Shown: positions 1 through 48,727 of the stretch, piece after piece
Numbering within the stretch: the stretch's first letter is position 1
Layout: each line of letters begins with the position of its first letter
NCBI GenBank assembly: GCA_038249605.1
Contig: JBBSDH010000001.1
Coordinates: 1 to 48,727, forward strand
DNA length: 48,727 nt
Direction: 5' to 3'
Source of the DNA: Chitinophagales bacterium
Lineage (GTDB): Bacteria > Bacteroidota > Bacteroidia > Chitinophagales > Saprospiraceae
Notes under the pieces: generated by a model
What the model was told of the DNA's origin: nothing
Seen by the model: the letters and a program-made list of their open reading frames with translations, nothing else
The model's database searches: none
Program-made: the position numbers and the translations under genes

Positions 1-190
1 AACTATGGTTGTTCGTCAACTCCCCCTATAGGCTCTATTGCGTGAAAACCCGCTTTGTCGCCCATATCCCTGCACCCGCCAGTTGCGTAAAACCAGCCGG
101 ATAGGTTGGCTTTACGCAACTCCCCGATCCCATTGGCGCACCCGCCAGTTGCGTGAAACCAACCAATCCGGCTGGATTCACGCAATGAGA
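1..190. repeat. Tandem array of hairpin-forming intergenic repeat units (period about 66 nt, at least 2 good units plus degenerate copies; truncated by the window start)
   Basis: GCACCCGCCAGTTGCGT(A/G)AAACCA occurs at 72-95 and 138-161. Each unit folds on itself: 83-98 pairs with 104-119, and 149-164 pairs with 170-185. An A->G change in one arm is matched by T->C in the partner arm. CAACTCCCC recurs at 18-26 and 117-125. The overlapping track ORFs translate to repetitive nonsense. Confidence 0.7.
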
Positions 191-292
191 AGGCTGACAT
201 ACAAGGGGAAATATTTGGTTCATGTGGTACTGGCTTGAGTAAGTAAATATAAAGCACAATTTCAAATTTTCCCAATCTTTTTTTGTTACACA

Positions 293-361
293 AGCGAAGC
301 ATGGGACCCAAAAATCCCCATCCCTTTTGTCATCCCAGCGAAGTATGGGGCCCCAAAATCC
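293..361. repeat. Two direct copies of AGCGAAG(C/T)ATGGG..CCCAAAA(A)TCC flanking a TTGTCATCCC motif, downstream of acs
   Basis: Copy 1 is at 293-317 and copy 2 at 337-361. TTGTCATCCC lies at 327-336, and the same decamer recurs at 34156-34165. Confidence 0.6.
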
Positions 362-364
362 TGG

Positions 365-2266
365 TTAAGACGACCTGCCTTCCCTGATCTCATCCACCAC
401 TTCGGGATTGAGCAGCGTGGTGGTATCGCCGAGGTTGCTGGTGTCGCCTTCCGCGATTTTGCGCAAAATGCGGCGCATGATTTTACCCGATCGGGTTTTG
501 GGCAATCCGGGCACGATTTGTACCACATCGGGTTTGGCGATGGGGCCAATTTCCCTGGTTACCGTATCGAGTACAGCTTTTTTGAAGGCGGCCACATCGG
601 CGATGGGCACAGAAGTAATGACGTAGGCGTAAATGCCCTGCCCTTTGATGTCGTGCGGGAAACCCACCACGGCCGATTCGACCACCATGGGCGCCTTGTT
701 GATGGCGTCTTCCACTTCGGCAGTACCGATGCGGTGGCCCGAAACGTTGATCACGTCGTCTACGCGACCGATGATGCGGTAGTAACCGTCGGCATCGCGG
801 CGGGCGCCGTCGCCGGTGAAATACTTGTCTTTAAAGGTCGCAAAATACGTCTGGCGGCAGCGCTCATGGTCGCCATAGGTGGTGCGGATGATGGCCGGCC
901 ACGGAAATTTGATGCAAAGCATGCCTTCCACGTTGTTGCCCTGTATCTCGCGGCCATTGGCATCAACAAGGCATGGCTGTACGCCCGGCAAAGGCAAGGT
1001 TGCCAAACAAGGTTTGAGGGGCGTGATGCCAGCGAGCGGACTGATCATCATGCCGCCAGTTTCGGTCTGCCACCAGGTATCCACGATGGGACAGCGTTTT
1101 TTGCCTATTTTTTCATTGTACCAGTGCCATGCCTCGTCGTTGATGGGCTCACCTACCGTTCCGAGGATGCGCAAACTGGGCATGCGCCGTCCTTTGACCC
1201 ACTGGTCGCCGGCGGCCATAAGTGCGCGGATGGCGGTGGGAGCGGTGTAAAATATGCTCACTTTGTGACGCTGGATAACATCCCAGAAACGGCCGGCATC
1301 GGGGTACGTGGGAATGCCTTCAAACATGAGTGCCGTGGCGCCAGCCAGCAGCGGACCGTAAATGATGTAGGAGTGGCCGGTAATCCAGCCCACGTCGGCC
1401 GTGCACCAATACACGTCGCCTTCCTGAATCTGGAAAACGTTGCGGAACGTGTATTCGCAGTACACCATGTAACCGCCCTGCGTATGCACCACCCCTTTGG
1501 GTTTGCCCGTAGAACCGGAGGTGTAAAGGATAAACAACTCGTCCTCGCTGTCCACCGCCGTGGCTTTGCAGCTTTTGCGTTTGCCATGCACCACTTCGTG
1601 CCACCACAAATCGCGGCCTTCTGTCATTTTCAGGGCGTCGCCGGTATTTTGGTGAACAATCACGTTTCTTACCGATTCGCAGCCCATGTCCAAAGCTTCG
1701 TCGATGACCTGTTTGACGGGGATGTTTTTGGGACCGCGCGAGTTGTAATCGGAGGTAATAACCACCGAGCATTGGGCGTCTTTGATGCGGTCGGCCACCG
1801 ATATGGCGCTGAAACCAGCAAAAACCACCGAGTGAATGGCGCCGATGCGCGCACAGGCGAGCATGGCAATGCTCAATTCGGGCGTCATGGGCATGTAAAT
1901 GCATACACGATCACCTTTTTTGACACCCTGGGCCTTCAGGGCGTTTGCGAACTGGCAAACCAGTCCGTGAAGTTGTTTGTAGGTGATTTTTCGGGCCTTT
2001 CGTTTCGGGTCGTTGGGTTCCCAGATCATGGCAACTTGTTTGCCACGGGTGGCCAGGTGCCTGTCGAGACAGTTTTCGGTGATGTTCAGTTTTCCACCTA
2101 CGAACCATTTGATGCGTGGTTCGCGGAAATTCCAGCGGAGTGTTTCGCGCCAGGGTTTGCGCCATAAAAACGTACGCGCCTGCTCATCCCAAAAAGCTTC
2201 GGGATTGGCAACCGATTGGGCGTATACTTCATGGTATTCTTCCAGTGAATGTATTTGTGAAGTCAT
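365..2266 (-). CDS. acs: Acetyl-CoA synthetase (AMP-forming)
   Basis: The 657-aa ORF carries hallmark Acs blocks (YTSGSTGKPKG, WWQTETGG, GRVDDVINVSGHR, PKTRSGKIMRR). The start was trimmed to ATG 2266 (MTSQIHSLEEY), matching the usual Acs N-terminus. Confidence 0.95.
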   Translation of the reverse strand: MTSQIHSLEEYHEVYAQSVANPEAFWDEQARTFLWRKPWRETLRWNFREPRIKWFVGGKLNITENCLDRHLATRGKQVAMIWEPNDPKRKARKITYKQLHGLVCQFANALKAQGVKKGDRVCIYMPMTPELSIAMLACARIGAIHSVVFAGFSAISVADRIKDAQCSVVITSDYNSRGPKNIPVKQVIDEALDMGCESVRNVIVHQNTGDALKMTEGRDLWWHEVVHGKRKSCKATAVDSEDELFILYTSGSTGKPKGVVHTQGGYMVYCEYTFRNVFQIQEGDVYWCTADVGWITGHSYIIYGPLLAGATALMFEGIPTYPDAGRFWDVIQRHKVSIFYTAPTAIRALMAAGDQWVKGRRMPSLRILGTVGEPINDEAWHWYNEKIGKKRCPIVDTWWQTETGGMMISPLAGITPLKPCLATLPLPGVQPCLVDANGREIQGNNVEGMLCIKFPWPAIIRTTYGDHERCRQTYFATFKDKYFTGDGARRDADGYYRIIGRVDDVINVSGHRIGTAEVEDAINKAPMVVESAVVGFPHDIKGQGIYAYVITSVPIADVAAFKKAVLDTVTREIGPIAKPDVVQIVPGLPKTRSGKIMRRILRKIAEGDTSNLGDTTTLLNPEVVDEIREGRSS

Positions 2267-2426
2267 TTTGTAAGGATAAAATGGTTCAAAAGGCAGTGTT
2301 GCATGCTTCAAAAAAGGTGAACTACGGGTACATTGCAAGCGCCTGGAGTTTTAAAACCGTGTTTTGCCCAGCTTCAGAAACAAATACATACACTTCTATA
2401 TGTTTAAATGTATTTTTAACAAAAAA

Positions 2427-2434
2427 TAATTTTG
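2427..2434 (+). promoter_or_regulatory. Bacteroidota-type -7 promoter box (TAATTTTG, consensus TAnnTTTG)
   Basis: Matches TAnnTTTG 96 nt upstream of the ATG at 2530. Confidence 0.35.
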
Positions 2435-2529
2435 CGGGGATGGTTGGTTGGTGATTTCCTGTTTCACAAAGTTTGCGTTTGAAGGATTAAAAGTAGGTGT
2501 TTTTCAAAGGTCATGTAACTTTGCGTTGT

Positions 2530-3927
2530 ATGAAAAATTACCTTGGACAAACAGTGGCGCTCGCTTTGATTGTAACGGTCATGCTCATCGCTCTGGGATT
2601 TCTCCCTTCCGGTCTCCGCATCGGCGGTCGTACCCTGCGTGCCATGGATATTTTGTCCGACATACGCTCGGAAGCCATGCCCGCAGAGGATGTTTCCCCT
2701 GCTCAGGACACCTTGTTGATTCAACTGCCCGATAACCTCAAAGCTACATTGGTTGAAATACCGGCCATTGATTCGATCGACATGGGCGTTTTGTTTGAAG
2801 ACTACTCTCCTGGACAAACAAGGCTACAGGCATTTTTTGCAGCCATCGACTCCATCACTTCGCGTAAAAACACCGTGCGTGTGGCCTTTTTCGGCGATTC
2901 GTTTGTTGAAGGCGACATCATTCTCAGCAACCTGCGCGACACGTTGCAAACCCGCTGGGGAGGTGAAGGGGTAGGTTTTGTGCCCATCACATCTGAAGTG
3001 GCGCGTTTCAGGCGTTCTTTGCAGCATACGTACAGCAACTGGAAAACACACAGCATCGTTAAGCGCAACGGCGGCAATCCACCCTACGGCATCAACGGTT
3101 TTGTGTATTACCCCAGGAATGAGGCCGCTATCCGGTACGAAGGCACTTCACAGTTCAGGCACACAGGACAATGGTCGAAACTGCGCCTTTTTTACAGCCA
3201 TGCCTCCGACAGCGGAATGGTCTTTCAGGTGAATGGCGGCACATGGCGCCCTGAACCACTTCTCGGTTCCGACAACAAAATTTCCGTTTTTGAATACCAT
3301 CAACAAAGCATTCGAAGCGTCGCATTTCGGTTTCCGTACACCGACAGTCTTCCGGTGTACGGCGTTAGCCTGGAAAACGGGCCAGGTTTTTACCTTGATA
3401 ATTTTGCCATTAGAGGCAACACCGGAGGTGCGCTCAAATTCATACAGCCATCCACTGCAAAAGCATTCGATGAATTGATGGGTTACGATCTCATTGTACT
3501 TCAGGTAGGACTCAATGCTGTGACCAATTCTTTGAACAACATCCAATGGTACCGTGTGGAGCTGGAACGAACGGTAAAACATCTTAAAACTTGTTTCCCC
3601 GGACGCCCCATACTTATGATCAGTGTGGGCGACCGCGGCGGGAAGGTTGGTGAGGAACTCGGCACCATGATCAGCGTGCCGGCCATCGTCAACATGCAGC
3701 GCGAAGTGGCACGTGCCAATGGAATGTTGTTTTTTGATCTGTTCAGAAACATGGGCGGAGAAGGTACGATGGTGCGTTTTGCTTCGGAAAAACCTGCACT
3801 GGCCGAAAAAGATTTTACCCACCTGACGCATGCTGGTGGCAAAGTGATGGGGCACCGGCTTGCGACGGTTTTTTTGAAGGAATACAGCCGCCATCAAACC
3901 GGAAAATCGGCCCTTCCACTTCAATAA
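2530..3927 (+). CDS. SGNH/GDSL-family hydrolase with an N-terminal membrane anchor
   Basis: Block I is FFGDSFVEGD and block V is DFTHLTH (DxxH). An N-terminal hydrophobic helix (ALALIVTVMLIALGF) is present. The start was moved to ATG 2530. Confidence 0.7.
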   Translation: MKNYLGQTVALALIVTVMLIALGFLPSGLRIGGRTLRAMDILSDIRSEAMPAEDVSPAQDTLLIQLPDNLKATLVEIPAIDSIDMGVLFEDYSPGQTRLQAFFAAIDSITSRKNTVRVAFFGDSFVEGDIILSNLRDTLQTRWGGEGVGFVPITSEVARFRRSLQHTYSNWKTHSIVKRNGGNPPYGINGFVYYPRNEAAIRYEGTSQFRHTGQWSKLRLFYSHASDSGMVFQVNGGTWRPEPLLGSDNKISVFEYHQQSIRSVAFRFPYTDSLPVYGVSLENGPGFYLDNFAIRGNTGGALKFIQPSTAKAFDELMGYDLIVLQVGLNAVTNSLNNIQWYRVELERTVKHLKTCFPGRPILMISVGDRGGKVGEELGTMISVPAIVNMQREVARANGMLFFDLFRNMGGEGTMVRFASEKPALAEKDFTHLTHAGGKVMGHRLATVFLKEYSRHQTGKSALPLQ

Positions 3928-4008
3928 GTCGTTTTCTTCGCCCCGACCAACCACATTGTCCCCATTTCCATTTTCTTTGCATTGTTTGTACGTTTTTAAA
4001 ATTAATGC

Positions 4009-5292
4009 ATGTTTTACTTATCGACCAACATACCGCGGATAAACCTGTGGCGGTGGCTGCTTTGCGCAGTCTGCAGCCTCTTGTTTATCGGTCGCTGCCA
4101 ATCGCAGTTCAGGCCGCCGCAGGTCGATATTACCGAACGCGACACGGTGGGTTATGCCTTTTTAAACCAGGACAGCACCGTACTGCTCAACGACCGCGTG
4201 CTTGCTTCCGTTTTTGAAAAAATGTACCGGCAACGTGTTCAGGGTGGGCAAAAAATAACCATCGTTCACCTTGGCGACTCTCATGTTTTGGGGAATTTCC
4301 TTACGGCAGAAGTACGCGAACGGTTGCAAATCGCTTTCGGCGAAGCCGGGCGCGGACTTGTTTTTCCCTACAAACTCGCAGGATCCAACGGTCCGCGCGA
4401 TTACCAGTTCGCAAGCGAATCCAAATGGCAAAGCGGCAATTGCCACAAAGACCTGAGTCCCGAAACACCTTTCGGTATTTCCGGTTTTTTACTGGAAAGT
4501 GCAGCATCCACTGCAAAACTTACGATTCGCCTGAAGGATACCACCACTGCAGAAACGCGTCTTTTTACGAAGGTGACCGTGTTCCAGCGGGCTTCACCAG
4601 CCCAATACCAATTGGAGGTTCGCGATGATGTGAGCGGGCAAATCGCACAGTCATTCGACAACAACGAATACGCCCGTTGTTTTTATTTCAACAAACCCGT
4701 AGAACAGGCCATACTCTCCGCGCGCCGCACCTCTCCCGACCAGAAAAAACTGAGCATCGACGGCGTTTCTTTGGAAAACGAATTGTCAGGCGTGGTTTAC
4801 CACAACATTGGCATCAACGGCGCCCGGTTCACCGACTTTTTGCGTGCAAAATATTTTACCACCCAACTGGGCGAGCTCAATCCAGACTTGGTGATCTTGT
4901 CTTTCGGCACCAACGAAGCCCAGGGCAAAACCGAAGAACGCTACCTGTACAAACAACTTAACCAACTGATCATCCGTATCCGGGAAGTAGCGCCGAATGC
5001 ACAAATCATGTTTACCACGCCTGCCGATTCGTACCTGCGCGGCAAAGGATTCAATCCCTACATGGCATCTACAAGCCAGGTCATTAAAACATACGCTCTG
5101 GAAAACAACTGCGCGGTCTGGGACCTGTTTACCCAATCGGGTGGAGAAAAATCGGCTGAAATGTGGAAAAAAAGCGGTCTGATGTCGCACGACTCGGTCC
5201 ATTATTCCATCAACGGTTATGCTGCTCAGGGTAAATTGTTGTACCAGTCCCTGATCAAAAGTTACAACGCATTTGTCACCAACCGTCCATAA
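4009..5292 (+). CDS. SGNH/GDSL-family hydrolase (paralogous in type to the upstream gene)
   Basis: Motifs IVHLGDSHV, SFGTNEA and HDSVHYS (DxxH) are present, with an N-terminal signal/anchor (WRWLLCAVCSLLFIG). Confidence 0.7.
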   Translation: MFYLSTNIPRINLWRWLLCAVCSLLFIGRCQSQFRPPQVDITERDTVGYAFLNQDSTVLLNDRVLASVFEKMYRQRVQGGQKITIVHLGDSHVLGNFLTAEVRERLQIAFGEAGRGLVFPYKLAGSNGPRDYQFASESKWQSGNCHKDLSPETPFGISGFLLESAASTAKLTIRLKDTTTAETRLFTKVTVFQRASPAQYQLEVRDDVSGQIAQSFDNNEYARCFYFNKPVEQAILSARRTSPDQKKLSIDGVSLENELSGVVYHNIGINGARFTDFLRAKYFTTQLGELNPDLVILSFGTNEAQGKTEERYLYKQLNQLIIRIREVAPNAQIMFTTPADSYLRGKGFNPYMASTSQVIKTYALENNCAVWDLFTQSGGEKSAEMWKKSGLMSHDSVHYSINGYAAQGKLLYQSLIKSYNAFVTNRP

Positions 5293-5300
5293 AATTTGCC

Positions 5301-6035
5301 ATGAAACGTTCCTTGTTTTCTCTTTTTTGCCTGATCCTTTTTTCGTCGACTTTGCCGGCACAAATCACCGACCCAAAGGCAACTGAAGTATGGGAACCTC
5401 AACCCCGTGTGGTAACGCCGGGTGAGGGTACCAAACCGCCTTCCGATGCCGCCATTCTTTTTGACGGCGCCAACCTCGATGCTTTTAAAAATTACAAAGA
5501 CGGCGGCAAAGCACCGTGGGATGTGGCCGACGGTGCCATGACCGTGAAACCCAAATCCGGCGACATCGTGACCAAAGTCGAATTCGGCGATTTTCAGTTG
5601 CATCTGGAATTTCGCACACCTGTAGTGGTCAAAGGCGAAGGTCAAGGACGCGGCAACAGCGGTATTTTTCTGCAGGACCGCTATGAAATTCAGGTGCTGG
5701 ACAATTTCGAAAACAAAACCTACGCCAACGGACAGTTGGGCGCCATTTACAAACAAACCATCCCACTTGCCAACCCGGCCCGCAAACCCGGTGAATGGCA
5801 GACTTACGACATCATCTTCACCGCTCCCAGGTTCAACAACGAAGGTATTCTGACAGCCCCGGCCCGTATAACGGCCCTGATCAACGGTGTTTTGATACAA
5901 CTCAACACCGAAATCAAAGGATCAACCGAATACATTGGTTTGCCATCCTACAAAGCGCACTTCAAAGGCCCCATCCGACTGCAAGACCACGGCGACCTGG
6001 TGAGCTTCCGCAACATCTGGGTTAGGGAACTGTAA
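5301..6035 (+). CDS. DUF1080 (3-keto-disaccharide hydrolase-like) secreted protein
   Basis: A signal peptide is present. Characteristic blocks are LHLEFR, GNSGIFLQDRYEIQVLD, GAIY, PGEWQTYDI and LQDHGDLVSFRNIWVREL at the C-terminus. Confidence 0.8.
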   Translation: MKRSLFSLFCLILFSSTLPAQITDPKATEVWEPQPRVVTPGEGTKPPSDAAILFDGANLDAFKNYKDGGKAPWDVADGAMTVKPKSGDIVTKVEFGDFQLHLEFRTPVVVKGEGQGRGNSGIFLQDRYEIQVLDNFENKTYANGQLGAIYKQTIPLANPARKPGEWQTYDIIFTAPRFNNEGILTAPARITALINGVLIQLNTEIKGSTEYIGLPSYKAHFKGPIRLQDHGDLVSFRNIWVREL

Positions 6036-6161
6036 ATTAGCGGGCAGCGGACTTGAATAAAAATCTGACATTCTTAATTGAACAGCCTCATTCCTTTTTT
6101 TGCTGCCTGCTGCCAGCTGGTTGCTCATCCATAAAAATACTGCCTCCTGCCTGCTTAAGAC

Positions 6162-6169
6162 TATCTTTG
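6162..6169 (+). promoter_or_regulatory. -7 promoter box TATCTTTG
   Basis: Matches TAnnTTTG only 5 nt before ATG 6175. This would imply a leaderless or very short-leader mRNA, or else a chance match. Confidence 0.25.
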
Positions 6170-6174
6170 TTGCG

Positions 6175-8370
6175 ATGTTGTTCGAGAATTTCCCTTTTTA
6201 CAAACAGCACGACGCTTCGGACTGTGGTGTTTCCTGTCTGCGCATGGTTGCGCGGAGTTACGGGCGACATTATTCTCTTGAGTATTTGCGTGAAACGGCA
6301 TACCTCGACCGTGAGGGTGTGTCGTTGATGGGCATATCCGATGCTGCCGAAAAAATAGGCATGCGGTCGCTGGGGGTAAAGGTGGGATTTGGCAGGATGA
6401 AAAAAGACATTCCCTTGCCTTGCATCGCACACTGGCGGCAAAACCACTTTGTGGTGGTGTACCGCATTGCCAACAACAAAGTGTACATAGCCGACCCTGC
6501 GGTGGGCAAATTGCGACTTTCCGAACAACAATTCCTTGAAGGCTGGATCAGCGACGTGGTGAATGCCGAACCACAGGGCATCTTGTTGCTGCTGGAAACG
6601 ATGCCTGAGTTTTACAACCGCGACGGTGAAAAAACCGATCGGGCAGGGTTCAACTTCCTGTGGTCTTATGTGGCCCGGTACAAACGCCTTTTGTGGCAGT
6701 TGTTTTTTGGTTTGCTGCTTGGCAGCGCCATCCAATTGGTGTTCCCATTTTTGATGCAGGCATTGGTGGACAAAGGCGTTCAGCTCGGCGACCTCAATTT
6801 TGTTTACCTCATTCTTGGCGCTCAGGCCATGCTTTTTTTGAGCCAGGTTGCCGTGGAATTCATTCGGGGATGGATCCTGTTGCACATCGGGGCGCGGATC
6901 AACATCAATTTGGTGTCGGACTTCCTCATCAAGCTCATGCGCCTGCCCATGGCGTTTTTTGATACCAAAATGACGGGCGATTTGTTGCAACGCATTTACG
7001 ACAACGAACGTGTGGAGCGTTTCCTCACGTCCAATTCGCTGATTACGCTGTTTTCCATCGTCAACCTTGTCGTTTTCGGCATCGTCCTGCTTTTTTACAA
7101 CATCCTCATTTTTGCCATCTACTTTTTGGCCGCAGGCCTTTATTTCGGTTGGATCGCTTTGTTCATGCAACGCCGACGTGTGCTCGACAACCGCAGGTTT
7201 GAACAAATGGCCGAAAACCAGAACACCCTAATACAACTCGTAAACGGCATGCAGGAGATCAAACTGCACAATGCCGAACGCCAGAAACGCTGGGCCTGGG
7301 AACGTATACAAGCCAAACTGTTCCGCATCAACGAAAGTTACCTGGCCACCGACCAGCGGCAACGCGCGGGCGCCGCATTCATCAACGAAGCCAAAAACAT
7401 CGTCATTTCGGTCATCGCGGCTAAAGCCGTCATCCAGGGCGACATGACCCTCGGCATGATGCTCGCCGTTCAATACATGATCGGACACATGAACGGTCCG
7501 CTCGAGTCCCTTGTGCAATTCATGCTCGCCGCCCAGGAAGCCAAGATCAGTCTGGAACGCATGAACGAGATCCACCAAAAGCCCGACGAAGAGCCTTCCG
7601 ATTACCCCAAAGTGAATGTTTTGCCTTCAACCGGCGACATGGTGTTTGATAAGCTGTGGTTCCGCTACGGTGGTCCGCACGACCCCTGGGTTTTGAAAAA
7701 CGTAAACGTAGCCTTTCAGGAGGGCAAAACCACGGCCATTGTGGGCACCAGTGGCAGTGGAAAAACCACCATGTTGAAACTGATGCTGAACTTTTACCAG
7801 CCCAACGAAGGTGCCATACGGCTTGGTGATTTGAATTTGGCCAACATCCAAAACAAACTTTGGCGGGAAAACTGCGGTGTGGTGATGCAGGATGGCTTTG
7901 TTTTTTCCGACACCATTGCGCGCAACATTACGCTGGGTGAAGATTACATCGACCGCCGCAGGCTGTTGTACGCCGCCAAAGTAGCCAACATCCAAACTTT
8001 CATCGAATCGTTGCCGCTGGGATACAATACCAAAGTTGGCGCTGAAGGCGTGGGCCTGAGCCAGGGGCAACAACAACGCCTGCTCATCGCAAGGGCGGTG
8101 TATAAAAACCCGGAGTACATCTTTTTCGACGAGGCAACCAATGCCCTCGACGCCTACAACGAACGCGTGATCATGCACAACCTGCAACACGCCTTCCGCA
8201 ACAAAACCGTCATAATAGTTGCACACAGGCTCAGTACGGTGCGCAACGCCGACAACATCATCGTGATAGAAAAAGGCGAAGTGGTGGAACAAGGCAGCCA
8301 TGAGGAGCTGACATTCAAACAAGGCGCTTATTACCATTTGGTCAAAAATCAACTCGAACTCGGCCTGTGA
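6175..8370 (+). CDS. Peptidase C39 domain-containing ABC transporter (bacteriocin/GG-leader peptide exporter type)
   Basis: The N-terminal C39 signature is KQHDASDCGVSCLRMV..HFVVVY. It is followed by a 6-TM ABC membrane domain, Walker A GTSGSGKTT, signature LSQGQQQR and Walker B IFFDEATNALD. The start was trimmed to ATG 6175. Confidence 0.9.
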   Translation: MLFENFPFYKQHDASDCGVSCLRMVARSYGRHYSLEYLRETAYLDREGVSLMGISDAAEKIGMRSLGVKVGFGRMKKDIPLPCIAHWRQNHFVVVYRIANNKVYIADPAVGKLRLSEQQFLEGWISDVVNAEPQGILLLLETMPEFYNRDGEKTDRAGFNFLWSYVARYKRLLWQLFFGLLLGSAIQLVFPFLMQALVDKGVQLGDLNFVYLILGAQAMLFLSQVAVEFIRGWILLHIGARININLVSDFLIKLMRLPMAFFDTKMTGDLLQRIYDNERVERFLTSNSLITLFSIVNLVVFGIVLLFYNILIFAIYFLAAGLYFGWIALFMQRRRVLDNRRFEQMAENQNTLIQLVNGMQEIKLHNAERQKRWAWERIQAKLFRINESYLATDQRQRAGAAFINEAKNIVISVIAAKAVIQGDMTLGMMLAVQYMIGHMNGPLESLVQFMLAAQEAKISLERMNEIHQKPDEEPSDYPKVNVLPSTGDMVFDKLWFRYGGPHDPWVLKNVNVAFQEGKTTAIVGTSGSGKTTMLKLMLNFYQPNEGAIRLGDLNLANIQNKLWRENCGVVMQDGFVFSDTIARNITLGEDYIDRRRLLYAAKVANIQTFIESLPLGYNTKVGAEGVGLSQGQQQRLLIARAVYKNPEYIFFDEATNALDAYNERVIMHNLQHAFRNKTVIIVAHRLSTVRNADNIIVIEKGEVVEQGSHEELTFKQGAYYHLVKNQLELGL

Positions 8371-9695
8371 ACCCAACCATCGATAAAGGCGACAGCAAGG
8401 AAGAACGCGAATACGTTGAGCTGCGCTCCGAAGAAGTACACGAAATCCTGGGTACGCCCCCCGGATGGATGGTGCGTTGGGGTACCATGAGTGTGTTGCT
8501 GTGTTTCATCCTGCTGGTTCTGGTGGGCAGCGCCGTGCGTTACCCCGATGTGATCCCTGCAAAAATTGTGCTCACCACCGCCACGCCTCCCGTGGATGTG
8601 GTAGCCCGCACCAACGGCCATTTGTCGGAACTGCTCGTAAAAGACACCCAGGTGGTGAAACGCAACCAATTGCTGGCCGTTTTGCAAAGTACCGCCGATT
8701 ACGAAGATGTTTTGATGTTGGATGCCCTCGCCATGAGTTGGTCGATGCTCAGCAACACAGATACCTTTGTGCGCATCAAGGCACCTGCAAACCTTGATCT
8801 GGGTGAAGTGCAGAGTGAATACGCCGATTTTGTTCAAAAACTCGATCAATTCAAATTTGGTCAAACCGACAAATCAGCCTCCATCGGCGCCAACGTGAGC
8901 AGCAACAACGCCCAGATCAAAAAACTGGAAAGCAGCATCGTTTTCGACCGCAATGCGCTGTTGCGTACCCGCGACCAGCTTGAGTCGGCCCGTGATTATT
9001 TGCGCAAGCAACAAGAGCTTTTTAATGCAGGCATCATATCTAGGGTGGAACTTGAAAAAGAAAAACAACGTGTTGCCGACCTGGAGCGTCAGATCGAGCA
9101 GTTGGACGATAACATCCTGCGCAAACAAAACGAGATTTTGAGCTTGCGCAAAAACAGCAGTGAAGCGACCTTCAGCGGCAGTGAGAGTAGCAACACTGCC
9201 GAGGCACAACTGCTCAACAGCCTGAATACTTTGCGTGGGAGCATCGACCGCTGGAAACAAAGTTTTCTGTTGCGCGCTCCCATCGAAGGCCGTGTGTCGC
9301 TCAATTCTTCCTTTTACAGCTCGCAGCAATACATCCGCGACGGCGACCAGTTGCTGGCCATTGTGCCTCTTAAAACCGATTCGATCATTGGGCGTGTTAC
9401 GCTTCCGGTTTCCGGAAGCGGCAAAGTTTCGCAGGGACAAAAAGTGATCATCAAGCTCGACAGTTATCCATTTTACGAGTTCGGATCGCTCACTGGAACC
9501 GTTCGCGCCAAATCGCTGGTACCCAAAGACAATGCCTATTTGATTTTTGTAGACCTGCCTAAAGCGCTCGTCACCAACCACAACAGGGTCATTGAGTTTG
9601 AACAGCAGCTGCAGGGCACTGCTGAAATCATCACCAACGACAAGAGCTTTTTGCGCCGGATTTCCGAGCAAATGTTCGCCGGATGGACCAATTGA
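8367..9695 (+). CDS. HlyD-family secretion (membrane fusion) protein
   Basis: A GTG start overlaps the ABC stop (GTGA). The N-terminus LRSEEVHEILGTPPGWMVRWG plus a TM helix is followed by a long coiled-coil and a C-terminal beta-barrel region, as is typical of MFPs paired with C39 exporters. Confidence 0.85.
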   Translation: MNPTIDKGDSKEEREYVELRSEEVHEILGTPPGWMVRWGTMSVLLCFILLVLVGSAVRYPDVIPAKIVLTTATPPVDVVARTNGHLSELLVKDTQVVKRNQLLAVLQSTADYEDVLMLDALAMSWSMLSNTDTFVRIKAPANLDLGEVQSEYADFVQKLDQFKFGQTDKSASIGANVSSNNAQIKKLESSIVFDRNALLRTRDQLESARDYLRKQQELFNAGIISRVELEKEKQRVADLERQIEQLDDNILRKQNEILSLRKNSSEATFSGSESSNTAEAQLLNSLNTLRGSIDRWKQSFLLRAPIEGRVSLNSSFYSSQQYIRDGDQLLAIVPLKTDSIIGRVTLPVSGSGKVSQGQKVIIKLDSYPFYEFGSLTGTVRAKSLVPKDNAYLIFVDLPKALVTNHNRVIEFEQQLQGTAEIITNDKSFLRRISEQMFAGWTN

Positions 9696-9772
9696 GGTGG
9701 CATTAGAAAAACGTTAATACTTGTTTGGTTATCGTTAACAGCAAAAGCCTTTCAGCACAACTTAGACAGACA

Positions 9773-9780
9773 TACTTTTG
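9773..9780 (+). promoter_or_regulatory. -7 promoter box TACTTTTG
   Basis: This exact octamer recurs upstream of five + strand genes in the window (9773, 10655, 15827, 27823, 34245). Here it lies 83 nt before ATG 9863. Confidence 0.45.
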
Positions 9781-9862
9781 TCCCATGCAAATCAAGACGC
9801 TTGTAAAATAGCGTTTTCGAACTTAAAACCATCCTTCTGACTATCCATCAAAAAAAGTATCC

Positions 9863-10285
9863 ATGAAACAAATTCTCTTTGTTCTTGCTTTTGTTGCCCT
9901 CGGCACAACTTACGCAGTTGCCCAAAGCGGTCCTACCATGACCTTCGACGTAACAACCGTTGATTATGGCAACATCGATAAAGGCAGCGAGCCTCTGCGC
10001 AAATTCAAGTTCACCAACACGGGTAATGAGCCCCTCATCATCAAAAATGCCAAAGGCTCGTGTGGTTGCACCGTACCTAAATACCCGCAGGAACCCATCA
10101 TGCCCGGCGAAAGCAATTTCATTGAAGTTCGTTACGATACCCAGCGTGTAGGTGCTTTCAACAAAACCGTGACCATCACCACCAACGAAGCTGCAGATAC
10201 CAAAACCCTGACCATCAAGGGTGATGTTAAAGCTCCTGCTACCCAGGAAGTTGTTCCTGCAAGCAGCGGCGGCCTCAAACAGTAA
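9863..10285 (+). CDS. DUF1573 domain-containing secreted protein
   Basis: A signal peptide is present. The family-typical FKFTNTGNEPLII..AKGSCGCTVP..P..PGE motif is seen. Confidence 0.8.
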   Translation: MKQILFVLAFVALGTTYAVAQSGPTMTFDVTTVDYGNIDKGSEPLRKFKFTNTGNEPLIIKNAKGSCGCTVPKYPQEPIMPGESNFIEVRYDTQRVGAFNKTVTITTNEAADTKTLTIKGDVKAPATQEVVPASSGGLKQ

Positions 10286-10319
10286 TTTTCCTTTCGGAAG
10301 AATTTTGGTTTGACGATAC

Positions 10320-10356
10320 GACCCGTCCGGCGATACGCGCCGGGCGGGTCTTTTTT
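10320..10356 (+). terminator. Rho-independent terminator
   Basis: GACCCGTCCGGCG (10320-10332) pairs with CGCCGGGCGGGTC (10338-10350) around a 5-nt loop, followed by TTTTTT (10351-10356). Confidence 0.85.
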
Positions 10357-10370
10357 GTCTGTCTTGACCT

Positions 10371-10496
10371 GGATTTTAGGGATTTTCTGGATTGGGATTT
10401 TATTGGGATTTGGGGATTGGGATGATTGGATTGGATTTTGGGCCCTGGGCTTTGGTGTATGAATTAGGGTTTGGGAATTGGGTGCTTAGATGGGAG
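10371..10496 (+). repeat. G/T-skewed degenerate GGGATT(T) repeat tract
   Basis: About 125 nt are almost free of C and carry more than 10 GGG/GGGG runs spaced 3-9 nt apart (..GGGATTTTATTGGGATTTGGGGATTGGGATGATTGG..TAGGGTTTGGGAATTGGG..). Confidence 0.8.
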
Positions 10497-10654
10497 AAAA
10501 AAAAGATGCTTTTTGTCATAATCCAGGAACGGAAGCGACCTATAAAACGTTATTGAGAAAAAAAACAGCTGTCGTGCAACCTTTCGTTGTAACATCTTGT
10601 CTGTTAATTTGTCTTATTCGTCGGTAAAACGTTATCGTTAGCCAATATTACTGT

Positions 10655-10662
10655 TACTTTTG
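10655..10662 (+). promoter_or_regulatory. -7 promoter box TACTTTTG
   Basis: Exact TAnnTTTG match 22 nt upstream of ATG 10684. Confidence 0.45.
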
Positions 10663-10683
10663 TTCTGCTTCAAATCACAAACC

Positions 10684-10929
10684 ATGAAAAACAAAATCTT
10701 GCCCAAACACGTCTTATTGTTGGCTGCCGGCGTGGCTTTTTCCTCTTTTCTTTATGTGAACACCGATGCTTGTCTGAAAGCAACCTACGGATTGGAAAAT
10801 GAAGTCATGGTAAAAACAATGGCTTCGGAGGAAGAAGCCAAAGAAAGTGAGTGGAAAGTGCCCGAGGCTGCCGTTTTGATCAGCCTGGTCAAGTTTGTAG
10901 GAAAGTTTTTGCCCGTAGGCAAAGAATAA
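10684..10929 (+). CDS. Hypothetical small membrane/secreted protein (81 aa)
   Basis: The ATG is preceded by a canonical -7 box. The N-terminal hydrophobic segment is VLLLAAGVAFSSFLYV. I recognise no family. Confidence 0.4.
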   Translation: MKNKILPKHVLLLAAGVAFSSFLYVNTDACLKATYGLENEVMVKTMASEEEAKESEWKVPEAAVLISLVKFVGKFLPVGKE

Positions 10930-10935
10930 AAGTCC

Positions 10936-11517
10936 TTACCGAACCAATATTCCAACTCTGTCCCACCGCAGGATCAACCGCGATACGACGCTTCCAATGA
11001 GCATACCCAATACGGCGCCCGCCATTACATCCAAAGGGTAATGCGCGCCTACATACACCTGTGAAAATGCGATCAATGCCGCCCATCCAATAACGGCTGG
11101 CCGGATCCAACGCGCCATTGCGCCGAACAAGCCGATGACGTAAAATGCCGCGGCAAAATGGTTGGTTGCGTGCGAAGATGTAAAACTGTAACCTCCCCCG
11201 CAAGGCACCCTTTCCACCACCACCGCTTCGAGGGCGGGTTCGTTGCAGGGCCGCAGCCGCTGAACGTTTTTCTTGATGATCGAACTGCTTGTGAAATCGG
11301 CGATCCCTACGGCAAGTACCAAACCCAGGACCACCAGCCAGCCACGCTTTCCAAAATTCAAAACCGTAAAAGCAACAAGGAAAACATAAGCCGGCGCCCA
11401 GAACCAACGTTCGCGGCACCAGGGCAACACTGCGTCAAACAAGGCATTGCTCATCCCGGCATTCACGGCCTGGAATACGGCGGTATCCCAACCATTGAGG
11501 ACCGTCCACCAACTCAT
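10936..11517 (-). CDS. PAP2-family phosphatase (membrane)
   Basis: The acid-phosphatase motifs are KKNVQRLRP, SFTSSHA and YVGAHYPLDV. Multiple TM segments are present. Confidence 0.85.
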   Translation of the reverse strand: MSWWTVLNGWDTAVFQAVNAGMSNALFDAVLPWCRERWFWAPAYVFLVAFTVLNFGKRGWLVVLGLVLAVGIADFTSSSIIKKNVQRLRPCNEPALEAVVVERVPCGGGYSFTSSHATNHFAAAFYVIGLFGAMARWIRPAVIGWAALIAFSQVYVGAHYPLDVMAGAVLGMLIGSVVSRLILRWDRVGILVR

Positions 11518-12269
11518 AGGCTTGTTGTTTTTTCAGCGATAAGAATAAGCCGGAGCGAAACCTCCGGATCGAAAGCCTCAAGATCATAGGATCCGAAACG
11601 TTTGCATACGTTTAATCCTGCCTTGGTACACAATGACTCCAAATCTTCCAGGGTGAACAGGCGTACTTTTTCTTGAAAATGGTATTCCTGACCTTTGCTG
11701 TTGAACGCTACGGTTTTGATCACATACCCTTCCAACAAACACCGTTTGATGCTGAAAGTGATGCCGTCGACGATTTTTTCTTCCTGCATGACCAATTGAT
11801 CGCGCACGTGATTTTCGTTGAAAAAATCCAACAGAAAACGTCCACCCGGTCGAAGACCAGCCGCCACGTTTTTCAACGACCTAAGGTGATCAAGGTCGTT
11901 GTCGAAATAGCCAAAAGAGGTAAAAAAGTTCATAACCGCATCGAAATAACGGATTCGAAATGGCAGGCGCATGTCGTGTTGGTAAAACGCGAGGTTATCG
12001 CTTTCGTACTGCCTTGCAAAACCGATGCTTGCTTCGGAAATATCCAGCCCGGTAACATCAAACCCTTTTTCCGCCAGGTACAAGGCATGGCGACCTTTGC
12101 CACAGGCAAGATCGAGTACGCGCGCGCCTTCGGGCAGCTGAAGCGCCTGCAACAAGCCGTCGATGGCCCCTCGCGCCTCATTATCGTCGCGATCCTTGTA
12201 CAATGTATGGTAATAAGGTGAGTCAAACCAGGATGTAAACCACTCTTTTTGCACAGTTTCGGTATTCAT
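11514..12269 (-). CDS. Class I SAM-dependent methyltransferase
   Basis: Motif I is VLDLACGKGRHALYL, with an acidic loop GFDVTGLDIS. There is a 4-nt ATGA overlap with the downstream PAP2 gene. Confidence 0.85.
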   Translation of the reverse strand: MNTETVQKEWFTSWFDSPYYHTLYKDRDDNEARGAIDGLLQALQLPEGARVLDLACGKGRHALYLAEKGFDVTGLDISEASIGFARQYESDNLAFYQHDMRLPFRIRYFDAVMNFFTSFGYFDNDLDHLRSLKNVAAGLRPGGRFLLDFFNENHVRDQLVMQEEKIVDGITFSIKRCLLEGYVIKTVAFNSKGQEYHFQEKVRLFTLEDLESLCTKAGLNVCKRFGSYDLEAFDPEVSLRLILIAEKTTSL

Positions 12270-12316
12270 GCGGGTAAGTTAAAACGGGTTTTTTACATTG
12301 GCGGTCAAAAGATGGT

Positions 12317-12997
12317 ATGGAAATTTTGATCGTGGCCGCAACGCCTTATGAAATAGCGCCTTTGATGGGCTGGCTGGAAAGCAATGGCGTTCCCGATGCA
12401 AAGGGAAGATTCGTCGTCGGGGAGTCTACATTCGAGGTCATGGTAACTGGCATCGGGCCCGTAGCCACCACCTGGGCACTCGCCAGCCGATTCCATGCCT
12501 CTCCCCTGCCCCACCTGTGCATACAGGCTGGTATCGCAGGCGCCTTCGATCCCGCTTTGAACCTTGGAGACGTGGTGCATGTGGCTTCGGAACGCTGGGG
12601 GGACGTGGGTATTGAGGAAGCCGACGGAAGTTTTACCGATGTGTTTGAGCTCGGACTCACTGAAGCCAACGAACCGCCGTACATCAACGGCATACTTCAC
12701 AATCCAGCCGCAGTGGTGTACGATTTTTTACCCACTGCCCGCGGACTCACCGTGAGCCGCGTACATGGCACCGAAACTTCCATCGAAGCCATAAAAACCA
12801 AATACCCCGATGTGGGCGTTGAAAGTATGGAAGGCGCGGCGTTTTTTTTCGCCTGTCTTCAATCGGGCGTGTCGTTCGTGGAAATCAGAAGCATCTCCAA
12901 CCGTGTAGAAAAGCGCAACCGGGAAGCCTGGGATCTGCCGCTGGCTATAGATAAGTTGAATGATGTGGTGATTGAGATGTTGGGGTCGTTGGTGTAG
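12317..12997 (+). CDS. mqnB: Nucleoside phosphorylase-fold protein, most likely futalosine hydrolase
   Basis: At 226 aa, with MEILIVAATPYEIAPL..VTGIGPVATT..IQAGIAGAF..ESMEGAAFF, it matches my memory of the MqnB/MTA-nucleosidase family pattern. Confidence 0.65.
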   Translation: MEILIVAATPYEIAPLMGWLESNGVPDAKGRFVVGESTFEVMVTGIGPVATTWALASRFHASPLPHLCIQAGIAGAFDPALNLGDVVHVASERWGDVGIEEADGSFTDVFELGLTEANEPPYINGILHNPAAVVYDFLPTARGLTVSRVHGTETSIEAIKTKYPDVGVESMEGAAFFFACLQSGVSFVEIRSISNRVEKRNREAWDLPLAIDKLNDVVIEMLGSLV

Positions 12998-13024
12998 TCG
13001 ACAGTCGACAGTCGGCAGTCCGAA
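12997..13024. repeat. Heptanucleotide tandem repeat (GTCGACA GTCGACA GTCGGCA GTCCGAA)
   Basis: Four consecutive heptamers begin on the last base of the mqnB-like TAG stop. The last unit equals the GTCCGAA repeat at 13316. Confidence 0.85.
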
Positions 13025-13031
13025 AACATGT

Positions 13032-13303
13032 GTCATCGCGAATTTTTTCAGGGTGACCCATTTTTCAACTGGTTAACGAGCAGCGCTTCACGCGCGTAGC
13101 GCACACGTACTCCGGAGCTCCATCTCCGGAGCACTCCACGACGCGCAATAAGTAATAATTAAACGTAAGGCATGCAGTTTGATGTGGCGTTGTGTTTTCC
13201 CTGGTAAAGAGCGCTCCGGAGCAGGAGCTCCGGAGTACATGCGCGCTGCGCGTTGTCTGCTGACCGGTTTAAACTTGGGTCACTCTGAAAAATTCGGGAT
13301 GAC
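13032..13303. mobile_element. 272-nt foldback / MITE-like element (long imperfect inverted repeat)
   Basis: The left arm 13032-~13137 aligns to the reverse complement of ~13208-13303 at roughly 80% identity by eye. The outer ends are GTCATCGCGAATTTTTTCAGGGTGACCCA vs GTCATCCCGAATTTTTCAGAGTGACCCA. A perfect core GTACTCCGGAGCTCC sits at 13107-13121 and 13229-13243. The loop is about 70 nt. There is no internal credible ORF. Confidence 0.45.
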
Positions 13304-13315
13304 TCGTACGTTAAA

Positions 13316-13336
13316 GTCCGAAGTCCGAAGTCCGAA
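13316..13336. repeat. Heptanucleotide tandem repeat (GTCCGAA x3)
   Basis: Three perfect copies lie immediately right of the foldback element. Confidence 0.85.
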
Positions 13337-13424
13337 AGCGTGCCCAATCTTTTGTTTTACAAACAATTGGGCATTCTTTTTTATTGAAATATTAAACGCA
13401 ACGCCGACTCCGAACGCCAAACTT

Positions 13425-14756
13425 TTACTCTTCAACATCTTCAAAAACAACCCCGAAGTTCTGCAATTCCGCCATCACTGGTTCGTATACTTCCGGCATG
13501 ATGGGGATGTTGACGCCTGTGGGCGAAATTTTTCCCTGCAACAGGAGATTGACGAAGATGCCGAGTGGGAGTCCCACCAGTTTCGACATGGCGGTATGTT
13601 CGGCGTCGTCGCCTTTCATGACCAGCGTGGAGGTGAGTTTTTTCTTTTTACGTCCAATTTCGTATTCAAATACATGTTGCATGATGACCATATCGCGGTC
13701 TTTGGGTTGGAGGGCCCATTTTTCAAGCAACATGTTTTCGAGGATCAGCGATGGTGTGGCGTTGTTGATTTTGATTCGTTTTTTGCTAAAAAGTCCGAGC
13801 CACTCCAGTTTTTGCATGATTTCGCTACCGGGTTCGGTTTCGACCAGTTTCGCGATGCGGTCTTTCACCGAGCCGGTGTGCTGGCTGATGCCGAGGAAGG
13901 CTTCCATAAGGTCGTGGTACGTGAGCTTGTCGGAATCGACGATGGGGAAAGTAGCATCGGTGAGGCCGATGCGCACCAGGGCATTCCAGGCGTCGCAGAA
14001 ACCGAGGTGGCGTATGGTGCCGCGCAGGAGGGTTTTGATGTCCTGCAAACCATAGGCATCGCGGTACATCATGGAATCGCGGTTGGCGTACATTTCCCAT
14101 TTCCCCAAACCTGGAATATCGATGATGCGGTATTGGCGGAAGATGCGGCGGTAGGGGATGTATTTCAGTTTGCCGTCTTCGAGGAATTGTGCGGTACCCT
14201 GGCCAGCGAGCACCACGTTTCGAGGGTTCCAGGAGAATTTGTAGTGCCAGGGATTGTCGTCGCTTTCCGGGGCCACAAGTCCGCCCGTGTACGAGTAAAA
14301 GGCGGTGATTTTGCCGCCTTTGTTTCGGATGCCGTTGATGCGTTGCATGGCGCTCATGTGGTCGATGCCGGGGTCGAGGCCCAATTCGTTCATAAACACA
14401 AGCGCGCGTTGCCGGGCTTCATCGCCGAGGCGGAACACCTGTTTGGAGACGTAGCTTGCGGTCACCATGTGTTTTCCGAGCACGATGCAGTCCTGGGCAA
14501 CTTCCAGGTGCATTTGTGGAGGAAGCAGGGAAACCACTACATCGTGGCGTTGGATGACGTCATGGCGGTCGCTGGGTTTGGAGGCGTCGAGCCAGATGGC
14601 GCGGCCGTTGGGGTGGTTGTTTACCTTGCGTTGTGCCAGTTCGATGCTGGCGTTTGCTACGGTAATGAAAAAGTTGTGCTTTTTGCCCTGATCCAGGATG
14701 TAATTGATGAGGGCGGTTGCCGAGCGTCCGGCGCCTATGATGAGCAGATTTTTCAT
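13425..14756 (-). CDS. Saccharopine dehydrogenase family protein (NAD(P)-binding)
   Basis: At 443 aa, it has an N-terminal Rossmann motif MKNLLIIGAGRSATAL and family-like length and blocks (LPPQMH, GLDPGIDHM). Confidence 0.85.
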   Translation of the reverse strand: MKNLLIIGAGRSATALINYILDQGKKHNFFITVANASIELAQRKVNNHPNGRAIWLDASKPSDRHDVIQRHDVVVSLLPPQMHLEVAQDCIVLGKHMVTASYVSKQVFRLGDEARQRALVFMNELGLDPGIDHMSAMQRINGIRNKGGKITAFYSYTGGLVAPESDDNPWHYKFSWNPRNVVLAGQGTAQFLEDGKLKYIPYRRIFRQYRIIDIPGLGKWEMYANRDSMMYRDAYGLQDIKTLLRGTIRHLGFCDAWNALVRIGLTDATFPIVDSDKLTYHDLMEAFLGISQHTGSVKDRIAKLVETEPGSEIMQKLEWLGLFSKKRIKINNATPSLILENMLLEKWALQPKDRDMVIMQHVFEYEIGRKKKKLTSTLVMKGDDAEHTAMSKLVGLPLGIFVNLLLQGKISPTGVNIPIMPEVYEPVMAELQNFGVVFEDVEE

Positions 14757-14994
14757 ACAGGGTAAGTGTTGTCTGGACGTAAAGTTAGGGCCGGGAAGTC
14801 AATAATTCAACGTGGCTATGATTTTTCGGAGGGTTGTGTGGGGCCAAAGTGACGTGTAGCTGACATAACAGCAATGAAACCAAAGGGTAAAAGCTCCAAA
14901 CATCTCTGTTGGTAATTCACATTTATATGGTTATTTTTAAATTTATTTTATTGTATAAAAGCAATTTACAAATTTATAATAAAATATATATTTA

Positions 14995-15055
14995 TCCACA
15001 ACAGGGTAAAAATGTAATTCTGTAGGAGGTTGCGAAGCAGCACATTTGTAACATG
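14995..15055 (+). promoter_or_regulatory. 61-nt upstream module, copy A (CACAACAGG..TGTAATT..GCACATTTGTAACAT)
   Basis: It is 41/61 identical without gaps to 15529-15589. The ACATTTG element resembles the -7 box TAnnTTTG. Confidence 0.4.
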
Positions 15056-15103
15056 AAAAAACACACATGTCCGGCCTAAAGAGGTTGGAGTCGTGTTTTG
15101 GAC

Positions 15104-15117
15104 ATGTTCATGGGATT
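15104..15117 (+). repeat. 14-nt motif copy 1 (ATGTTCATGGGATT)
   Basis: One of four same-strand copies in the ORF-free gap. A 9-bp hairpin at 15147-15167 follows, with a weak TTT tail. Confidence 0.8.
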
Positions 15118-15181
15118 TACTTCCAGACGCAAAGAAAAGCCCGGGGAGCCGCTTAGAGTAAGCGGCTTTCCGCTTGCGCCT

Positions 15182-15211
15182 AAAAAAAAAGGTCGACCGA
15201 GATGGTCGACC
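15182..15211 (-). terminator. Minus-strand intrinsic terminator with no annotated gene to terminate
   Basis: GGTCGACC (15191-15198) pairs with GGTCGACC (15204-15211). The hairpin is followed on the minus strand by T9 (15190-15182). Confidence 0.5.
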
Positions 15212-15230
15212 CCCATTTCCTTACCGGAGA

Positions 15231-15244
15231 ATGTGCATGGGATT
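15231..15244 (+). repeat. 14-nt motif copy 2 (ATGTGCATGGGATT)
   Basis: It has one substitution relative to copies 1 and 4. It lies 20 nt right of the minus-strand terminator. Confidence 0.8.
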
Positions 15245-15371
15245 ACAACGGGCTAATGCCATAAGAGTGGATTAAAGTTATGGCTAATTTCAGGCTACTG
15301 GTCTATTGTATGGCCCAAAAGTAGGATACAATTCCCGATGCTACAAACATCCGGGATAAAAAAATTGAATA

Positions 15372-15385
15372 ATGTTCATGGGTTT
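15372..15385 (+). repeat. 14-nt motif copy 3 (ATGTTCATGGGTTT)
   Basis: It is followed after 10 nt by the terminator at 15396-15432. Confidence 0.8.
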
Positions 15386-15395
15386 TTACCCTTTT

Positions 15396-15432
15396 AGAAA
15401 GCCGCAACTACCGCGACGCGGCTTTCTTTTTT
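15396..15432 (+). terminator. Rho-independent terminator
   Basis: AGAAAGCCGC (15396-15405) pairs with GCGGCTTTCT (15418-15427), followed by a T-run to 15432. Confidence 0.8.
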
Positions 15433-15528
15433 ATTAAAGGCGCCTCCGCTGGTTCACAAAGTAACCTTTAAAACCACGCTAAAAACCAAACATTCAAATC
15501 TTTACGTATTTGATGTTGCAAAAAAGTC

Positions 15529-15589
15529 TTCACAACAGGCAAATTTTGTAATTGTGGAGTCTGTAACCTTGTTGCACCTTTGTAACATC
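15529..15589 (+). promoter_or_regulatory. 61-nt upstream module, copy B (CACAACAGG..TGTAATT..GCACCTTTGTAACAT)
   Basis: Paralogue of 14995-15055 (41/61 ungapped). Confidence 0.4.
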
Positions 15590-15736
15590 AAACTTTAACA
15601 TTTTTCACTCATTAAATTTGCAGTGTCCATGTGTAAGCCTGTTACAATTAAGATTCAGAACGGTACCATCCGTGTTGCCAACGCGCACTAATCGCCCCCA
15701 AAAAACAGCTTACTCCAATAAGACCTACTTTCGAAA

Positions 15737-15750
15737 ATGTTCATGGGATT
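15737..15750 (+). repeat. 14-nt motif copy 4 (ATGTTCATGGGATT)
   Basis: It is followed after 10 nt by the terminator at 15761-15797. Confidence 0.8.
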
Positions 15751-15760
15751 ATAATGTTGA

Positions 15761-15797
15761 AGAAGTCCTGCCAAATGTGGCAGGACTTCTTTTTTTG
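15761..15797 (+). terminator. Strong rho-independent terminator
   Basis: A 13-bp perfect stem AGAAGTCCTGCCA (15761-15773) / TGGCAGGACTTCT (15778-15790) with a 4-nt loop is followed by T7. Confidence 0.9.
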
Positions 15798-15826
15798 TGC
15801 CCAACGCTTTTGTGACGGTCACAGCG

Positions 15827-15834
15827 TACTTTTG
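15827..15834 (+). promoter_or_regulatory. -7 promoter box TACTTTTG
   Basis: Exact match 92 nt upstream of ATG 15926. Confidence 0.45.
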
Positions 15835-15925
15835 CGATCAGGATTAAACCGATTTGCAAGATTTTCAGGATTGATCCGGTTTTAAATCACAAGCCACGAC
15901 TTTTACAGGACACCTACTGCACCTG

Positions 15926-17026
15926 ATGAATAAAATACTGCTAACACTGTCGCTTTTTCTGTTTCTGGCTTCGTCTGTCGTTGCCCAAGAGTCGGACACC
16001 ACCATTTACAATGTGGCTGAAACCATGCCTTACCCGCTTTTCAACCGCTGTAAGGACCAAAAAAGTGACAATGAACGATGGAACGAAGATTCGTTGCGGC
16101 GTTGCAACGAAAACTACCTGTTGAGCATCCTGGCTCAAAACATCCGCTACCCCGAAGCGGCGCGGCAAAAAAACATTGAAGGCACGGTGGTTGCCAGTTT
16201 TGTGGTTGAAAAAAACGGCAAAATGAGCAACCTGAAAATCATCAAAGACATCGGTGAAGGTTGCGGCGACGAAGCCCTACGCGTTTTAAAAGCGCTCGAC
16301 GAACTGGGACTGAAATGGCAACCGGCCACACTCGAAGACAAAACAGTGCGCATGCGCCACGCCCTGCCCCTGCGTTTCCGGCTCGAAGAACCCATTCCTT
16401 TTTACGTTTCTGATTCCGGCGATTCCATATACACCATACTCGACACCGAAGCGAACTTTGACGGAGGCGTCGATTCGTTGTACCGTTTCATTCTTACCAG
16501 ACTGGAATACCCTACGGCCATGCTCGACAGCTGCAAAACTGGCGTGATCGAAATGGCCCTGATGATAGGCGGCAACGGATCGGTGGACATGGTGAACCAG
16601 ATCGATTTCAACAACCTGGGCTACGATTTCCAGTGGAAAGCCCTGCAACTCGCCAACCGCACCAACGGCATGTGGATACCCGCCGTTTACCAGGAAAAAC
16701 CGGTTACGAGCACCATACCCCTGCGTGTTTTGTTCAAATCGAACAAACCGGCCTGCAAAGCCGCCAACGAACGTTTCGACCAGGCCATGATCCTGAGCAA
16801 CGACGGCGCCCTGCAACTGGAAAGTGAAAAACCCGAGGAAGCCATCGCCAAGTTCACCGAGGCCCTGGCTTTGTCGCCCAACAACACCGAACTGCTCTAC
16901 TACCGCGGCTCGGCTTATTTGCAACTGAACCGACGCGACGAAGCGTGTGCGGATTACAACAAGATCAAGGAGTTGCTTGGGATTACGTGGTTTGAGAGTA
17001 TTAGGAAGGTGGTTTGTGGGTGGTGA
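15926..17026 (+). CDS. TonB C-terminal-domain protein with a C-terminal TPR region (secreted/periplasmic)
   Basis: A signal peptide is present. The TonB_C-like block is YPEAARQKNIEGTVVASFVVEKNGKMSNLKIIKDIGEGCGDEALRVLK, and a second degenerate copy follows. The TPR-like tail is EEAIAKFTEALALSPNNTELLYYRGSAYLQL. Confidence 0.65.
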   Translation: MNKILLTLSLFLFLASSVVAQESDTTIYNVAETMPYPLFNRCKDQKSDNERWNEDSLRRCNENYLLSILAQNIRYPEAARQKNIEGTVVASFVVEKNGKMSNLKIIKDIGEGCGDEALRVLKALDELGLKWQPATLEDKTVRMRHALPLRFRLEEPIPFYVSDSGDSIYTILDTEANFDGGVDSLYRFILTRLEYPTAMLDSCKTGVIEMALMIGGNGSVDMVNQIDFNNLGYDFQWKALQLANRTNGMWIPAVYQEKPVTSTIPLRVLFKSNKPACKAANERFDQAMILSNDGALQLESEKPEEAIAKFTEALALSPNNTELLYYRGSAYLQLNRRDEACADYNKIKELLGITWFESIRKVVCGW

Positions 17027-17054
17027 GCGGAATGCGGAATGCGGAATGTGGCAT
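17027..17054. repeat. Heptanucleotide tandem repeat (GCGGAAT x3 plus a degenerate 4th)
   Basis: It begins on the base after the TGA stop at 17024-17026. Confidence 0.85.
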
Positions 17055-17197
17055 AAAAAAATGTGACATCATTTTTTTGAGAAGGTCTGCCAGAATGTTT
17101 TTTCTCCCATTTTCTCCCGTAATTCGCAACGTGTTGTGCTCCATAACTTAACAATTACTTAAACCCTTCTTAAACAGCGCGCAACCCATGCCTGCTC

Positions 17198-17205
17198 TAC
17201 CTTTG
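17198..17205 (+). promoter_or_regulatory. -7 promoter box TACCTTTG
   Basis: Matches TAnnTTTG 18 nt upstream of ATG 17223. Confidence 0.4.
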
Positions 17206-17222
17206 AGCCAAATAAAAAAACC

Positions 17223-17915
17223 ATGAAGGACAAGGCGCTTCCGAAAAAAATTCTCATCGTCGACGACGAACCGGACATACTGGAGTTCCTCCAGTACAAC
17301 CTTCGCAAGGAAGGCTATACGGTGGTAACCGCCAGCGATGGTAAATTTGCCCTCGAAGTTGCCGAACGCGAAAAACCCAACCTCATCATCCTCGACATCA
17401 TGATGCCCGAGCTTGATGGCGTTGAAACCTGCCGCCAACTGCGCAGCAAAAAAGAGTTCGCCGACACGCCCATCGCTTTCCTGACCGCCCGCGACGAAGA
17501 CTTTTCCCAAATCACTGCCCTGGATGTAGGCGGCGACGACTACATCACCAAACCCATCAAACCCCGCGTACTCATTTCCCGCATCAATGCCCTGCTCCGC
17601 CGCGCCAACCGCGCCAACGCCGATGACCAGGACATCATCCAACTCTCCGACCTCGTTATCGACCGCCAAAAAGTGCTGGTTTTTAAACAGGAGAGACCCA
17701 TCGAATTGCCGCGCAAAGAATTTGAAATCCTGTGGCTGCTTGCCTCCAAACCCGGCCGCGTGTTTACCCGTGAAGAAATTTTTGATAAAATTTGGGGCGC
17801 CGATGTCATCGTCGGTAACCGAACCATCGACGTGCACATCCGTAAACTGCGCGAACGCCTGGGTGAGGAATACATCAAAACGATGAAGGGAATTGGGTAC
17901 AAATTCGAGTTCTAG
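17223..17915 (+). CDS. OmpR/PhoB-family response regulator
   Basis: The receiver domain shows ILIVDDEPDI, LIILDIMMPELDG and KP. The C-terminal winged-helix region shows LPRKEFEILWLL and GIGYKF. Confidence 0.9.
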   Translation: MKDKALPKKILIVDDEPDILEFLQYNLRKEGYTVVTASDGKFALEVAEREKPNLIILDIMMPELDGVETCRQLRSKKEFADTPIAFLTARDEDFSQITALDVGGDDYITKPIKPRVLISRINALLRRANRANADDQDIIQLSDLVIDRQKVLVFKQERPIELPRKEFEILWLLASKPGRVFTREEIFDKIWGADVIVGNRTIDVHIRKLRERLGEEYIKTMKGIGYKFEF

Positions 17916-18965
17916 ATGTTTAAAAATCAGACGCCACAGCAGCTCGCCTTTTACATTGCACTCATAACCTCTTTCGGGCTTAGTTTCATCTTTGCCATTC
18001 TGAAACTTACCGGCATACTTTCCAACCCCTGGTGGGAAGTCGCCCTCATCGGCATCGTGGCTTTCGTCGCCAATTTCATTGCCAATTATTACCTGGTGCG
18101 CTACTACATCTTCCGGCGCATCAAACTTATTTACAAAATCATCCACCGTCACAAACTGCCCGCCGATTTCAAAGCGGGTAAAATCCCGATGAACCAAAAC
18201 ATCCTCGACGATGTGGAACGCGAAGTGGGCAAATGGGCCGAACAACACAACCGCGACCTCGAACAACTCGAACGCCTCGCTACTTACCGCCGCCGTTTCA
18301 TCGGCGATGTGTCGCACGAACTCAAAACGCCCATTTTCAACATCCAGGGTTTTGTACATACCCTGCTTGACGGCGCCATCAACGACCCGGATGTCAACAT
18401 CAAATACCTCAACCGCGCCGCCAAAAACGTGGACCGCCTCCAGGCCATCGTCGAAGACCTGGAAACCATCAACAAACTCGAATCGGGTCAAATGGTGCTT
18501 GACCTGCGCGAGTTCGACGTATATGACCTGGCTCAGGACGTGTATTCTGATCTCGAAATACGCGCCAAAGAACGCAACATCCGCCTAACCTTTAAAGAAG
18601 GCGCCGACCAGCACTTCCGCGTTCGGGCCGACAAGGAAAGCGTCCGCCAGGTGCTCATCAACCTGATACACAATTCCATCAAATACGGCAAAGAAGGCGG
18701 CGTGACCAAACTCAGTTTCTACGACATGGAAAGTTACATGCTCGTGGAAGTGAGCGACAATGGCATCGGCATCGATTCCGAACACCTCAGACACGTGTTC
18801 GACCGCTTCTTTCGCGTGGATAAAAGCCGCTCCCGCGACGCAGGAGGTACAGGCCTGGGGCTGTCCATCGTAAAACACATCATCGAAGCGCACAAACAAA
18901 CGGTGACAGTGCGCAGCACGTCGGGACAAGGTGCGACGTTCGGGTTTACGCTGGAAAAAGCGTGA
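17916..18965 (+). CDS. Sensor histidine kinase (HisKA + HATPase_c)
   Basis: The ATG is directly adjacent to the regulator's TAG stop. Two N-terminal TM helices are present. The H-box is FIGDVSHELKTP, the N-box is LINLIHNSIKY, and the G-boxes are DNGIGI and GTGLGLSIVK. Confidence 0.9.
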   Translation: MFKNQTPQQLAFYIALITSFGLSFIFAILKLTGILSNPWWEVALIGIVAFVANFIANYYLVRYYIFRRIKLIYKIIHRHKLPADFKAGKIPMNQNILDDVEREVGKWAEQHNRDLEQLERLATYRRRFIGDVSHELKTPIFNIQGFVHTLLDGAINDPDVNIKYLNRAAKNVDRLQAIVEDLETINKLESGQMVLDLREFDVYDLAQDVYSDLEIRAKERNIRLTFKEGADQHFRVRADKESVRQVLINLIHNSIKYGKEGGVTKLSFYDMESYMLVEVSDNGIGIDSEHLRHVFDRFFRVDKSRSRDAGGTGLGLSIVKHIIEAHKQTVTVRSTSGQGATFGFTLEKA

Positions 18966-18983
18966 GTCTTCTCCGTGAATCCT

Positions 18984-20960
18984 TTACTGTCGGACTACCC
19001 GTTCCACTACCCTGCCCCGGCTCGTTTCCACAGCGATAAAATACACGCCGGCTTTTCCTGGCAATTGAACCGGCATCGCGTCGCCTTTTTGATCCACCAC
19101 CATTTTGCCGGAGGCTTCCCATACCTGTACACGGCGTACCGGCAGACCAACAGGGGTTTCTACAAATACCCTTCCGTCGTGCGATAAGGTCGGGTAAACG
19201 CGTACATCCGTTTTCCACGCTGCTTCTTTCGACGACACAGGCGAAACCATCACCGTTTCCAAAATCTGTTCGGAAATGAGGACCGGCGACCGGTCCGACG
19301 CGTTGAACATGGTTTCAAATGCCTGGATTTCAGGCGCCTGGAAAGCAAACATGGGATCCAGCCACTTCAAAGGCAAACTTTGGTACCACACCCGGGCCTC
19401 CACGCGCCAGGCGCCTGTGTAGCCGTTGACTGGAATGGCAAAATGCAACACATCGGCGCCTGTACCTTCTTCGCCCAGGGCATCGCGGTTGAAATCGGGA
19501 TCGGAGAGCGCTTGTCCTGCGATGAGCGTGGTGTCGTAAACCGGGTGGTCCATACGGAAACCTTCGGGCGTGAGGCGGTTGTCCTTGAGCGCATAATGCG
19601 CGCGTTCGAGCACGTTGGTGAATTGTCCGGACACATCGCCGGGCGTGAGCTCGTATATCTGCACCTGATCGGGCCGGTTGATCGTCTGGTAGTGTGGTTC
19701 GTAGTTGGCGTCTTCGTCCACCAGCCTGTACTGCGCGTCCGTTTTCCCGGAATGGAAAAGCGTATCCCCCGAAGCGGACAACACCACGAACTCCACCCAC
19801 GCCCTACGCGCGGGGTAACCACTCGGAAATTTGTGTCCGGCTTTGTTGTGCAGATTCAAACTGAAGTGCGCTGTATCGCCATTGAGCACACCCGTTTCGA
19901 GGGTTAAATCCAGCGATTGTTGTTGCAACATGCGCACAGTGGCCGCTATGGTGCTGTCAAAATGTTCGGGCAAAGCAGAGATGCCGAGATCGGCGCGGTT
20001 GTCGCGCATGAGTTTGAGCATGTGCGTATTGGCGCCGACCATTTCGTGGAGTCCGTAGGGGAATTTGGAAATCAGAAAGGCATAGTTGGAAGAAATGACC
20101 ACCGCGTCGGGGATTTGCGGCAGGTGGCACTTCTGGCAGGTGATGTTGTCCTGGTCCTTGTCGTACCGCGAATTGAGCCACTCGTGGTAAGTGGCCTGTT
20201 CCACAAACGTGTTGCCGGTGTACGTTCCGTTTTCGTCGACTGATTTGGTGATGAGGGTATGGCAACCTGCGCACAAACCTGCGTCGGAAATGTGCTCGCC
20301 GTATTTGGGTGTGATGCCCACAAACTCGTGCATGGGCGGCGCGAACACCGTTTCGTATGGACCGTATGCGACACGGATGTAGTTGGTATCAAAATTCAAA
20401 GCACCGGAGTGCAGGCTGCCGTTGGGTCCGGGCGCCTGGGCGTGGCAGGCCTGGCAGTTCACGCCGTCGAGGCCGAGCGTATCGGCGTAAAGATCTGCGA
20501 GCGTGTAAAACTCGGCGTGGTTTTTCAATTTGGCCTGGTAATGTCCTGTGGGTGCGTGGCACGACGTGCATTTGTCCTGAAGCTCGATGCTGTGCGCCGG
20601 GTTCACCAGCATTTCGTGGCGCACTTTGGCGCGCCAGAACGGGTCTTTGGCGCTGTTGGCCATCATGCTGGAGCGCCAGTCGTCGTACACGTTCACGTCG
20701 GTTCCGTTGCTGGTCACCATGGCCATGCCGTTCGGGTCTTTGCCGTGGCAGCCGCTGCACAGTTTGGCGTTGGGGAAAAGGATGCTCGAATCGATGGGCA
20801 TGAATTCACCGCTGCCGTGTGGGTTGAACGCCAGTTTGGTTCGGTAAAACGCGAGCTCTTCTTCCGAGTGGAAATTGGAAGGTTTGTTGTCCCAGGGAAA
20901 CCAGGCGAGAAAGGCGATGAGGGCGGGAAGCGCGAGTACGGGGAGGAGCGATTTTTTCAT
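18984..20960 (-). CDS. Multihaem (5 x CxxCH) c-type cytochrome with a T9SS C-terminal sorting domain
   Basis: A signal peptide is present. CxxCH motifs lie at aa 68-72 (CSGCH), 131-135 (CTSCH), 169-173 (CQACH), 230-234 (CAGCH) and 275-279 (CQKCH). The last ~75 aa (VRVYPTLSHDGRVFVE..GVYFIAVETSRGRVVERVVRQ) look like a Por/T9SS type-A C-terminal domain. Confidence 0.75.
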   Translation of the reverse strand: MKKSLLPVLALPALIAFLAWFPWDNKPSNFHSEEELAFYRTKLAFNPHGSGEFMPIDSSILFPNAKLCSGCHGKDPNGMAMVTSNGTDVNVYDDWRSSMMANSAKDPFWRAKVRHEMLVNPAHSIELQDKCTSCHAPTGHYQAKLKNHAEFYTLADLYADTLGLDGVNCQACHAQAPGPNGSLHSGALNFDTNYIRVAYGPYETVFAPPMHEFVGITPKYGEHISDAGLCAGCHTLITKSVDENGTYTGNTFVEQATYHEWLNSRYDKDQDNITCQKCHLPQIPDAVVISSNYAFLISKFPYGLHEMVGANTHMLKLMRDNRADLGISALPEHFDSTIAATVRMLQQQSLDLTLETGVLNGDTAHFSLNLHNKAGHKFPSGYPARRAWVEFVVLSASGDTLFHSGKTDAQYRLVDEDANYEPHYQTINRPDQVQIYELTPGDVSGQFTNVLERAHYALKDNRLTPEGFRMDHPVYDTTLIAGQALSDPDFNRDALGEEGTGADVLHFAIPVNGYTGAWRVEARVWYQSLPLKWLDPMFAFQAPEIQAFETMFNASDRSPVLISEQILETVMVSPVSSKEAAWKTDVRVYPTLSHDGRVFVETPVGLPVRRVQVWEASGKMVVDQKGDAMPVQLPGKAGVYFIAVETSRGRVVERVVRQ

Positions 20961-21202
20961 GCAATGAGTCCTTTTTTATTAGGACTGCCAAAGATAGTGG
21001 AATCATTTTTTTTCAATAAACTCCTTAAACCCTTTCCGGTAAGTGTCGTTAATCGGCAAAAGTTTTTTTCCGATCTGCACTTTTTTCCTTGTGGATGCTG
21101 TGCACCCAATTGATGCCATTGAGGTAAGAATGGTGGATGCATGCAAACTGATTTGCAGGCAAAATACGCTTCGACAAACAACCGCGGATTTAAACGGATT
21201 TT

Positions 21203-22624
21203 TTAAAACCTTACAATCTTCCCCTTCATTTTTCCTTCCAGATACGACCTGATGATCCGACCTGCATCCGGATCTTTATAGGGCGACGATACACGTTCAC
21301 GGAGGTCTTCAACTTGAAAACCTTCTTCTTCGGTTTCCGCATACCCGAACCCCAGAAACTGTCCTTCTTCCACCAACACCAGGGCTTTTTCGCCCTGTGT
21401 TCGGCCGAGCTCGTGGTACAGGAAATTACCGGTGAGTGCGCGGGATAGCACTTTCATGGCTTCCCCCACCCTGGCGTTGTACTCCTCCGCACTTTCTTCC
21501 CCCACACAGGCGCCCCGGCATTGTTTGATGCTGTGATGGAAACAAGCGCGTTCGTGAAAATCGAGGTGGCAAAGGCGGTGGCAAAGTTCATACTGGCGCA
21601 CGATGCTGGCCAGGTAGCCACGCGCACTTTCCAGTTTGGGCAATTCGATGAGTGTGGTTAAACCCGGCGACGCTTTTTTGCCTGGTTTGCCAGCTACGAG
21701 GCATTGGTACCCCAGCTGATCGGTGTAGGTGTAAATGCCTGCATTGTACTGGCGCATGCGCAACGCCCGGTTGATGCGCGGTTGCAGGCGTTTGATCTCG
21801 GCGCTTTCGAGCAGCAAGGCCACAAGTTCGCTGCCGGTCACTTCGCAGGAAATATCGGCTGCTCCGGCGCGCATTTTTTCGCCTTTCGGTGTGTGATCGG
21901 CGAAGTGTTCGTACAGTCGTTTGCGTATGTTCAAACTTTTCCCCACATAAATAACGTCGCCTTCCTGGTCGTGCAGGTAATACACGCCACAGGCTTCGGG
22001 CAGGGCGTCGAGTTTATCGATGGTGATACCGGGCGGCAGTTTCGACTCTTTCAACCCTGCACGCATGAGGCTTTTGATGCTGCTTGCGCCGCCTTCCTGT
22101 TCGGCCAGGATGTGTTCGAAAAGGCGCACAGTAGCGAGGGTATCGTCAAGCGCACGGTGGCTGCGGGCGGCGGCAATGCCAAAATGGTTTTTCAGGTTGC
22201 TGAGGCTGTAACTCGGCAGACCAGGAAACACCTTGCGTGCCAGTCGTACCGTACAGAGTTGCTGGCGGGTGTATTGGTAACCAAGTCGGGCAAATTCCTC
22301 GCGGATGAAACCAAAATCGAAGGTAACGTTGTGTGCCACGAAGATGGCGTTCTCCGTCATTTCCACAATTTTGCGCGCCACTTCAAAAAACTTCGGTGCG
22401 GTGGCCACCATGTCGTCGGTGATGCCGGTGAGTTGCGTGATGTTCCAGGGTATACTGCGTTCGGGGTTGATGAGCGTACTGTACGTATCAATCACCTTTT
22501 CGCCGTCGTGCAAAACGATGGCGATTTCGGTCACACGTTCAAAACGGGCGGACCCTCCGGTGGTTTCTACGTCGATGATGGCAAATTTAGACAACGGCTG
22601 TGTGGTAGCAGGTTTGATTAACAA
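21203..22624 (-). CDS. DnaQ-like 3'-5' exonuclease fused to a GIY-YIG nuclease domain (Cho/UvrC-N-like)
   Basis: Exo motifs are FAIIDVETTG and HNVTFDFGF, then H..DD. GIY-YIG follows: GVYYLHDQEGDVIYVGKSLNIRKR. Only a TTG start at 22624 keeps the ExoI motif in frame, so the start is uncertain. Confidence 0.8.
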   Translation of the reverse strand: MLIKPATTQPLSKFAIIDVETTGGSARFERVTEIAIVLHDGEKVIDTYSTLINPERSIPWNITQLTGITDDMVATAPKFFEVARKIVEMTENAIFVAHNVTFDFGFIREEFARLGYQYTRQQLCTVRLARKVFPGLPSYSLSNLKNHFGIAAARSHRALDDTLATVRLFEHILAEQEGGASSIKSLMRAGLKESKLPPGITIDKLDALPEACGVYYLHDQEGDVIYVGKSLNIRKRLYEHFADHTPKGEKMRAGAADISCEVTGSELVALLLESAEIKRLQPRINRALRMRQYNAGIYTYTDQLGYQCLVAGKPGKKASPGLTTLIELPKLESARGYLASIVRQYELCHRLCHLDFHERACFHHSIKQCRGACVGEESAEEYNARVGEAMKVLSRALTGNFLYHELGRTQGEKALVLVEEGQFLGFGYAETEEEGFQVEDLRERVSSPYKDPDAGRIIRSYLEGKMKGKIVRF

Positions 22625-22739
22625 AGGTTAACTTTGATGAAAAAAGGGCAAAAACGGTCATTTTTACGAAAAAATGCATTTTTTCAGATTTTTCACCGCA
22701 CTTGTTCTATTCTTGTTTTTGCAAAATTGAGAAAACGTT

Positions 22740-23990
22740 TTGTTTTTAAAAAAATATTTATCAAATAAATTGTTAAATAATAACGTCAGCAGCCTTTTGA
22801 TTGGTTTGTTCTTGATGCTCTTCGCACAAGCCGCTGCCCAGATTCCCATCAAGTTCGTGGGCCCTCCCGAACCTGTGGTTGCTCCATTGCGCACCGGCGC
22901 CGACCAGTTGGAGCATTACCTGCCACTGTTGAAAGATAAAAAAATCGGCCTGGTGGTAAACCATACTTCGCTCACCGGCACGACGCACCTTGTGGACACA
23001 CTCTACAATCTCAAAAGTTATGTATCCCGCATTTTCGTGCCCGAACACGGTTTCCGAGGCGAGGCAGATGCAGGCGAAAAGATACACGACGGCCTCGACC
23101 AGCGAACGGGCACACCCATTGTTTCCCTTTACGGCAAAAAGAAAAAACCGGCGCCCGACGACTTCATGTTTGTCGATGTCATGGTGTTCGACATCCAAGA
23201 TGTAGGCGCGCGTTTTTATACCTACATCAGCACTTTGTATTATGTTATGGAAGCGTGCGCCGAAAATGGCATTCCTCTTATTGTACTCGACAGGCCCAAT
23301 CCGAACGGCCATTACGTAGATGGTCCGGTGCTCGACATGCGCATCGAGTCGTTTGTCGGTGTGGCGCCCATTCCCATTGTACACGGCTGTACCATTGGAG
23401 AATTGGCCCGCCTTCTCGCCGGTGAATATTGGTTCAACAAAGCAGAACACCTTGATCTGACGGTTATTCCTTGTGAAAACTACACCCATTACCAGCATTT
23501 CGATCTGCCACTGAAACCATCGCCCAATTTACCCAACAACCTTTCCGTCCAACTTTATCCTTCACTTTGTTTGTTTGAAGGCACAACATTCAGTTTGGGC
23601 CGGGGTACCAACTGGCCATTCCAGGTGTTTGGGCATCCCGATCTGATGTCCGGCGAATTCCGATTTACACCGCGCCCGAATGCAGCTTCGAAATACCCGC
23701 CTCAGGACGGTCGAAGCTGCCGTGGTTTTGATTTGCGGTATTTGTCTGTCGACAGCTTGCGGCACGCCCGCACCCTGAACCTGGAATGGTTGCTTGATGC
23801 TTACCGTGATTTTCCCGACAAGGGGAAGTTTTTTTTAAAAAACAATTTTTTTGATCTGCTTGCAGGCACAAGGCAGCTTCGTTTTCAAATTGAGGACGGT
23901 TGCAACGAAGCTGAAATCAGGGCAACCTGGGCTTACGACCTTCAACAATACAACCTTTTGCGCAGCAAATATCTTTTGTATCCAGAATGA
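22740..23990 (+). CDS. DUF1343 family protein (exo-beta-N-acetylmuramidase NamZ-like)
   Basis: Typical blocks are TGADQL..LKDKKIGLVVNHTS, PEHGFRG and FDIQDVGARFYTY. A signal peptide is present. The start is a TTG at 22740, and ATG 22815 is the alternative. Confidence 0.8.
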   Translation: MFLKKYLSNKLLNNNVSSLLIGLFLMLFAQAAAQIPIKFVGPPEPVVAPLRTGADQLEHYLPLLKDKKIGLVVNHTSLTGTTHLVDTLYNLKSYVSRIFVPEHGFRGEADAGEKIHDGLDQRTGTPIVSLYGKKKKPAPDDFMFVDVMVFDIQDVGARFYTYISTLYYVMEACAENGIPLIVLDRPNPNGHYVDGPVLDMRIESFVGVAPIPIVHGCTIGELARLLAGEYWFNKAEHLDLTVIPCENYTHYQHFDLPLKPSPNLPNNLSVQLYPSLCLFEGTTFSLGRGTNWPFQVFGHPDLMSGEFRFTPRPNAASKYPPQDGRSCRGFDLRYLSVDSLRHARTLNLEWLLDAYRDFPDKGKFFLKNNFFDLLAGTRQLRFQIEDGCNEAEIRATWAYDLQQYNLLRSKYLLYPE

Positions 23991-24361
23991 GCACAACGTC
24001 GCACCTCGACACCGGTCGCCTTGGCGAAGACATCGCCGCCGAGTACCTTGCAAAAAAGGGCTACCGCATCGCCGTGCGCAATTTCCGCGCCGGAAAAGGT
24101 GAAATTGATCTTATTGCCTGGACGGCGGAGGGCGACCAGCTTGTTTTTGTGGAAGTGAAAACACGTTCGGGCGACGGTTACGGTGGGCCCGAAGAAGCCG
24201 TCAATAAACGCAAACAACGTGTAGTGGTGCGCACCGCCGGTGAATACATGGAATCCATCCATTACGAATGGGAAATACGTTTCGACATCATTGCCGTCAT
24301 TCTCCAAAATGGTCGTCTTTTAACCATTCGCCATCTTGAAGACGCCTTTTTTCCAAGATGA
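23987..24361 (+). CDS. YraN family (UPF0102) endonuclease-like protein
   Basis: GEDIAAEYLAKKGYRI..RNFR...GEIDLIAW..LVFVEVKTR matches the family pattern. There is an ATGA overlap with the upstream gene. Confidence 0.85.
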   Translation: MSTTSHLDTGRLGEDIAAEYLAKKGYRIAVRNFRAGKGEIDLIAWTAEGDQLVFVEVKTRSGDGYGGPEEAVNKRKQRVVVRTAGEYMESIHYEWEIRFDIIAVILQNGRLLTIRHLEDAFFPR

Positions 24362-24417
24362 CCCAATGATGATGTAACATTGCACTACATTAGAGCGACT
24401 AAAAAAATTACCCGAAC

Positions 24418-26280
24418 ATGAAACACTGCTACTGGCTGCTTTTGCTGCTGCTTGGAACCGTTTGCGCCCAGGCGCAAAACATCAATACCACCTTCCGGTC
24501 CAAACTTGTGTACCCGGGCCAAACCCTCGCGAACATATGGGGATACGTCGGCGCAGATGGTAGCGAATACGCCTTGCTCGGCGGTTCGCTGGGACTCATC
24601 ATCGTCAATGTGACCAACCCCGACAACCCGCAAGCAATCACGCAGATCCCCGGGCCCAACAGCCTGTGGAAAGAAATCAAAACCTACGGCAATTACGCCT
24701 ACGTGGTGTCGGAAGGCGGCCAAGGCATTCAGATTTTCAACCTTTCCGGACTTCCATCCGCCACCGTGCCCAGCAAATTTTACACCGGCGACGGCGCGGT
24801 AGCAGGGCAAATGAACCGCATCCACGCCTTGCACATCGACACGGCACAAGGCTACCTTTACGCCTACGGCGGCAATATTTTTTCCGGCGGCGCCAAAATA
24901 TTCAACCTCAATCCAGATCCCTGGAACCCTACTTACGCCGGTAAATTCGACCAGCTCGGTTACATCCATGACGGGTATGTGAACAACGACACTTTGTACA
25001 GCGGGCACATCTACTTAGGGCAGTTCGCCATCGTAGACATGACCGACAAAAGCAATCCGCAACTCCTGGCCACCCAAACCACACCCGGCGCCTTTACCCA
25101 CAACACCTGGCCTACCAACGACAGTAAAACCATCCTGTCCACCGACGAAGTGAACAACTCAGTTTTGGCGGCATACGACGTAAGCGACCCTACCGACATC
25201 AAGGAACTCGACCGCATACAGAGCAATCCGGGCAGCAACTCCGTAGTGCACAACACGCACATTCAAGGCGATTTTGCCATAACGTCGTGGTACAAAGATG
25301 GTTTCACCATTGTAGATCTCAGCCGTCCGCACAACCTCATCCAAACCGGCAACCACGATACTTACGTAGGCACGGGTGGAACCGGCAGCGGCTTCAACGG
25401 CTGCTGGGGCGTGTACCCGCATTTCCCATCCGGCAACATCATGGCCACCAACATCAGCGCACCTGGCTCCAACAACAATGGTGAACTGTGGATCGTGACA
25501 CCCAACTATGTGAAAGGTTGTTACCTCGAAGGACAAGTGCGCGACGCCGCAACGCTGCTTCCCATCACCGGCGCAACCATCGCCGTGCCCGGCATACCAC
25601 TTTTGGGTGCAACCAGCGGTCCCGACGGCCGTTTTGCATCCGGACAAGTAACGGAAGCCGTGGTGGATGTAAACATAACCAAGTCAGGATACCAGGATGC
25701 TCATTTCACCACATCCCTCGAAAATGGCGTTCTGCGTTACCTGGATGTGTTGATGTTTTCTGAGGGCAGTCTGAACATTACCGGTGTGGTGTTGCGCGAC
25801 GGCAAATTCGGGCCCAAACCTGTAGCCGACGCCACAGTGTACCTCTACGGCGTTGAGCTGGAATACAGTGCTTTGACCGATGCTTTCGGCAACTTCCTTT
25901 TCCCCGACGTGTCGCCCGGTTATTACGACCTTGTGGCTTCCAAAGACCCAACCGGCATGGCCATCATGTACAACCAGATTTTGGTTAAAGACAGCACTTT
26001 TACCCTGCTTTTACAACCCAACCACAAACGTAACGGAAGCCCCGGCACCTCCGTTGCTCCCAATCCCTTCTCTTCCGAAACCGTGCTTACTGTAGATTTG
26101 CCGGAGGCCGGTTATGCAGCGCGTTTGACTGATCTTTTGGGTCGAGAAGTGATGCGTTTTGAAGTTCAGGAAAAAAACAGCCATATTGTTTTTGGCAGCG
26201 AGTTGCGACCAGGTATGTATTGGCTTCATCTGGAAAAAAACGGCGCTTCCGAACCACCCGTATCGATCATCAAGCATTAA
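24418..26280 (+). CDS. Choice-of-anchor-B / LVIVD-repeat surface protein with carboxypeptidase-regulatory-like domains and a T9SS C-terminal domain
   Basis: A signal peptide is present. Family-like segments are NIWGYVGADGSEYALLG..GLIIVNVTNPDNP and WKEIKTYGNYAYVVSE..GIQIF. Two CarboxypepD_reg-like segments follow. The tail is APNPFSSETVLTVDL..GMYWLHLEKNG. Confidence 0.7.
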   Translation: MKHCYWLLLLLLGTVCAQAQNINTTFRSKLVYPGQTLANIWGYVGADGSEYALLGGSLGLIIVNVTNPDNPQAITQIPGPNSLWKEIKTYGNYAYVVSEGGQGIQIFNLSGLPSATVPSKFYTGDGAVAGQMNRIHALHIDTAQGYLYAYGGNIFSGGAKIFNLNPDPWNPTYAGKFDQLGYIHDGYVNNDTLYSGHIYLGQFAIVDMTDKSNPQLLATQTTPGAFTHNTWPTNDSKTILSTDEVNNSVLAAYDVSDPTDIKELDRIQSNPGSNSVVHNTHIQGDFAITSWYKDGFTIVDLSRPHNLIQTGNHDTYVGTGGTGSGFNGCWGVYPHFPSGNIMATNISAPGSNNNGELWIVTPNYVKGCYLEGQVRDAATLLPITGATIAVPGIPLLGATSGPDGRFASGQVTEAVVDVNITKSGYQDAHFTTSLENGVLRYLDVLMFSEGSLNITGVVLRDGKFGPKPVADATVYLYGVELEYSALTDAFGNFLFPDVSPGYYDLVASKDPTGMAIMYNQILVKDSTFTLLLQPNHKRNGSPGTSVAPNPFSSETVLTVDLPEAGYAARLTDLLGREVMRFEVQEKNSHIVFGSELRPGMYWLHLEKNGASEPPVSIIKH

Positions 26281-26286
26281 AAACGC

Positions 26287-27009
26287 ATGAACATAGGATT
26301 GCTTGGCTACGGTAAAATGGGCCGCGCCATCGAAGAAGTTGCCGCAGGCAGCGAGGTGCATTTCGTGTGGCGCATCGGCCGCGACAACAACCATGAGCTC
26401 ACCACGGAATTGTTGCAACAAGCCGACGTGGTCATCGAATTCAGCAGGCCCGAAGCCGCTTTGCAAAATGTAAAAATGTGCCTCGAAGCTGGAATTCCGG
26501 TGGTAAGTGGCACCACTGGATGGCTGGAACAACTTCCCGAAGCGCAAGCCATTTGTTTGGAAAAAAAAGGCGCCTTGCTTTGGGCATCCAATTTCAGCGT
26601 GGGTGTAAACCTGTTTTTTGCCCTCAACCGCTACCTCGCCGAACTCATGAACGGCAGGCCCGAATACGACATCCGTGTTCAGGAAATACACCACATCCAC
26701 AAGCTCGACGCACCAAGCGGCACCGCCCTCACGCTCACCCTCGACACCATCAAAATGCTCGGCCGCAAAACGGACTGGAAACTCGTCCCTGATCCATACG
26801 GCCCAGCCGACATTCCTGTGGAAGCCATCCGCGAAGGCGAAGTGCCTGGCACCCACGTCATCACCTACGAAAGTTCGGTGGACAGCATCCGCATCGAACA
26901 CAAAGCCAACTCGCGCAAAGGTTTTGCCGAGGGCGCACTTTTGGCTGCACAATGGATTTATGGGAAAAAAGGGGTTTTTGATATGATGGATGTGCTGGGG
27001 ATCAAGTGA
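26287..27009 (+). CDS. dapB: 4-hydroxy-tetrahydrodipicolinate reductase
   Basis: MNIGLLGYGKMGRAI, the DapB signature E.HH..K.DAPSGTA (EIHHIHKLDAPSGTAL) and NSRKGFAEGAL are present. Confidence 0.9.
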   Translation: MNIGLLGYGKMGRAIEEVAAGSEVHFVWRIGRDNNHELTTELLQQADVVIEFSRPEAALQNVKMCLEAGIPVVSGTTGWLEQLPEAQAICLEKKGALLWASNFSVGVNLFFALNRYLAELMNGRPEYDIRVQEIHHIHKLDAPSGTALTLTLDTIKMLGRKTDWKLVPDPYGPADIPVEAIREGEVPGTHVITYESSVDSIRIEHKANSRKGFAEGALLAAQWIYGKKGVFDMMDVLGIK

Positions 27010-27081
27010 TTTCTTGCGGATTTAAAATGGATTACACAGAAAAAGGGTTTCGCGCTACACCCTTTTTCTGTGTAATCCATT
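27006..27081. repeat. Perfect 33-bp inverted repeat (hairpin) overlapping the dapB stop
   Basis: GCGGATTTAAAATGGATTACACAGAAAAAGGGT (27006-27038) has a 10-nt loop and its exact reverse complement at 27049-27081. No T-run follows. The arms carry the GGATTT motif that is common in this window's intergenic DNA. Confidence 0.9.
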
Positions 27082-27121
27082 TTAAATCCGCAGCATCGGA
27101 CTTTTTTTTACCTTCGCCGTT

Positions 27122-27811
27122 ATGGCAACGATCGTAAAACTCAGTCAGGCCGACATCTTACAACAAGACAACTCCGTCGTGCTTCAGAACATCAGTTTAA
27201 GCATTGGCGACGGGGAATTTACCTACCTAATCGGCAAAACAGGGAGCGGCAAAAGCAGTCTGCTCAAAACCCTCTATGCTGCCCTGCCCCTGCAAAAAGG
27301 GCACGGTGAAGTTGCCGGCATCGACCTGCGCACCGTGACCCGCAAAAATGTGCACCAGTTGCGCCGCAAATTGGGCATTGTGTTCCAGGATTTCAACTTG
27401 CTTACCGACCGTACCGTGGAGGGAAACCTCGAATTTACGTTGCGTGCTACAGGCTGGACCGACAAGGAGGACATCAACAAACGCATCGAGGAGGTGCTCA
27501 ATGACGTAAGTTTGTTGAACAAACGCAATTCCATGCCTTACGAACTTTCGGGCGGCGAACAGCAACGCATTGTCATATCGCGGGCCTTACTCAACAAACC
27601 CGTTTTGCTCATCGCCGACGAGCCCACAGGCAACCTCGATCCCGAAACCAGCGATGATGTGCTCATGCTCCTGCGCAACCTGGCCAAACAAAACAACACA
27701 GCTGTACTTTGCGCCACGCACGATTACCGCATTTTGCAAAATTTCCCGGCCCGCATCGTGCGTGTCAACCAGGGAAAACTTATAGATGAAGAAGGCGTGG
27801 CAACGGTTTGA
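27122..27811 (+). CDS. ftsE: Cell-division ABC ATPase FtsE-like protein
   Basis: Walker A is GKTGSGKSS, the signature is LSGGEQQR and Walker B is [12 protein letters not shown]. At about 229 aa it is typical of FtsE. No adjacent ftsX is seen. Confidence 0.75.
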
Positions 27812-27822
27812 AATTTCCGTCG

Positions 27823-27830
27823 TACTTTTG
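27823..27830 (+). promoter_or_regulatory. -7 promoter box TACTTTTG
   Basis: It lies in the 49-nt ftsE-sucC gap, 31 nt before ATG 27861, with an upstream TTTG at 27807-27810. Confidence 0.45.
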
Positions 27831-27860
27831 CGCGCCAAGTAACACAAACCTACACCATCC

Positions 27861-29054
27861 ATGAACTTACACGAATACCAGGGTAAAGAACTGCTCAAAT
27901 CTTACGGCGTTAAAATCCAGGAGGGCATCGTTGCCTACAATGCCGAAGAAGCCGTCGCAGCGGCCAAAGAAATCAAAGAAAAATACAACTCTGGCTGGTG
28001 TGTGGTGAAAGCCCAAGTACATGCCGGCGGACGTGGTAAAGGTGGTGGTGTAAAACTCGCCAAAAGCCCCGAACAAGCCGGTGAAATCACCCAGGCCATG
28101 ATCGGTATGCATCTTGTAACACCTCAGACTTCGGCCGAAGGCAAACTCGTGCGCAAAGTACTTGTGACTCAGGATGTGTTTTACCCCGGCGCTAGCGAAC
28201 CCAGCGAATATTACATCTCGGTGCTTACCGACCGTGGCCGCGGCGGCAACGTGATTGTGTATTCGCCAGACGGCGGCATGGACATCGAAAAAGTGGCCGA
28301 AGAAACGCCCGAACGTGTATACAGCGAGTTTGTTGATCCGCTGCTCGGATTGCGCCCCTTCCAGGCTCAAAAAATAGCCTTCAACTTCGGTTTAAGCGGT
28401 AAGGCATTCAAGGAAATGGTCGATTTTGTGCAAAAGCTTTACGCCGCGTTTGTCGGCTCCGACGCTGTCATGTTCGAAATCAACCCTTGCCTCAAAACCA
28501 GCGACGACCAAATCATCGCCGTTGATGCTAAAGTAACCCTCGATGAAAATGCGCTTTTCCGCCACAAAGATCTGGCAGCACTGCGCGATACAGACGAAGA
28601 AGATCCGGCCGACGTGGAAGCCCAAACCTACGACCTCAACTACGTCAAACTCGACGGCAACGTAGGTTGTATGGTGAACGGCGCGGGTCTGGCCATGGCT
28701 ACCATGGACCTCATTCAACTTTCGGGTGGCCAACCTGCCAACTTCCTCGATGTGGGAGGTACGGCAGACGCCGAGCGGGTGGAAAACGCCATGCGTTTCA
28801 TTCTGAAAGATCCCAGCGTAAAAGCCATCCTCATCAACATCTTCGGCGGCATCGTACGTTGCGACCGCGTAGCCCAGGGTGTGGTAGATGCTTACAAAAA
28901 AATAGGCAACATCCCTGTGCCGGTCATCGTACGCCTTCAGGGTACGAACGCCGACATCGCCAAAAAGATCATCGACGATTCGGGCCTGGAAGTGATGGGC
29001 GCTGTGGAATTCCAGGAAGCTGCGGATTTGGTGCAGAAGGTGCTGGCGAAGTAA
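27861..29054 (+). CDS. sucC: Succinate--CoA ligase (ADP-forming) subunit beta
   Basis: [38 protein letters not shown] and [10 protein letters not shown] are present. Confidence 0.95.
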
Positions 29055-29070
29055 GTTTCCGGATTATGGT

Positions 29071-29118
29071 AGAAGAGCCACCCCGTGTTGATTCGCAGGG
29101 TGGCTCTTCTCGTTTTCG
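29071..29118 (+). terminator. Rho-independent terminator of sucC
   Basis: AGAAGAGCCACCC (29071-29083) pairs with GGGTGGCTCTTCT (29098-29110), followed by CGTTTTCG. Confidence 0.75.
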
Positions 29119-29160
29119 TCTGGCTGCGCGTTTCACCACAGAGTTGCACGGAGTTACACA

Positions 29161-29203
29161 GAGGAAAAGCACAGCGTTGCTCTCACGTGAGGGCAACGCT
29201 GTG
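29161..29203 (-). terminator. Minus-strand terminator hairpin of the DUF4296-like gene
   Basis: CACAGCGTTGCTCTCAC / GTGAGGGCAACGCTGTG (29170-29203) has one mismatch. It is followed on the minus strand by CTTTTCC. An alternative pairing joins 29131-29141 with 29199-29209. Confidence 0.55.
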
Positions 29204-29223
29204 GTGAAATACGTACCCAAACC

Positions 29224-29589
29224 TTATCTCCCAAGTATAGACTTCGAGGTATCCCTTGTCATGTAAAAACTATCCTTCTGCACCAGCAGTGAATCTGCGG
29301 CACGGACGACGGATTCCATACGCAGGATGTTTGCAGACAAAGCCTCCAGGTTCTTTTCAAAACGCTCCTGCTCGATGCCGTGCATTTCAAAAATCTGATT
29401 GAAATACACTTTCATCAGGCTGTCTTTTTCATAGCCTGCCAGACCGTTGGTAGCAGCGTCGGCGACGTTCAGGTCGGACATGATTTGCGAAAGCTTCTCG
29501 TCTGGAATGTCGGTTTGAACCGACGGTTCGGAAGGTGTGCATTGCAACAAGAGCACGAACAAAGGCAAAAAAAGACCGGTTTTTCTCAT
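29224..29589 (-). CDS. Lipoprotein, DUF4296-like
   Basis: The start was trimmed to ATG 29589 (MRKTGLFLPLFVLLLQC, a lipobox-like signal). The pattern IPDEKLSQIMSDLNVADA is typical of DUF4296 as I recall it. ATGA overlaps the upstream gene. Confidence 0.5.
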   Translation of the reverse strand: MRKTGLFLPLFVLLLQCTPSEPSVQTDIPDEKLSQIMSDLNVADAATNGLAGYEKDSLMKVYFNQIFEMHGIEQERFEKNLEALSANILRMESVVRAADSLLVQKDSFYMTRDTSKSILGR

Positions 29590-30080
29590 AAAACCTCTTT
29601 GGGGAAATATTTGGCTGTCACGCGGGCATTGCCTTCGTAGAACGAGCGCCACGACTCCGCGGGCGACTCGATGCGCACGACGCCACAGGTGGGAATGTTT
29701 TCAATAAAATCATCGGTAAATCGGTTGGCTACTTCGGTAAAAGTGGGATTGTGGCCAAACAAAAACACGGTTTCTGCCAATTCGGGCAGCTCACTGATGA
29801 GGCGCAGGATTTCTTGCGGATAAGCCTCGTAAATGTCCTGGTTGCGCACCACTTCATCGTCGGCGATGGAGAGTGCGTCGGCAAAAAACTGGGCCGTAGT
29901 AATGGCCCGTCGTGCCGGACTGCTCACCAAAAGATCGGGTTTGATGTCCATTTTGGCAATCAAAGTGGCCATAAGTGGCGCATCTCGCTGGCCACGATCG
30001 TTGAGGGGACGGTTGAAATCGCGCAGGCCGGGATTATCCCAGCTCGACTTGGCATGACGTATCAGGTAAAGCGTTCGCAT
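29586..30080 (-). CDS. Histidine phosphatase family protein (SixA-like)
   Basis: The start was trimmed to ATG 30080. The RHG motif is LYLIRHAKSSW..R.L..RG, and a later FGHNP is present. Confidence 0.8.
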   Translation of the reverse strand: MRTLYLIRHAKSSWDNPGLRDFNRPLNDRGQRDAPLMATLIAKMDIKPDLLVSSPARRAITTAQFFADALSIADDEVVRNQDIYEAYPQEILRLISELPELAETVFLFGHNPTFTEVANRFTDDFIENIPTCGVVRIESPAESWRSFYEGNARVTAKYFPKEVL

Positions 30081-30170
30081 ACAATGTTGTTGCTGCTCTC
30101 GGCAGGTGGTCAAAGATACGCTACCTTTTCTTTTTGACCTCAAAACTTGACAAACCAAACCAATACTCAA

Positions 30171-30235
30171 CCCAAATCCTGTTAAAATCAGGAAATCCTA
30201 TCCTGAAAATCCCTTAATCCTGCAAATCCTGATTA
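30171..30235. repeat. AAATCCTG-type degenerate repeat tract in a divergent promoter region
   Basis: The tract reads CAAATCCTG..GGAAATCCTATCCTG..AAAATCCCT..TAATCCTG..CAAATCCTG. This is the reverse-complement flavour of the GGATTT tracts. Confidence 0.7.
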
Positions 30236-30241
30236 GCTTTG
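30234..30241 (+). promoter_or_regulatory. -7 promoter box TAGCTTTG
   Basis: Matches TAnnTTTG 26 nt upstream of ATG 30267. Confidence 0.4.
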
Positions 30242-30266
30242 TAGTTTTTCCAAATGCAAAAGTAGC

Positions 30267-31979
30267 ATGCTGAAACGCGCGCTGAAAGATTTTGAGTTTT
30301 TCATAAGTCCAACCACCTGGAACACCGCGCAGGACCTGGTGCAGGCGGGGCATGTGAAAAACCTGCGTGAAGTAGAAAAAAACTTCTGGGTCTCTCTGGT
30401 GGAAGACCCAGAGCAGGGCGGTCCTTATGAAGTGGAGGTGATGATCACACCGCAAAAAATCAAGGCGTTCACCTGTGAATGTTGGAGTGAAGGTCGACGG
30501 CTTATGTGTCCACACATTGCTGCTGTACTGCTGCGCGTACGCCAGTACATCAACCAGCGCACCGAGGAGCGGCAGCTCAAGCAGGCCGAAAACACCACCG
30601 AAAAAGGTTCTGCAAAACTAAACATCCCTACCCTGCTGGCCCAGGTGCCCCCTGAAGCGCTGACCGAATTTGTGCGGGACTACGCCCGGCGCGACCGCGA
30701 TTTTTCTTTGGCCATCAAAACCTGGTTTGCCTCTTCGCTCAGCGATGCCGACAACCCCTGGCTGCTGTTGCTCGACACTGTGACGCCCAAGTCGGGCAAA
30801 CTGCGCGAGCCCGAATACCGCCGTTTGCGCAAAACCCTGCTTGACCTGGAATCGCAGCTTGAAAAAGCCCTGGAACAAGGCCATTACCGCCGCGTTTTCC
30901 AGTTGGCTTCTGCAAAAATGTACAAGCTGCGCAACCTGGTGCTTCAGGCGGAAGAACCCCGACGTGGCCAACTGCTGTACCACTACCAACTGGCCTCCAA
31001 AAGTTTGTTGGAATTATCCGGAAGGGATCTTTCACCAGAGCTGCACGACGAGATCTGGACCTTCGTTACCGACCATGCAAAAAATGGCGTGGTGCCTGCC
31101 GAGTCTTCGCGCAATGTGCTTAAAATCATCACCGCGCGCACGGGTGAAGCTGCGAAATTCGACCGTATAAATGCCTGGTTCGATGAAACGCCCCACCCTG
31201 TCCCGACTTTTGTGCTCAACCTTTACCTATACACCCTTGCCCTTCGCAGCAGTCCAGAGGCTGTAAAACGGGTGCTCAACGAATGCGCCGCGCAACCTGC
31301 AGTGGTGAAAGATGCCATTGCGCAGTTGTATTACCTGCATGCCTGGGATGCCGCCAAACATTGTGGAAACGCATTTTTGGAACAGGGTCTGTTCAACGCC
31401 GGTCAAACCCGGGAAATAGAAGACTTGATGCTGATGATCGCTGAAAAACAGCAGGATACGCCGTTGTTGATGAAACTTTTGGGCAGGCGTTATTTACAGT
31501 CCGGACAACCGGAGATGTTGGAAAAAATGAAAAATGCGGCGGGTGAAAAGTGGCAAGAGGAAAAAATACGCCTTTTGGAAGGCATGAAATCCAAGGGCGA
31601 CCTGCGTGCTGTAGCCAGCTTGCTTGCTGCCGAAAACGACACCTTGCTGCTTGCTGCAATGCTTCAGGAACACCCCGACCTCGTTTTGCTTCAACAATTT
31701 GCTGCTGTGTTGTTGCCGGTACATACCAAGTTAATACAGGAGCAGTACGTGCATTTTTTGAGCGATTACCTGAACGAGCACTTCGGTCCGCAAGCAGCCA
31801 CCTGGGTACACGATCAATTGCAACCGCTGGTAAAACAAGGGCATACTCCCTTGGTAAAAACCATTGTGGGCATATTGGTCAAACAGTTTCCCGACCGCAA
31901 TACCTTGTCGGAAACCCTATCCGAGCTGTTTCAATTCAACAAACGCTTCTCTGTCACTTCCATGTTTGGCAACCTGTGA
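30267..31979 (+). CDS. SWIM zinc-finger domain protein (570 aa, helical-repeat C-terminal region)
   Basis: The CxCx(n)CxH signature is FTCECWSEGRRLMCPHIAAVLL at aa ~78-99. The remainder is alpha-helical-looking with no family I recognise. Confidence 0.7.
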   Translation: MLKRALKDFEFFISPTTWNTAQDLVQAGHVKNLREVEKNFWVSLVEDPEQGGPYEVEVMITPQKIKAFTCECWSEGRRLMCPHIAAVLLRVRQYINQRTEERQLKQAENTTEKGSAKLNIPTLLAQVPPEALTEFVRDYARRDRDFSLAIKTWFASSLSDADNPWLLLLDTVTPKSGKLREPEYRRLRKTLLDLESQLEKALEQGHYRRVFQLASAKMYKLRNLVLQAEEPRRGQLLYHYQLASKSLLELSGRDLSPELHDEIWTFVTDHAKNGVVPAESSRNVLKIITARTGEAAKFDRINAWFDETPHPVPTFVLNLYLYTLALRSSPEAVKRVLNECAAQPAVVKDAIAQLYYLHAWDAAKHCGNAFLEQGLFNAGQTREIEDLMLMIAEKQQDTPLLMKLLGRRYLQSGQPEMLEKMKNAAGEKWQEEKIRLLEGMKSKGDLRAVASLLAAENDTLLLAAMLQEHPDLVLLQQFAAVLLPVHTKLIQEQYVHFLSDYLNEHFGPQAATWVHDQLQPLVKQGHTPLVKTIVGILVKQFPDRNTLSETLSELFQFNKRFSVTSMFGNL

Positions 31980-32446
31980 AAATAGAGCTTTGGGCCATCG
32001 GCAAAACCTCCGAGCGTTACCTCGACGAGGGTATGGCCGTTTTTGAAAAAAGGCTGAAAAACTACCTGCCTGTTCAGTGGCAAATCATCCCGGACATCAA
32101 AGTAAAAACCTCCGATGCGCGGATTGTAAAAAAGGAAGAAGGCGAAAAAGTGCTAGCCAAATTGCAAAGCGACGATTACCTCGTGTTGCTGGACGAAAAC
32201 GGTAGGGAATATACTTCCGTAGAATTGGCGCAGTGGATGGAAAAACGCATGAACCAGTCCCCCCGTCGCCTCATTTTCCTCATCGGTGGCGCATTTGGGT
32301 TCAGTGAGGCTGTGTATGAAAGGGCCCAGGAAAAAATTTCACTTTCCCGCCTTACTTTTTCCCACCAGATGGTGCGGTTGTTTTTGATGGAACAACTGTA
32401 CCGGGCGATGACGATTTTGAAAAACGAGCCTTACCATAATCCTTAA
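31976..32446 (+). CDS. rlmH: 23S rRNA (pseudouridine1915-N3)-methyltransferase RlmH
   Basis: A GTG start at 31976 (VKIELWAIGKTSERYLDEG..) overlaps the SWIM stop (GTGA). The C-terminal block is LSRLTFSHQMVRLFLMEQLYRAMTI. The long upstream extension in the track ORF (from 31550) is out-of-frame readthrough of the SWIM gene. Confidence 0.85.
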   Translation: MKIELWAIGKTSERYLDEGMAVFEKRLKNYLPVQWQIIPDIKVKTSDARIVKKEEGEKVLAKLQSDDYLVLLDENGREYTSVELAQWMEKRMNQSPRRLIFLIGGAFGFSEAVYERAQEKISLSRLTFSHQMVRLFLMEQLYRAMTILKNEPYHNP

Positions 32447-32652
32447 TGTAGCTCAACGTTTACCAAACCTGAAAAGGTTTGGTAAGCGTAACCTATATGT
32501 TATGAGACAGCCTTAGCCCCTGTACTTTCTTCCCTATTTTAAAACTTCATTGCGCTTTATTTTGAAACGTCAATAAGTCCGCACTCCATGCCATTTTTTT
32601 TCGGCCAACCGTTGTATCTTTATCAAAACATCAAATTTTGAAAACAACGATT

Positions 32653-33471
32653 ATGCAAAAACGATTCATCTTACTCATCGACTTTTCGGAATATTCGGCC
32701 AACCTATTGAAATATGCTTACTCCTGGAGCAAGGAAGTGAATGCCGAAATTCTGCTGGTACACCAAACGAGTACGCTCGTTTCTCCACGATTGAGCGAGG
32801 ACATCAGGAATGACACCATTCAACAAAACATTTCCGAAGCTGTTGATCAGTTGAATGAATACAGTCGCTCTATTTTGCACGATGCCACCAACATCAAATG
32901 CCAAGTCACCTATTACCATTTGAATCTGTATCTTAAAGAATTATTGTCTGAACCGTATGATAACCTGGTTTTTGTCGGCCTCAAAGGAACCGGTTTGTTG
33001 AAACAAATCTTTATAGGCAGCATAGCCGTTGAGATTATTGAAAACATTGACAATGTTATCGTTGCCATTCCTAAGGAAGTTACCCGGTTTTCCCCCAAAA
33101 AACTATACGTAGCGGTAACCGACAAATACCCTCTGAACATTTCCGCATTTCATAAATTCCTGGGTTGCCTGGGTGACGGTATTGAATACATCAATTTTTT
33201 CTTCCTTTCAAAACCCGACGAGCACAACGAGGATAATGAAAAACAACTCCTTGAATTGTCCAATTTTTTTAAAAACGAATACAACACCGACTACACTGTT
33301 TACGAAGGGAAAAATCCTTTTGAAAACATCAAAAAGGTGATCAACAACAAAACCGAGGAAATATTGGTCGTACAAAAAGGATCACGGCTGTTGACCGACC
33401 AGTTGTTCCGCAAGTTCCTCATCAACGATTTGGTGTACGAAGGCCAAACGCCGCTCGTTGTTTTGCCGTAA
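32653..33471 (+). CDS. Universal stress protein family protein (tandem Usp domains)
   Basis: FILLIDFSEYSANLLKYAYSWSKEVNAEILLVH and a second half ending ..TPLVVLP resemble Bacteroidota UspA-like proteins. The gene is AT-richer than its neighbours. The start was set to ATG 32653. Confidence 0.6.
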   Translation: MQKRFILLIDFSEYSANLLKYAYSWSKEVNAEILLVHQTSTLVSPRLSEDIRNDTIQQNISEAVDQLNEYSRSILHDATNIKCQVTYYHLNLYLKELLSEPYDNLVFVGLKGTGLLKQIFIGSIAVEIIENIDNVIVAIPKEVTRFSPKKLYVAVTDKYPLNISAFHKFLGCLGDGIEYINFFFLSKPDEHNEDNEKQLLELSNFFKNEYNTDYTVYEGKNPFENIKKVINNKTEEILVVQKGSRLLTDQLFRKFLINDLVYEGQTPLVVLP

Positions 33472-33492
33472 TGAATTCACTACATTCGCCCC

Positions 33493-34122
33493 ATGATCAC
33501 ATACCTTATCATCGCTGTTACCGTCGGCGTATCGCTGCTCGCCTTCAACAACGGCGAAATAATGTACCGTTTCCGCCATTGGCCTTATGCCGAAGAACGG
33601 GAAAAGGAGTACTACCGCTGGATCACGGCCGGTTTCCTGCACGCCGATTACGTGCACCTGTTTTTCAACATGTTCACCCTGTATTTCTTCGGATCGCTGG
33701 TGGAAAAGTGGTTCGCCGAGCTCTTTCCCGGCGTGGGCGACCTGTTGTACCTTGTATTTTACCTCATCGCCATCGCAGCTGCTTCGGCGGCTACGTTTTT
33801 CAAACACAAGGACCACCCGGGTTTTGCCAGCATCGGTGCTTCGGGGGCTGTGGCGGCTGTATTGTTTGCCTCCATATTGCTTAATCCCACCATTGGTATT
33901 GGGTTCATGTTTATTCCAATACCCATTCCAGGCTTCCTGTTTGGGTTGCTTTACCTCTATTACAGTTCCTATTCGGCGAAAAAGGGCGGTGACAACATCG
34001 ACCACGCAGCGCACTTTTACGGGGCCGTGTTCGGCTTTTTGTTCCCGCTGGTTTTGAAACCGGCGCTTTTCCTGAGTTTCATTTACCAGTTGAAGGTGTA
34101 TTTTGGTTCCCTGTTGGGATGA
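33493..34122 (+). CDS. Rhomboid family intramembrane serine protease
   Basis: HLFFNMFTLYFFG, the catalytic GASGAVAAVL and H..GA.FG are present across 6 TM segments. Confidence 0.85.
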   Translation: MITYLIIAVTVGVSLLAFNNGEIMYRFRHWPYAEEREKEYYRWITAGFLHADYVHLFFNMFTLYFFGSLVEKWFAELFPGVGDLLYLVFYLIAIAAASAATFFKHKDHPGFASIGASGAVAAVLFASILLNPTIGIGFMFIPIPIPGFLFGLLYLYYSSYSAKKGGDNIDHAAHFYGAVFGFLFPLVLKPALFLSFIYQLKVYFGSLLG

Positions 34123-34175
34123 CAATGAGGATTCCCTACGGGATGACAATCCCCGTTGTCATCCCGCAGGGAACC
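34105..34175. repeat. Hairpin with two alternative left arms (GGGATGACAA x2 / TTGTCATCCC) overlapping the rhomboid stop
   Basis: GGGATGACAA lies at 34116-34125 and 34140-34149, and TTGTCATCCC at 34156-34165. An outer extension pairs GGTTCCCTG (34105) with CAGGGAACC (to 34175). Confidence 0.7.
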
Positions 34176-34244
34176 AAATGTCCGCACCATTACATATCTG
34201 TCCAACATGCCCCACTTTCCCTTCACGGGTTGTCTAATTAGCGT

Positions 34245-34252
34245 TACTTTTG
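34245..34252 (+). promoter_or_regulatory. -7 promoter box TACTTTTG
   Basis: Exact match 66 nt upstream of the trxA ATG at 34318. Confidence 0.45.
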
Positions 34253-34317
34253 CAACCAAACACGTCTGAGAGGTGTTTTAATACTAAATATTTTCAAACA
34301 ACATAAATTTAAGCAAT

Positions 34318-34638
34318 ATGGCACGCGAATTCACGGATGCTAGCTTCCAAACAGAAGTTCTGGAAAGTGATAAAGTTACCCTCATCGACCTGTGGGCCGA
34401 ATGGTGCGGTCCCTGCCGCCAAATGACGCCTGTGATCGACGAGCTTTACAAAGAATACGAAGGTCGCGCCGTTATCGGCAAACTCAATGTTGACGACAAC
34501 CCGGAAGTACCCACGAACTACAACGTTCGCGGTATCCCTACGTTCCTGGTGTTCAAAGGCGGCGAACTGAAAGAAAAAATCGTCGGCGTACAGTCGAAAC
34601 AAGCCCTCCAAGCTAAAATCGATGCACTGCTGTCGTAA
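34318..34638 (+). CDS. trxA: Thioredoxin
   Basis: At 106 aa, it has the WCGPC active site (WAEWCGPCRQM). Confidence 0.95.
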   Translation: MAREFTDASFQTEVLESDKVTLIDLWAEWCGPCRQMTPVIDELYKEYEGRAVIGKLNVDDNPEVPTNYNVRGIPTFLVFKGGELKEKIVGVQSKQALQAKIDALLS

Positions 34639-34656
34639 GATTTTGTAGTTTTTTTG

Positions 34657-34696
34657 AAAAACGCCATCCAGGTTTTGCCTGGGTGGCGTTTTTTTA
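34657..34696. terminator. Bidirectional rho-independent terminator (trxA / nnr convergent)
   Basis: ACGCCATCCAGG (34661-34672) pairs with CCTGGGTGGCGT (34678-34689). It is flanked by an A-run upstream and T7 downstream. Confidence 0.8.
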
Positions 34697-36211
34697 TGAG
34701 ATGTCACCTAACGCACCCAAATTCAAGTACGCTTTCCCAAGAAACCCCGCCACATCCCCGGCAACCAGCGCTTCCTGGCCCATCTCCCGTGCTGCGAGAT
34801 CACCTGCCAACCCATGCAGATACACCCCCAGCAAAGCAGCCTCGGCAGACGTGTACCCCTGTGCCAACAACGCCGTGAGCACCCCGGTGAGCACATCGCC
34901 TGTGCCACCTGTAGCCATGCCCGGATTGCCTGTTGAGTTGTAAAAACACCTTCCATCCGGTAAAGCCACACAGGTGTTGGCGCCTTTCAATACAATCACC
35001 ACCTTGCGCTCTACGGCCATGCGGCGTTGAAGTTCGTTGCGTTCAAAACCGTTTTTGCATTTTCCAAACAGCCGCTCAAACTCACCCACGTGCGGGGTAA
35101 GGATGCTTCCCGGACGAATGAGGTGCCACCACGCCGAATTCATGGCAAGCAAATTCAAAGCGTCTGCATCAAGCACAACCAGCGTGCTGCACTGTGCGAG
35201 TGTTTTGCCCATGGCATCGGCGGTTTCCGGCGATTGGCCGATACCCGGACCGATGCCCACCGCATCGTACCGCGCCAGTTCTGGCGGCACTTCGGCCCAT
35301 ACCTGGGCACGCGTACCGGCGCTGTACATGGCTTCGGGCACGGCCGTTTGCAACACGAGGTATCCCATGCGTGGGGCGTGTACGGTAACCAGTCCGGCGC
35401 CTCCCCGCAATGCTCCGCCGGCCGCGAGCACTGCTGCGCCCATTTTGCCGTAACTGCCTGCAATGAGCAGGGCGCGACCAAAGGTGCCTTTGTGCGCAAA
35501 CCGTGTACGGGGTTTGTACAAAGCTCGGGCGTCGTAAGACGTTAAGTAATGGAACGGCGTATCGGTTTCGGAGGCAAAGCCAGGATCCAGCCCGATGCTG
35601 CCAAAAGACCAGTCGCCCAAAACATCTGCATTTTCCGGAAAAAAAAACGCGCGTTTGGGCGTTTCGAAGCTGAATGTGTGGGTAGCACGCCACATCGGGC
35701 CGTCCGTGTGTTCGTCGCACAACATGCCACTCGGCACGTCGATGGCGGCAACCGCGTTGGGTAGGGCGTTGAGCTTTTCGAGGAGCTCCGCCCATGTCCC
35801 TTCGAGCGGGCGGTTGAGTCCGCTGCCGAAAAGGGCGTCGATAAAAACGGTACGATCGGGAAATGGTGGCAGGTCCGAGGGTTGTTTGAGTTCAACAACT
35901 TGAACATCCGATGGCAGTAATTTGCGCTGGGCTTCAAAATCGTGCGAAGGTTTGCCGTTGAAGTTGACAACCAATACCCGTACATCGTAAAAGGCATGGT
36001 GTAGCAGCCGGGCCACGGCGAGTCCATCGCCACCGTTGTTGCCCGGGCCGGCGAAAACGGCCACGGGCCGCTGGGTATCGTTGTACAATTGTTTGAAACA
36101 GGTGGTGAACACCGTGGAGGCGCGGTTCATCAGGTCCACCGAAGCGATGGGCTCGTGTTCCATGGTGTGGGCATCCCAGGCGTGGGTTTGGGAGGTGGTA
36201 AAAAGTTTCAT
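34694..36211 (-). CDS. nnr: Bifunctional NAD(P)H-hydrate repair enzyme (epimerase + ADP-dependent dehydratase)
   Basis: The N-terminal YjeF_N block is GPGNNGGDG. The C-terminal carbohydrate-kinase block is GNPGMATGGTGDVLTG. The start was trimmed to ATG 36211. Confidence 0.9.
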   Translation of the reverse strand: MKLFTTSQTHAWDAHTMEHEPIASVDLMNRASTVFTTCFKQLYNDTQRPVAVFAGPGNNGGDGLAVARLLHHAFYDVRVLVVNFNGKPSHDFEAQRKLLPSDVQVVELKQPSDLPPFPDRTVFIDALFGSGLNRPLEGTWAELLEKLNALPNAVAAIDVPSGMLCDEHTDGPMWRATHTFSFETPKRAFFFPENADVLGDWSFGSIGLDPGFASETDTPFHYLTSYDARALYKPRTRFAHKGTFGRALLIAGSYGKMGAAVLAAGGALRGGAGLVTVHAPRMGYLVLQTAVPEAMYSAGTRAQVWAEVPPELARYDAVGIGPGIGQSPETADAMGKTLAQCSTLVVLDADALNLLAMNSAWWHLIRPGSILTPHVGEFERLFGKCKNGFERNELQRRMAVERKVVIVLKGANTCVALPDGRCFYNSTGNPGMATGGTGDVLTGVLTALLAQGYTSAEAALLGVYLHGLAGDLAAREMGQEALVAGDVAGFLGKAYLNLGALGDIS

Positions 36212-36444
36212 GGTGGGTTGTATTTTGGCAACCAACGAAGGTAACTGTTCCCACAGGTTTCATGCATGTCTTGGAAAGCCCTTTCCTAGCAGAAATTGAG
36301 GCAGCTCCAAAATCACTTTTGCATACAACCATTCATCTTATTGGTCCTACATTAGACGTGATGTGCGTTTTTTTTCGTATCTTGTCTTTTTTAATCCATA
36401 GAGCCTATATACACGTATTCTTAACAGTATTAAAATCTAACAAA

Positions 36445-36996
36445 ATGAACAAAACATTATTTGCGCTCGCTTTATTTATTTTTGCCTCCTTTGGGTTGCA
36501 AGCCCAGATTTACATCGGCGCCAGCGTCGGGAACTCTTTCGTCAACAAAAACCTGGAGGATGTGAACGGGGATGACTTTACGGTGGATGAAAACGCATTT
36601 GGTTATAAGGTATATGCAGGTTACAGCACCAAATTTCTTGGCATCGAAGGCGGTTACCGCGATTTGGGAGAATCAAAAAGAGATGTTGATCTCGGCAAAT
36701 TGAGGACCAAGATTACCGGTGTTGATGTTGCCGCACGGGGAAAAGTCAATCTCGGACCAGTCTTCGCTTTTGCCAAAGCAGGCGCCTTTTTTGCCAAATA
36801 CGAAAACGAAATCGGTACGTATTCCTACTCCGAGAACACCACCAACTTTTTGTGGGGATTGGGTGCCGGATTGCAGCTCAATAGGCTCGGCGTCAGGCTG
36901 GAGTATGAAGGATTGGGCAAGGAAAGCAACAGTTTGTCTATGCTGACAGCCGGCCTTTCCTTCAATTTAAGCAGAACTGAAGAAGAAATGAGATAA
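36445..36996 (+). CDS. Outer-membrane beta-barrel (OmpA-N/porin-like) protein
   Basis: The signal peptide is MNKTLFALALFIFASFGLQAQ. Alternating beta-strand patterns are present, with a terminal ..LTAGLSFN aromatic-rich strand. The start was set to ATG 36445. Confidence 0.7.
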   Translation: MNKTLFALALFIFASFGLQAQIYIGASVGNSFVNKNLEDVNGDDFTVDENAFGYKVYAGYSTKFLGIEGGYRDLGESKRDVDLGKLRTKITGVDVAARGKVNLGPVFAFAKAGAFFAKYENEIGTYSYSENTTNFLWGLGAGLQLNRLGVRLEYEGLGKESNSLSMLTAGLSFNLSRTEEEMR

Positions 36997-37143
36997 ACCT
37001 TCTTTGGAAGTGATGGCTTCGAAACATAATTTCCCAACCCAATTTTTTTAGCATTTTTTTGAAAGTTGGTAAGGAAAATGTTGTGTTTGTTTTGGGCTTC
37101 ATAGGCCCACTAAGCTTATTTTCAAGCTGAGCGATCCTTACGC

Positions 37144-37184
37144 GCCCCCGCCTTCGGTCATTTGTACCGAGGCGGGGGCTTTTT
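37144..37184 (+). terminator. Rho-independent terminator about 150 nt downstream of the beta-barrel gene
   Basis: GCCCCCGCCTTCGG pairs with CCGAGGCGGGGGC (37144-37179), followed by TTTTT. Confidence 0.75.
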
Positions 37185-37501
37185 ATTTGGGGGTGAAGAG
37201 GCAATCATTGTAATTACGAGCCACAAACCATCAACAACCTGTTTGGGTGCAATTCGCTGGCCCTTTCGCACATCGAAGGCTGCGGCACGGTGGTACATTG
37301 GTGGTTGTATGGGGTGCTTTTTGGGGGTGTATAAGGGCGGATAGAGGAACGGTGGACATAATACAGCTGCATCAGATGATGGGTTGCTGACATTTTTGGA
37401 AATTTATTGGGGATATTTTTGGAGATTTGGCGGAGACGCATTATGTTTGTTTGGCATTTTTCAAGATTATCGAGAATGTTTAATATGGTGAATTAGCTGA
37501 T

Positions 37502-37780
37502 CTACATCTGCCGCTTAGCATTAAAGACAAAAACAACCCCAATGAAAGAAGACCTAATTGAAATATACATCCTGCCAAGCGAATGCAGTATAAGTGTTAC
37601 CGATGCGGCCAGTTGTGCGTAGAGCTCGAGCCAAGAACACCACCAAATACCAAAAATGGGATGAACCACCAACCCAACGATATGTTGTAAAAAGTTGATT
37701 TTAGGTAAACCCCGGATGCCAGGCAAGACAATAGCGACAAACGGTAGACTTTTTCCACATACCCATACAACACAAACCAA
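37502..37780 (-). CDS. Doubtful small hydrophobic ORF
   Basis: This 92-aa ORF has hydrophobic stretches only and no recognisable family. It lies in an AT-rich, gene-poor stretch. Confidence 0.2.
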   Translation of the reverse strand: MVCVVWVCGKSLPFVAIVLPGIRGLPKINFLQHIVGLVVHPIFGIWWCSWLELYAQLAASVTLILHSLGRMYISIRSSFIGVVFVFNAKRQM

Positions 37781-37916
37781 TGAAAAACTCCACCCTACTT
37801 AAAGCACTGCTGCTGACAGCATCCCCCTGATACCAAAACAAAGGATCGGCTCAAATCCAGGCTATTTTGTACCTTTTTGAAGTTAATCCGGGGGTTAATT
37901 GCCGTGTTGAGGCAGC

Positions 37917-38198
37917 ATGCCAGCTGGTCCCAACCGTCTCGACTTGCGACGGACGCCATCGGTGACTTTTTCGGGAATTAGGGATGTTTGTCTGGGCAGT
38001 TGTTTGGATTTGACGGTGAATTTGACAGGAACACCGCCTTTAAACCTTACCTATACGTGCTCGGTTACAGGGCAGCAAACACAAACTTTCAATGCCAACA
38101 CAGGCATTTTGCAAATTTGTCCGCCGGCAGATACACCGACTGGCAACCCTACCGTAGCGGCCATCGGTTTGACGGATTCTAACTGTACCTGTCAGTAG
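37917..38198 (+). pseudogene. Isolated Ig-like adhesin repeat (fragment of a large Bacteroidota surface-protein gene?)
   Basis: The translation ..TFSG.RDVCLGSCLDLTVNLTGTPPLNLTYT..QTQTF..P.DTPTGNPTVAAIGLTDSNCTC resembles the repeated ~80-aa module of gliding/CHU_C-type adhesins. There is no signal peptide. A 16-codon signal-peptide-like ORF (37780-37830, MKNSTLLKALLLTASP*) lies upstream and is interrupted by a stop. Confidence 0.3.
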
Positions 38199-38218
38199 TT
38201 TTTTGCACTGTTCACTTT

Positions 38219-38226
38219 TAGCTTTG
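38219..38226 (+). promoter_or_regulatory. -7 promoter box TAGCTTTG
   Basis: Matches TAnnTTTG 68 nt upstream of ATG 38294. Confidence 0.35.
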
Positions 38227-38293
38227 AAAGTAATCTTTTTTGAAACAGTTGAAAGAACCAGTTAATTCCAAATTTATACAAATTTTATCCACC

Positions 38294-38653
38294 ATGCTCC
38301 TCTCCCTCATACCCAAACTCCCGGCCAAAGACCTCGACGCTACGCGCGATTTTTACGTCAACATCCTCGGATTCAAACTGCTGTCTCAATACCCAGAATA
38401 CATCATTCTGGTCCGTGACGGCGTGGAGGTGCATTTTTACCCCAACGTTCATGTCATTCCGGAACAATCCGATTACATGGTGTACGTCCGGGTAAACAAC
38501 ATCGACGAATTGTATCGGGAGCTCACTGGCAAAGGCGCCCGGAAGGCCGATTACGGCATTTTGGAAAACAAACCCTGGGGGCAAAGGGAATTTTCGGTGA
38601 CGGATGTCAACGGGCATTGCCTGACGTTTGGGCAGAAAGAATCATCAGAATAA
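38294..38653 (+). CDS. VOC (glyoxalase/bleomycin-resistance) family protein
   Basis: At 119 aa, the LIPKLPAKDLDATRDFYVNILGFKL start and ..PWGQREFSVTDVNGHCLTFGQ end are typical of small bleomycin-resistance-like VOC proteins. The start was set to ATG 38294. Confidence 0.8.
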   Translation: MLLSLIPKLPAKDLDATRDFYVNILGFKLLSQYPEYIILVRDGVEVHFYPNVHVIPEQSDYMVYVRVNNIDELYRELTGKGARKADYGILENKPWGQREFSVTDVNGHCLTFGQKESSE

Positions 38654-38694
38654 AATAGTTTTGTGTTGCTACATTGTCGCTCAAACGAAAGACA

Positions 38695-40656
38695 ATGCTC
38701 AAAAAAGCGCTCAAATTCCTGGCGTATACCTTTGGCGGACTACTGGCCATCGTCCTGCTCACCGCCCTATTTGTATACTTCAAATCCTCGTGGAAAGCTT
38801 CTTCCGACATGGCCCTGCTGGGCCAGGAAGCACCTGTGCTCTCCGCAGACGGCTTGTCGTTCCGCGACCTGAATAAAAACGGCCGGCTGGATGTTTATGA
38901 GGACCATCGGGCCGACATCAACAGTCGGGTGGACGACCTGACCAAACAACTGAACCTCGAAGAAAAAGCGGGACTGATGTTCATCACCATGGCGGGCATG
39001 AGCGACGACGGTTCGTTGAGCAACGTATCGTCGGTTATGAATCCATTTTCCCTGTTTTTGGAATCCAACGCTTCCATGGTGGCGAAGAAAAAGATGAGCC
39101 ACTTCAACACCATACAGTCGCTCACGCCCGAAGCCATGATTGTATGGCACAACAAAATCCAAAAACTGGCCGAACGCACCCGTCTGGGCATCCCGGTGAC
39201 GCTGGCGACGGACCCGCGCCACGGCGTGCCCAACGCCGTAGGCGCCAGCATTTACACGCCGTTTTTTTCGTCCTGGTGCTCACCGCCGGGTTTTGCAGCC
39301 ATCGGCGACACGGTTCTGATGCGCGAGTTCGGCGACATCGCGCGGCAGGAGTGCCTGGCAGTCGGCTTTAAACTAACCTTGTCGCCCATGGCCGATCTGG
39401 CCACCGAGCCGCGCTGGGCACGCATCAACGGCACCTTTGGAGAAGACGCCGAACTGTCGGCAAAAATGACCAAAGCCTACATCCTGGGTTTTCAGGGCGA
39501 CAGCTTGAGCACCCAAAGTGTGGCGTGTATGGTGAAACACTTTGCAGGCGGCGGTCCGCAGGAAGACGGCATGGACGCGCACTTTCCACCGGGCAGACAG
39601 GCGTATCCTGGCAACAACTTCAATTACCATTTGATTCCTTTTGAAAAAGGCGCTTTTGCTGCCAATGTCTCCCAAATTATGCCCTATTACGGTATTCCGG
39701 TTGGACAAACCAACGAGGATGTAGGCTTTGGGTACAACAAACAAATCATTACGGGCATGTTGCGGGAAAAATACCATTTCGACGGCATTGTTTGTACAGA
39801 CTGGGGTTTGGTTTCCGACATGAGCATCATGGGCGTGGTTTTGAAACCCTCGTCGGCGCATGGTGTGGAAAACCTGTCTGTACCCGAACGTGTGGCCAAA
39901 ATCATTGATGCCGGTTGTGACATGTTCGGAGGTGAAGCGATTCCCGAAGTGGTGATCGATCTGGTGCAATCGGGTAAAATCAGTGAAGCACGCATCGATG
40001 TTTCGGTCAAACGAATACTCCGGGAGAAATTCCGTTTGGGGTTGTTCGACAATCCTTATTTGAAAGCAGAAAACATATCTGTTTTTGGAAAAGAGGCTTT
40101 TTTGGAAAAAGGCAGGGAATCGCAAAGGCGTTCGTTGGTTTTATTGAAAAACGAAAACAACATTTTACCGTTGAAAGCGGCCACTAAAATATACCTCCAG
40201 GGATTCAACAAAGAAGATTCCCAACAATATACAAACGTGGTAAACCGTATGGAAGATGCGGACGTGGTAGTTTTAAAATTGAACACACCTTTCAATGCCG
40301 ATGCGGGTAAATACCCGATGGAACGAATTTTCCACCAGGGAAGCCTCGATTTCCCTGAAGAGGAAAAGGCGGCGTTGCTGAAACTGATGAAAACCAAACC
40401 AACCATCACCGTTATGAACCTGGAAAGACCCGCCGTTTTCCCGGAAATCAATGCAGAAAGCAAGGCGGTTGTAGGAGACTTCAGCAGTCAGGACGGCATC
40501 ATCCTGGATCTTATTTTTGGCAAATTCAAACCGACGGGCAAACTGCCGTTTGAATTACCCTCTTCCATGGAGGCTGTTTCGAAACAAAAAGAAGATGTGC
40601 CTTACGACAGTGGGAACCCGTTGTACAGGTTTGGGTTTGGATTGACGTATGAGTAA
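38695..40656 (+). CDS. Glycoside hydrolase family 3 protein (beta-glucosidase-like)
   Basis: An N-terminal TM/signal is present. GH3 blocks are DPRHG, KHFAGGGPQEDG and GIVCTDWG (nucleophile Asp region), with a C-terminal GH3_C-like domain ending PLYRFGFGLTY. Confidence 0.9.
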   Translation: MLKKALKFLAYTFGGLLAIVLLTALFVYFKSSWKASSDMALLGQEAPVLSADGLSFRDLNKNGRLDVYEDHRADINSRVDDLTKQLNLEEKAGLMFITMAGMSDDGSLSNVSSVMNPFSLFLESNASMVAKKKMSHFNTIQSLTPEAMIVWHNKIQKLAERTRLGIPVTLATDPRHGVPNAVGASIYTPFFSSWCSPPGFAAIGDTVLMREFGDIARQECLAVGFKLTLSPMADLATEPRWARINGTFGEDAELSAKMTKAYILGFQGDSLSTQSVACMVKHFAGGGPQEDGMDAHFPPGRQAYPGNNFNYHLIPFEKGAFAANVSQIMPYYGIPVGQTNEDVGFGYNKQIITGMLREKYHFDGIVCTDWGLVSDMSIMGVVLKPSSAHGVENLSVPERVAKIIDAGCDMFGGEAIPEVVIDLVQSGKISEARIDVSVKRILREKFRLGLFDNPYLKAENISVFGKEAFLEKGRESQRRSLVLLKNENNILPLKAATKIYLQGFNKEDSQQYTNVVNRMEDADVVVLKLNTPFNADAGKYPMERIFHQGSLDFPEEEKAALLKLMKTKPTITVMNLERPAVFPEINAESKAVVGDFSSQDGIILDLIFGKFKPTGKLPFELPSSMEAVSKQKEDVPYDSGNPLYRFGFGLTYE

Positions 40657-40705
40657 GGAAAATCACTGTTTAGCCAACATGGGTTTTGCGGCCGTCCGGA
40701 TGATG

Positions 40706-40768
40706 ACAAGTGCCGCGTCCAGAGAATGACATACAGTTTCGCACCACAAGTGTCGCGTCTAGTGAATG
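40706..40768. repeat. Two 23-nt direct repeats (period 40 nt) in a convergent intergenic region
   Basis: ACAAGTGCCGCGTCCAGAGAATG (40706-40728) and ACAAGTGTCGCGTCTAGTGAATG (40746-40768) match at 20/23. Confidence 0.75.
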
Positions 40769-40886
40769 TTATGAAACCGGTTAATCCCATGCAATGATGA
40801 TTCCATGAACTGCAAAATCACCCTGTACAGTTTGCCGTTTTTGGCGACCGTTGAAGTGGCGGTGATGGAGCTTCAGTAATAAATCC

Positions 40887-42599
40887 TCAAAATTCCGGAT
40901 CCAACTGCACCACCACGCTCTCCTTGCTGATCGGATGCAAGAACTCGATGCGGTCGGCGTGCAAATGCAGTCGTTTCCCTTTGTTGCCGTACAATTCGTC
41001 GCCAAGGATGGGCGCATTTAAACCCTTCGGGTGTGCGGCGTGTACGCGCAACTGATGGGTACGGCCAGTAATTGGGAAAAAATACACGCGGGTTGTGTTT
41101 TGCTCCCGTGAAATTACGGTCCACGTAGTACGGGCGTGTTTGCCGTACTCGTAACAAACCATTTGCCGCGGCCGGTCGTCGAGGTCAACGCGCAGCGGCA
41201 AGTCTATAGTCCCCGATTCTACTTCGATCAAACCCTCCAAGATCGTTACGTAGCGTTTTTTAATGGTGCGCTCGATGAATTGGCTTTGCAAGGCCTTGTA
41301 TACCTCTGCGGTTTTGGCCACCAGCATCAGGCCCGAGGTGCCCATGTCGAGACGGTGTACCACGAGTGGTCCGGTAGCTTCCGGATACCGCTGTTTCATG
41401 CGAAAAAGCACAGAATCCGTGACATTTTTGCCCGGAACGGAGAGCAGCGACGCAGGTTTGTTCACCACCAGCAGGTGCTCGTCTTCGTACAAAATCCCTA
41501 TTTCGAGCGCGTCTGCCCGACCGTCCAGCAATGGATTTTTATCAATCGCCATGCCTTCGAGCATGTGTCCCAGGATAGGCTCACATTTTCCACGGCAGGC
41601 GGGGTAAAACTGGCCGTGTTTGCGGACCTCGCCCACCGGTGATTCGCCCCACCAGAATTCGGCCATGGCGACGGGTTTGAGGTTGTGCAGGAAGGCGTAT
41701 TGCAGCAGTTTGGGCGCTGAGCACTCGCCTGCGCCTGCAGGTGGCGACGTGGCTGCGTTGCGTTGGAAAATGTCGGCCAGACTTTTTTGTTGTCCTAACC
41801 GGTTGAGGAAAAAATAATGGTCGAAGATTTGCTGCTGTAGGGCAGAAGACTTCCTTTTACGGGTTTCTTTCCACGTCTGTATTTCCTCAATAATGGGCTC
41901 AATTTGCGTTTGAAGTTGCTCCAAACGTTGTTTCCAGTACTTTTTCAGGTCGCGCAGCACGTAATGGTCGCGTTTACTTTCTTCGATCAGTGCTTCGTCA
42001 AGTGCCTGAAAATCCTCCAGGGAAAGCAGCTTTCCCTGTGCTTCGCGGCTACGTTTCCGGTCGAGTTTGCTGGCTTTTGCCCGTTGTTTTTCCGCCTCCA
42101 ATTGCCGTTCGGCTTCGGCGGTTTCAGCTTGAAGTAGTTCGAGGAGTTTGGGCAAAAACGGGTTTTGCTCAAGGTTTTCAATTTGCCGGTTCATGGCGTT
42201 GAGTTCCTCCTCTCCTTTCCGGTAAAAACCATCCTCATCGAGCAGATCGAATACGGGTGGAACAAAACCCGGATGGTGGTTTTTACCGCCCAGTTTACCG
42301 GAAAAGGCAGACAGATAACCGAGTTCGTTTTGTTGGTTCAATACCACCAAAACCCCAAACATTTTTCCGTAAGCCAAGCCTTCCTGACCGGGTTCCAAAC
42401 TAAAATTGTGGTCAAATACCGATTGCGCTTCCAGGTATTGCCGAAGTTCCTTTGCAGCCTGCAAACACCATGGATGAGGCGTGTATTGGAAAGGAAAGGT
42501 AAACTGCTCGGGCAGTGACACGTCGTGCACGGGCTCCTGAAAGCGGGTAAAGCAGTCCGGCTGAACAGCAACAGGTGGTATAGAATCTGAGACAATCAT
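40887..42599 (-). CDS. RluA-family pseudouridine synthase with a ~360-aa N-terminal extension
   Basis: The C-terminal half has the RluA core (LLVVNKPASLLSVPG, HRLDMGTSGLMLVAK, ITGRTHQLRVH). The N-terminal region is of unknown type. The start is taken as ATG 42599, and GTG 42701 is possible. Confidence 0.85.
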   Translation of the reverse strand: MIVSDSIPPVAVQPDCFTRFQEPVHDVSLPEQFTFPFQYTPHPWCLQAAKELRQYLEAQSVFDHNFSLEPGQEGLAYGKMFGVLVVLNQQNELGYLSAFSGKLGGKNHHPGFVPPVFDLLDEDGFYRKGEEELNAMNRQIENLEQNPFLPKLLELLQAETAEAERQLEAEKQRAKASKLDRKRSREAQGKLLSLEDFQALDEALIEESKRDHYVLRDLKKYWKQRLEQLQTQIEPIIEEIQTWKETRKRKSSALQQQIFDHYFFLNRLGQQKSLADIFQRNAATSPPAGAGECSAPKLLQYAFLHNLKPVAMAEFWWGESPVGEVRKHGQFYPACRGKCEPILGHMLEGMAIDKNPLLDGRADALEIGILYEDEHLLVVNKPASLLSVPGKNVTDSVLFRMKQRYPEATGPLVVHRLDMGTSGLMLVAKTAEVYKALQSQFIERTIKKRYVTILEGLIEVESGTIDLPLRVDLDDRPRQMVCYEYGKHARTTWTVISREQNTTRVYFFPITGRTHQLRVHAAHPKGLNAPILGDELYGNKGKRLHLHADRIEFLHPISKESVVVQLDPEF

Positions 42600-42665
42600 T
42601 GGTGATGCAAAAGTAGGGGTTTTATGAGTGCACACCGGTAATTTGGCGCTAACTTTGGTTTTTAG

Positions 42666-42787
42666 GCGAGGTGTCGTCTCCGACGAAGGAGGAGGTAACA
42701 CCTCGCACAGTGCGGTTGAAGAACCTCATAATTGTTTTCAGTTACGTGTCACCTCCTCCTGCGCCATAGATGACACGTAACTGAAAA
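42666..42787. promoter_or_regulatory. Two-hairpin structured element with mutually complementary loops, in a divergent intergenic region
   Basis: Hairpin 1 is 42666-42674/42698-42706 (9 bp). Hairpin 2 is 42735-42751/42771-42787 (17 bp, perfect). Loop 1 AGGAGGAGGT (42687-42696) is the exact complement of loop 2 ACCTCCTCCT (42751-42760). Confidence 0.5.
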
Positions 42788-42834
42788 GCCCAACGTTTCA
42801 ACAGGCCATCTACGAAAATCGAATTTTTCAAAGC

Positions 42835-45018
42835 ATGAAACCTTTTTTCCTATTTCTCTTTCTTCCCCTCCACCTTTGGTCTCAATCTTTTACCCCTAAA
42901 GACATTGCCCGTTGGGAAAAACAAGCGCAAAACGTCACCGTCATCCGTGACAACTGGGGCATCCCGCACATTTACGGCAAAACCGACGCCGATGCTGTGT
43001 TTGGACTTTTGTACGCCCAATGCGAAGACGATTTCAAACGCGTGGAGATGAATTATGTGGAAAAGCTGGGCCGTTTGGCGGAAGTACAAGGAAAAGACAT
43101 GGTGTACAAAGACCTGCTCATACGCATGATCATCGATGCCGATGATGCAAAAAAGGACTACGACAAAGCGCCGGCGTGGTTGAAAAAACTGTGCAACGCT
43201 TTTGCCGACGGGGTAAATTATTACCTGTATACCCACCCCGATGTCAAACCGGCCCTACTCACACGTTTCGAGCCCTGGCACCCGTTTTTGTGGACCGACG
43301 GCAGCATAGGCGCCATCAGCACGGCCGATTTGACCGTAAACGAACTGAAAAGTTTTTATTCTGGAGCACCATCAACGTCGGCAGTTCCGGGGTTGGATGC
43401 CGATGAAAAATCCACCGGTTCGAACGGTTTTGCTTTTGCACCGAAAATTTCAGCGTCGGGCAAAGCCATGTTGTACATCAATCCGCACGTCACGTTTTAT
43501 TTCCGACCGGAGGTACACATGGTGAGCGAGGAGGGTTTGAACGTGTACGGAGCAGTTACGTGGGGACAGTTTTTCATTTACCAGGGTTTCAACGAGCATT
43601 GCGGCTGGATGCACACCAGCAGCGCCGTTGACGCCGCCGATACGTACATTGAAAAAGTTTCCAAAAAAGGTGATCAATGGGTGTATCAGTACGATGGTAA
43701 AGAAAAACCCGTGGTTTCCAAAAAGATCACGCTTTTGGCGAAAACCACCTCTGGTTTCGATACCACCCACATCAACGCTTTGTACACCCACCACGGCCCC
43801 ATCATGGCCAAACTCAACGGGCAGTGGCTGAGCCTGCGGGCCGACAACCGCATCACCAACGGCATCATCCAGTGCTGGCAACGCAACAAAGCCAAAGGAC
43901 TCGACGATTTCCAAAAAACACTCGACCTGAAAGGCAACATTTCCAACAACACCGTGTACGCCGATGCTTCCGGAAACATCGCCTACTGGCACGGGAACAG
44001 GATTCCTAGGCGGGATGTCAAATACGACTGGAGCAAAGCGGTAGACGGCACTACCACCGCCACCGAATGGCAGGGATACCACAATGTGTCGGAAACCGTA
44101 CACTGCATCAATCCGTCCAACGGCTGGTTGCAAAACTGTAACTCGACGCCATTTACCGTTGCAGGAGCGAATAGTCCGAAAAAAGCCGGATACCCCGACT
44201 ACATGGCGCCCGATGGCGAAAATTTTCGGGGCATCAACGCCGCCAGATTGCTCAACGAAAAATCCAGTTACACAATGGATGACGTCATCCTCGCCGGTTA
44301 CGACACCCGGATGGCGGCGTTTGAAATCCTTGTTCCGGCCCTTGTTTTGGCATTCAACCAGGTACCCTACGAAGATTCCTTGTTTGCCTTGCTGGCCGGT
44401 CCTGTCGCTGTTTTACAACGTTGGGATTATCGATGTGGAGAAAAATCCTTAGCCACAACGCTTGCTGTGGAGTGGGGACAACGCCTGTTGCCCGACATTG
44501 CCAAAACCGCCTTACCCCGCACGGAAAAGGGCGATTGGGTCCAAAAAACACAACTTTTTGCGGAGCGTGCATCGCCCAAAGCCTTGTTGTTGCCTTTGCT
44601 GGTCACCATCCGCGATCTGGAAAACAAATACGGCCGCTGGCAAATACCCTGGGGCGAAGTGAACCGTTTTCAAAGGATTTCATCCGACATCCAAAACCAA
44701 TTTGACGACAAGCAACCCAGCATACCCATAGCCTATACCGGCGGCAATTGGGGCACGCTTCCCAGCTATTACAGCAGCACGTTTCCCGATACGAAAAAAC
44801 GCTACGGCGAACACGGCAACAGTTTTGTTTGTGTGGTTGAATTTGGTGAAAAAGTAAAAGCCAAATCGTTGCTCGCCGGCGGGCAAAGCGGCGACGAAAG
44901 CTCGAAACATTTTTTCGATCAGGGAGAAATGTACCGCAAAGGACAGTTCAAAGATGTGTTGTTTTACCGGGAAGATGTGGTGAAAAATGCGAAGCGGACG
45001 TATAAACCGGGGAAGTGA
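42835..45018 (+). CDS. Penicillin acylase family (Ntn-hydrolase; AHL-acylase-like) protein
   Basis: A signal peptide is present. Family blocks are IIRDNWGIPHIYG and LYAQCEDDF. The predicted autoproteolytic site exposes the Ser nucleophile (GSNGFAFAP). The C-terminal block is GGQSGDESSKHFFDQ. Confidence 0.9.
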   Translation: MKPFFLFLFLPLHLWSQSFTPKDIARWEKQAQNVTVIRDNWGIPHIYGKTDADAVFGLLYAQCEDDFKRVEMNYVEKLGRLAEVQGKDMVYKDLLIRMIIDADDAKKDYDKAPAWLKKLCNAFADGVNYYLYTHPDVKPALLTRFEPWHPFLWTDGSIGAISTADLTVNELKSFYSGAPSTSAVPGLDADEKSTGSNGFAFAPKISASGKAMLYINPHVTFYFRPEVHMVSEEGLNVYGAVTWGQFFIYQGFNEHCGWMHTSSAVDAADTYIEKVSKKGDQWVYQYDGKEKPVVSKKITLLAKTTSGFDTTHINALYTHHGPIMAKLNGQWLSLRADNRITNGIIQCWQRNKAKGLDDFQKTLDLKGNISNNTVYADASGNIAYWHGNRIPRRDVKYDWSKAVDGTTTATEWQGYHNVSETVHCINPSNGWLQNCNSTPFTVAGANSPKKAGYPDYMAPDGENFRGINAARLLNEKSSYTMDDVILAGYDTRMAAFEILVPALVLAFNQVPYEDSLFALLAGPVAVLQRWDYRCGEKSLATTLAVEWGQRLLPDIAKTALPRTEKGDWVQKTQLFAERASPKALLLPLLVTIRDLENKYGRWQIPWGEVNRFQRISSDIQNQFDDKQPSIPIAYTGGNWGTLPSYYSSTFPDTKKRYGEHGNSFVCVVEFGEKVKAKSLLAGGQSGDESSKHFFDQGEMYRKGQFKDVLFYREDVVKNAKRTYKPGK

Positions 45019-45052
45019 GGCCTCTCTTATTCAATAGCATCATGATTTCATA

Positions 45053-45781
45053 ATGGCATTTGATGTGTGTAAATCCAATAGTATTCTAACGTTGTTACTT
45101 TTATCAGTTTTGGTTGGTTCTTGCATTTTCAAACTTCCCAACCTCACCGATAATGCCTATGAAAACATCAACGATGTATCCATTCGCCTGGTTGTCAGAA
45201 ATACAAAGGATTCTCTAGTTCGAACGGATTACGAAAAGCAGAACAATTTGCCCGGAAATATTTGCGCCAAACTGGAAACTGTTGACCAATTGGATTCCAA
45301 TAAAACCAACGGCGTGGCAATCCGGTTTTGGACGGAGGTAGTCATGAACGAACAAGGCACTTTTTATGGGGCTTTTCCAAAAAATGGAATGTTGGAAAAA
45401 ATCAGCAAACTGAATGTGATTTTATCTGCCAACCATTTAGAAAAAGACATTACCAAAGAACTCCTGGGAGACTCCACCATAACCGCATATGTTTGGAAAA
45501 AAAACACTTATAAAAAAGCGCCGACAAGTACATACATGCACAATGGCGGGCTGAAACCTGTCTATTTTGAAAATACAGAAGATTGCACAACCGGACTTAA
45601 CGAACGTGCAGATTCCCTGGAATGGGTCAGCCGTTACGATTATTTGTTTTGGTTCAACAACAAAATCCTAAGCACCCTTAATTTTGAACCAGAATGGTTG
45701 AAAATTCGGATGACTTTGACGGATTCAACATGTACCAAAAATAGAATTTTGACAGATAGCATAGCACTGGTAAAACATTAA
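45053..45781 (+). CDS. Hypothetical lipoprotein (AT-rich gene)
   Basis: The lipobox-like signal is LLLSVLVGSC. I recognise no family. It is markedly AT-richer than the flanking genes. Confidence 0.5.
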   Translation: MAFDVCKSNSILTLLLLSVLVGSCIFKLPNLTDNAYENINDVSIRLVVRNTKDSLVRTDYEKQNNLPGNICAKLETVDQLDSNKTNGVAIRFWTEVVMNEQGTFYGAFPKNGMLEKISKLNVILSANHLEKDITKELLGDSTITAYVWKKNTYKKAPTSTYMHNGGLKPVYFENTEDCTTGLNERADSLEWVSRYDYLFWFNNKILSTLNFEPEWLKIRMTLTDSTCTKNRILTDSIALVKH

Positions 45782-45854
45782 CGCCGATTTTGGAGGCTTT
45801 TCGGAAAAAAACTATTTACAACTTATTAAATAACATAAACTTACCAACTACCTC

Positions 45855-46346
45855 ATGCCTGATCAGGAAATCATTCAATACTACCTTTCCCACAAAAAAG
45901 GCATACCTGTTTTTGAATTGCTTTCTTCGGCAGCAAAAAATATGACAGATCAGGAAGGCGAAACCAATACCGTAGAATCCCTGAACCTACTTGCCGAAAA
46001 TATTAAAATAAATCAAAAATGGTGGTTGATGGATTCCCCCAGATACATCCGTTACCATGGATCGATTATCGGAATCCTGGAGTTTGTATGGATGGGCGAT
46101 ATGGTTGTTGAATTGCAGTATTCTGAAGGAATTTCAAAAATATTCCAAATCATTTCCAAAGGTTTTTTCAACAAATATTACACCTTGCTGGATGCTTCCG
46201 GTCAAATCCTTTTCACTATGGAAACGATTCAAGATGACAATGTCGTAACCTGCAAAAACGCTGTAGAAGAAAGTGTCGACCCCCAATTATTGCTTGCCCT
46301 TTTCGGGTACGGCATTTTCCTGATCCCGGATCGGCAAATGTCTTAG
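45855..46346 (+). CDS. Hypothetical protein (AT-rich gene) with a C-terminal hydrophobic helix
   Basis: A 163-aa clean ORF. There is only a faint resemblance to LURP-one/scramblase-like (tubby C-terminal fold) proteins: ..KYYTLLDASGQILFTMET.. plus the terminal helix LLLALFGYGIFLI. Confidence 0.45.
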   Translation: MPDQEIIQYYLSHKKGIPVFELLSSAAKNMTDQEGETNTVESLNLLAENIKINQKWWLMDSPRYIRYHGSIIGILEFVWMGDMVVELQYSEGISKIFQIISKGFFNKYYTLLDASGQILFTMETIQDDNVVTCKNAVEESVDPQLLLALFGYGIFLIPDRQMS

Positions 46347-46396
46347 CACTAACTTTACCTGCCACCCTTTATCGGCCAGACCCTTCATTGAAGCAT

Positions 46397-47482
46397 ATGA
46401 AACAAAACAAATTTTTTTCAGGACTCAAAGTGGTCGAATTCGCCAGCGTACTCGCCGGTCCAGCCGTGGGTATGTTTTTCGCCGAACTCGGCGCCGAAGT
46501 GGTAAAAATTGAAAACGCCACCACCGGCGGCGATGTAACCCGTGGCTGGAAATTGCCTTCGGAAAATCCTGAAAGCAAACATTCGGCGTATTTCGCCAGC
46601 GTAAACTGGGGTAAAAAACACCTCTTTCTCGACCTGAACAACACGGAAGACCTCGCACAGGCACGCGCTCTGGCGCTCGAAGCCGACGTTGTTTTGTCCA
46701 ACTTCAAAACTTCCGCCGCCAAACGGTACGGACTCGATGCTGATGCTTTACGGCATGACAATCCACGCCTTATATTTGCCAGCATCCAGGCTTTTGCCGA
46801 CCCCGACGACGAGCGTCCGGCCTTCGATGTGGTGCTCCAGGCTGAGGCAGGTTTTTTGTACATGACCGGCGAACCCAACCGTCCGCCCGTAAAAATGCCC
46901 GTAGCCCTCATCGACCTGTTGGCGGCCCACCAGCTTAAGGAAGGCATACTCCTCGCCCTGCTCCACCGCGAAGGCACCGGGGAAGGCAGCATGGTGAGCG
47001 TATCCTTGCTCGAAAGCGCCCTTGCGTCCCTCGCCAACCAGGCCACCAACTACCTGATGACCGGCCACATCCCGCAGCCCATGGGCACCCGTCACCCCAA
47101 CATTGCCCCCTACGGTGATGTTTTCGAGTGCTCCGACGGGGAACCGCTGTTGCTGGCCGTGGGCACAGAACGGCAGTTCAAAAACCTCTGTTCTGCCCTA
47201 AAATCCAAAACATTAAGCGCCGATGAACGTTTTGCAAACAACAGCGATCGTGTGCGCAACCGGGACTTGCTGAATGCGTATCTTGCCGACCTTTTCCGGC
47301 GCGATACTGCCGCAGCATGGCTCAATCTGATGAACCAATCGGGCATACCCGCCGCCCGCATCCGCAACATGCAAGCCGTGTTCGACATGCCCGAAGCCCG
47401 CCAAATGGTTCTGGAAAGCCAAACCGACGACGGACAAACGGCGAAATGCCTGCAAAGCGTTGCATTTAAATGGAAAACCTAA
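46397..47482 (+). CDS. CaiB/BaiF family III CoA-transferase
   Basis: FSGLKVVEFASVLAGPAVGMFFAELGAEVVKIE, NKKHLFLDL and later ..GHIPQPMGTRHPNIAPYG are present. The start was set to ATG 46397. Confidence 0.9.
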   Translation: MKQNKFFSGLKVVEFASVLAGPAVGMFFAELGAEVVKIENATTGGDVTRGWKLPSENPESKHSAYFASVNWGKKHLFLDLNNTEDLAQARALALEADVVLSNFKTSAAKRYGLDADALRHDNPRLIFASIQAFADPDDERPAFDVVLQAEAGFLYMTGEPNRPPVKMPVALIDLLAAHQLKEGILLALLHREGTGEGSMVSVSLLESALASLANQATNYLMTGHIPQPMGTRHPNIAPYGDVFECSDGEPLLLAVGTERQFKNLCSALKSKTLSADERFANNSDRVRNRDLLNAYLADLFRRDTAAAWLNLMNQSGIPAARIRNMQAVFDMPEARQMVLESQTDDGQTAKCLQSVAFKWKT

Positions 47483-47552
47483 ATCCTGAATAGATCCCTC
47501 ATAAAAAATTCGGGACAAATCCCGCAAATCTTCAAATCCTTGAATCCTGATC
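47481..47552. repeat. AAATCC-type degenerate repeat tract
   Basis: The tract reads AAATCCTG..GATCCCTC..CAAATCCCG CAAATCTT CAAATCCTT GAATCCTGATCTGAT and lies between the CoA-transferase and apbC genes. Confidence 0.65.
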
Positions 47553-47556
47553 TGAT

Positions 47557-48645
47557 ATGGAACTCATCAAATTATACGAAGCCCTGCGCAACGTGCGCGA
47601 CCCACAAACCGGACAGGACGTTGTCGCTGTAGGAATGGTTCAGGATCTTGAAATCGATGGCAACAACGTCAATTTCAAAATCATGGTGCCGTCGCTGCAA
47701 ATGCAAGGCAAGGCCGAACTCAATTTCGCCTGCATGGGCGCCATCCTGGAATTGTATCCGCAAGCCAACGTGAACGCGCATTTTGTGGCGCGTGCACCGG
47801 GCAGCGGCGACAATGCCAGCATTGTGCCCCACATTAAAAACATCATCGCCGTGGCCTCCGGCAAAGGCGGCGTGGGCAAAAGCACCGTGGCCGTGAATCT
47901 CGCGCTTGGTTTGAAAAAACTCGGCGCACGCGTGGGCCTCATGGACGCCGACGTGTATGGCCCAAGTATACCCACCATGCTTGGACTGCAGGGACAACGC
48001 CCGAAAGTACAGGACGTCACCGGTAAAATGAAAATGGTGCCCCTGATGGCCTACGACATGCCCAGTATAAGCATCGGCAACATCATCGAAGCCGAACAGG
48101 CAGTGGTGCTCCGCGGTCCCAGGCTCGCTGCTGTCATCAAGCAGTTTTTCAACGAAGTCATCTGGCCGGAACTCGATTTCCTCATCATCGACCTACCGCC
48201 GGGTACCGGCGATATACAACTCACGCTCGTACAAACGGTGCCCGTCACCGGCGTGGTGCTCGTCACCACGCCCCAGGACGTGGCCTTGGCCGACGCGGTG
48301 AAAGCCATGAACATGTTCCTGCTGCCGCAAATCAACGTGCCCATCCTCGGCGTGGTGGAAAACATGGCCTGGTTCACCCCGGCTGAACTGCCCGAGAACA
48401 AATACTTCATCTTCGGACAAGGCGGCGGCAAAAAACTCGCCCTCTTGAGCAATTCTGTGTTGTTGGGCCAGGTTCCTCTCGTTCAGGGCATCCGCGAAAG
48501 CGGTGATGCAGGCCAGCCGGCAGTAATCATCGATGGAACACCCCAATCGGAAGCTTTTCTAAAAGTGGCGCAAAACGTGCTGCGCCAGGTGGCTGTGCGC
48601 AACGAAATGCTTGCGCCGAGCAAGGTGGTGGGCGTTGGAATGTGA
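47557..48645 (+). CDS. apbC: Mrp/NBP35 (ApbC) family iron-sulfur cluster carrier ATPase with an N-terminal DUF59-like domain
   Basis: The N-terminus is LRNVRDPQTGQDVVAVGMV. The deviant Walker A is ASGKGGVGKST, followed by DLPPGTGD and VENMAWF. Confidence 0.9.
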   Translation: MELIKLYEALRNVRDPQTGQDVVAVGMVQDLEIDGNNVNFKIMVPSLQMQGKAELNFACMGAILELYPQANVNAHFVARAPGSGDNASIVPHIKNIIAVASGKGGVGKSTVAVNLALGLKKLGARVGLMDADVYGPSIPTMLGLQGQRPKVQDVTGKMKMVPLMAYDMPSISIGNIIEAEQAVVLRGPRLAAVIKQFFNEVIWPELDFLIIDLPPGTGDIQLTLVQTVPVTGVVLVTTPQDVALADAVKAMNMFLLPQINVPILGVVENMAWFTPAELPENKYFIFGQGGGKKLALLSNSVLLGQVPLVQGIRESGDAGQPAVIIDGTPQSEAFLKVAQNVLRQVAVRNEMLAPSKVVGVGM

Positions 48646-48649
48646 AAAA

Positions 48650-48727
48650 GTTTAAAGTTTAAAGTTTAAAGTTTAAAGTTTAAAGTTTAAAGTTTAAAGT
48701 TTAAAGTTTAAAGTTTAAAGTTTAAAG
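48650..48727. repeat. Perfect heptanucleotide tandem repeat (GTTTAAA)n, at least 11 copies, running off the window end
   Basis: It starts 4 nt after the apbC TGA. The 78 nt show perfect 7-nt periodicity to the last base of the window. Confidence 0.95.

Follow-up and report, generated by a model that had tools for sequence, protein, structure and literature searches.

A conserved intergenic locus of predicted seed and anti-seed small RNAs, with a 20-codon gene, in Saprospiraceae

Post-transcriptional control in the Bacteroidota is poorly understood. To our knowledge the phylum is without Hfq, ProQ and CsrA and mostly without Shine-Dalgarno pairing, and we know of no well-studied trans-acting sRNAs in it other than FopS and GibS, found in gut Bacteroidaceae only. 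FopS (Rfam RF04319) and GibS are sRNAs of Bacteroides thetaiotaomicron (PMC11697453, PMC7366714). FopS is multicopy, combines an unpaired 5' stretch with a terminator and pairs over start codons (PMC11697453). A locus of comparable design was analysed here in a window of 48,727 nt (the whole stretch of DNA studied, from a Saprospiraceae bacterium), in the 1169-nt gap at 14757-15925 between a saccharopine-dehydrogenase-like (SDH) gene and a TonB-like gene. The preferred reading, to which a probability of about 60 % is given, is that regulatory RNA genes form a conserved locus here, made up of the seed sRNAs A, C and D, the anti-seed RNA B and a real gene for a 20-aa peptide. The seed units would belong with a family of similar loci recovered from metagenomes.

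FopS and GibS (approximately 60-70 nt) and the family (median 59 nt) have in common their occurrence in Bacteroidota, multiple copies and TAnnTTTG-type promoters, and in both a conserved unpaired 5' stretch is followed by an intrinsic terminator, which is the fold predicted for units C and D. The family seed contains CAU; FopS and GibS pair over start codons, which for FopS are those of susC-like mRNAs, and by analogy the family would pair over start codons too. The first-pass annotation had pointed out that the complement of the motif carries a start-codon-like AUG, and the closest known family does work in this way. A FopS copy on a phage has been reported, and about 8 full-consensus copies of the family were found on IMG/VR viral contigs. 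Compared with the R1/R1' seed of FopS, the family seed shows a partial resemblance, UUCAUGGnAUUAnAnUUU, at 15/18 positions of the Rfam consensus, of a kind to be expected by chance after the scanning of 4,227 families. No match was obtained between the family profile and the FopS consensus. With the FopS Rfam model copy 4 of the motif scored 18 bits (E 3-7.7) against a gathering score of 56, and nothing at E <= 1 was found for 6 canonical copies in 4 loci. On these scores membership of the family in RF04319 fails. FopS is reported from Bacteroidaceae only, is scattered over the genome and often stands beside susC; the family, unlike FopS, occurs in Saprospiraceae and diverse environmental Bacteroidota, in tandem clusters beside housekeeping genes. 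It is linked to a putative anti-seed RNA gene and has a conserved promoter module upstream. FopS is present in 12-15 copies per genome and the family in 2-5 copies, counted per cluster.

The 14-mer ATGTKCATGGGWTT has four exact copies, all on the + strand, which start at 15104, 15231, 15372 and 15737 (copies 1 to 4, in units A to D, respectively). When up to two mismatches were allowed, 7 occurrences were found in the window against 2.1 expected, and 7 or more were seen in 0/100 shuffles. The gap was described initially as having no credible ORF of 60 aa or more, and this holds, since the sole mechanical ORF of that size, 65 aa from a TTG start at 15618-15815, runs through a terminator and is not conserved. 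Alignment of homologous gaps showed the arrangement to be conserved in about 12 related genomes. In orthologous gaps, next to SDH genes 81-85 % identical, types A, B and D are kept while the flanks diverge, and no occurrence of the motif outside this gap was seen in approximately 250 kb of sequence from close relatives. A degenerate inverted pair of the motif had also been noted at 40782-40810; the sequence is present but is not a significant relative, since the family profile gives it 5.0 bits (E 1.3) and the top duplex sites of the window do not include it.

A scan of metagenomes with a 24-base pattern gave matches in at least 120 stretches, with a GC content of 31-57 % and T9SS genes nearby; the family loci are assigned to Bacteroidota by the T9SS sorting domains that their neighbouring genes encode. 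Among the matches listed, positions not forced by the pattern were conserved as well, namely G at -4 (76 %), G at -3 (77 %), A at -2 (94 %) and T at -1 (84 %), together with the TTTG after the stop triplet. The family profile of 32 nt (GGAT-ATGTTCATGGGATTATAATTTG), built from 111 metagenome copies, found 224 matches in 127 loci, with 2-5 copies in 81/127 and a tandem array of five in one locus (L192). The measured invariance of the motif is inflated, because both the collecting pattern and the profile contain it. The consensus consists of a TAnnTTTG-like box, GGAT, ATGTTCATGGGATTATAATTTG, about 9 nt, a GC hairpin and a U-run. Units have a median length of 59 nt with a 9-nt spacer, and 72 % of the minimum-energy folds leave the whole 14-mer unpaired. 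The spacing between motif and terminator, first noticed in the window, is a property of the family (median 9 nt, IQR 7-11.5). In other lineages the neighbours are genes for cytochrome c peroxidase, PanB, DUF4249 and others. No Rfam family was found at gathering score for the window or for 12 family loci, nor in a permissive search, and BTnc201 matched below threshold only. BLAST of the consensus against a plasmid collection gave no match, the exact seed string had no relevant occurrence in the literature searched, and the family is not described in the Flavobacterium papers or the Red Sea metatranscriptome paper. In current annotation the family loci are empty intergenic gaps for which Rfam has no model.

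Copies 1, 3 and 4 carry the invariant core of the family, with a profile match that is significant for D and A and weak for C. Unit D (15726..15797, +), the canonical member, lies in the 3' region of the predicted micro-ORF transcript and comprises a -7-like TACTTTCG at 15726-15733 (-11..-4 of the motif), the seed at 15737-15750 (extended, ATGTTCATGGGATTATAAT) and, 8 nt further downstream, a terminator with a 15-bp stem at 15759-15792 and a T-run to 15797. It scored 25.6 bits (E 4e-7) in the window search and its fold (z -5.8) leaves the seed unpaired. The terminator is conserved in 10 genomes, with compensatory changes in 6/12 pairs, and near-identical copies of the unit were found in metagenome loci L205 and L214. 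In unit A (15096..15180, +; 16.9 bits, E 2e-4 in the window search) there are a conserved block, TTTTGGACATGTTCATGGGATT, and the 14-mer at 15104-15117, and a long nested hairpin follows at 15128-15180. The hairpin reported earlier after copy 1 is present, at 15142-15172. Unit A has the conserved TTTTGGAC and a non-canonical hairpin. It has orthologues in six loci (L004, L006, L007, L008, L014, L049), and in the alignment fold the seed is unpaired between two helical domains, with compensatory changes in 15/37 pairs. Unit C (15372..15433, +) is a short seed RNA with the 14-mer at 15372-15385 in the variant GGGTTT, a weak -7 box and, after a gap of 10 nt, a terminator formed by a 10-bp stem at 15396-15427 and T6, the T-run reaching 15433; its 5' end is unpaired and its fold has z -4.4. 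The match to the profile is sub-significant (8.0 bits, E 0.15), and the unit was found in the window's own species only (L205, L214), being missing in other relatives. The terminators behind copies 3 and 4 were recovered at the places named in the first-pass annotation; their distances from the motif, given before as 10 nt each, were measured as 10 nt and 8-10 nt, respectively.

The duplicated 61-nt module noted in the first reading was recovered, with 41/61 identical positions without gaps against 33 in the best of 200 shuffles. Its last block had been likened to a -7 box, and its TTTG is taken as that box. The module, conserved across lineages, is predicted to be a promoter leading the cluster. 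The copy of unit A at 14995..15055 (+), identical at 41/61 positions to 15529-15589 and conserved upstream of type-A units in relatives, contains CACAAC at 14997-15002, a -33-like TTC at 15018-15020, a 20-nt spacer and a -7-like CACATTTG at 15041-15048, with a predicted start near 15053. Its duplicate at 15529..15589 (+), also conserved, would serve the transcript of the micro-ORF and unit D and contains CACAAC at 15531-15536, a -33 TTG at 15552-15554, a 20-nt spacer and a -7-like CACCTTTG at 15575-15582. In many metagenome clusters the module CACAA-N8-TTTTTGTCTTTG-N20-GCATATTTGTA stands 40-106 nt upstream of the first seed. The units themselves may have a -7 box of their own at -11..-4 relative to the motif. 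Of 194 unique copies, 25 % have a box that scores at least 5/6 with its G at -4, compared with 1 % for background sequence. No more than a quarter to a third of the copies have a good -7 box. This position predicts RNAs of approximately 59 nt starting at the motif, and the units of about 120 and 215 nt proposed initially are therefore probably not the main products. Since cluster-leading units carry a leader of 40-150 nt, the seed would not always be 5'-terminal in the primary transcript.

The four copies lie on the same strand as DNA, but copy 2 is apparently expressed from the opposite one. No + strand terminator was found for copy 2, and a canonical promoter and a terminator are predicted for it on the minus strand; it is accordingly taken as part of an anti-seed RNA and not as a fourth seed copy. 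Copy 2 is thus most likely transcribed from the minus strand and would carry the complement of the seed. Unit B occupies 15181..15347 (-). Its promoter has the form TTTG-N20-TACTTTTG, with the -33 TTTG at 15347-15344, the -7 TACTTTTG at 15323-15316 and a predicted start at about 15311. The interior holds a 5' hairpin at 15284-15258 with a UAAUCC loop and the anti-seed GUUGUAAUCCCAUGCACAU at 15250-15229, and the terminator at 15214-15188, called on the minus strand only, has 11 pairs and is followed by U9 to 15181. In an alignment of 10 genomes the promoter boxes and the terminator are conserved, and the terminator covaries, with compensatory changes in 5/9 pairs. Through the sequence GUUrUAAUCCCAUGyrCAU unit B could pair with the seeds over about 20 bp, and the duplex with the family seed was calculated at -26.9 kcal/mol (z -6.2); with the family profile unit B gives a sub-significant 8.2 bits. 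Many relatives have a second, partial anti-seed site.

Anti-seed units with a terminator of their own and with seed genes on the opposite strand at both sides were found at eight other loci (L195, L197, L218, L249, L273, L277, L285, L291), and at two more (L274, L301) a seed gene is visible on one side only. The anti-seed units of other lineages carry TATCTTCG boxes and form predicted duplexes with the seed of -19 to -31 kcal/mol (z -2.7 to -8). In all Saprospiraceae one or two fixed positions keep unit B from matching the seed perfectly (CAUGyrCAU versus CAUGAACAU), which is odd for a pure sponge.

In Proteobacteria sRNA sponges and decoys are known, such as SroC for GcvB, the chbBC spacer for ChiX and 3'ETS-leuZ for RyhB and RybB. 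Unit B shares with them a conserved complementarity to the seed of another sRNA, and some units described here have two such sites. The proteobacterial sponges are mostly processed pieces of mRNA or tRNA precursors encoded elsewhere in the genome; unit B, in contrast, would be a stand-alone gene that lies within the cluster on the opposite strand and has a predicted promoter and terminator of its own. Also unlike those sponges, the placing of an anti-seed unit within the cluster is conserved across lineages; a sponge function of unit B is putative. Clustered multicopy sRNAs are represented by Qrr1-5, LhrC1-5 and OmrA/B. These resemble the family as tandem paralogues with an identical seed and divergent terminators and differ from it in being Hfq-dependent or of other phyla, and we know of none with a linked antisense partner gene. 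The hth-associated ncRNAs of dCas12f-sigmaE loci in Flavobacteriia are likewise abundant in Bacteroidota, conserved at the 5' end and without an assigned function, but they adjoin hth, rpoE and dcas12f or susCD, and the family, which has no such linkage, is set apart from them by gene neighbourhood (PMC13472631).

The analysis shows conserved sequence, predicted promoters and terminators, terminator covariation, complementarity and a coding signature; that the locus is transcribed, where its RNAs begin and end, how they pair in vivo and which way regulation runs is inferred, as follows. The first unit of the cluster would be driven by the promoter module with its upstream CACAA and later units by their own -7 boxes. 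The seed RNAs would expose the invariant (GA)U-AUGUUCAUGGGAUU(AUAAUUUG) unpaired, at or near the 5' end, with an intrinsic terminator about 9 nt further on. With the anti-start-codon CAU in their seed, they would pair in trans and may mask translation-initiation regions of the AAUCCC-AUG-AAC type, as FopS and GibS do in Bacteroides. Unit B, a separate opposite-strand RNA of approximately 130 nt, would titrate the seed RNAs as a decoy or sponge, or would be their principal partner. In the Saprospiraceae clade the module of unit D may also drive the 20-aa gene, with D in the 3' region of the gene behind its own -7-like box. Target prediction with the motif as seed, suggested by the first-pass annotation, gave no signal in a duplex-energy search of the window, where the best candidate, dapB at 26287, ranked an unremarkable 10th of 289 candidate starts. 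No enrichment of seed complementarity was found at 2,027 ORF starts of the loci analysed (fixed register) versus 11,370 internal ATGs, and a sliding duplex scan of the window recovered only self-antisense sites and unit B.

The near-total invariance of the 14-mer across the phylum exceeds what pairing with a co-evolving partner would need. It could be a sign that a third partner under constraint exists, which may be a protein or a universal RNA. A wider picture can be offered only tentatively, in which an ancient, self-contained RNA-RNA module of the Bacteroidota consists of a promoter-led array of AUGUUCAUGGGAUU seeds and an embedded anti-sRNA with 1-2 sites, FopS and GibS are a derived branch, and the invariance of the seed comes from a universal constrained partner (a translation-initiation signal or a global RNA-binding protein). 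If real, the family would extend seed sRNAs of the same design to Bacteroidota of marine, freshwater, soil and sludge habitats, and its built-in antisense partner and conserved promoter would provide a general, testable model of riboregulation for the phylum. It would also supply candidate ancestors for FopS and, in the invariant 14-nt seed, a handle for targets in any genome.

The same invariance, maintained across lineages of GC 31-57 %, is easier to reconcile with a protein surface that stays fixed than with an RNA partner that drifts, and the RNAs could instead mainly bind or titrate a protein (e.g. the RRM-1 protein RbpB or another single-strand binder), with the 14-mer as recognition site and the anti-seed RNA occluding it to free the protein. 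The multiple copies and a second GGGAUU/GGAUUA within the hairpin loop of some A-type and B units are consistent with this explanation, and FopS and GibS bind RbpB via their 5' region (PMC11697453). It is nevertheless considered unlikely, since the presence of RNAs dedicated to the anti-seed, with predicted duplexes of about 20 bp, indicates selection for RNA-RNA pairing. Protein titration and base pairing are not mutually exclusive models.

The 5' end could also be read as a leaderless mini-ORF, AUG-UUC-AUG-GGA-UUA-UAA, whose translation or occupancy by ribosomes would be the output. MFMGL followed by a stop was found in 160/200 unique copies, in a sample biased to the consensus, and the predicted start is the A of the ATG. 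A translated peptide is rather improbable, however, as there is no synonymous variation, the third positions of TTC, GGA and TTA are essentially fixed, and conservation extends beyond the stop into TTTG. The stop is moreover missing in cluster-leading A-type units across lineages and in window copies A and C, which have unrelated extensions. The coding alternative put forward at first for the window copies, (N/H)-V-H-G-(I/F), was abandoned because neither the frame nor the flanking sequence is conserved and because the 14-mer does not vary at any of the three codon positions.

An action of the motif as DNA, either as an operator or promoter-proximal site of a transcription factor or as an RNA-guided target (e.g. 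of dCas12f-sigmaE), with the hairpins as ordinary terminators of unrelated short transcripts, is judged quite doubtful. The motif does adjoin a promoter box in many copies and occurs in both orientations (B versus A, C and D), and Bacteroidota ncRNAs with conserved 5' ends overlapping dCas12f guide targets are known (PMC13472631). It lies, however, about 70 nt inside the transcript in anti-seed units, away from the promoter, and is not palindromic. Its neighbour genes show no general linkage to HTH, rpoE or dcas12f and no susCD rule, and the fixed terminator spacing and unpaired state are features of RNA.

A cis-acting role, with D and the micro-ORF as leader or attenuator of the TonB_C/TPR gene and B as a terminating leader of the SDH gene, would fit the position of the D terminator 129 nt upstream of the TonB-like gene, the location of B on the SDH strand, 135-210 nt ahead of that gene, in three loci (L001, L003, L011), and a peptide-plus-terminator layout like that of leader-peptide attenuators. 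It is held to be very improbable: no conserved alternative antiterminator pairing was found, the micro-ORF is conserved as a peptide and not as a run of regulatory codons, the same RNA units stand beside unrelated genes in other lineages, and no particular gene consistently follows the anti-seed units there. A dispersed repeat or miniature mobile element devoid of RNA function, to which multiple copies and the copies on viral contigs might point, is hardly credible with a shared part of only about 26 nt, unrelated flanks, no inverted ends or target duplications seen, syntenic positions in about 12 Saprospiraceae genomes and a motif limited to this one gap across the approximately 250 kb of close relatives.

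Two further ideas were rejected. TGGATATGTTCATGGGATT was considered as tRNA 3'-end or primer-binding-site-like because it mimics complementarity to CCA, acceptor and T-stem, but by reasoning the implied tRNA would need a U1-A72 acceptor stem rich in AU, and a T-loop context is missing at the complementary sites found. Pairing with the 5' end of 16S rRNA would give only 6-7 bp.

Of the three micro-ORFs listed by the first-pass annotation, that at 15629-15691 proved to be conserved and clearly coding, whereas the other two are not conserved in relatives. The 29-, 19- and 52-aa ORFs were rejected as coding, their frame and length being unconserved in relatives. The 20-codon gene MCKPVTIKIQNGTIRVANAH (15629..15691, +) was compared in 12 distinct sequences from relatives. 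Its start and stop are conserved, and substitutions concentrate at third codon positions, with 8/2/15 variable sites at the first, second and third positions, respectively. In codons 4-17 there were 364 synonymous versus 156 non-synonymous codon differences, and identity reached 76 % versus 26-34 % in the flanks. No match was found in Pfam or NCBIfam. Judged by the variation at codon positions, the ORF is a genuine 20-aa gene, and its β-hairpin-like peptide represents a separate new candidate for a small protein.

The gap at 14757-15925 lies between a minus-strand saccharopine-dehydrogenase-family (SDH) gene at 13425-14756 and a plus-strand TonB_C + TPR gene at 15926-17026. The motif ATGTKCATGGGWTT was found in four exact copies, all on the + strand, at 15104, 15231, 15372 and 15737 (units A, B, C and D). 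With up to two mismatches it matched seven times in the window against 2.1 expected, and none of 100 shuffles reached seven, so the four same-strand copies reported in the first-pass annotation were borne out as DNA. The terminators proposed after copies 3 and 4 were also recovered (a 10-bp stem with T6 and, in the terminator scan, a 15-bp stem with a T-run, respectively), as was the hairpin after copy 1 (15142-15172). An Rfam search of the whole window returned no family at the gathering score.

The best relatives of the SDH protein belong to Saprospiraceae MAGs (81-85 % identity), whose genomes carry the motif upstream of SDH in the same orientation; in ~250 kb of sequence from close relatives it was essentially confined to this gap. 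Alignment of ten orthologous gaps, the comparison suggested earlier, revealed distinct, individually conserved unit types, with A, B and D kept among the relatives. Type A (copy 1) comprises TTCACAAC..TTGTTATT..N20..GCACTTTTGTAyCAT, ~45 nt, TTTTGGATATGTTCATGGGATTTCAAC and a long hairpin. Nine of the 10 gaps hold type B (copy 2), which always lies between an A-run with hairpin and a GCCATA..GGATTA..TATGGC hairpin. Type D (copy 4) lies 3' of a short ORF and 5' of a covarying terminator with double changes in 6 of 12 pairs, and copy 3 (C) occurred only in the window's own species (two loci). Since the OmpR-type response regulator and histidine kinase genes following the TonB-like gene (17223-18965) are syntenic in three relatives, conservation in the clade extends to the whole block of SDH, RNA cluster, TonB-like gene and two-component system. 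One contig, JBGAWU010000105.1, is recorded as belonging to a MAG of Methyloglobulus sp. (a gammaproteobacterium) but bears units A and B, the micro-ORF and an SDH of the Saprospiraceae type with 83 % identity; it is probably a contaminant introduced by binning.

Copy 2 had been counted in a + strand set, which holds for the DNA strand but not for its predicted promoter and terminator, both of which lie on the minus strand. The hairpin at 15188-15214, preceded by A9 and followed by CCCCATTTCC on the + strand, was called by the terminator scan on the minus strand (11 pairs and T9) and is a terminator for that strand only; 5 of its 9 pairs show compensatory changes. The conserved block GGCCCAAAAGTA reads on the minus strand as TACTTTTG, a perfect Bacteroidota -7 box, with TTTG 20 nt upstream (19 in one relative), and both boxes are conserved in most relatives. 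Because these signals are on the minus strand and no + strand terminator was found after copy 2, unit B is best read as a predicted minus-strand RNA of ~130 nt (15311 to 15181). It contains GUUGUAAUCCCAUGCACAU, the motif complement, here called the anti-seed, the seed being the 14-mer as an unpaired RNA stretch.

In eight loci from other lineages a unit with (U/A)UAAUCCCAUGAAy is followed by a hairpin and U-run of its own; the L274/L301 unit reads UAGUCCCAUGAAC. Every such unit is oriented opposite to the seed genes, which stand on both sides at -100 to -184 and +119 to +307 (one was seen in L274/L301, and L273 has an additional overlapping match at +15). This is the A(+), B(-), C/D(+) layout of the window. 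In several units a TATCTTCG box is conserved ~70 nt upstream, and several have a second site, CAAAUUGUAAUCU (-17 to -22 kcal/mol). Duplexes predicted between the consensus seed and the anti-seed RNAs ranged from -19 to -31 kcal/mol (z -2.7 to -8 against shuffles), with -26.9 kcal/mol for the window's unit B. No consistent downstream gene accompanied the anti-seed units elsewhere.

The proposed duplication of a 61-nt module before unit A (14995-15055) and before the micro-ORF and unit D (15529-15589) withstood shuffling, with 41/61 identities against 33 in the best of 200 shuffles. The likeness of its last block to the -7 box was confirmed as well: both modules contain a -33-like element, N20 and cAnnTTTG, and in many unrelated loci CACAA-N8-TTTTTGTCTTTG-N20-(T)GCATATTTGTA-nnGTGA precedes the first seed by 40-106 nt. 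For the 201 seeds examined, 51 module matches were found no more than 220 nt upstream. The module is thus predicted to be a conserved promoter leading a cluster, and the CACAA element shared between modules, like the partial inverted repeat (ACAA..TTGT), hints at a common regulator. In many metagenome clusters the module's TTTGTA is directly followed by nnGTGAtcGG and a purine-rich GGAGGAAAG-like stretch, with the appearance of a conserved 5' end of the leader.

Scanning metagenomes for ATGTTCATGGGATTWYAA-N15-45-TTTTTT yielded at least 120 stretches, those listed coming from marine, mat, soil and freshwater assemblies of 31-57 % GC. This sample was chosen with the motif itself, so its invariance is overstated; among the matches listed, G -4 (76 %), G -3 (77 %), A -2 (94 %), T -1 (84 %) and a TTTG 3' of ATTATAA are conserved outside the pattern. 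A profile built from 111 unique copies gave, from the matches listed, at least 224 matches in 127 loci, with two copies in 68 loci, three in 11, four in one and five in one. In the window it scored 25.6 bits for D (E 4e-7), 16.9 bits for A (E 2e-4) and ~8 bits each for B and C. Locus L192 holds a tandem array of five predicted seed-sRNA units ~165 nt apart (2990-3720, minus strand), three to four of them with near-identical terminators, under one leading CACAA..TTTGTA promoter module. Rfam returned nothing at the gathering score for 110 kb of family loci, nor at E <= 1 for four short loci that together hold six canonical copies.

Neighbouring proteins at loci of very different GC contain T9SS type A sorting domains, which are a hallmark of Bacteroidota and, in place of taxon labels, assign the metagenome loci to that phylum; the family appears to be phylum-wide. 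The commonest neighbours among the loci listed were di-haem cytochrome c peroxidase (23 loci), DUF4249, PanB and a deacetylase-family protein; neighbour genes of the collected loci followed no susC rule and showed no general HTH/rpoE linkage. Viral contigs scanned with a 15-base pattern yielded 106 single matches, most in coding sequence, and about eight had the full extended consensus and hairpin. Such copies (TGGATATGTTCATGGGATTATAATTTG and hairpin) on about eight IMG/VR contigs recall the phage-borne copy reported for the sRNA FopS in Bacteroides.

Among 194 unique copies listed, the octamer at -11..-4 matched TAnnTTTG at five or more of six positions in 25 % and perfectly in 9 %, against backgrounds of 1 % and 0.04 %, with a sharp peak at this single offset. 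Such a fixed -7-like octamer predicts that the seed RNA starts at or beside the A of ATG. In the copies listed, the median distance from predicted start to U-run end was 59 nt, the median spacer to the terminator helix was 9 nt, and 72 % of minimum-energy folds left the whole 14-mer unpaired.

Of the systems described, FopS/GibS of Bacteroides comes closest. These multicopy sRNAs of 65-70 nt have a terminator and a conserved 5' seed that is unpaired; they base-pair across the start codons of susC-type mRNAs, and RbpB antagonises them (PMC11697453; PMC7366714). In the present family the architecture is the same, and the seed likewise has CAU between flanks complementary to AAUCCC-AUG-AAC. Because of these likenesses, the favoured model is that seed RNAs would base-pair in trans at translation-initiation regions, and the anti-seed RNA would serve as their decoy or sponge. 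Membership of FopS is not supported: the Rfam model (RF04319) scored copy 4 at 18 bits, below its gathering score of 56, and the family profile did not match the FopS consensus. Distant homology or convergence could account for the seed resemblance at 15 of 18 positions. Target prediction with the motif as seed, also suggested earlier, was unproductive, with no excess complementarity at ORF starts in 2.2 Mb of loci and no targets found. The dapB start (26287) in the window carries AAACGC-ATG-AACAT, a 1-mismatch motif complement (26281-26294), and ranked 10th of 289 candidate starts, which is statistically unexceptional; DapB and the SDH-family gene are both tied to lysine metabolism.

Among the micro-ORFs put forward as an alternative, only that at 15629-15691 (MCKPVTIKIQNGTIRVANAH) is conserved with a coding signature, being present in every relative with the locus. 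Its 12 distinct sequences vary at 8/2/15 sites by codon position, codons 4-17 show 364 synonymous against 156 non-synonymous differences, and identity is 76 % compared with 26-34 % in the flanks. The peptide matched nothing in Pfam or NCBIfam and was not found outside the clade; judging by its alternating V-T-I-K-I-K / N-G / T-V-R-V pattern, it may form a β-hairpin. The other micro-ORFs and the coding reading of the motif frame were rejected, as neither is conserved in relatives. MFMGL-stop is read in 160 of 200 family copies, yet without synonymous-type variation, and the essentially invariant 14-mer argues for constraint at the nucleotide level rather than coding. The partner may be a protein or a universal RNA. 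In six loci of a low-GC lineage the cluster-leading A-type units close with a hairpin that carries the core again in its loop (UAGUGGGAUUU), and the hairpin loop of the window's unit B has GGAUUA/UAAUCC at the equivalent place; this second, structured presentation of the core may be relevant to protein binding.

The degenerate motif pair noted at 40782-40810 exists in the sequence (TTAATCCCATGCA and ATTCCATGAAC, both anti-seed-like, + strand) but was rejected as a family relative, with 5 bits (E 1.3) against the profile and no place among the top duplex sites. It lies in a convergent gap after a glycoside-hydrolase-like gene, where small ORFs start (MNCKITLYS...). Between the unit D terminator and the TonB_C/TPR gene, TCAGGATT(A/G)A(A/T)CCG(A/G)TTT occurs as two direct copies 27 nt apart (15838-15882), which could form an operator for that gene.

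Follow-up and report, generated by a model that had tools for sequence, protein, structure and literature searches.

The locus presented here raises the question of whether a Bacteroidota cell may place a multihaem c-type cytochrome outside its envelope by means of the T9SS and, if it does, what such a protein would do there. The gene lies in the window (the whole stretch of DNA that was analyzed, 48,727 nt), and the initial annotation had described its product as a 658-aa protein with a Sec signal peptide, five CxxCH motifs at aa 68, 131, 169, 230 and 275 and a T9SS type-A C-terminal sorting domain (CTD). The same motif positions were recovered in our analysis and the architecture was as described. 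We favor, with a probability of roughly 55%, a T9SS-exported extracellular electron-transfer protein, both the location and the function of which we infer. The gene and its haem motifs are as follows:

18984..20960, minus strand: whole gene, predicted precursor of a pentahaem c-type cytochrome with a T9SS type-A CTD (658 aa, ATG start, homologues found)
18984-18986, minus strand: stop codon of the cytochrome ORF
20745..20759, minus strand: haem motif 1, CSGCH, aa 68-72 (motif scan and conservation)
20556..20570, minus strand: haem motif 2, CTSCH, aa 131-135, equivalent to the active-site haem 2 of MccSep (PMC13510729)
20442..20456, minus strand: haem motif 3, CQACH, aa 169-173 (motif scan and conservation)
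20259..20273, minus strand: haem motif 4, CAGCH, aa 230-234 (motif scan and conservation)
20124..20138, minus strand: haem motif 5, CQKCH, aa 275-279 (motif scan and conservation)

The 658-aa protein has 10 Cys residues in total and every one of them falls inside the five CxxCH motifs. Among 20,000 composition-preserving shuffles, three or more such motifs never occurred, two occurred once and one occurred in 97 cases. No other ORF of the window contains any CxxCH. Exactly five are present in all close homologues (120/120), and each of the ten Cys and five His of the motifs is kept in at least 119 of the 120 rows of an alignment of diverse representatives; lack of conservation in orthologues, which had been named beforehand as grounds for giving up the assignment, was looked for and the motifs proved invariant. 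Additionally, Pfam Cytochrome_C7 matched the protein with 31.2 bits (cut-off 24.8). The conserved CxxCH motifs together with the N-terminal signal confirm, at the level of sequence, that the ORF product is a multihaem c-type cytochrome, which would be loaded with haem at these sites.

Two further elements were located at the 5' side of the gene:

20904..20960, minus strand: Sec signal peptide, aa 1-19 (MKKSLLPVLALPALIAFLA), putative cleavage after Ala19
20989..20996, minus strand: putative promoter motif TATCTTTG, a match to the Bacteroidota -7 consensus TAnnTTTG (sequence scan)

The N-terminus starts with MKK followed by a hydrophobic stretch. Across the N-termini of 40 homologues the consensus is ...GALA/FFPxEN (the slash marks the predicted cut), an AXA-type signal-peptidase I site after Ala19 that was read by eye from the family consensus, and both Ala19 and Pro22 are near-invariant in the family. 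The putative -7 motif is located 36-29 nt upstream of the ATG and agrees with TAnnTTTG, the Bacteroidota -7 consensus of sigma-A promoters.

The region between the signal peptide and the CTD could be divided into two domains and three conserved motifs:

19926..20783, minus strand: alpha-helical haem domain with the five CxxCH, aa ~60-345 (AF2, Foldseek, hhalign)
19236..19925, minus strand: Ig-like beta-sandwich 'stem' with insertions, aa ~346-575, a predicted homologue of the C-terminal domain of MccSep/ExtKL (AF2, hhalign)
20178..20201, minus strand: EQATYHEW block, aa 254-261, at the place of the ExtKL P-x-Q-C-A motif
19812..19838, minus strand: GHKFPSGYP loop, aa 375-383, aligned with ExtKL AGHR(I/V)PDGUP, Tyr382 at the selenocysteine position
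19557..19586, minus strand: KDNRLTPEGF motif, aa 459-468, in common with the ExtKL RDTxLQP motif

The AF2 model (ma09cd0671951, overall pLDDT 90.2) is helical in its N-terminal half and beta-rich in its C-terminal half, with pLDDT mostly above 90 in the haem domain and 89-98 in the stem. Its top Foldseek match, and the sole multihaem one, was the Thermochromatium cytochrome c552 structure 5ze8 (E-value = 3.9e-12, probability 1.00, TMt 0.64, 554 columns), which was absent among the phmmer and hmmsearch matches against PDB sequences (E up to 1; in one run E up to 10). Comparison with ExtKL sequences by hhalign gave a probability of 98.2% (E-value = 2.9e-14), and the greedy mode gave 98.7% over 362 columns (E-value = 2e-16) with the five haem motifs in the same order. 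These references were confirmed as genuine ExtKL by their 418-464 bits on NF040886, a model that the window cytochrome matches with 20.5 bits, locally at aa 363-406 only (equivalog cut-off 250). Profiles and model indicate that the core (aa ~60-575) is distantly homologous to MccSep/ExtKL and to Thermochromatium cytochrome c552.

MccSep is a Geobacter polysulfide reductase with the catalytic selenocysteine Sec325, and the Cys of the ExtKL P-x-Q-C-A motif (Cys239 of MccSep) is the distal ligand of haem 2 (PMC13510729). No Cys stood opposite this motif in either hhalign run, the two differing in detail (Gln255 replacing the Cys, or the Cys deleted). Among 120 diverse homologues, E254, Q255 and E260 of the EQATYHEW block are found in 120/120 and W261 in 117/120. 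In the loop, G375, H376 and P379 never vary, K377 is retained in 116/120 and P383 in 119/120, and position 382 is occupied by Y (63), F (32), I (20) or H (4) and never by Cys. The KDNRLTPEGF motif is equally well kept in these 120 sequences, with D460, R462 and P465 invariant, K459 in 117 and G467 in 118. With no haem-ligating Cys and with Tyr in place of the selenocysteine, the protein cannot reduce polysulfide in the way MccSep does.

Concerning the part that follows haem 5, the initial annotation was right about the extent of a non-haem region of ~300 aa and missed its identity, namely the Ig-like stem of the superfamily of MccSep/ExtKL and c552, as well as the absence of the Sec and Cys on which MccSep catalysis depends. 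The likeness of the last ~75 aa to a T9SS type-A domain, for which it had suggested a TIGR04183 search, has been supported at the family level, and there the C-terminus does not fail the T9SS models.

18987..19205, minus strand: predicted T9SS type-A C-terminal sorting domain, aa 586-658, 73 aa (TIGR04183, hhalign, AF2, Foldseek)

The last 71 aa of the window copy cover model positions 1-72 of 72 of TIGR04183 with 17.3 bits, which is below the curated cut-off of 23 (E-value = 0.0035), and the Pfam domain search did not report PF18962 on this protein. TIGR04183 was matched at an E-value of 0.01 or better by 69 of the 72 close relatives (best E-value = 4e-8; top score in the family 34.3 bits, P0121) and by 40 of 68 extended representatives. 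Every full-length close relative has the CTD at its extreme C-terminus, many of them above the TIGR04183 threshold. The family CTD profile aligned at full length with the CTDs of unrelated T9SS cargo (hhalign, 97.3% probability, E-value = 2e-11). AF2 predicts a beta-sandwich of seven strands at aa 587-657 (pLDDT 88-96), for which the Foldseek matches include HBP35 (5y1a), the RgpB CTD (5ag8) and NucA in its complex with the T9SS (8glk_D; TMt 0.77, rmsd 2.1). Signature positions are also kept, that is YP(T/N), GxY and the KVV(R/K) end, including P590, G596, G618, P634 and Y640. Because of this family-level evidence from sequence and model, the assignment as a T9SS type-A sorting domain is solid despite the sub-threshold window copy.

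The nearest relatives of the cytochrome belong to the Lewinellaceae and Saprospiraceae (Bacteroidota). At least 7,000 sequences were found at an E-value of 1e-10 or better, at least 848 clusters at 50% identity with E-values below 1e-30, and the clade-specific peptides EQATYHEW and GHKFPSGY mark the clade in at least 595 species genomes. Judged by its motifs, this is a very large, unnamed sister family of MccSep in which the Sec/Cys chemistry has been lost. Lipoboxes are present in 64 of 113 relatives from other phyla versus 0 of 119 close homologues from the CTD clade, the CTD-bearing and lipobox-bearing forms being mutually exclusive. Some relatives end in PEP-CTERM-like or GlyGly-CTERM-like tails, and some carry dockerin, PKD, Calx-beta or discoidin domains. 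In three cluster representatives (P0184, P0196, P0356) a PQQ glucose/sorbosone dehydrogenase is fused N-terminal of the pentahaem-Ig module; a PQQ dehydrogenase needs an electron acceptor, and such a fusion is typical of a built-in one. T9SS biology and the surface modules of these relatives from other phyla point, indirectly, to an extracellular location of the window protein.

Three neighboring genes were annotated in the window:

17223-17915, plus strand: OmpR-type response regulator (Pfam), convergent to the cytochrome gene
17916-18965, plus strand: HisKA/HATPase kinase (Pfam), convergent to the cytochrome gene
24418..26280, plus strand: second T9SS type-A cargo, a choice-of-anchor B protein with LVIVD repeats (TIGR04183, TIGR04312, Pfam)

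The cytochrome gene is stand-alone, with its own putative promoter motif TAnnTTTG and without conserved redox neighbors. As had been noted earlier for adjacent respiratory genes, no other cytochrome or respiratory gene is present near it in the window, where it is the sole ORF with CxxCH. No porin, periplasmic multihaem protein or quinol dehydrogenase was linked to it in the window, in four Bacteroidota genomes, in 80 related loci or in three other phyla. The convergent two-component system that had been reported was identified by Pfam as the OmpR-type regulator and HisKA kinase at 17223..18965. In relatives that are 92% and 65% identical, this pair likewise adjoins the cytochrome gene, and it is absent beside the gene in two Saprospiraceae genomes that were looked up. 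The second cargo, 3.5 kb from the cytochrome gene, exceeds the TIGR04183 cut-off of 23 with 26.2 bits, reaches 191.7 bits on TIGR04312 and suggests that this secretion route is in use in the host. Genes for the T9SS machinery itself were not found in the window; the T9SS is the rule in Bacteroidota.

According to the reading that we favor, Sec would export the precursor, the signal peptide would be cut after Ala19 and five haems would be attached covalently at the CxxCH motifs in the periplasm. Folding would give a helical 'cap' that holds the haems (aa ~60-345) and a 'stem' of the Ig-like beta-sandwich type (aa ~346-575), a core that probably shares its ancestor with the periplasmic MccSep/ExtKL and Thermochromatium c552. 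The T9SS would recognize the 73-aa CTD, translocate the protein, already folded and loaded with haem, through the outer membrane and cleave off the tag, and the cytochrome would end up surface-anchored or released. Outside the cell, its five haems, packed closely in a short branched chain, could pass electrons between extracellular donors and acceptors, possible partners being redox enzymes such as secreted dehydrogenases, oxidants in soluble or solid form and other secreted cytochromes. The conserved residues H305, H376, H423, M100 and M210 are candidate distal ligands, one per haem, so that no open catalytic site would be left.

Outside the cell a cytochrome depends on a source or sink of electrons, and that no conduit or partner is encoded nearby in the genomes examined counts against an electron-transfer protein.

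The alternative that survives best, although we consider it rather unlikely, is a self-contained extracellular enzyme. It would use the same export route, and its haem 2, devoid of a Cys ligand, would convert a small, diffusible molecule, for example peroxide or a species of sulfur, nitrogen or a metal, in a pocket of E254, Q255, E260 and the GHK-P...Y/F-P-x-RR loop, with the other four haems storing or relaying electrons. The closest characterized homologue, MccSep, is indeed an enzyme whose active site is built from the same two sequence elements (PMC13510729), and across phyla these two are the most conserved non-haem parts. The gene is also stand-alone in every phylum sampled, as expected for a protein without a dedicated partner. 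However, Y, F or I at the selenocysteine position suggests a role in hydrophobic packing and not in chemistry, a coordination site need not be open where five haems have as many conserved candidates for the distal ligand, and the PQQ dehydrogenase fusions point to the role of an electron acceptor. The strongly conserved polar residues E254, Q255, E260, K377, R385, K459, D460, R462, D487 and D503 also fit an enzyme active site.

A broader proposal extends the electron-transfer reading to whole families and is, in our opinion, unlikely. It states that the T9SS exports multihaem cytochromes fully loaded with haem and that the pentahaem protein would be a near-universal extracellular redox hub of the Saprospiraceae and Lewinellaceae, wiring secreted dehydrogenases, oxidative polymer-degrading enzymes or giant secreted multihaem proteins to extracellular acceptors without a porin-cytochrome conduit. 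If true, extracellular electron transfer of a kind would occur in Bacteroidota that are for the most part aerobic.

The initial annotation had drawn an analogy to the Mtr/Omc systems, for which no specific support emerged: the PF22113 score is below threshold and the gene is stand-alone. In such a scenario, which we regard as distinctly improbable, the protein would be the terminal reductase of an anaerobic extracellular respiration, analogous to MtrC/OmcA, fed at the surface via an outer-membrane conduit encoded elsewhere and reducing Fe(III)/Mn(IV) minerals or electrodes. A surface-sorting tag on a multihaem cytochrome would suit it, as would the porins that adjoin the superfamily members ExtKL and PtdA in porin-cytochrome-like clusters (PMC13510729), and a study of activated-sludge MAGs, in which many multihaem cytochromes of Saprospiraceae were predicted to be secreted, speculated on extracellular electron transfer (PMC11495043). 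There is also a weak local similarity to MtrC (PF22113, 24.7 bits; 7o7g, E-value = 0.03), but the PF22113 score falls below the gathering threshold of 30 and the similarity is limited to the spacing around CxxCH motifs. The TIGR03507 score is 11.5 against 209, the haems number five and not ten, and no porin or periplasmic decahaem gene was present in the window or related loci; the lack of linked porin, periplasmic multihaem and quinol dehydrogenase genes across the wider sample described above argues in the same direction. Moreover, an aerobic, heterotrophic way of life prevails in the Saprospiraceae and Lewinellaceae, and Novipirellula, in which a relative without the CTD is present, is aerobic. 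Finally, MccSep itself was once presumed to be on the outer surface and was found in the periplasm (PMC13510729).

It is very improbable that the CTD is an Ig-like domain that has decayed or taken on another purpose and has ceased to direct secretion, leaving the cytochrome periplasmic like both characterized relatives, MccSep and c552 (PMC13510729), since the 17.3 bits of the window copy against the cut-off of 23 are outweighed by a terminal CTD in all full-length close relatives, many above threshold (34.3 bits for P0121), by the conserved signature positions, by the full-length alignment with functional-type CTDs of other cargo and by the mutual exclusivity of CTD and lipobox, as expected for alternative anchoring devices.

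If the cytochrome is exported as predicted, T9SS cargo can include a protein to which five haems are covalently bound. Searches of the open literature turned up no report of a c-type cytochrome transported by the T9SS, and pentahaem transport by this system is thus without precedent in the literature searched, which counts against the favored reading. Saprospiraceae and Lewinellaceae are abundant polymer degraders of activated sludge and aquatic habitats, and redox chemistry would be placed outside their cells. The activated-sludge metagenome survey that predicted many secreted multihaem cytochromes gave no export mechanism (PMC11495043). Different phyla have joined the same pentahaem family to different surface-display devices and to PQQ dehydrogenases, and the peptides EQATYHEW and GHKFPSGY make the clade trackable in genomes.

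Among known systems, the core is closest to MccSep/ExtKL (GSU2937-2936 of Geobacter sulfurreducens; NF040886; Sci Adv 2026, PMC13510729). Both have five CxxCH in the same order and, by prediction for the window protein, a helical cap that holds the haems and, after it, a stem of the Ig-like beta-sandwich type, and the loop that is directed towards haem 2 in MccSep has its matching sequence here. They have in common the N-x-x-A-G-H-(K/R)-x-P-x-G-X-P loop and the (K/R)-D-(N/T)-x-L-x-P motif. In contrast, Sec325 corresponds to Tyr382 (Y, F or I across the family), Cys239 at haem 2 has no counterpart and the window core is ~110 aa longer, with insertions in both domains. MccSep is periplasmic, homotetrameric and mainly found in Desulfobacterota and Nitrospirota, whereas the window protein bears a T9SS sorting domain and its clade belongs to the Bacteroidota. 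The low-potential pentahaem cytochrome c552 of Thermochromatium tepidum (5ze8) resembles it in the five haems and the predicted fold, although no sequence similarity was detected, and it is shorter (385 aa versus a core of ~515 aa), soluble, periplasmic and without a sorting domain. PtdA, a homologue of c552, has been described in a paper as a pentahaem protein whose C-terminal part forms a beta-sandwich.

By function, the analogy would be with quinohaemoprotein-type fusions and with extracellular cytochrome domains that serve secreted dehydrogenases. Three family members have such a PQQ dehydrogenase fusion, while the window protein is unfused and has no candidate partner nearby. Shewanella MtrC/OmcA/MtrF likewise belong to the multihaem c-type cytochromes for which a place on the outside of a diderm cell is expected, with a weak local similarity around two CxxCH motifs, but the window protein has five haems instead of ten and a different predicted fold. 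The lipoproteins MtrC and OmcA use the type II system for export and dock on the MtrAB conduit, whereas the window protein has the T9SS tag and no conduit genes nearby. With T9SS type-A cargo such as RgpB, HBP35 and NucA it shares the terminal beta-sandwich CTD of ~73 aa, the same signature positions and a plain Sec signal peptide without lipobox. Known T9SS cargo consists mostly of hydrolases, adhesins and motility proteins, and the window cytochrome differs from it in being predicted to carry five covalent haems.

The 658-aa precursor of the pentahaem cytochrome is encoded on the minus strand of the window, and its gene and neighbours are the following:

18984..20960, minus strand: pentahaem c-type cytochrome precursor, 658 aa
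21203-22624, minus strand: 473-aa protein joining a DnaQ-like RNase_T exonuclease to a GIY-YIG nuclease domain, 243 bp upstream of the cytochrome gene and co-oriented with it
24418-26280, plus strand: second T9SS type-A cargo, 620 aa, with a choice-of-anchor B domain, LVIVD repeats, CarboxypepD_reg domains and a C-terminal sorting domain (TIGR04312, 191.7 bits; TIGR04183, 26.2 bits, above cut-off)
Convergent to the cytochrome gene: OmpR-type response regulator and HisKA kinase
Neighbour of the cytochrome gene: TonB_C-TPR protein gene
Further neighbours in the window: NamZ, the choice-of-anchor-B T9SS cargo and DapB

The five CxxCH motifs named in the initial annotation (aa 68, 131, 169, 230 and 275) were confirmed and account for all 10 Cys residues of the protein. 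Not even three CxxCH were reached in any of 20,000 composition-preserving shuffles, no CxxCH was found in the other ORFs of the 48.7-kb window, and exactly five are conserved in 120 of the 120 best relatives. The N-terminus starts with MKK followed by ~16 hydrophobic residues (consensus of 40 homologues: MKKxxLLALxVPAxxGALA|FFPxEN), with a predicted AXA-type signal-peptidase I site after the nearly invariant Ala19. A sequence scan also located a TATCTTTG motif 36-29 nt upstream of the ATG; it matches TAnnTTTG, the Bacteroidota -7 box, and on this basis the gene may be transcribed from a putative promoter of its own.

The C-terminal end, initially annotated as a T9SS sorting domain (CTD), aligns end-to-end with the type-A model TIGR04183 (aa 588-658, model positions 1-72 of 72) with a sub-threshold score of 17.3 bits (cut-off 23). 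Among close relatives, 69 of 72 match the same model at E ≤0.01 (best 4e-8), and matches were also obtained for 40 of 68 more distant relatives with a C- or N-terminal extension (best 3e-11), hence the assignment holds at the family level. A profile of the last 79 residues of the family aligns over 76 columns with the tails of unrelated cargo, namely the FG-GAP proteins of related loci and the second cargo of the window (97.3% probability, E 2e-11), pairing YPTLS with FPNP and GVYF with GIY, together with the KVVR end. AlphaFold2 (AF2) modelled the domain as a seven-strand beta-sandwich (pLDDT 88-96), for which Foldseek matched HBP35, the RgpB CTD and NucA bound in the T9SS complex. Just 3.5 kb separate the second cargo gene from the cytochrome gene. 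We assign the domain to T9SS type A because of the matches of the relatives, the tail alignment, the fold and this second cargo. On this evidence the C-terminal region does not fail T9SS models, the outcome that would have refuted the initial annotation.

More than 2,681 relatives were retrieved by a word-indexed search. The best 120 of them derive from metagenome-assembled genomes (MAGs) of Saprospiraceae and Lewinellaceae, are 650-700 aa long and share 60-66% identity with the window cytochrome (one reaches 92%); some had already been labelled by annotation pipelines as "T9SS type A sorting domain-containing protein" or "multiheme c-type cytochrome". Across 1.84 billion cluster representatives, an exhaustive profile search matched 3,759 clusters at E ≤0.001, 2,119 at 1e-10 and 848 at 1e-30. 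Scanning one genome per GTDB species for the clade-specific peptides EQATYHEW and GHKFPSGY led to at least 595 confirmed species genomes, the best 80 of which all belong to Bacteroidota (Saprospiraceae, Lewinellaceae, Phaeodactylibacter, and some Flavobacteriales and Weeksellaceae). The exact sequence of the window cytochrome had no record in the assembly collection. Two sources disagree on the origin of one CTD-bearing cytochrome sequence (P0103, MBC7777142.1), "Phycisphaerae bacterium" versus "Saprospiraceae bacterium", probably owing to a MAG binning error.

Relatives without a CTD number at least 7,069 at E ≤1e-10 and are assigned by source name to Planctomycetota, Chloroflexota, Acidobacteriota, Aquificota and "Deltaproteobacteria". 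Their C-terminal end is the exact end of the core of the window cytochrome. A lipobox is present in 64 of 113 of these relatives versus none of 119 in the CTD-bearing Bacteroidota clade, while others carry a PEP-CTERM-like (P0196) or GlyGly-CTERM-like (P0212) tail, or extra domains such as dockerin plus DUF642 (P0232), Calx-beta (P0261), PKD/Big_9 (P0267) and He_PIG (P0193). Lipoboxes, tails and added domains appear to be independent devices that display one module on or outside the envelope. Three relatives (P0184, P0196 and P0356) carry, fused N-terminally to the pentahaem-Ig module, a PQQ-dependent glucose/sorbosone dehydrogenase propeller, and P0196 has a discoidin (F5/8 type C) domain as well. 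Such fusions would be a multihaem kind of quinohaemoprotein, and they suggest that electrons can be accepted or relayed by the module.

Concerning the origin of the core, searches for multihaem families in Pfam and NCBIfam gave generic cytochrome matches only, plus a short local match to NF040886 (the ExtKL model) at aa 363-406. PDB sequence searches with the protein, the family profile and the beta domain alone recovered neither 5ze8 (Thermochromatium tepidum cytochrome c552) nor MccSep, and returned chance-level and weak CTD matches only. The first AF2 model used a shallow alignment (72 sequences, 60-66% identity) and rendered the haem domain poorly (pLDDT 66, with most of aa 45-309 below 50), though it already pointed to 5ze8. 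Addition of 108 distant CTD-less relatives raised the second model to pLDDT 90.2 and pTM 0.81, and 5ze8 was both its top Foldseek match and its sole multihaem match (E 3.9e-12, TMt 0.64). MccSep, or ExtKL, is a periplasmic homotetrameric polysulfide reductase of Geobacter sulfurreducens whose helical cap holds five haems and whose stem is Ig-like; its haem 2 is His/Cys-ligated via C239, and a D-G-U-P loop in the stem contains Sec325 (PMC13510729). Sequences of ExtKL were sought in metagenome contigs with a 38-nt degenerate DNA pattern for N-x3-G-H-x2-P-D-G-U(TGA)-P, guessing that ExtKL also has N-x-x-x-G-H-x-x-P, a motif of the window cytochrome, directly upstream of D-G-U-P. The pattern matched 54 contigs, 35 of which encode selenoproteins with four or five CxxCH on UGA read-through (all five in 34 of the 35), and the loop N-x-x-A-G-H-R-(I/V/L)-P-D-G-U-P-S was present in all 10 sequences inspected. 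Two of them were scored on NF040886 (464 and 418 bits, cut-off 250) and by these scores are genuine ExtKL/MccSep. Profile-profile comparison of ExtKL with the cytochrome family gave 94.6% probability with the shallow alignment, 98.2% with the deep one (E 2.9e-14) and 98.7% when the profiles were aligned greedily (E 1.9e-16, 362 columns), the five haem motifs following in the same order. By these scores and the common motif order the core is a genuine, but distant, homologue of MccSep.

Two differences separate the proteins at the positions that define MccSep. The window cytochrome reads NKAGHKFPSGY382P where ExtKL reads NxxAGHRIPDGUP, placing Tyr382 at the selenocysteine position, and an invariant V-E-Q-A-T where ExtKL has P-x-Q-C-A, the Cys of which ligates haem 2. 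This Cys is replaced by Gln255 in the shallow alignment, or falls in a two-residue insertion absent from the window cytochrome in the deep one. Among 120 diverse sequences, 63 have Y at position 382, 32 have F, 20 have I and 4 have H; with Y, F or I across the family, it is therefore unlikely that Tyr382 is catalytic. His259 as a substitute haem-2 ligand was rejected as a family feature (Leu 58, His 26 in the broad family), and a His-to-Met ligand switch suggested by eye (SHHA in ExtKL, SMMA in the window cytochrome) is ambiguous, as hhalign puts a gap there. Residues conserved in the broad family comprise the five CxxCH, W95, M100 (115/120), D106-P107, E116, M210, E254-Q255, E260-W261, H305, G309, N311, G375-H376-K377, P379, P383, R385, H423, K459-D460-x-R462, P465, G467, D487 and D503. 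Candidates for distal ligands are three invariant His and two near-invariant Met, which by simple counting would be enough for one per haem.

Both the 92%-identical relative and a Lewinellaceae genome (65% identity) retain the block that lies downstream of the cytochrome gene; two Saprospiraceae genomes do not. The convergent two-component system, present as initially annotated, is retained in the closest lineage only. In the loci of the two closest relatives, the exonuclease/GIY-YIG gene is found ~8 kb upstream of the cytochrome gene. Clustering of all ORFs from 80 related loci yielded one recurrent neighbour, an FG-GAP/VCBS protein of ~945 aa with its own CTD (loci L096-L136, e.g., L096 8112-10937, minus strand). 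It occurs in 18 of the 80 loci, all within a subclade of ~50% identity, usually convergent and immediately downstream of the cytochrome gene, reflecting either functional linkage or clade synteny. Three loci of CTD-less relatives (including Novipirellula/Planctomycetota and one Chloroflexota) had unrelated genes and no common neighbours. No porin, periplasmic cytochrome or quinol dehydrogenase was attached to the cytochrome gene in the window, where adjacent respiratory genes are lacking as first described, or in the related and other-phylum loci examined. As a rule, then, the gene stands alone, its neighbours being unrelated or variable across loci. In other parts of the superfamily, ExtKL and PtdA adjoin porins (PMC13510729). 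Apart from these genes, the window may hold a peptide-export locus (6100-9695), comprising a peptidase-containing bacteriocin/NHLP-type export ABC transporter at 6100-8370 (+; TIGR03796 448 bits, below the equivalog cut-off) and an overlapping 442-aa ORF at 8367-9695 (+). A 727-aa protein at 42835-45018 (+) has a weak likeness to the Ntn-hydrolase-type acylase PvdQ (81.6 bits, far under cut-off) and may be an acyl-homoserine-lactone or penicillin acylase-like enzyme.

In the best-supported reading, the precursor would be exported by the Sec pathway, receive its haems in the periplasm and fold there, whereupon the CTD would direct it through the T9SS and be removed, leaving a five-haem electron-transfer protein that is extracellular or surface-anchored; for every step after Sec export we draw on established T9SS and cytochrome biology. 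We favour an electron relay over an enzyme, because the residue at the selenocysteine position is merely hydrophobic, the conserved ligand candidates are as numerous as the haems, and the pentahaem-Ig module is fused to dehydrogenases. An enzyme is nevertheless a serious alternative, since the conserved polar residues occupy precisely the positions at which MccSep forms its active site. Mineral respiration of the Mtr type is possible, although without any linked conduit, and the Mtr/Omc analogy initially drawn gained no specific support. MtrC-like identity was rejected, as PF22113 is sub-threshold and the similarity to MtrC in the PDB spans just a single CxxCH pair. That the CTD is vestigial is unlikely.

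In the open literature, no paper was found that names T9SS or type IX secretion alongside multihaem or CXXCH; to judge from title and abstract, the listed papers in which T9SS and c-type cytochrome both occur are unrelated. Many secreted multihaem cytochromes, especially in Saprospiraceae, were predicted in a 2024 survey of activated-sludge MAGs, which speculated on extracellular electron transfer or capacitor roles and mentioned neither T9SS nor the pentahaem-Ig family (PMC11495043). The T9SS-tagged pentahaem cytochrome is open to testing in cultured relatives. Membership in ExtKL/MccSep itself was rejected, the NF040886 score, the selenocysteine and the ligand Cys all failing, while the architecture is common to both. 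The novelty is the combination, a widespread T9SS cargo that belongs to a sister family of MccSep devoid of its selenocysteine and Cys.
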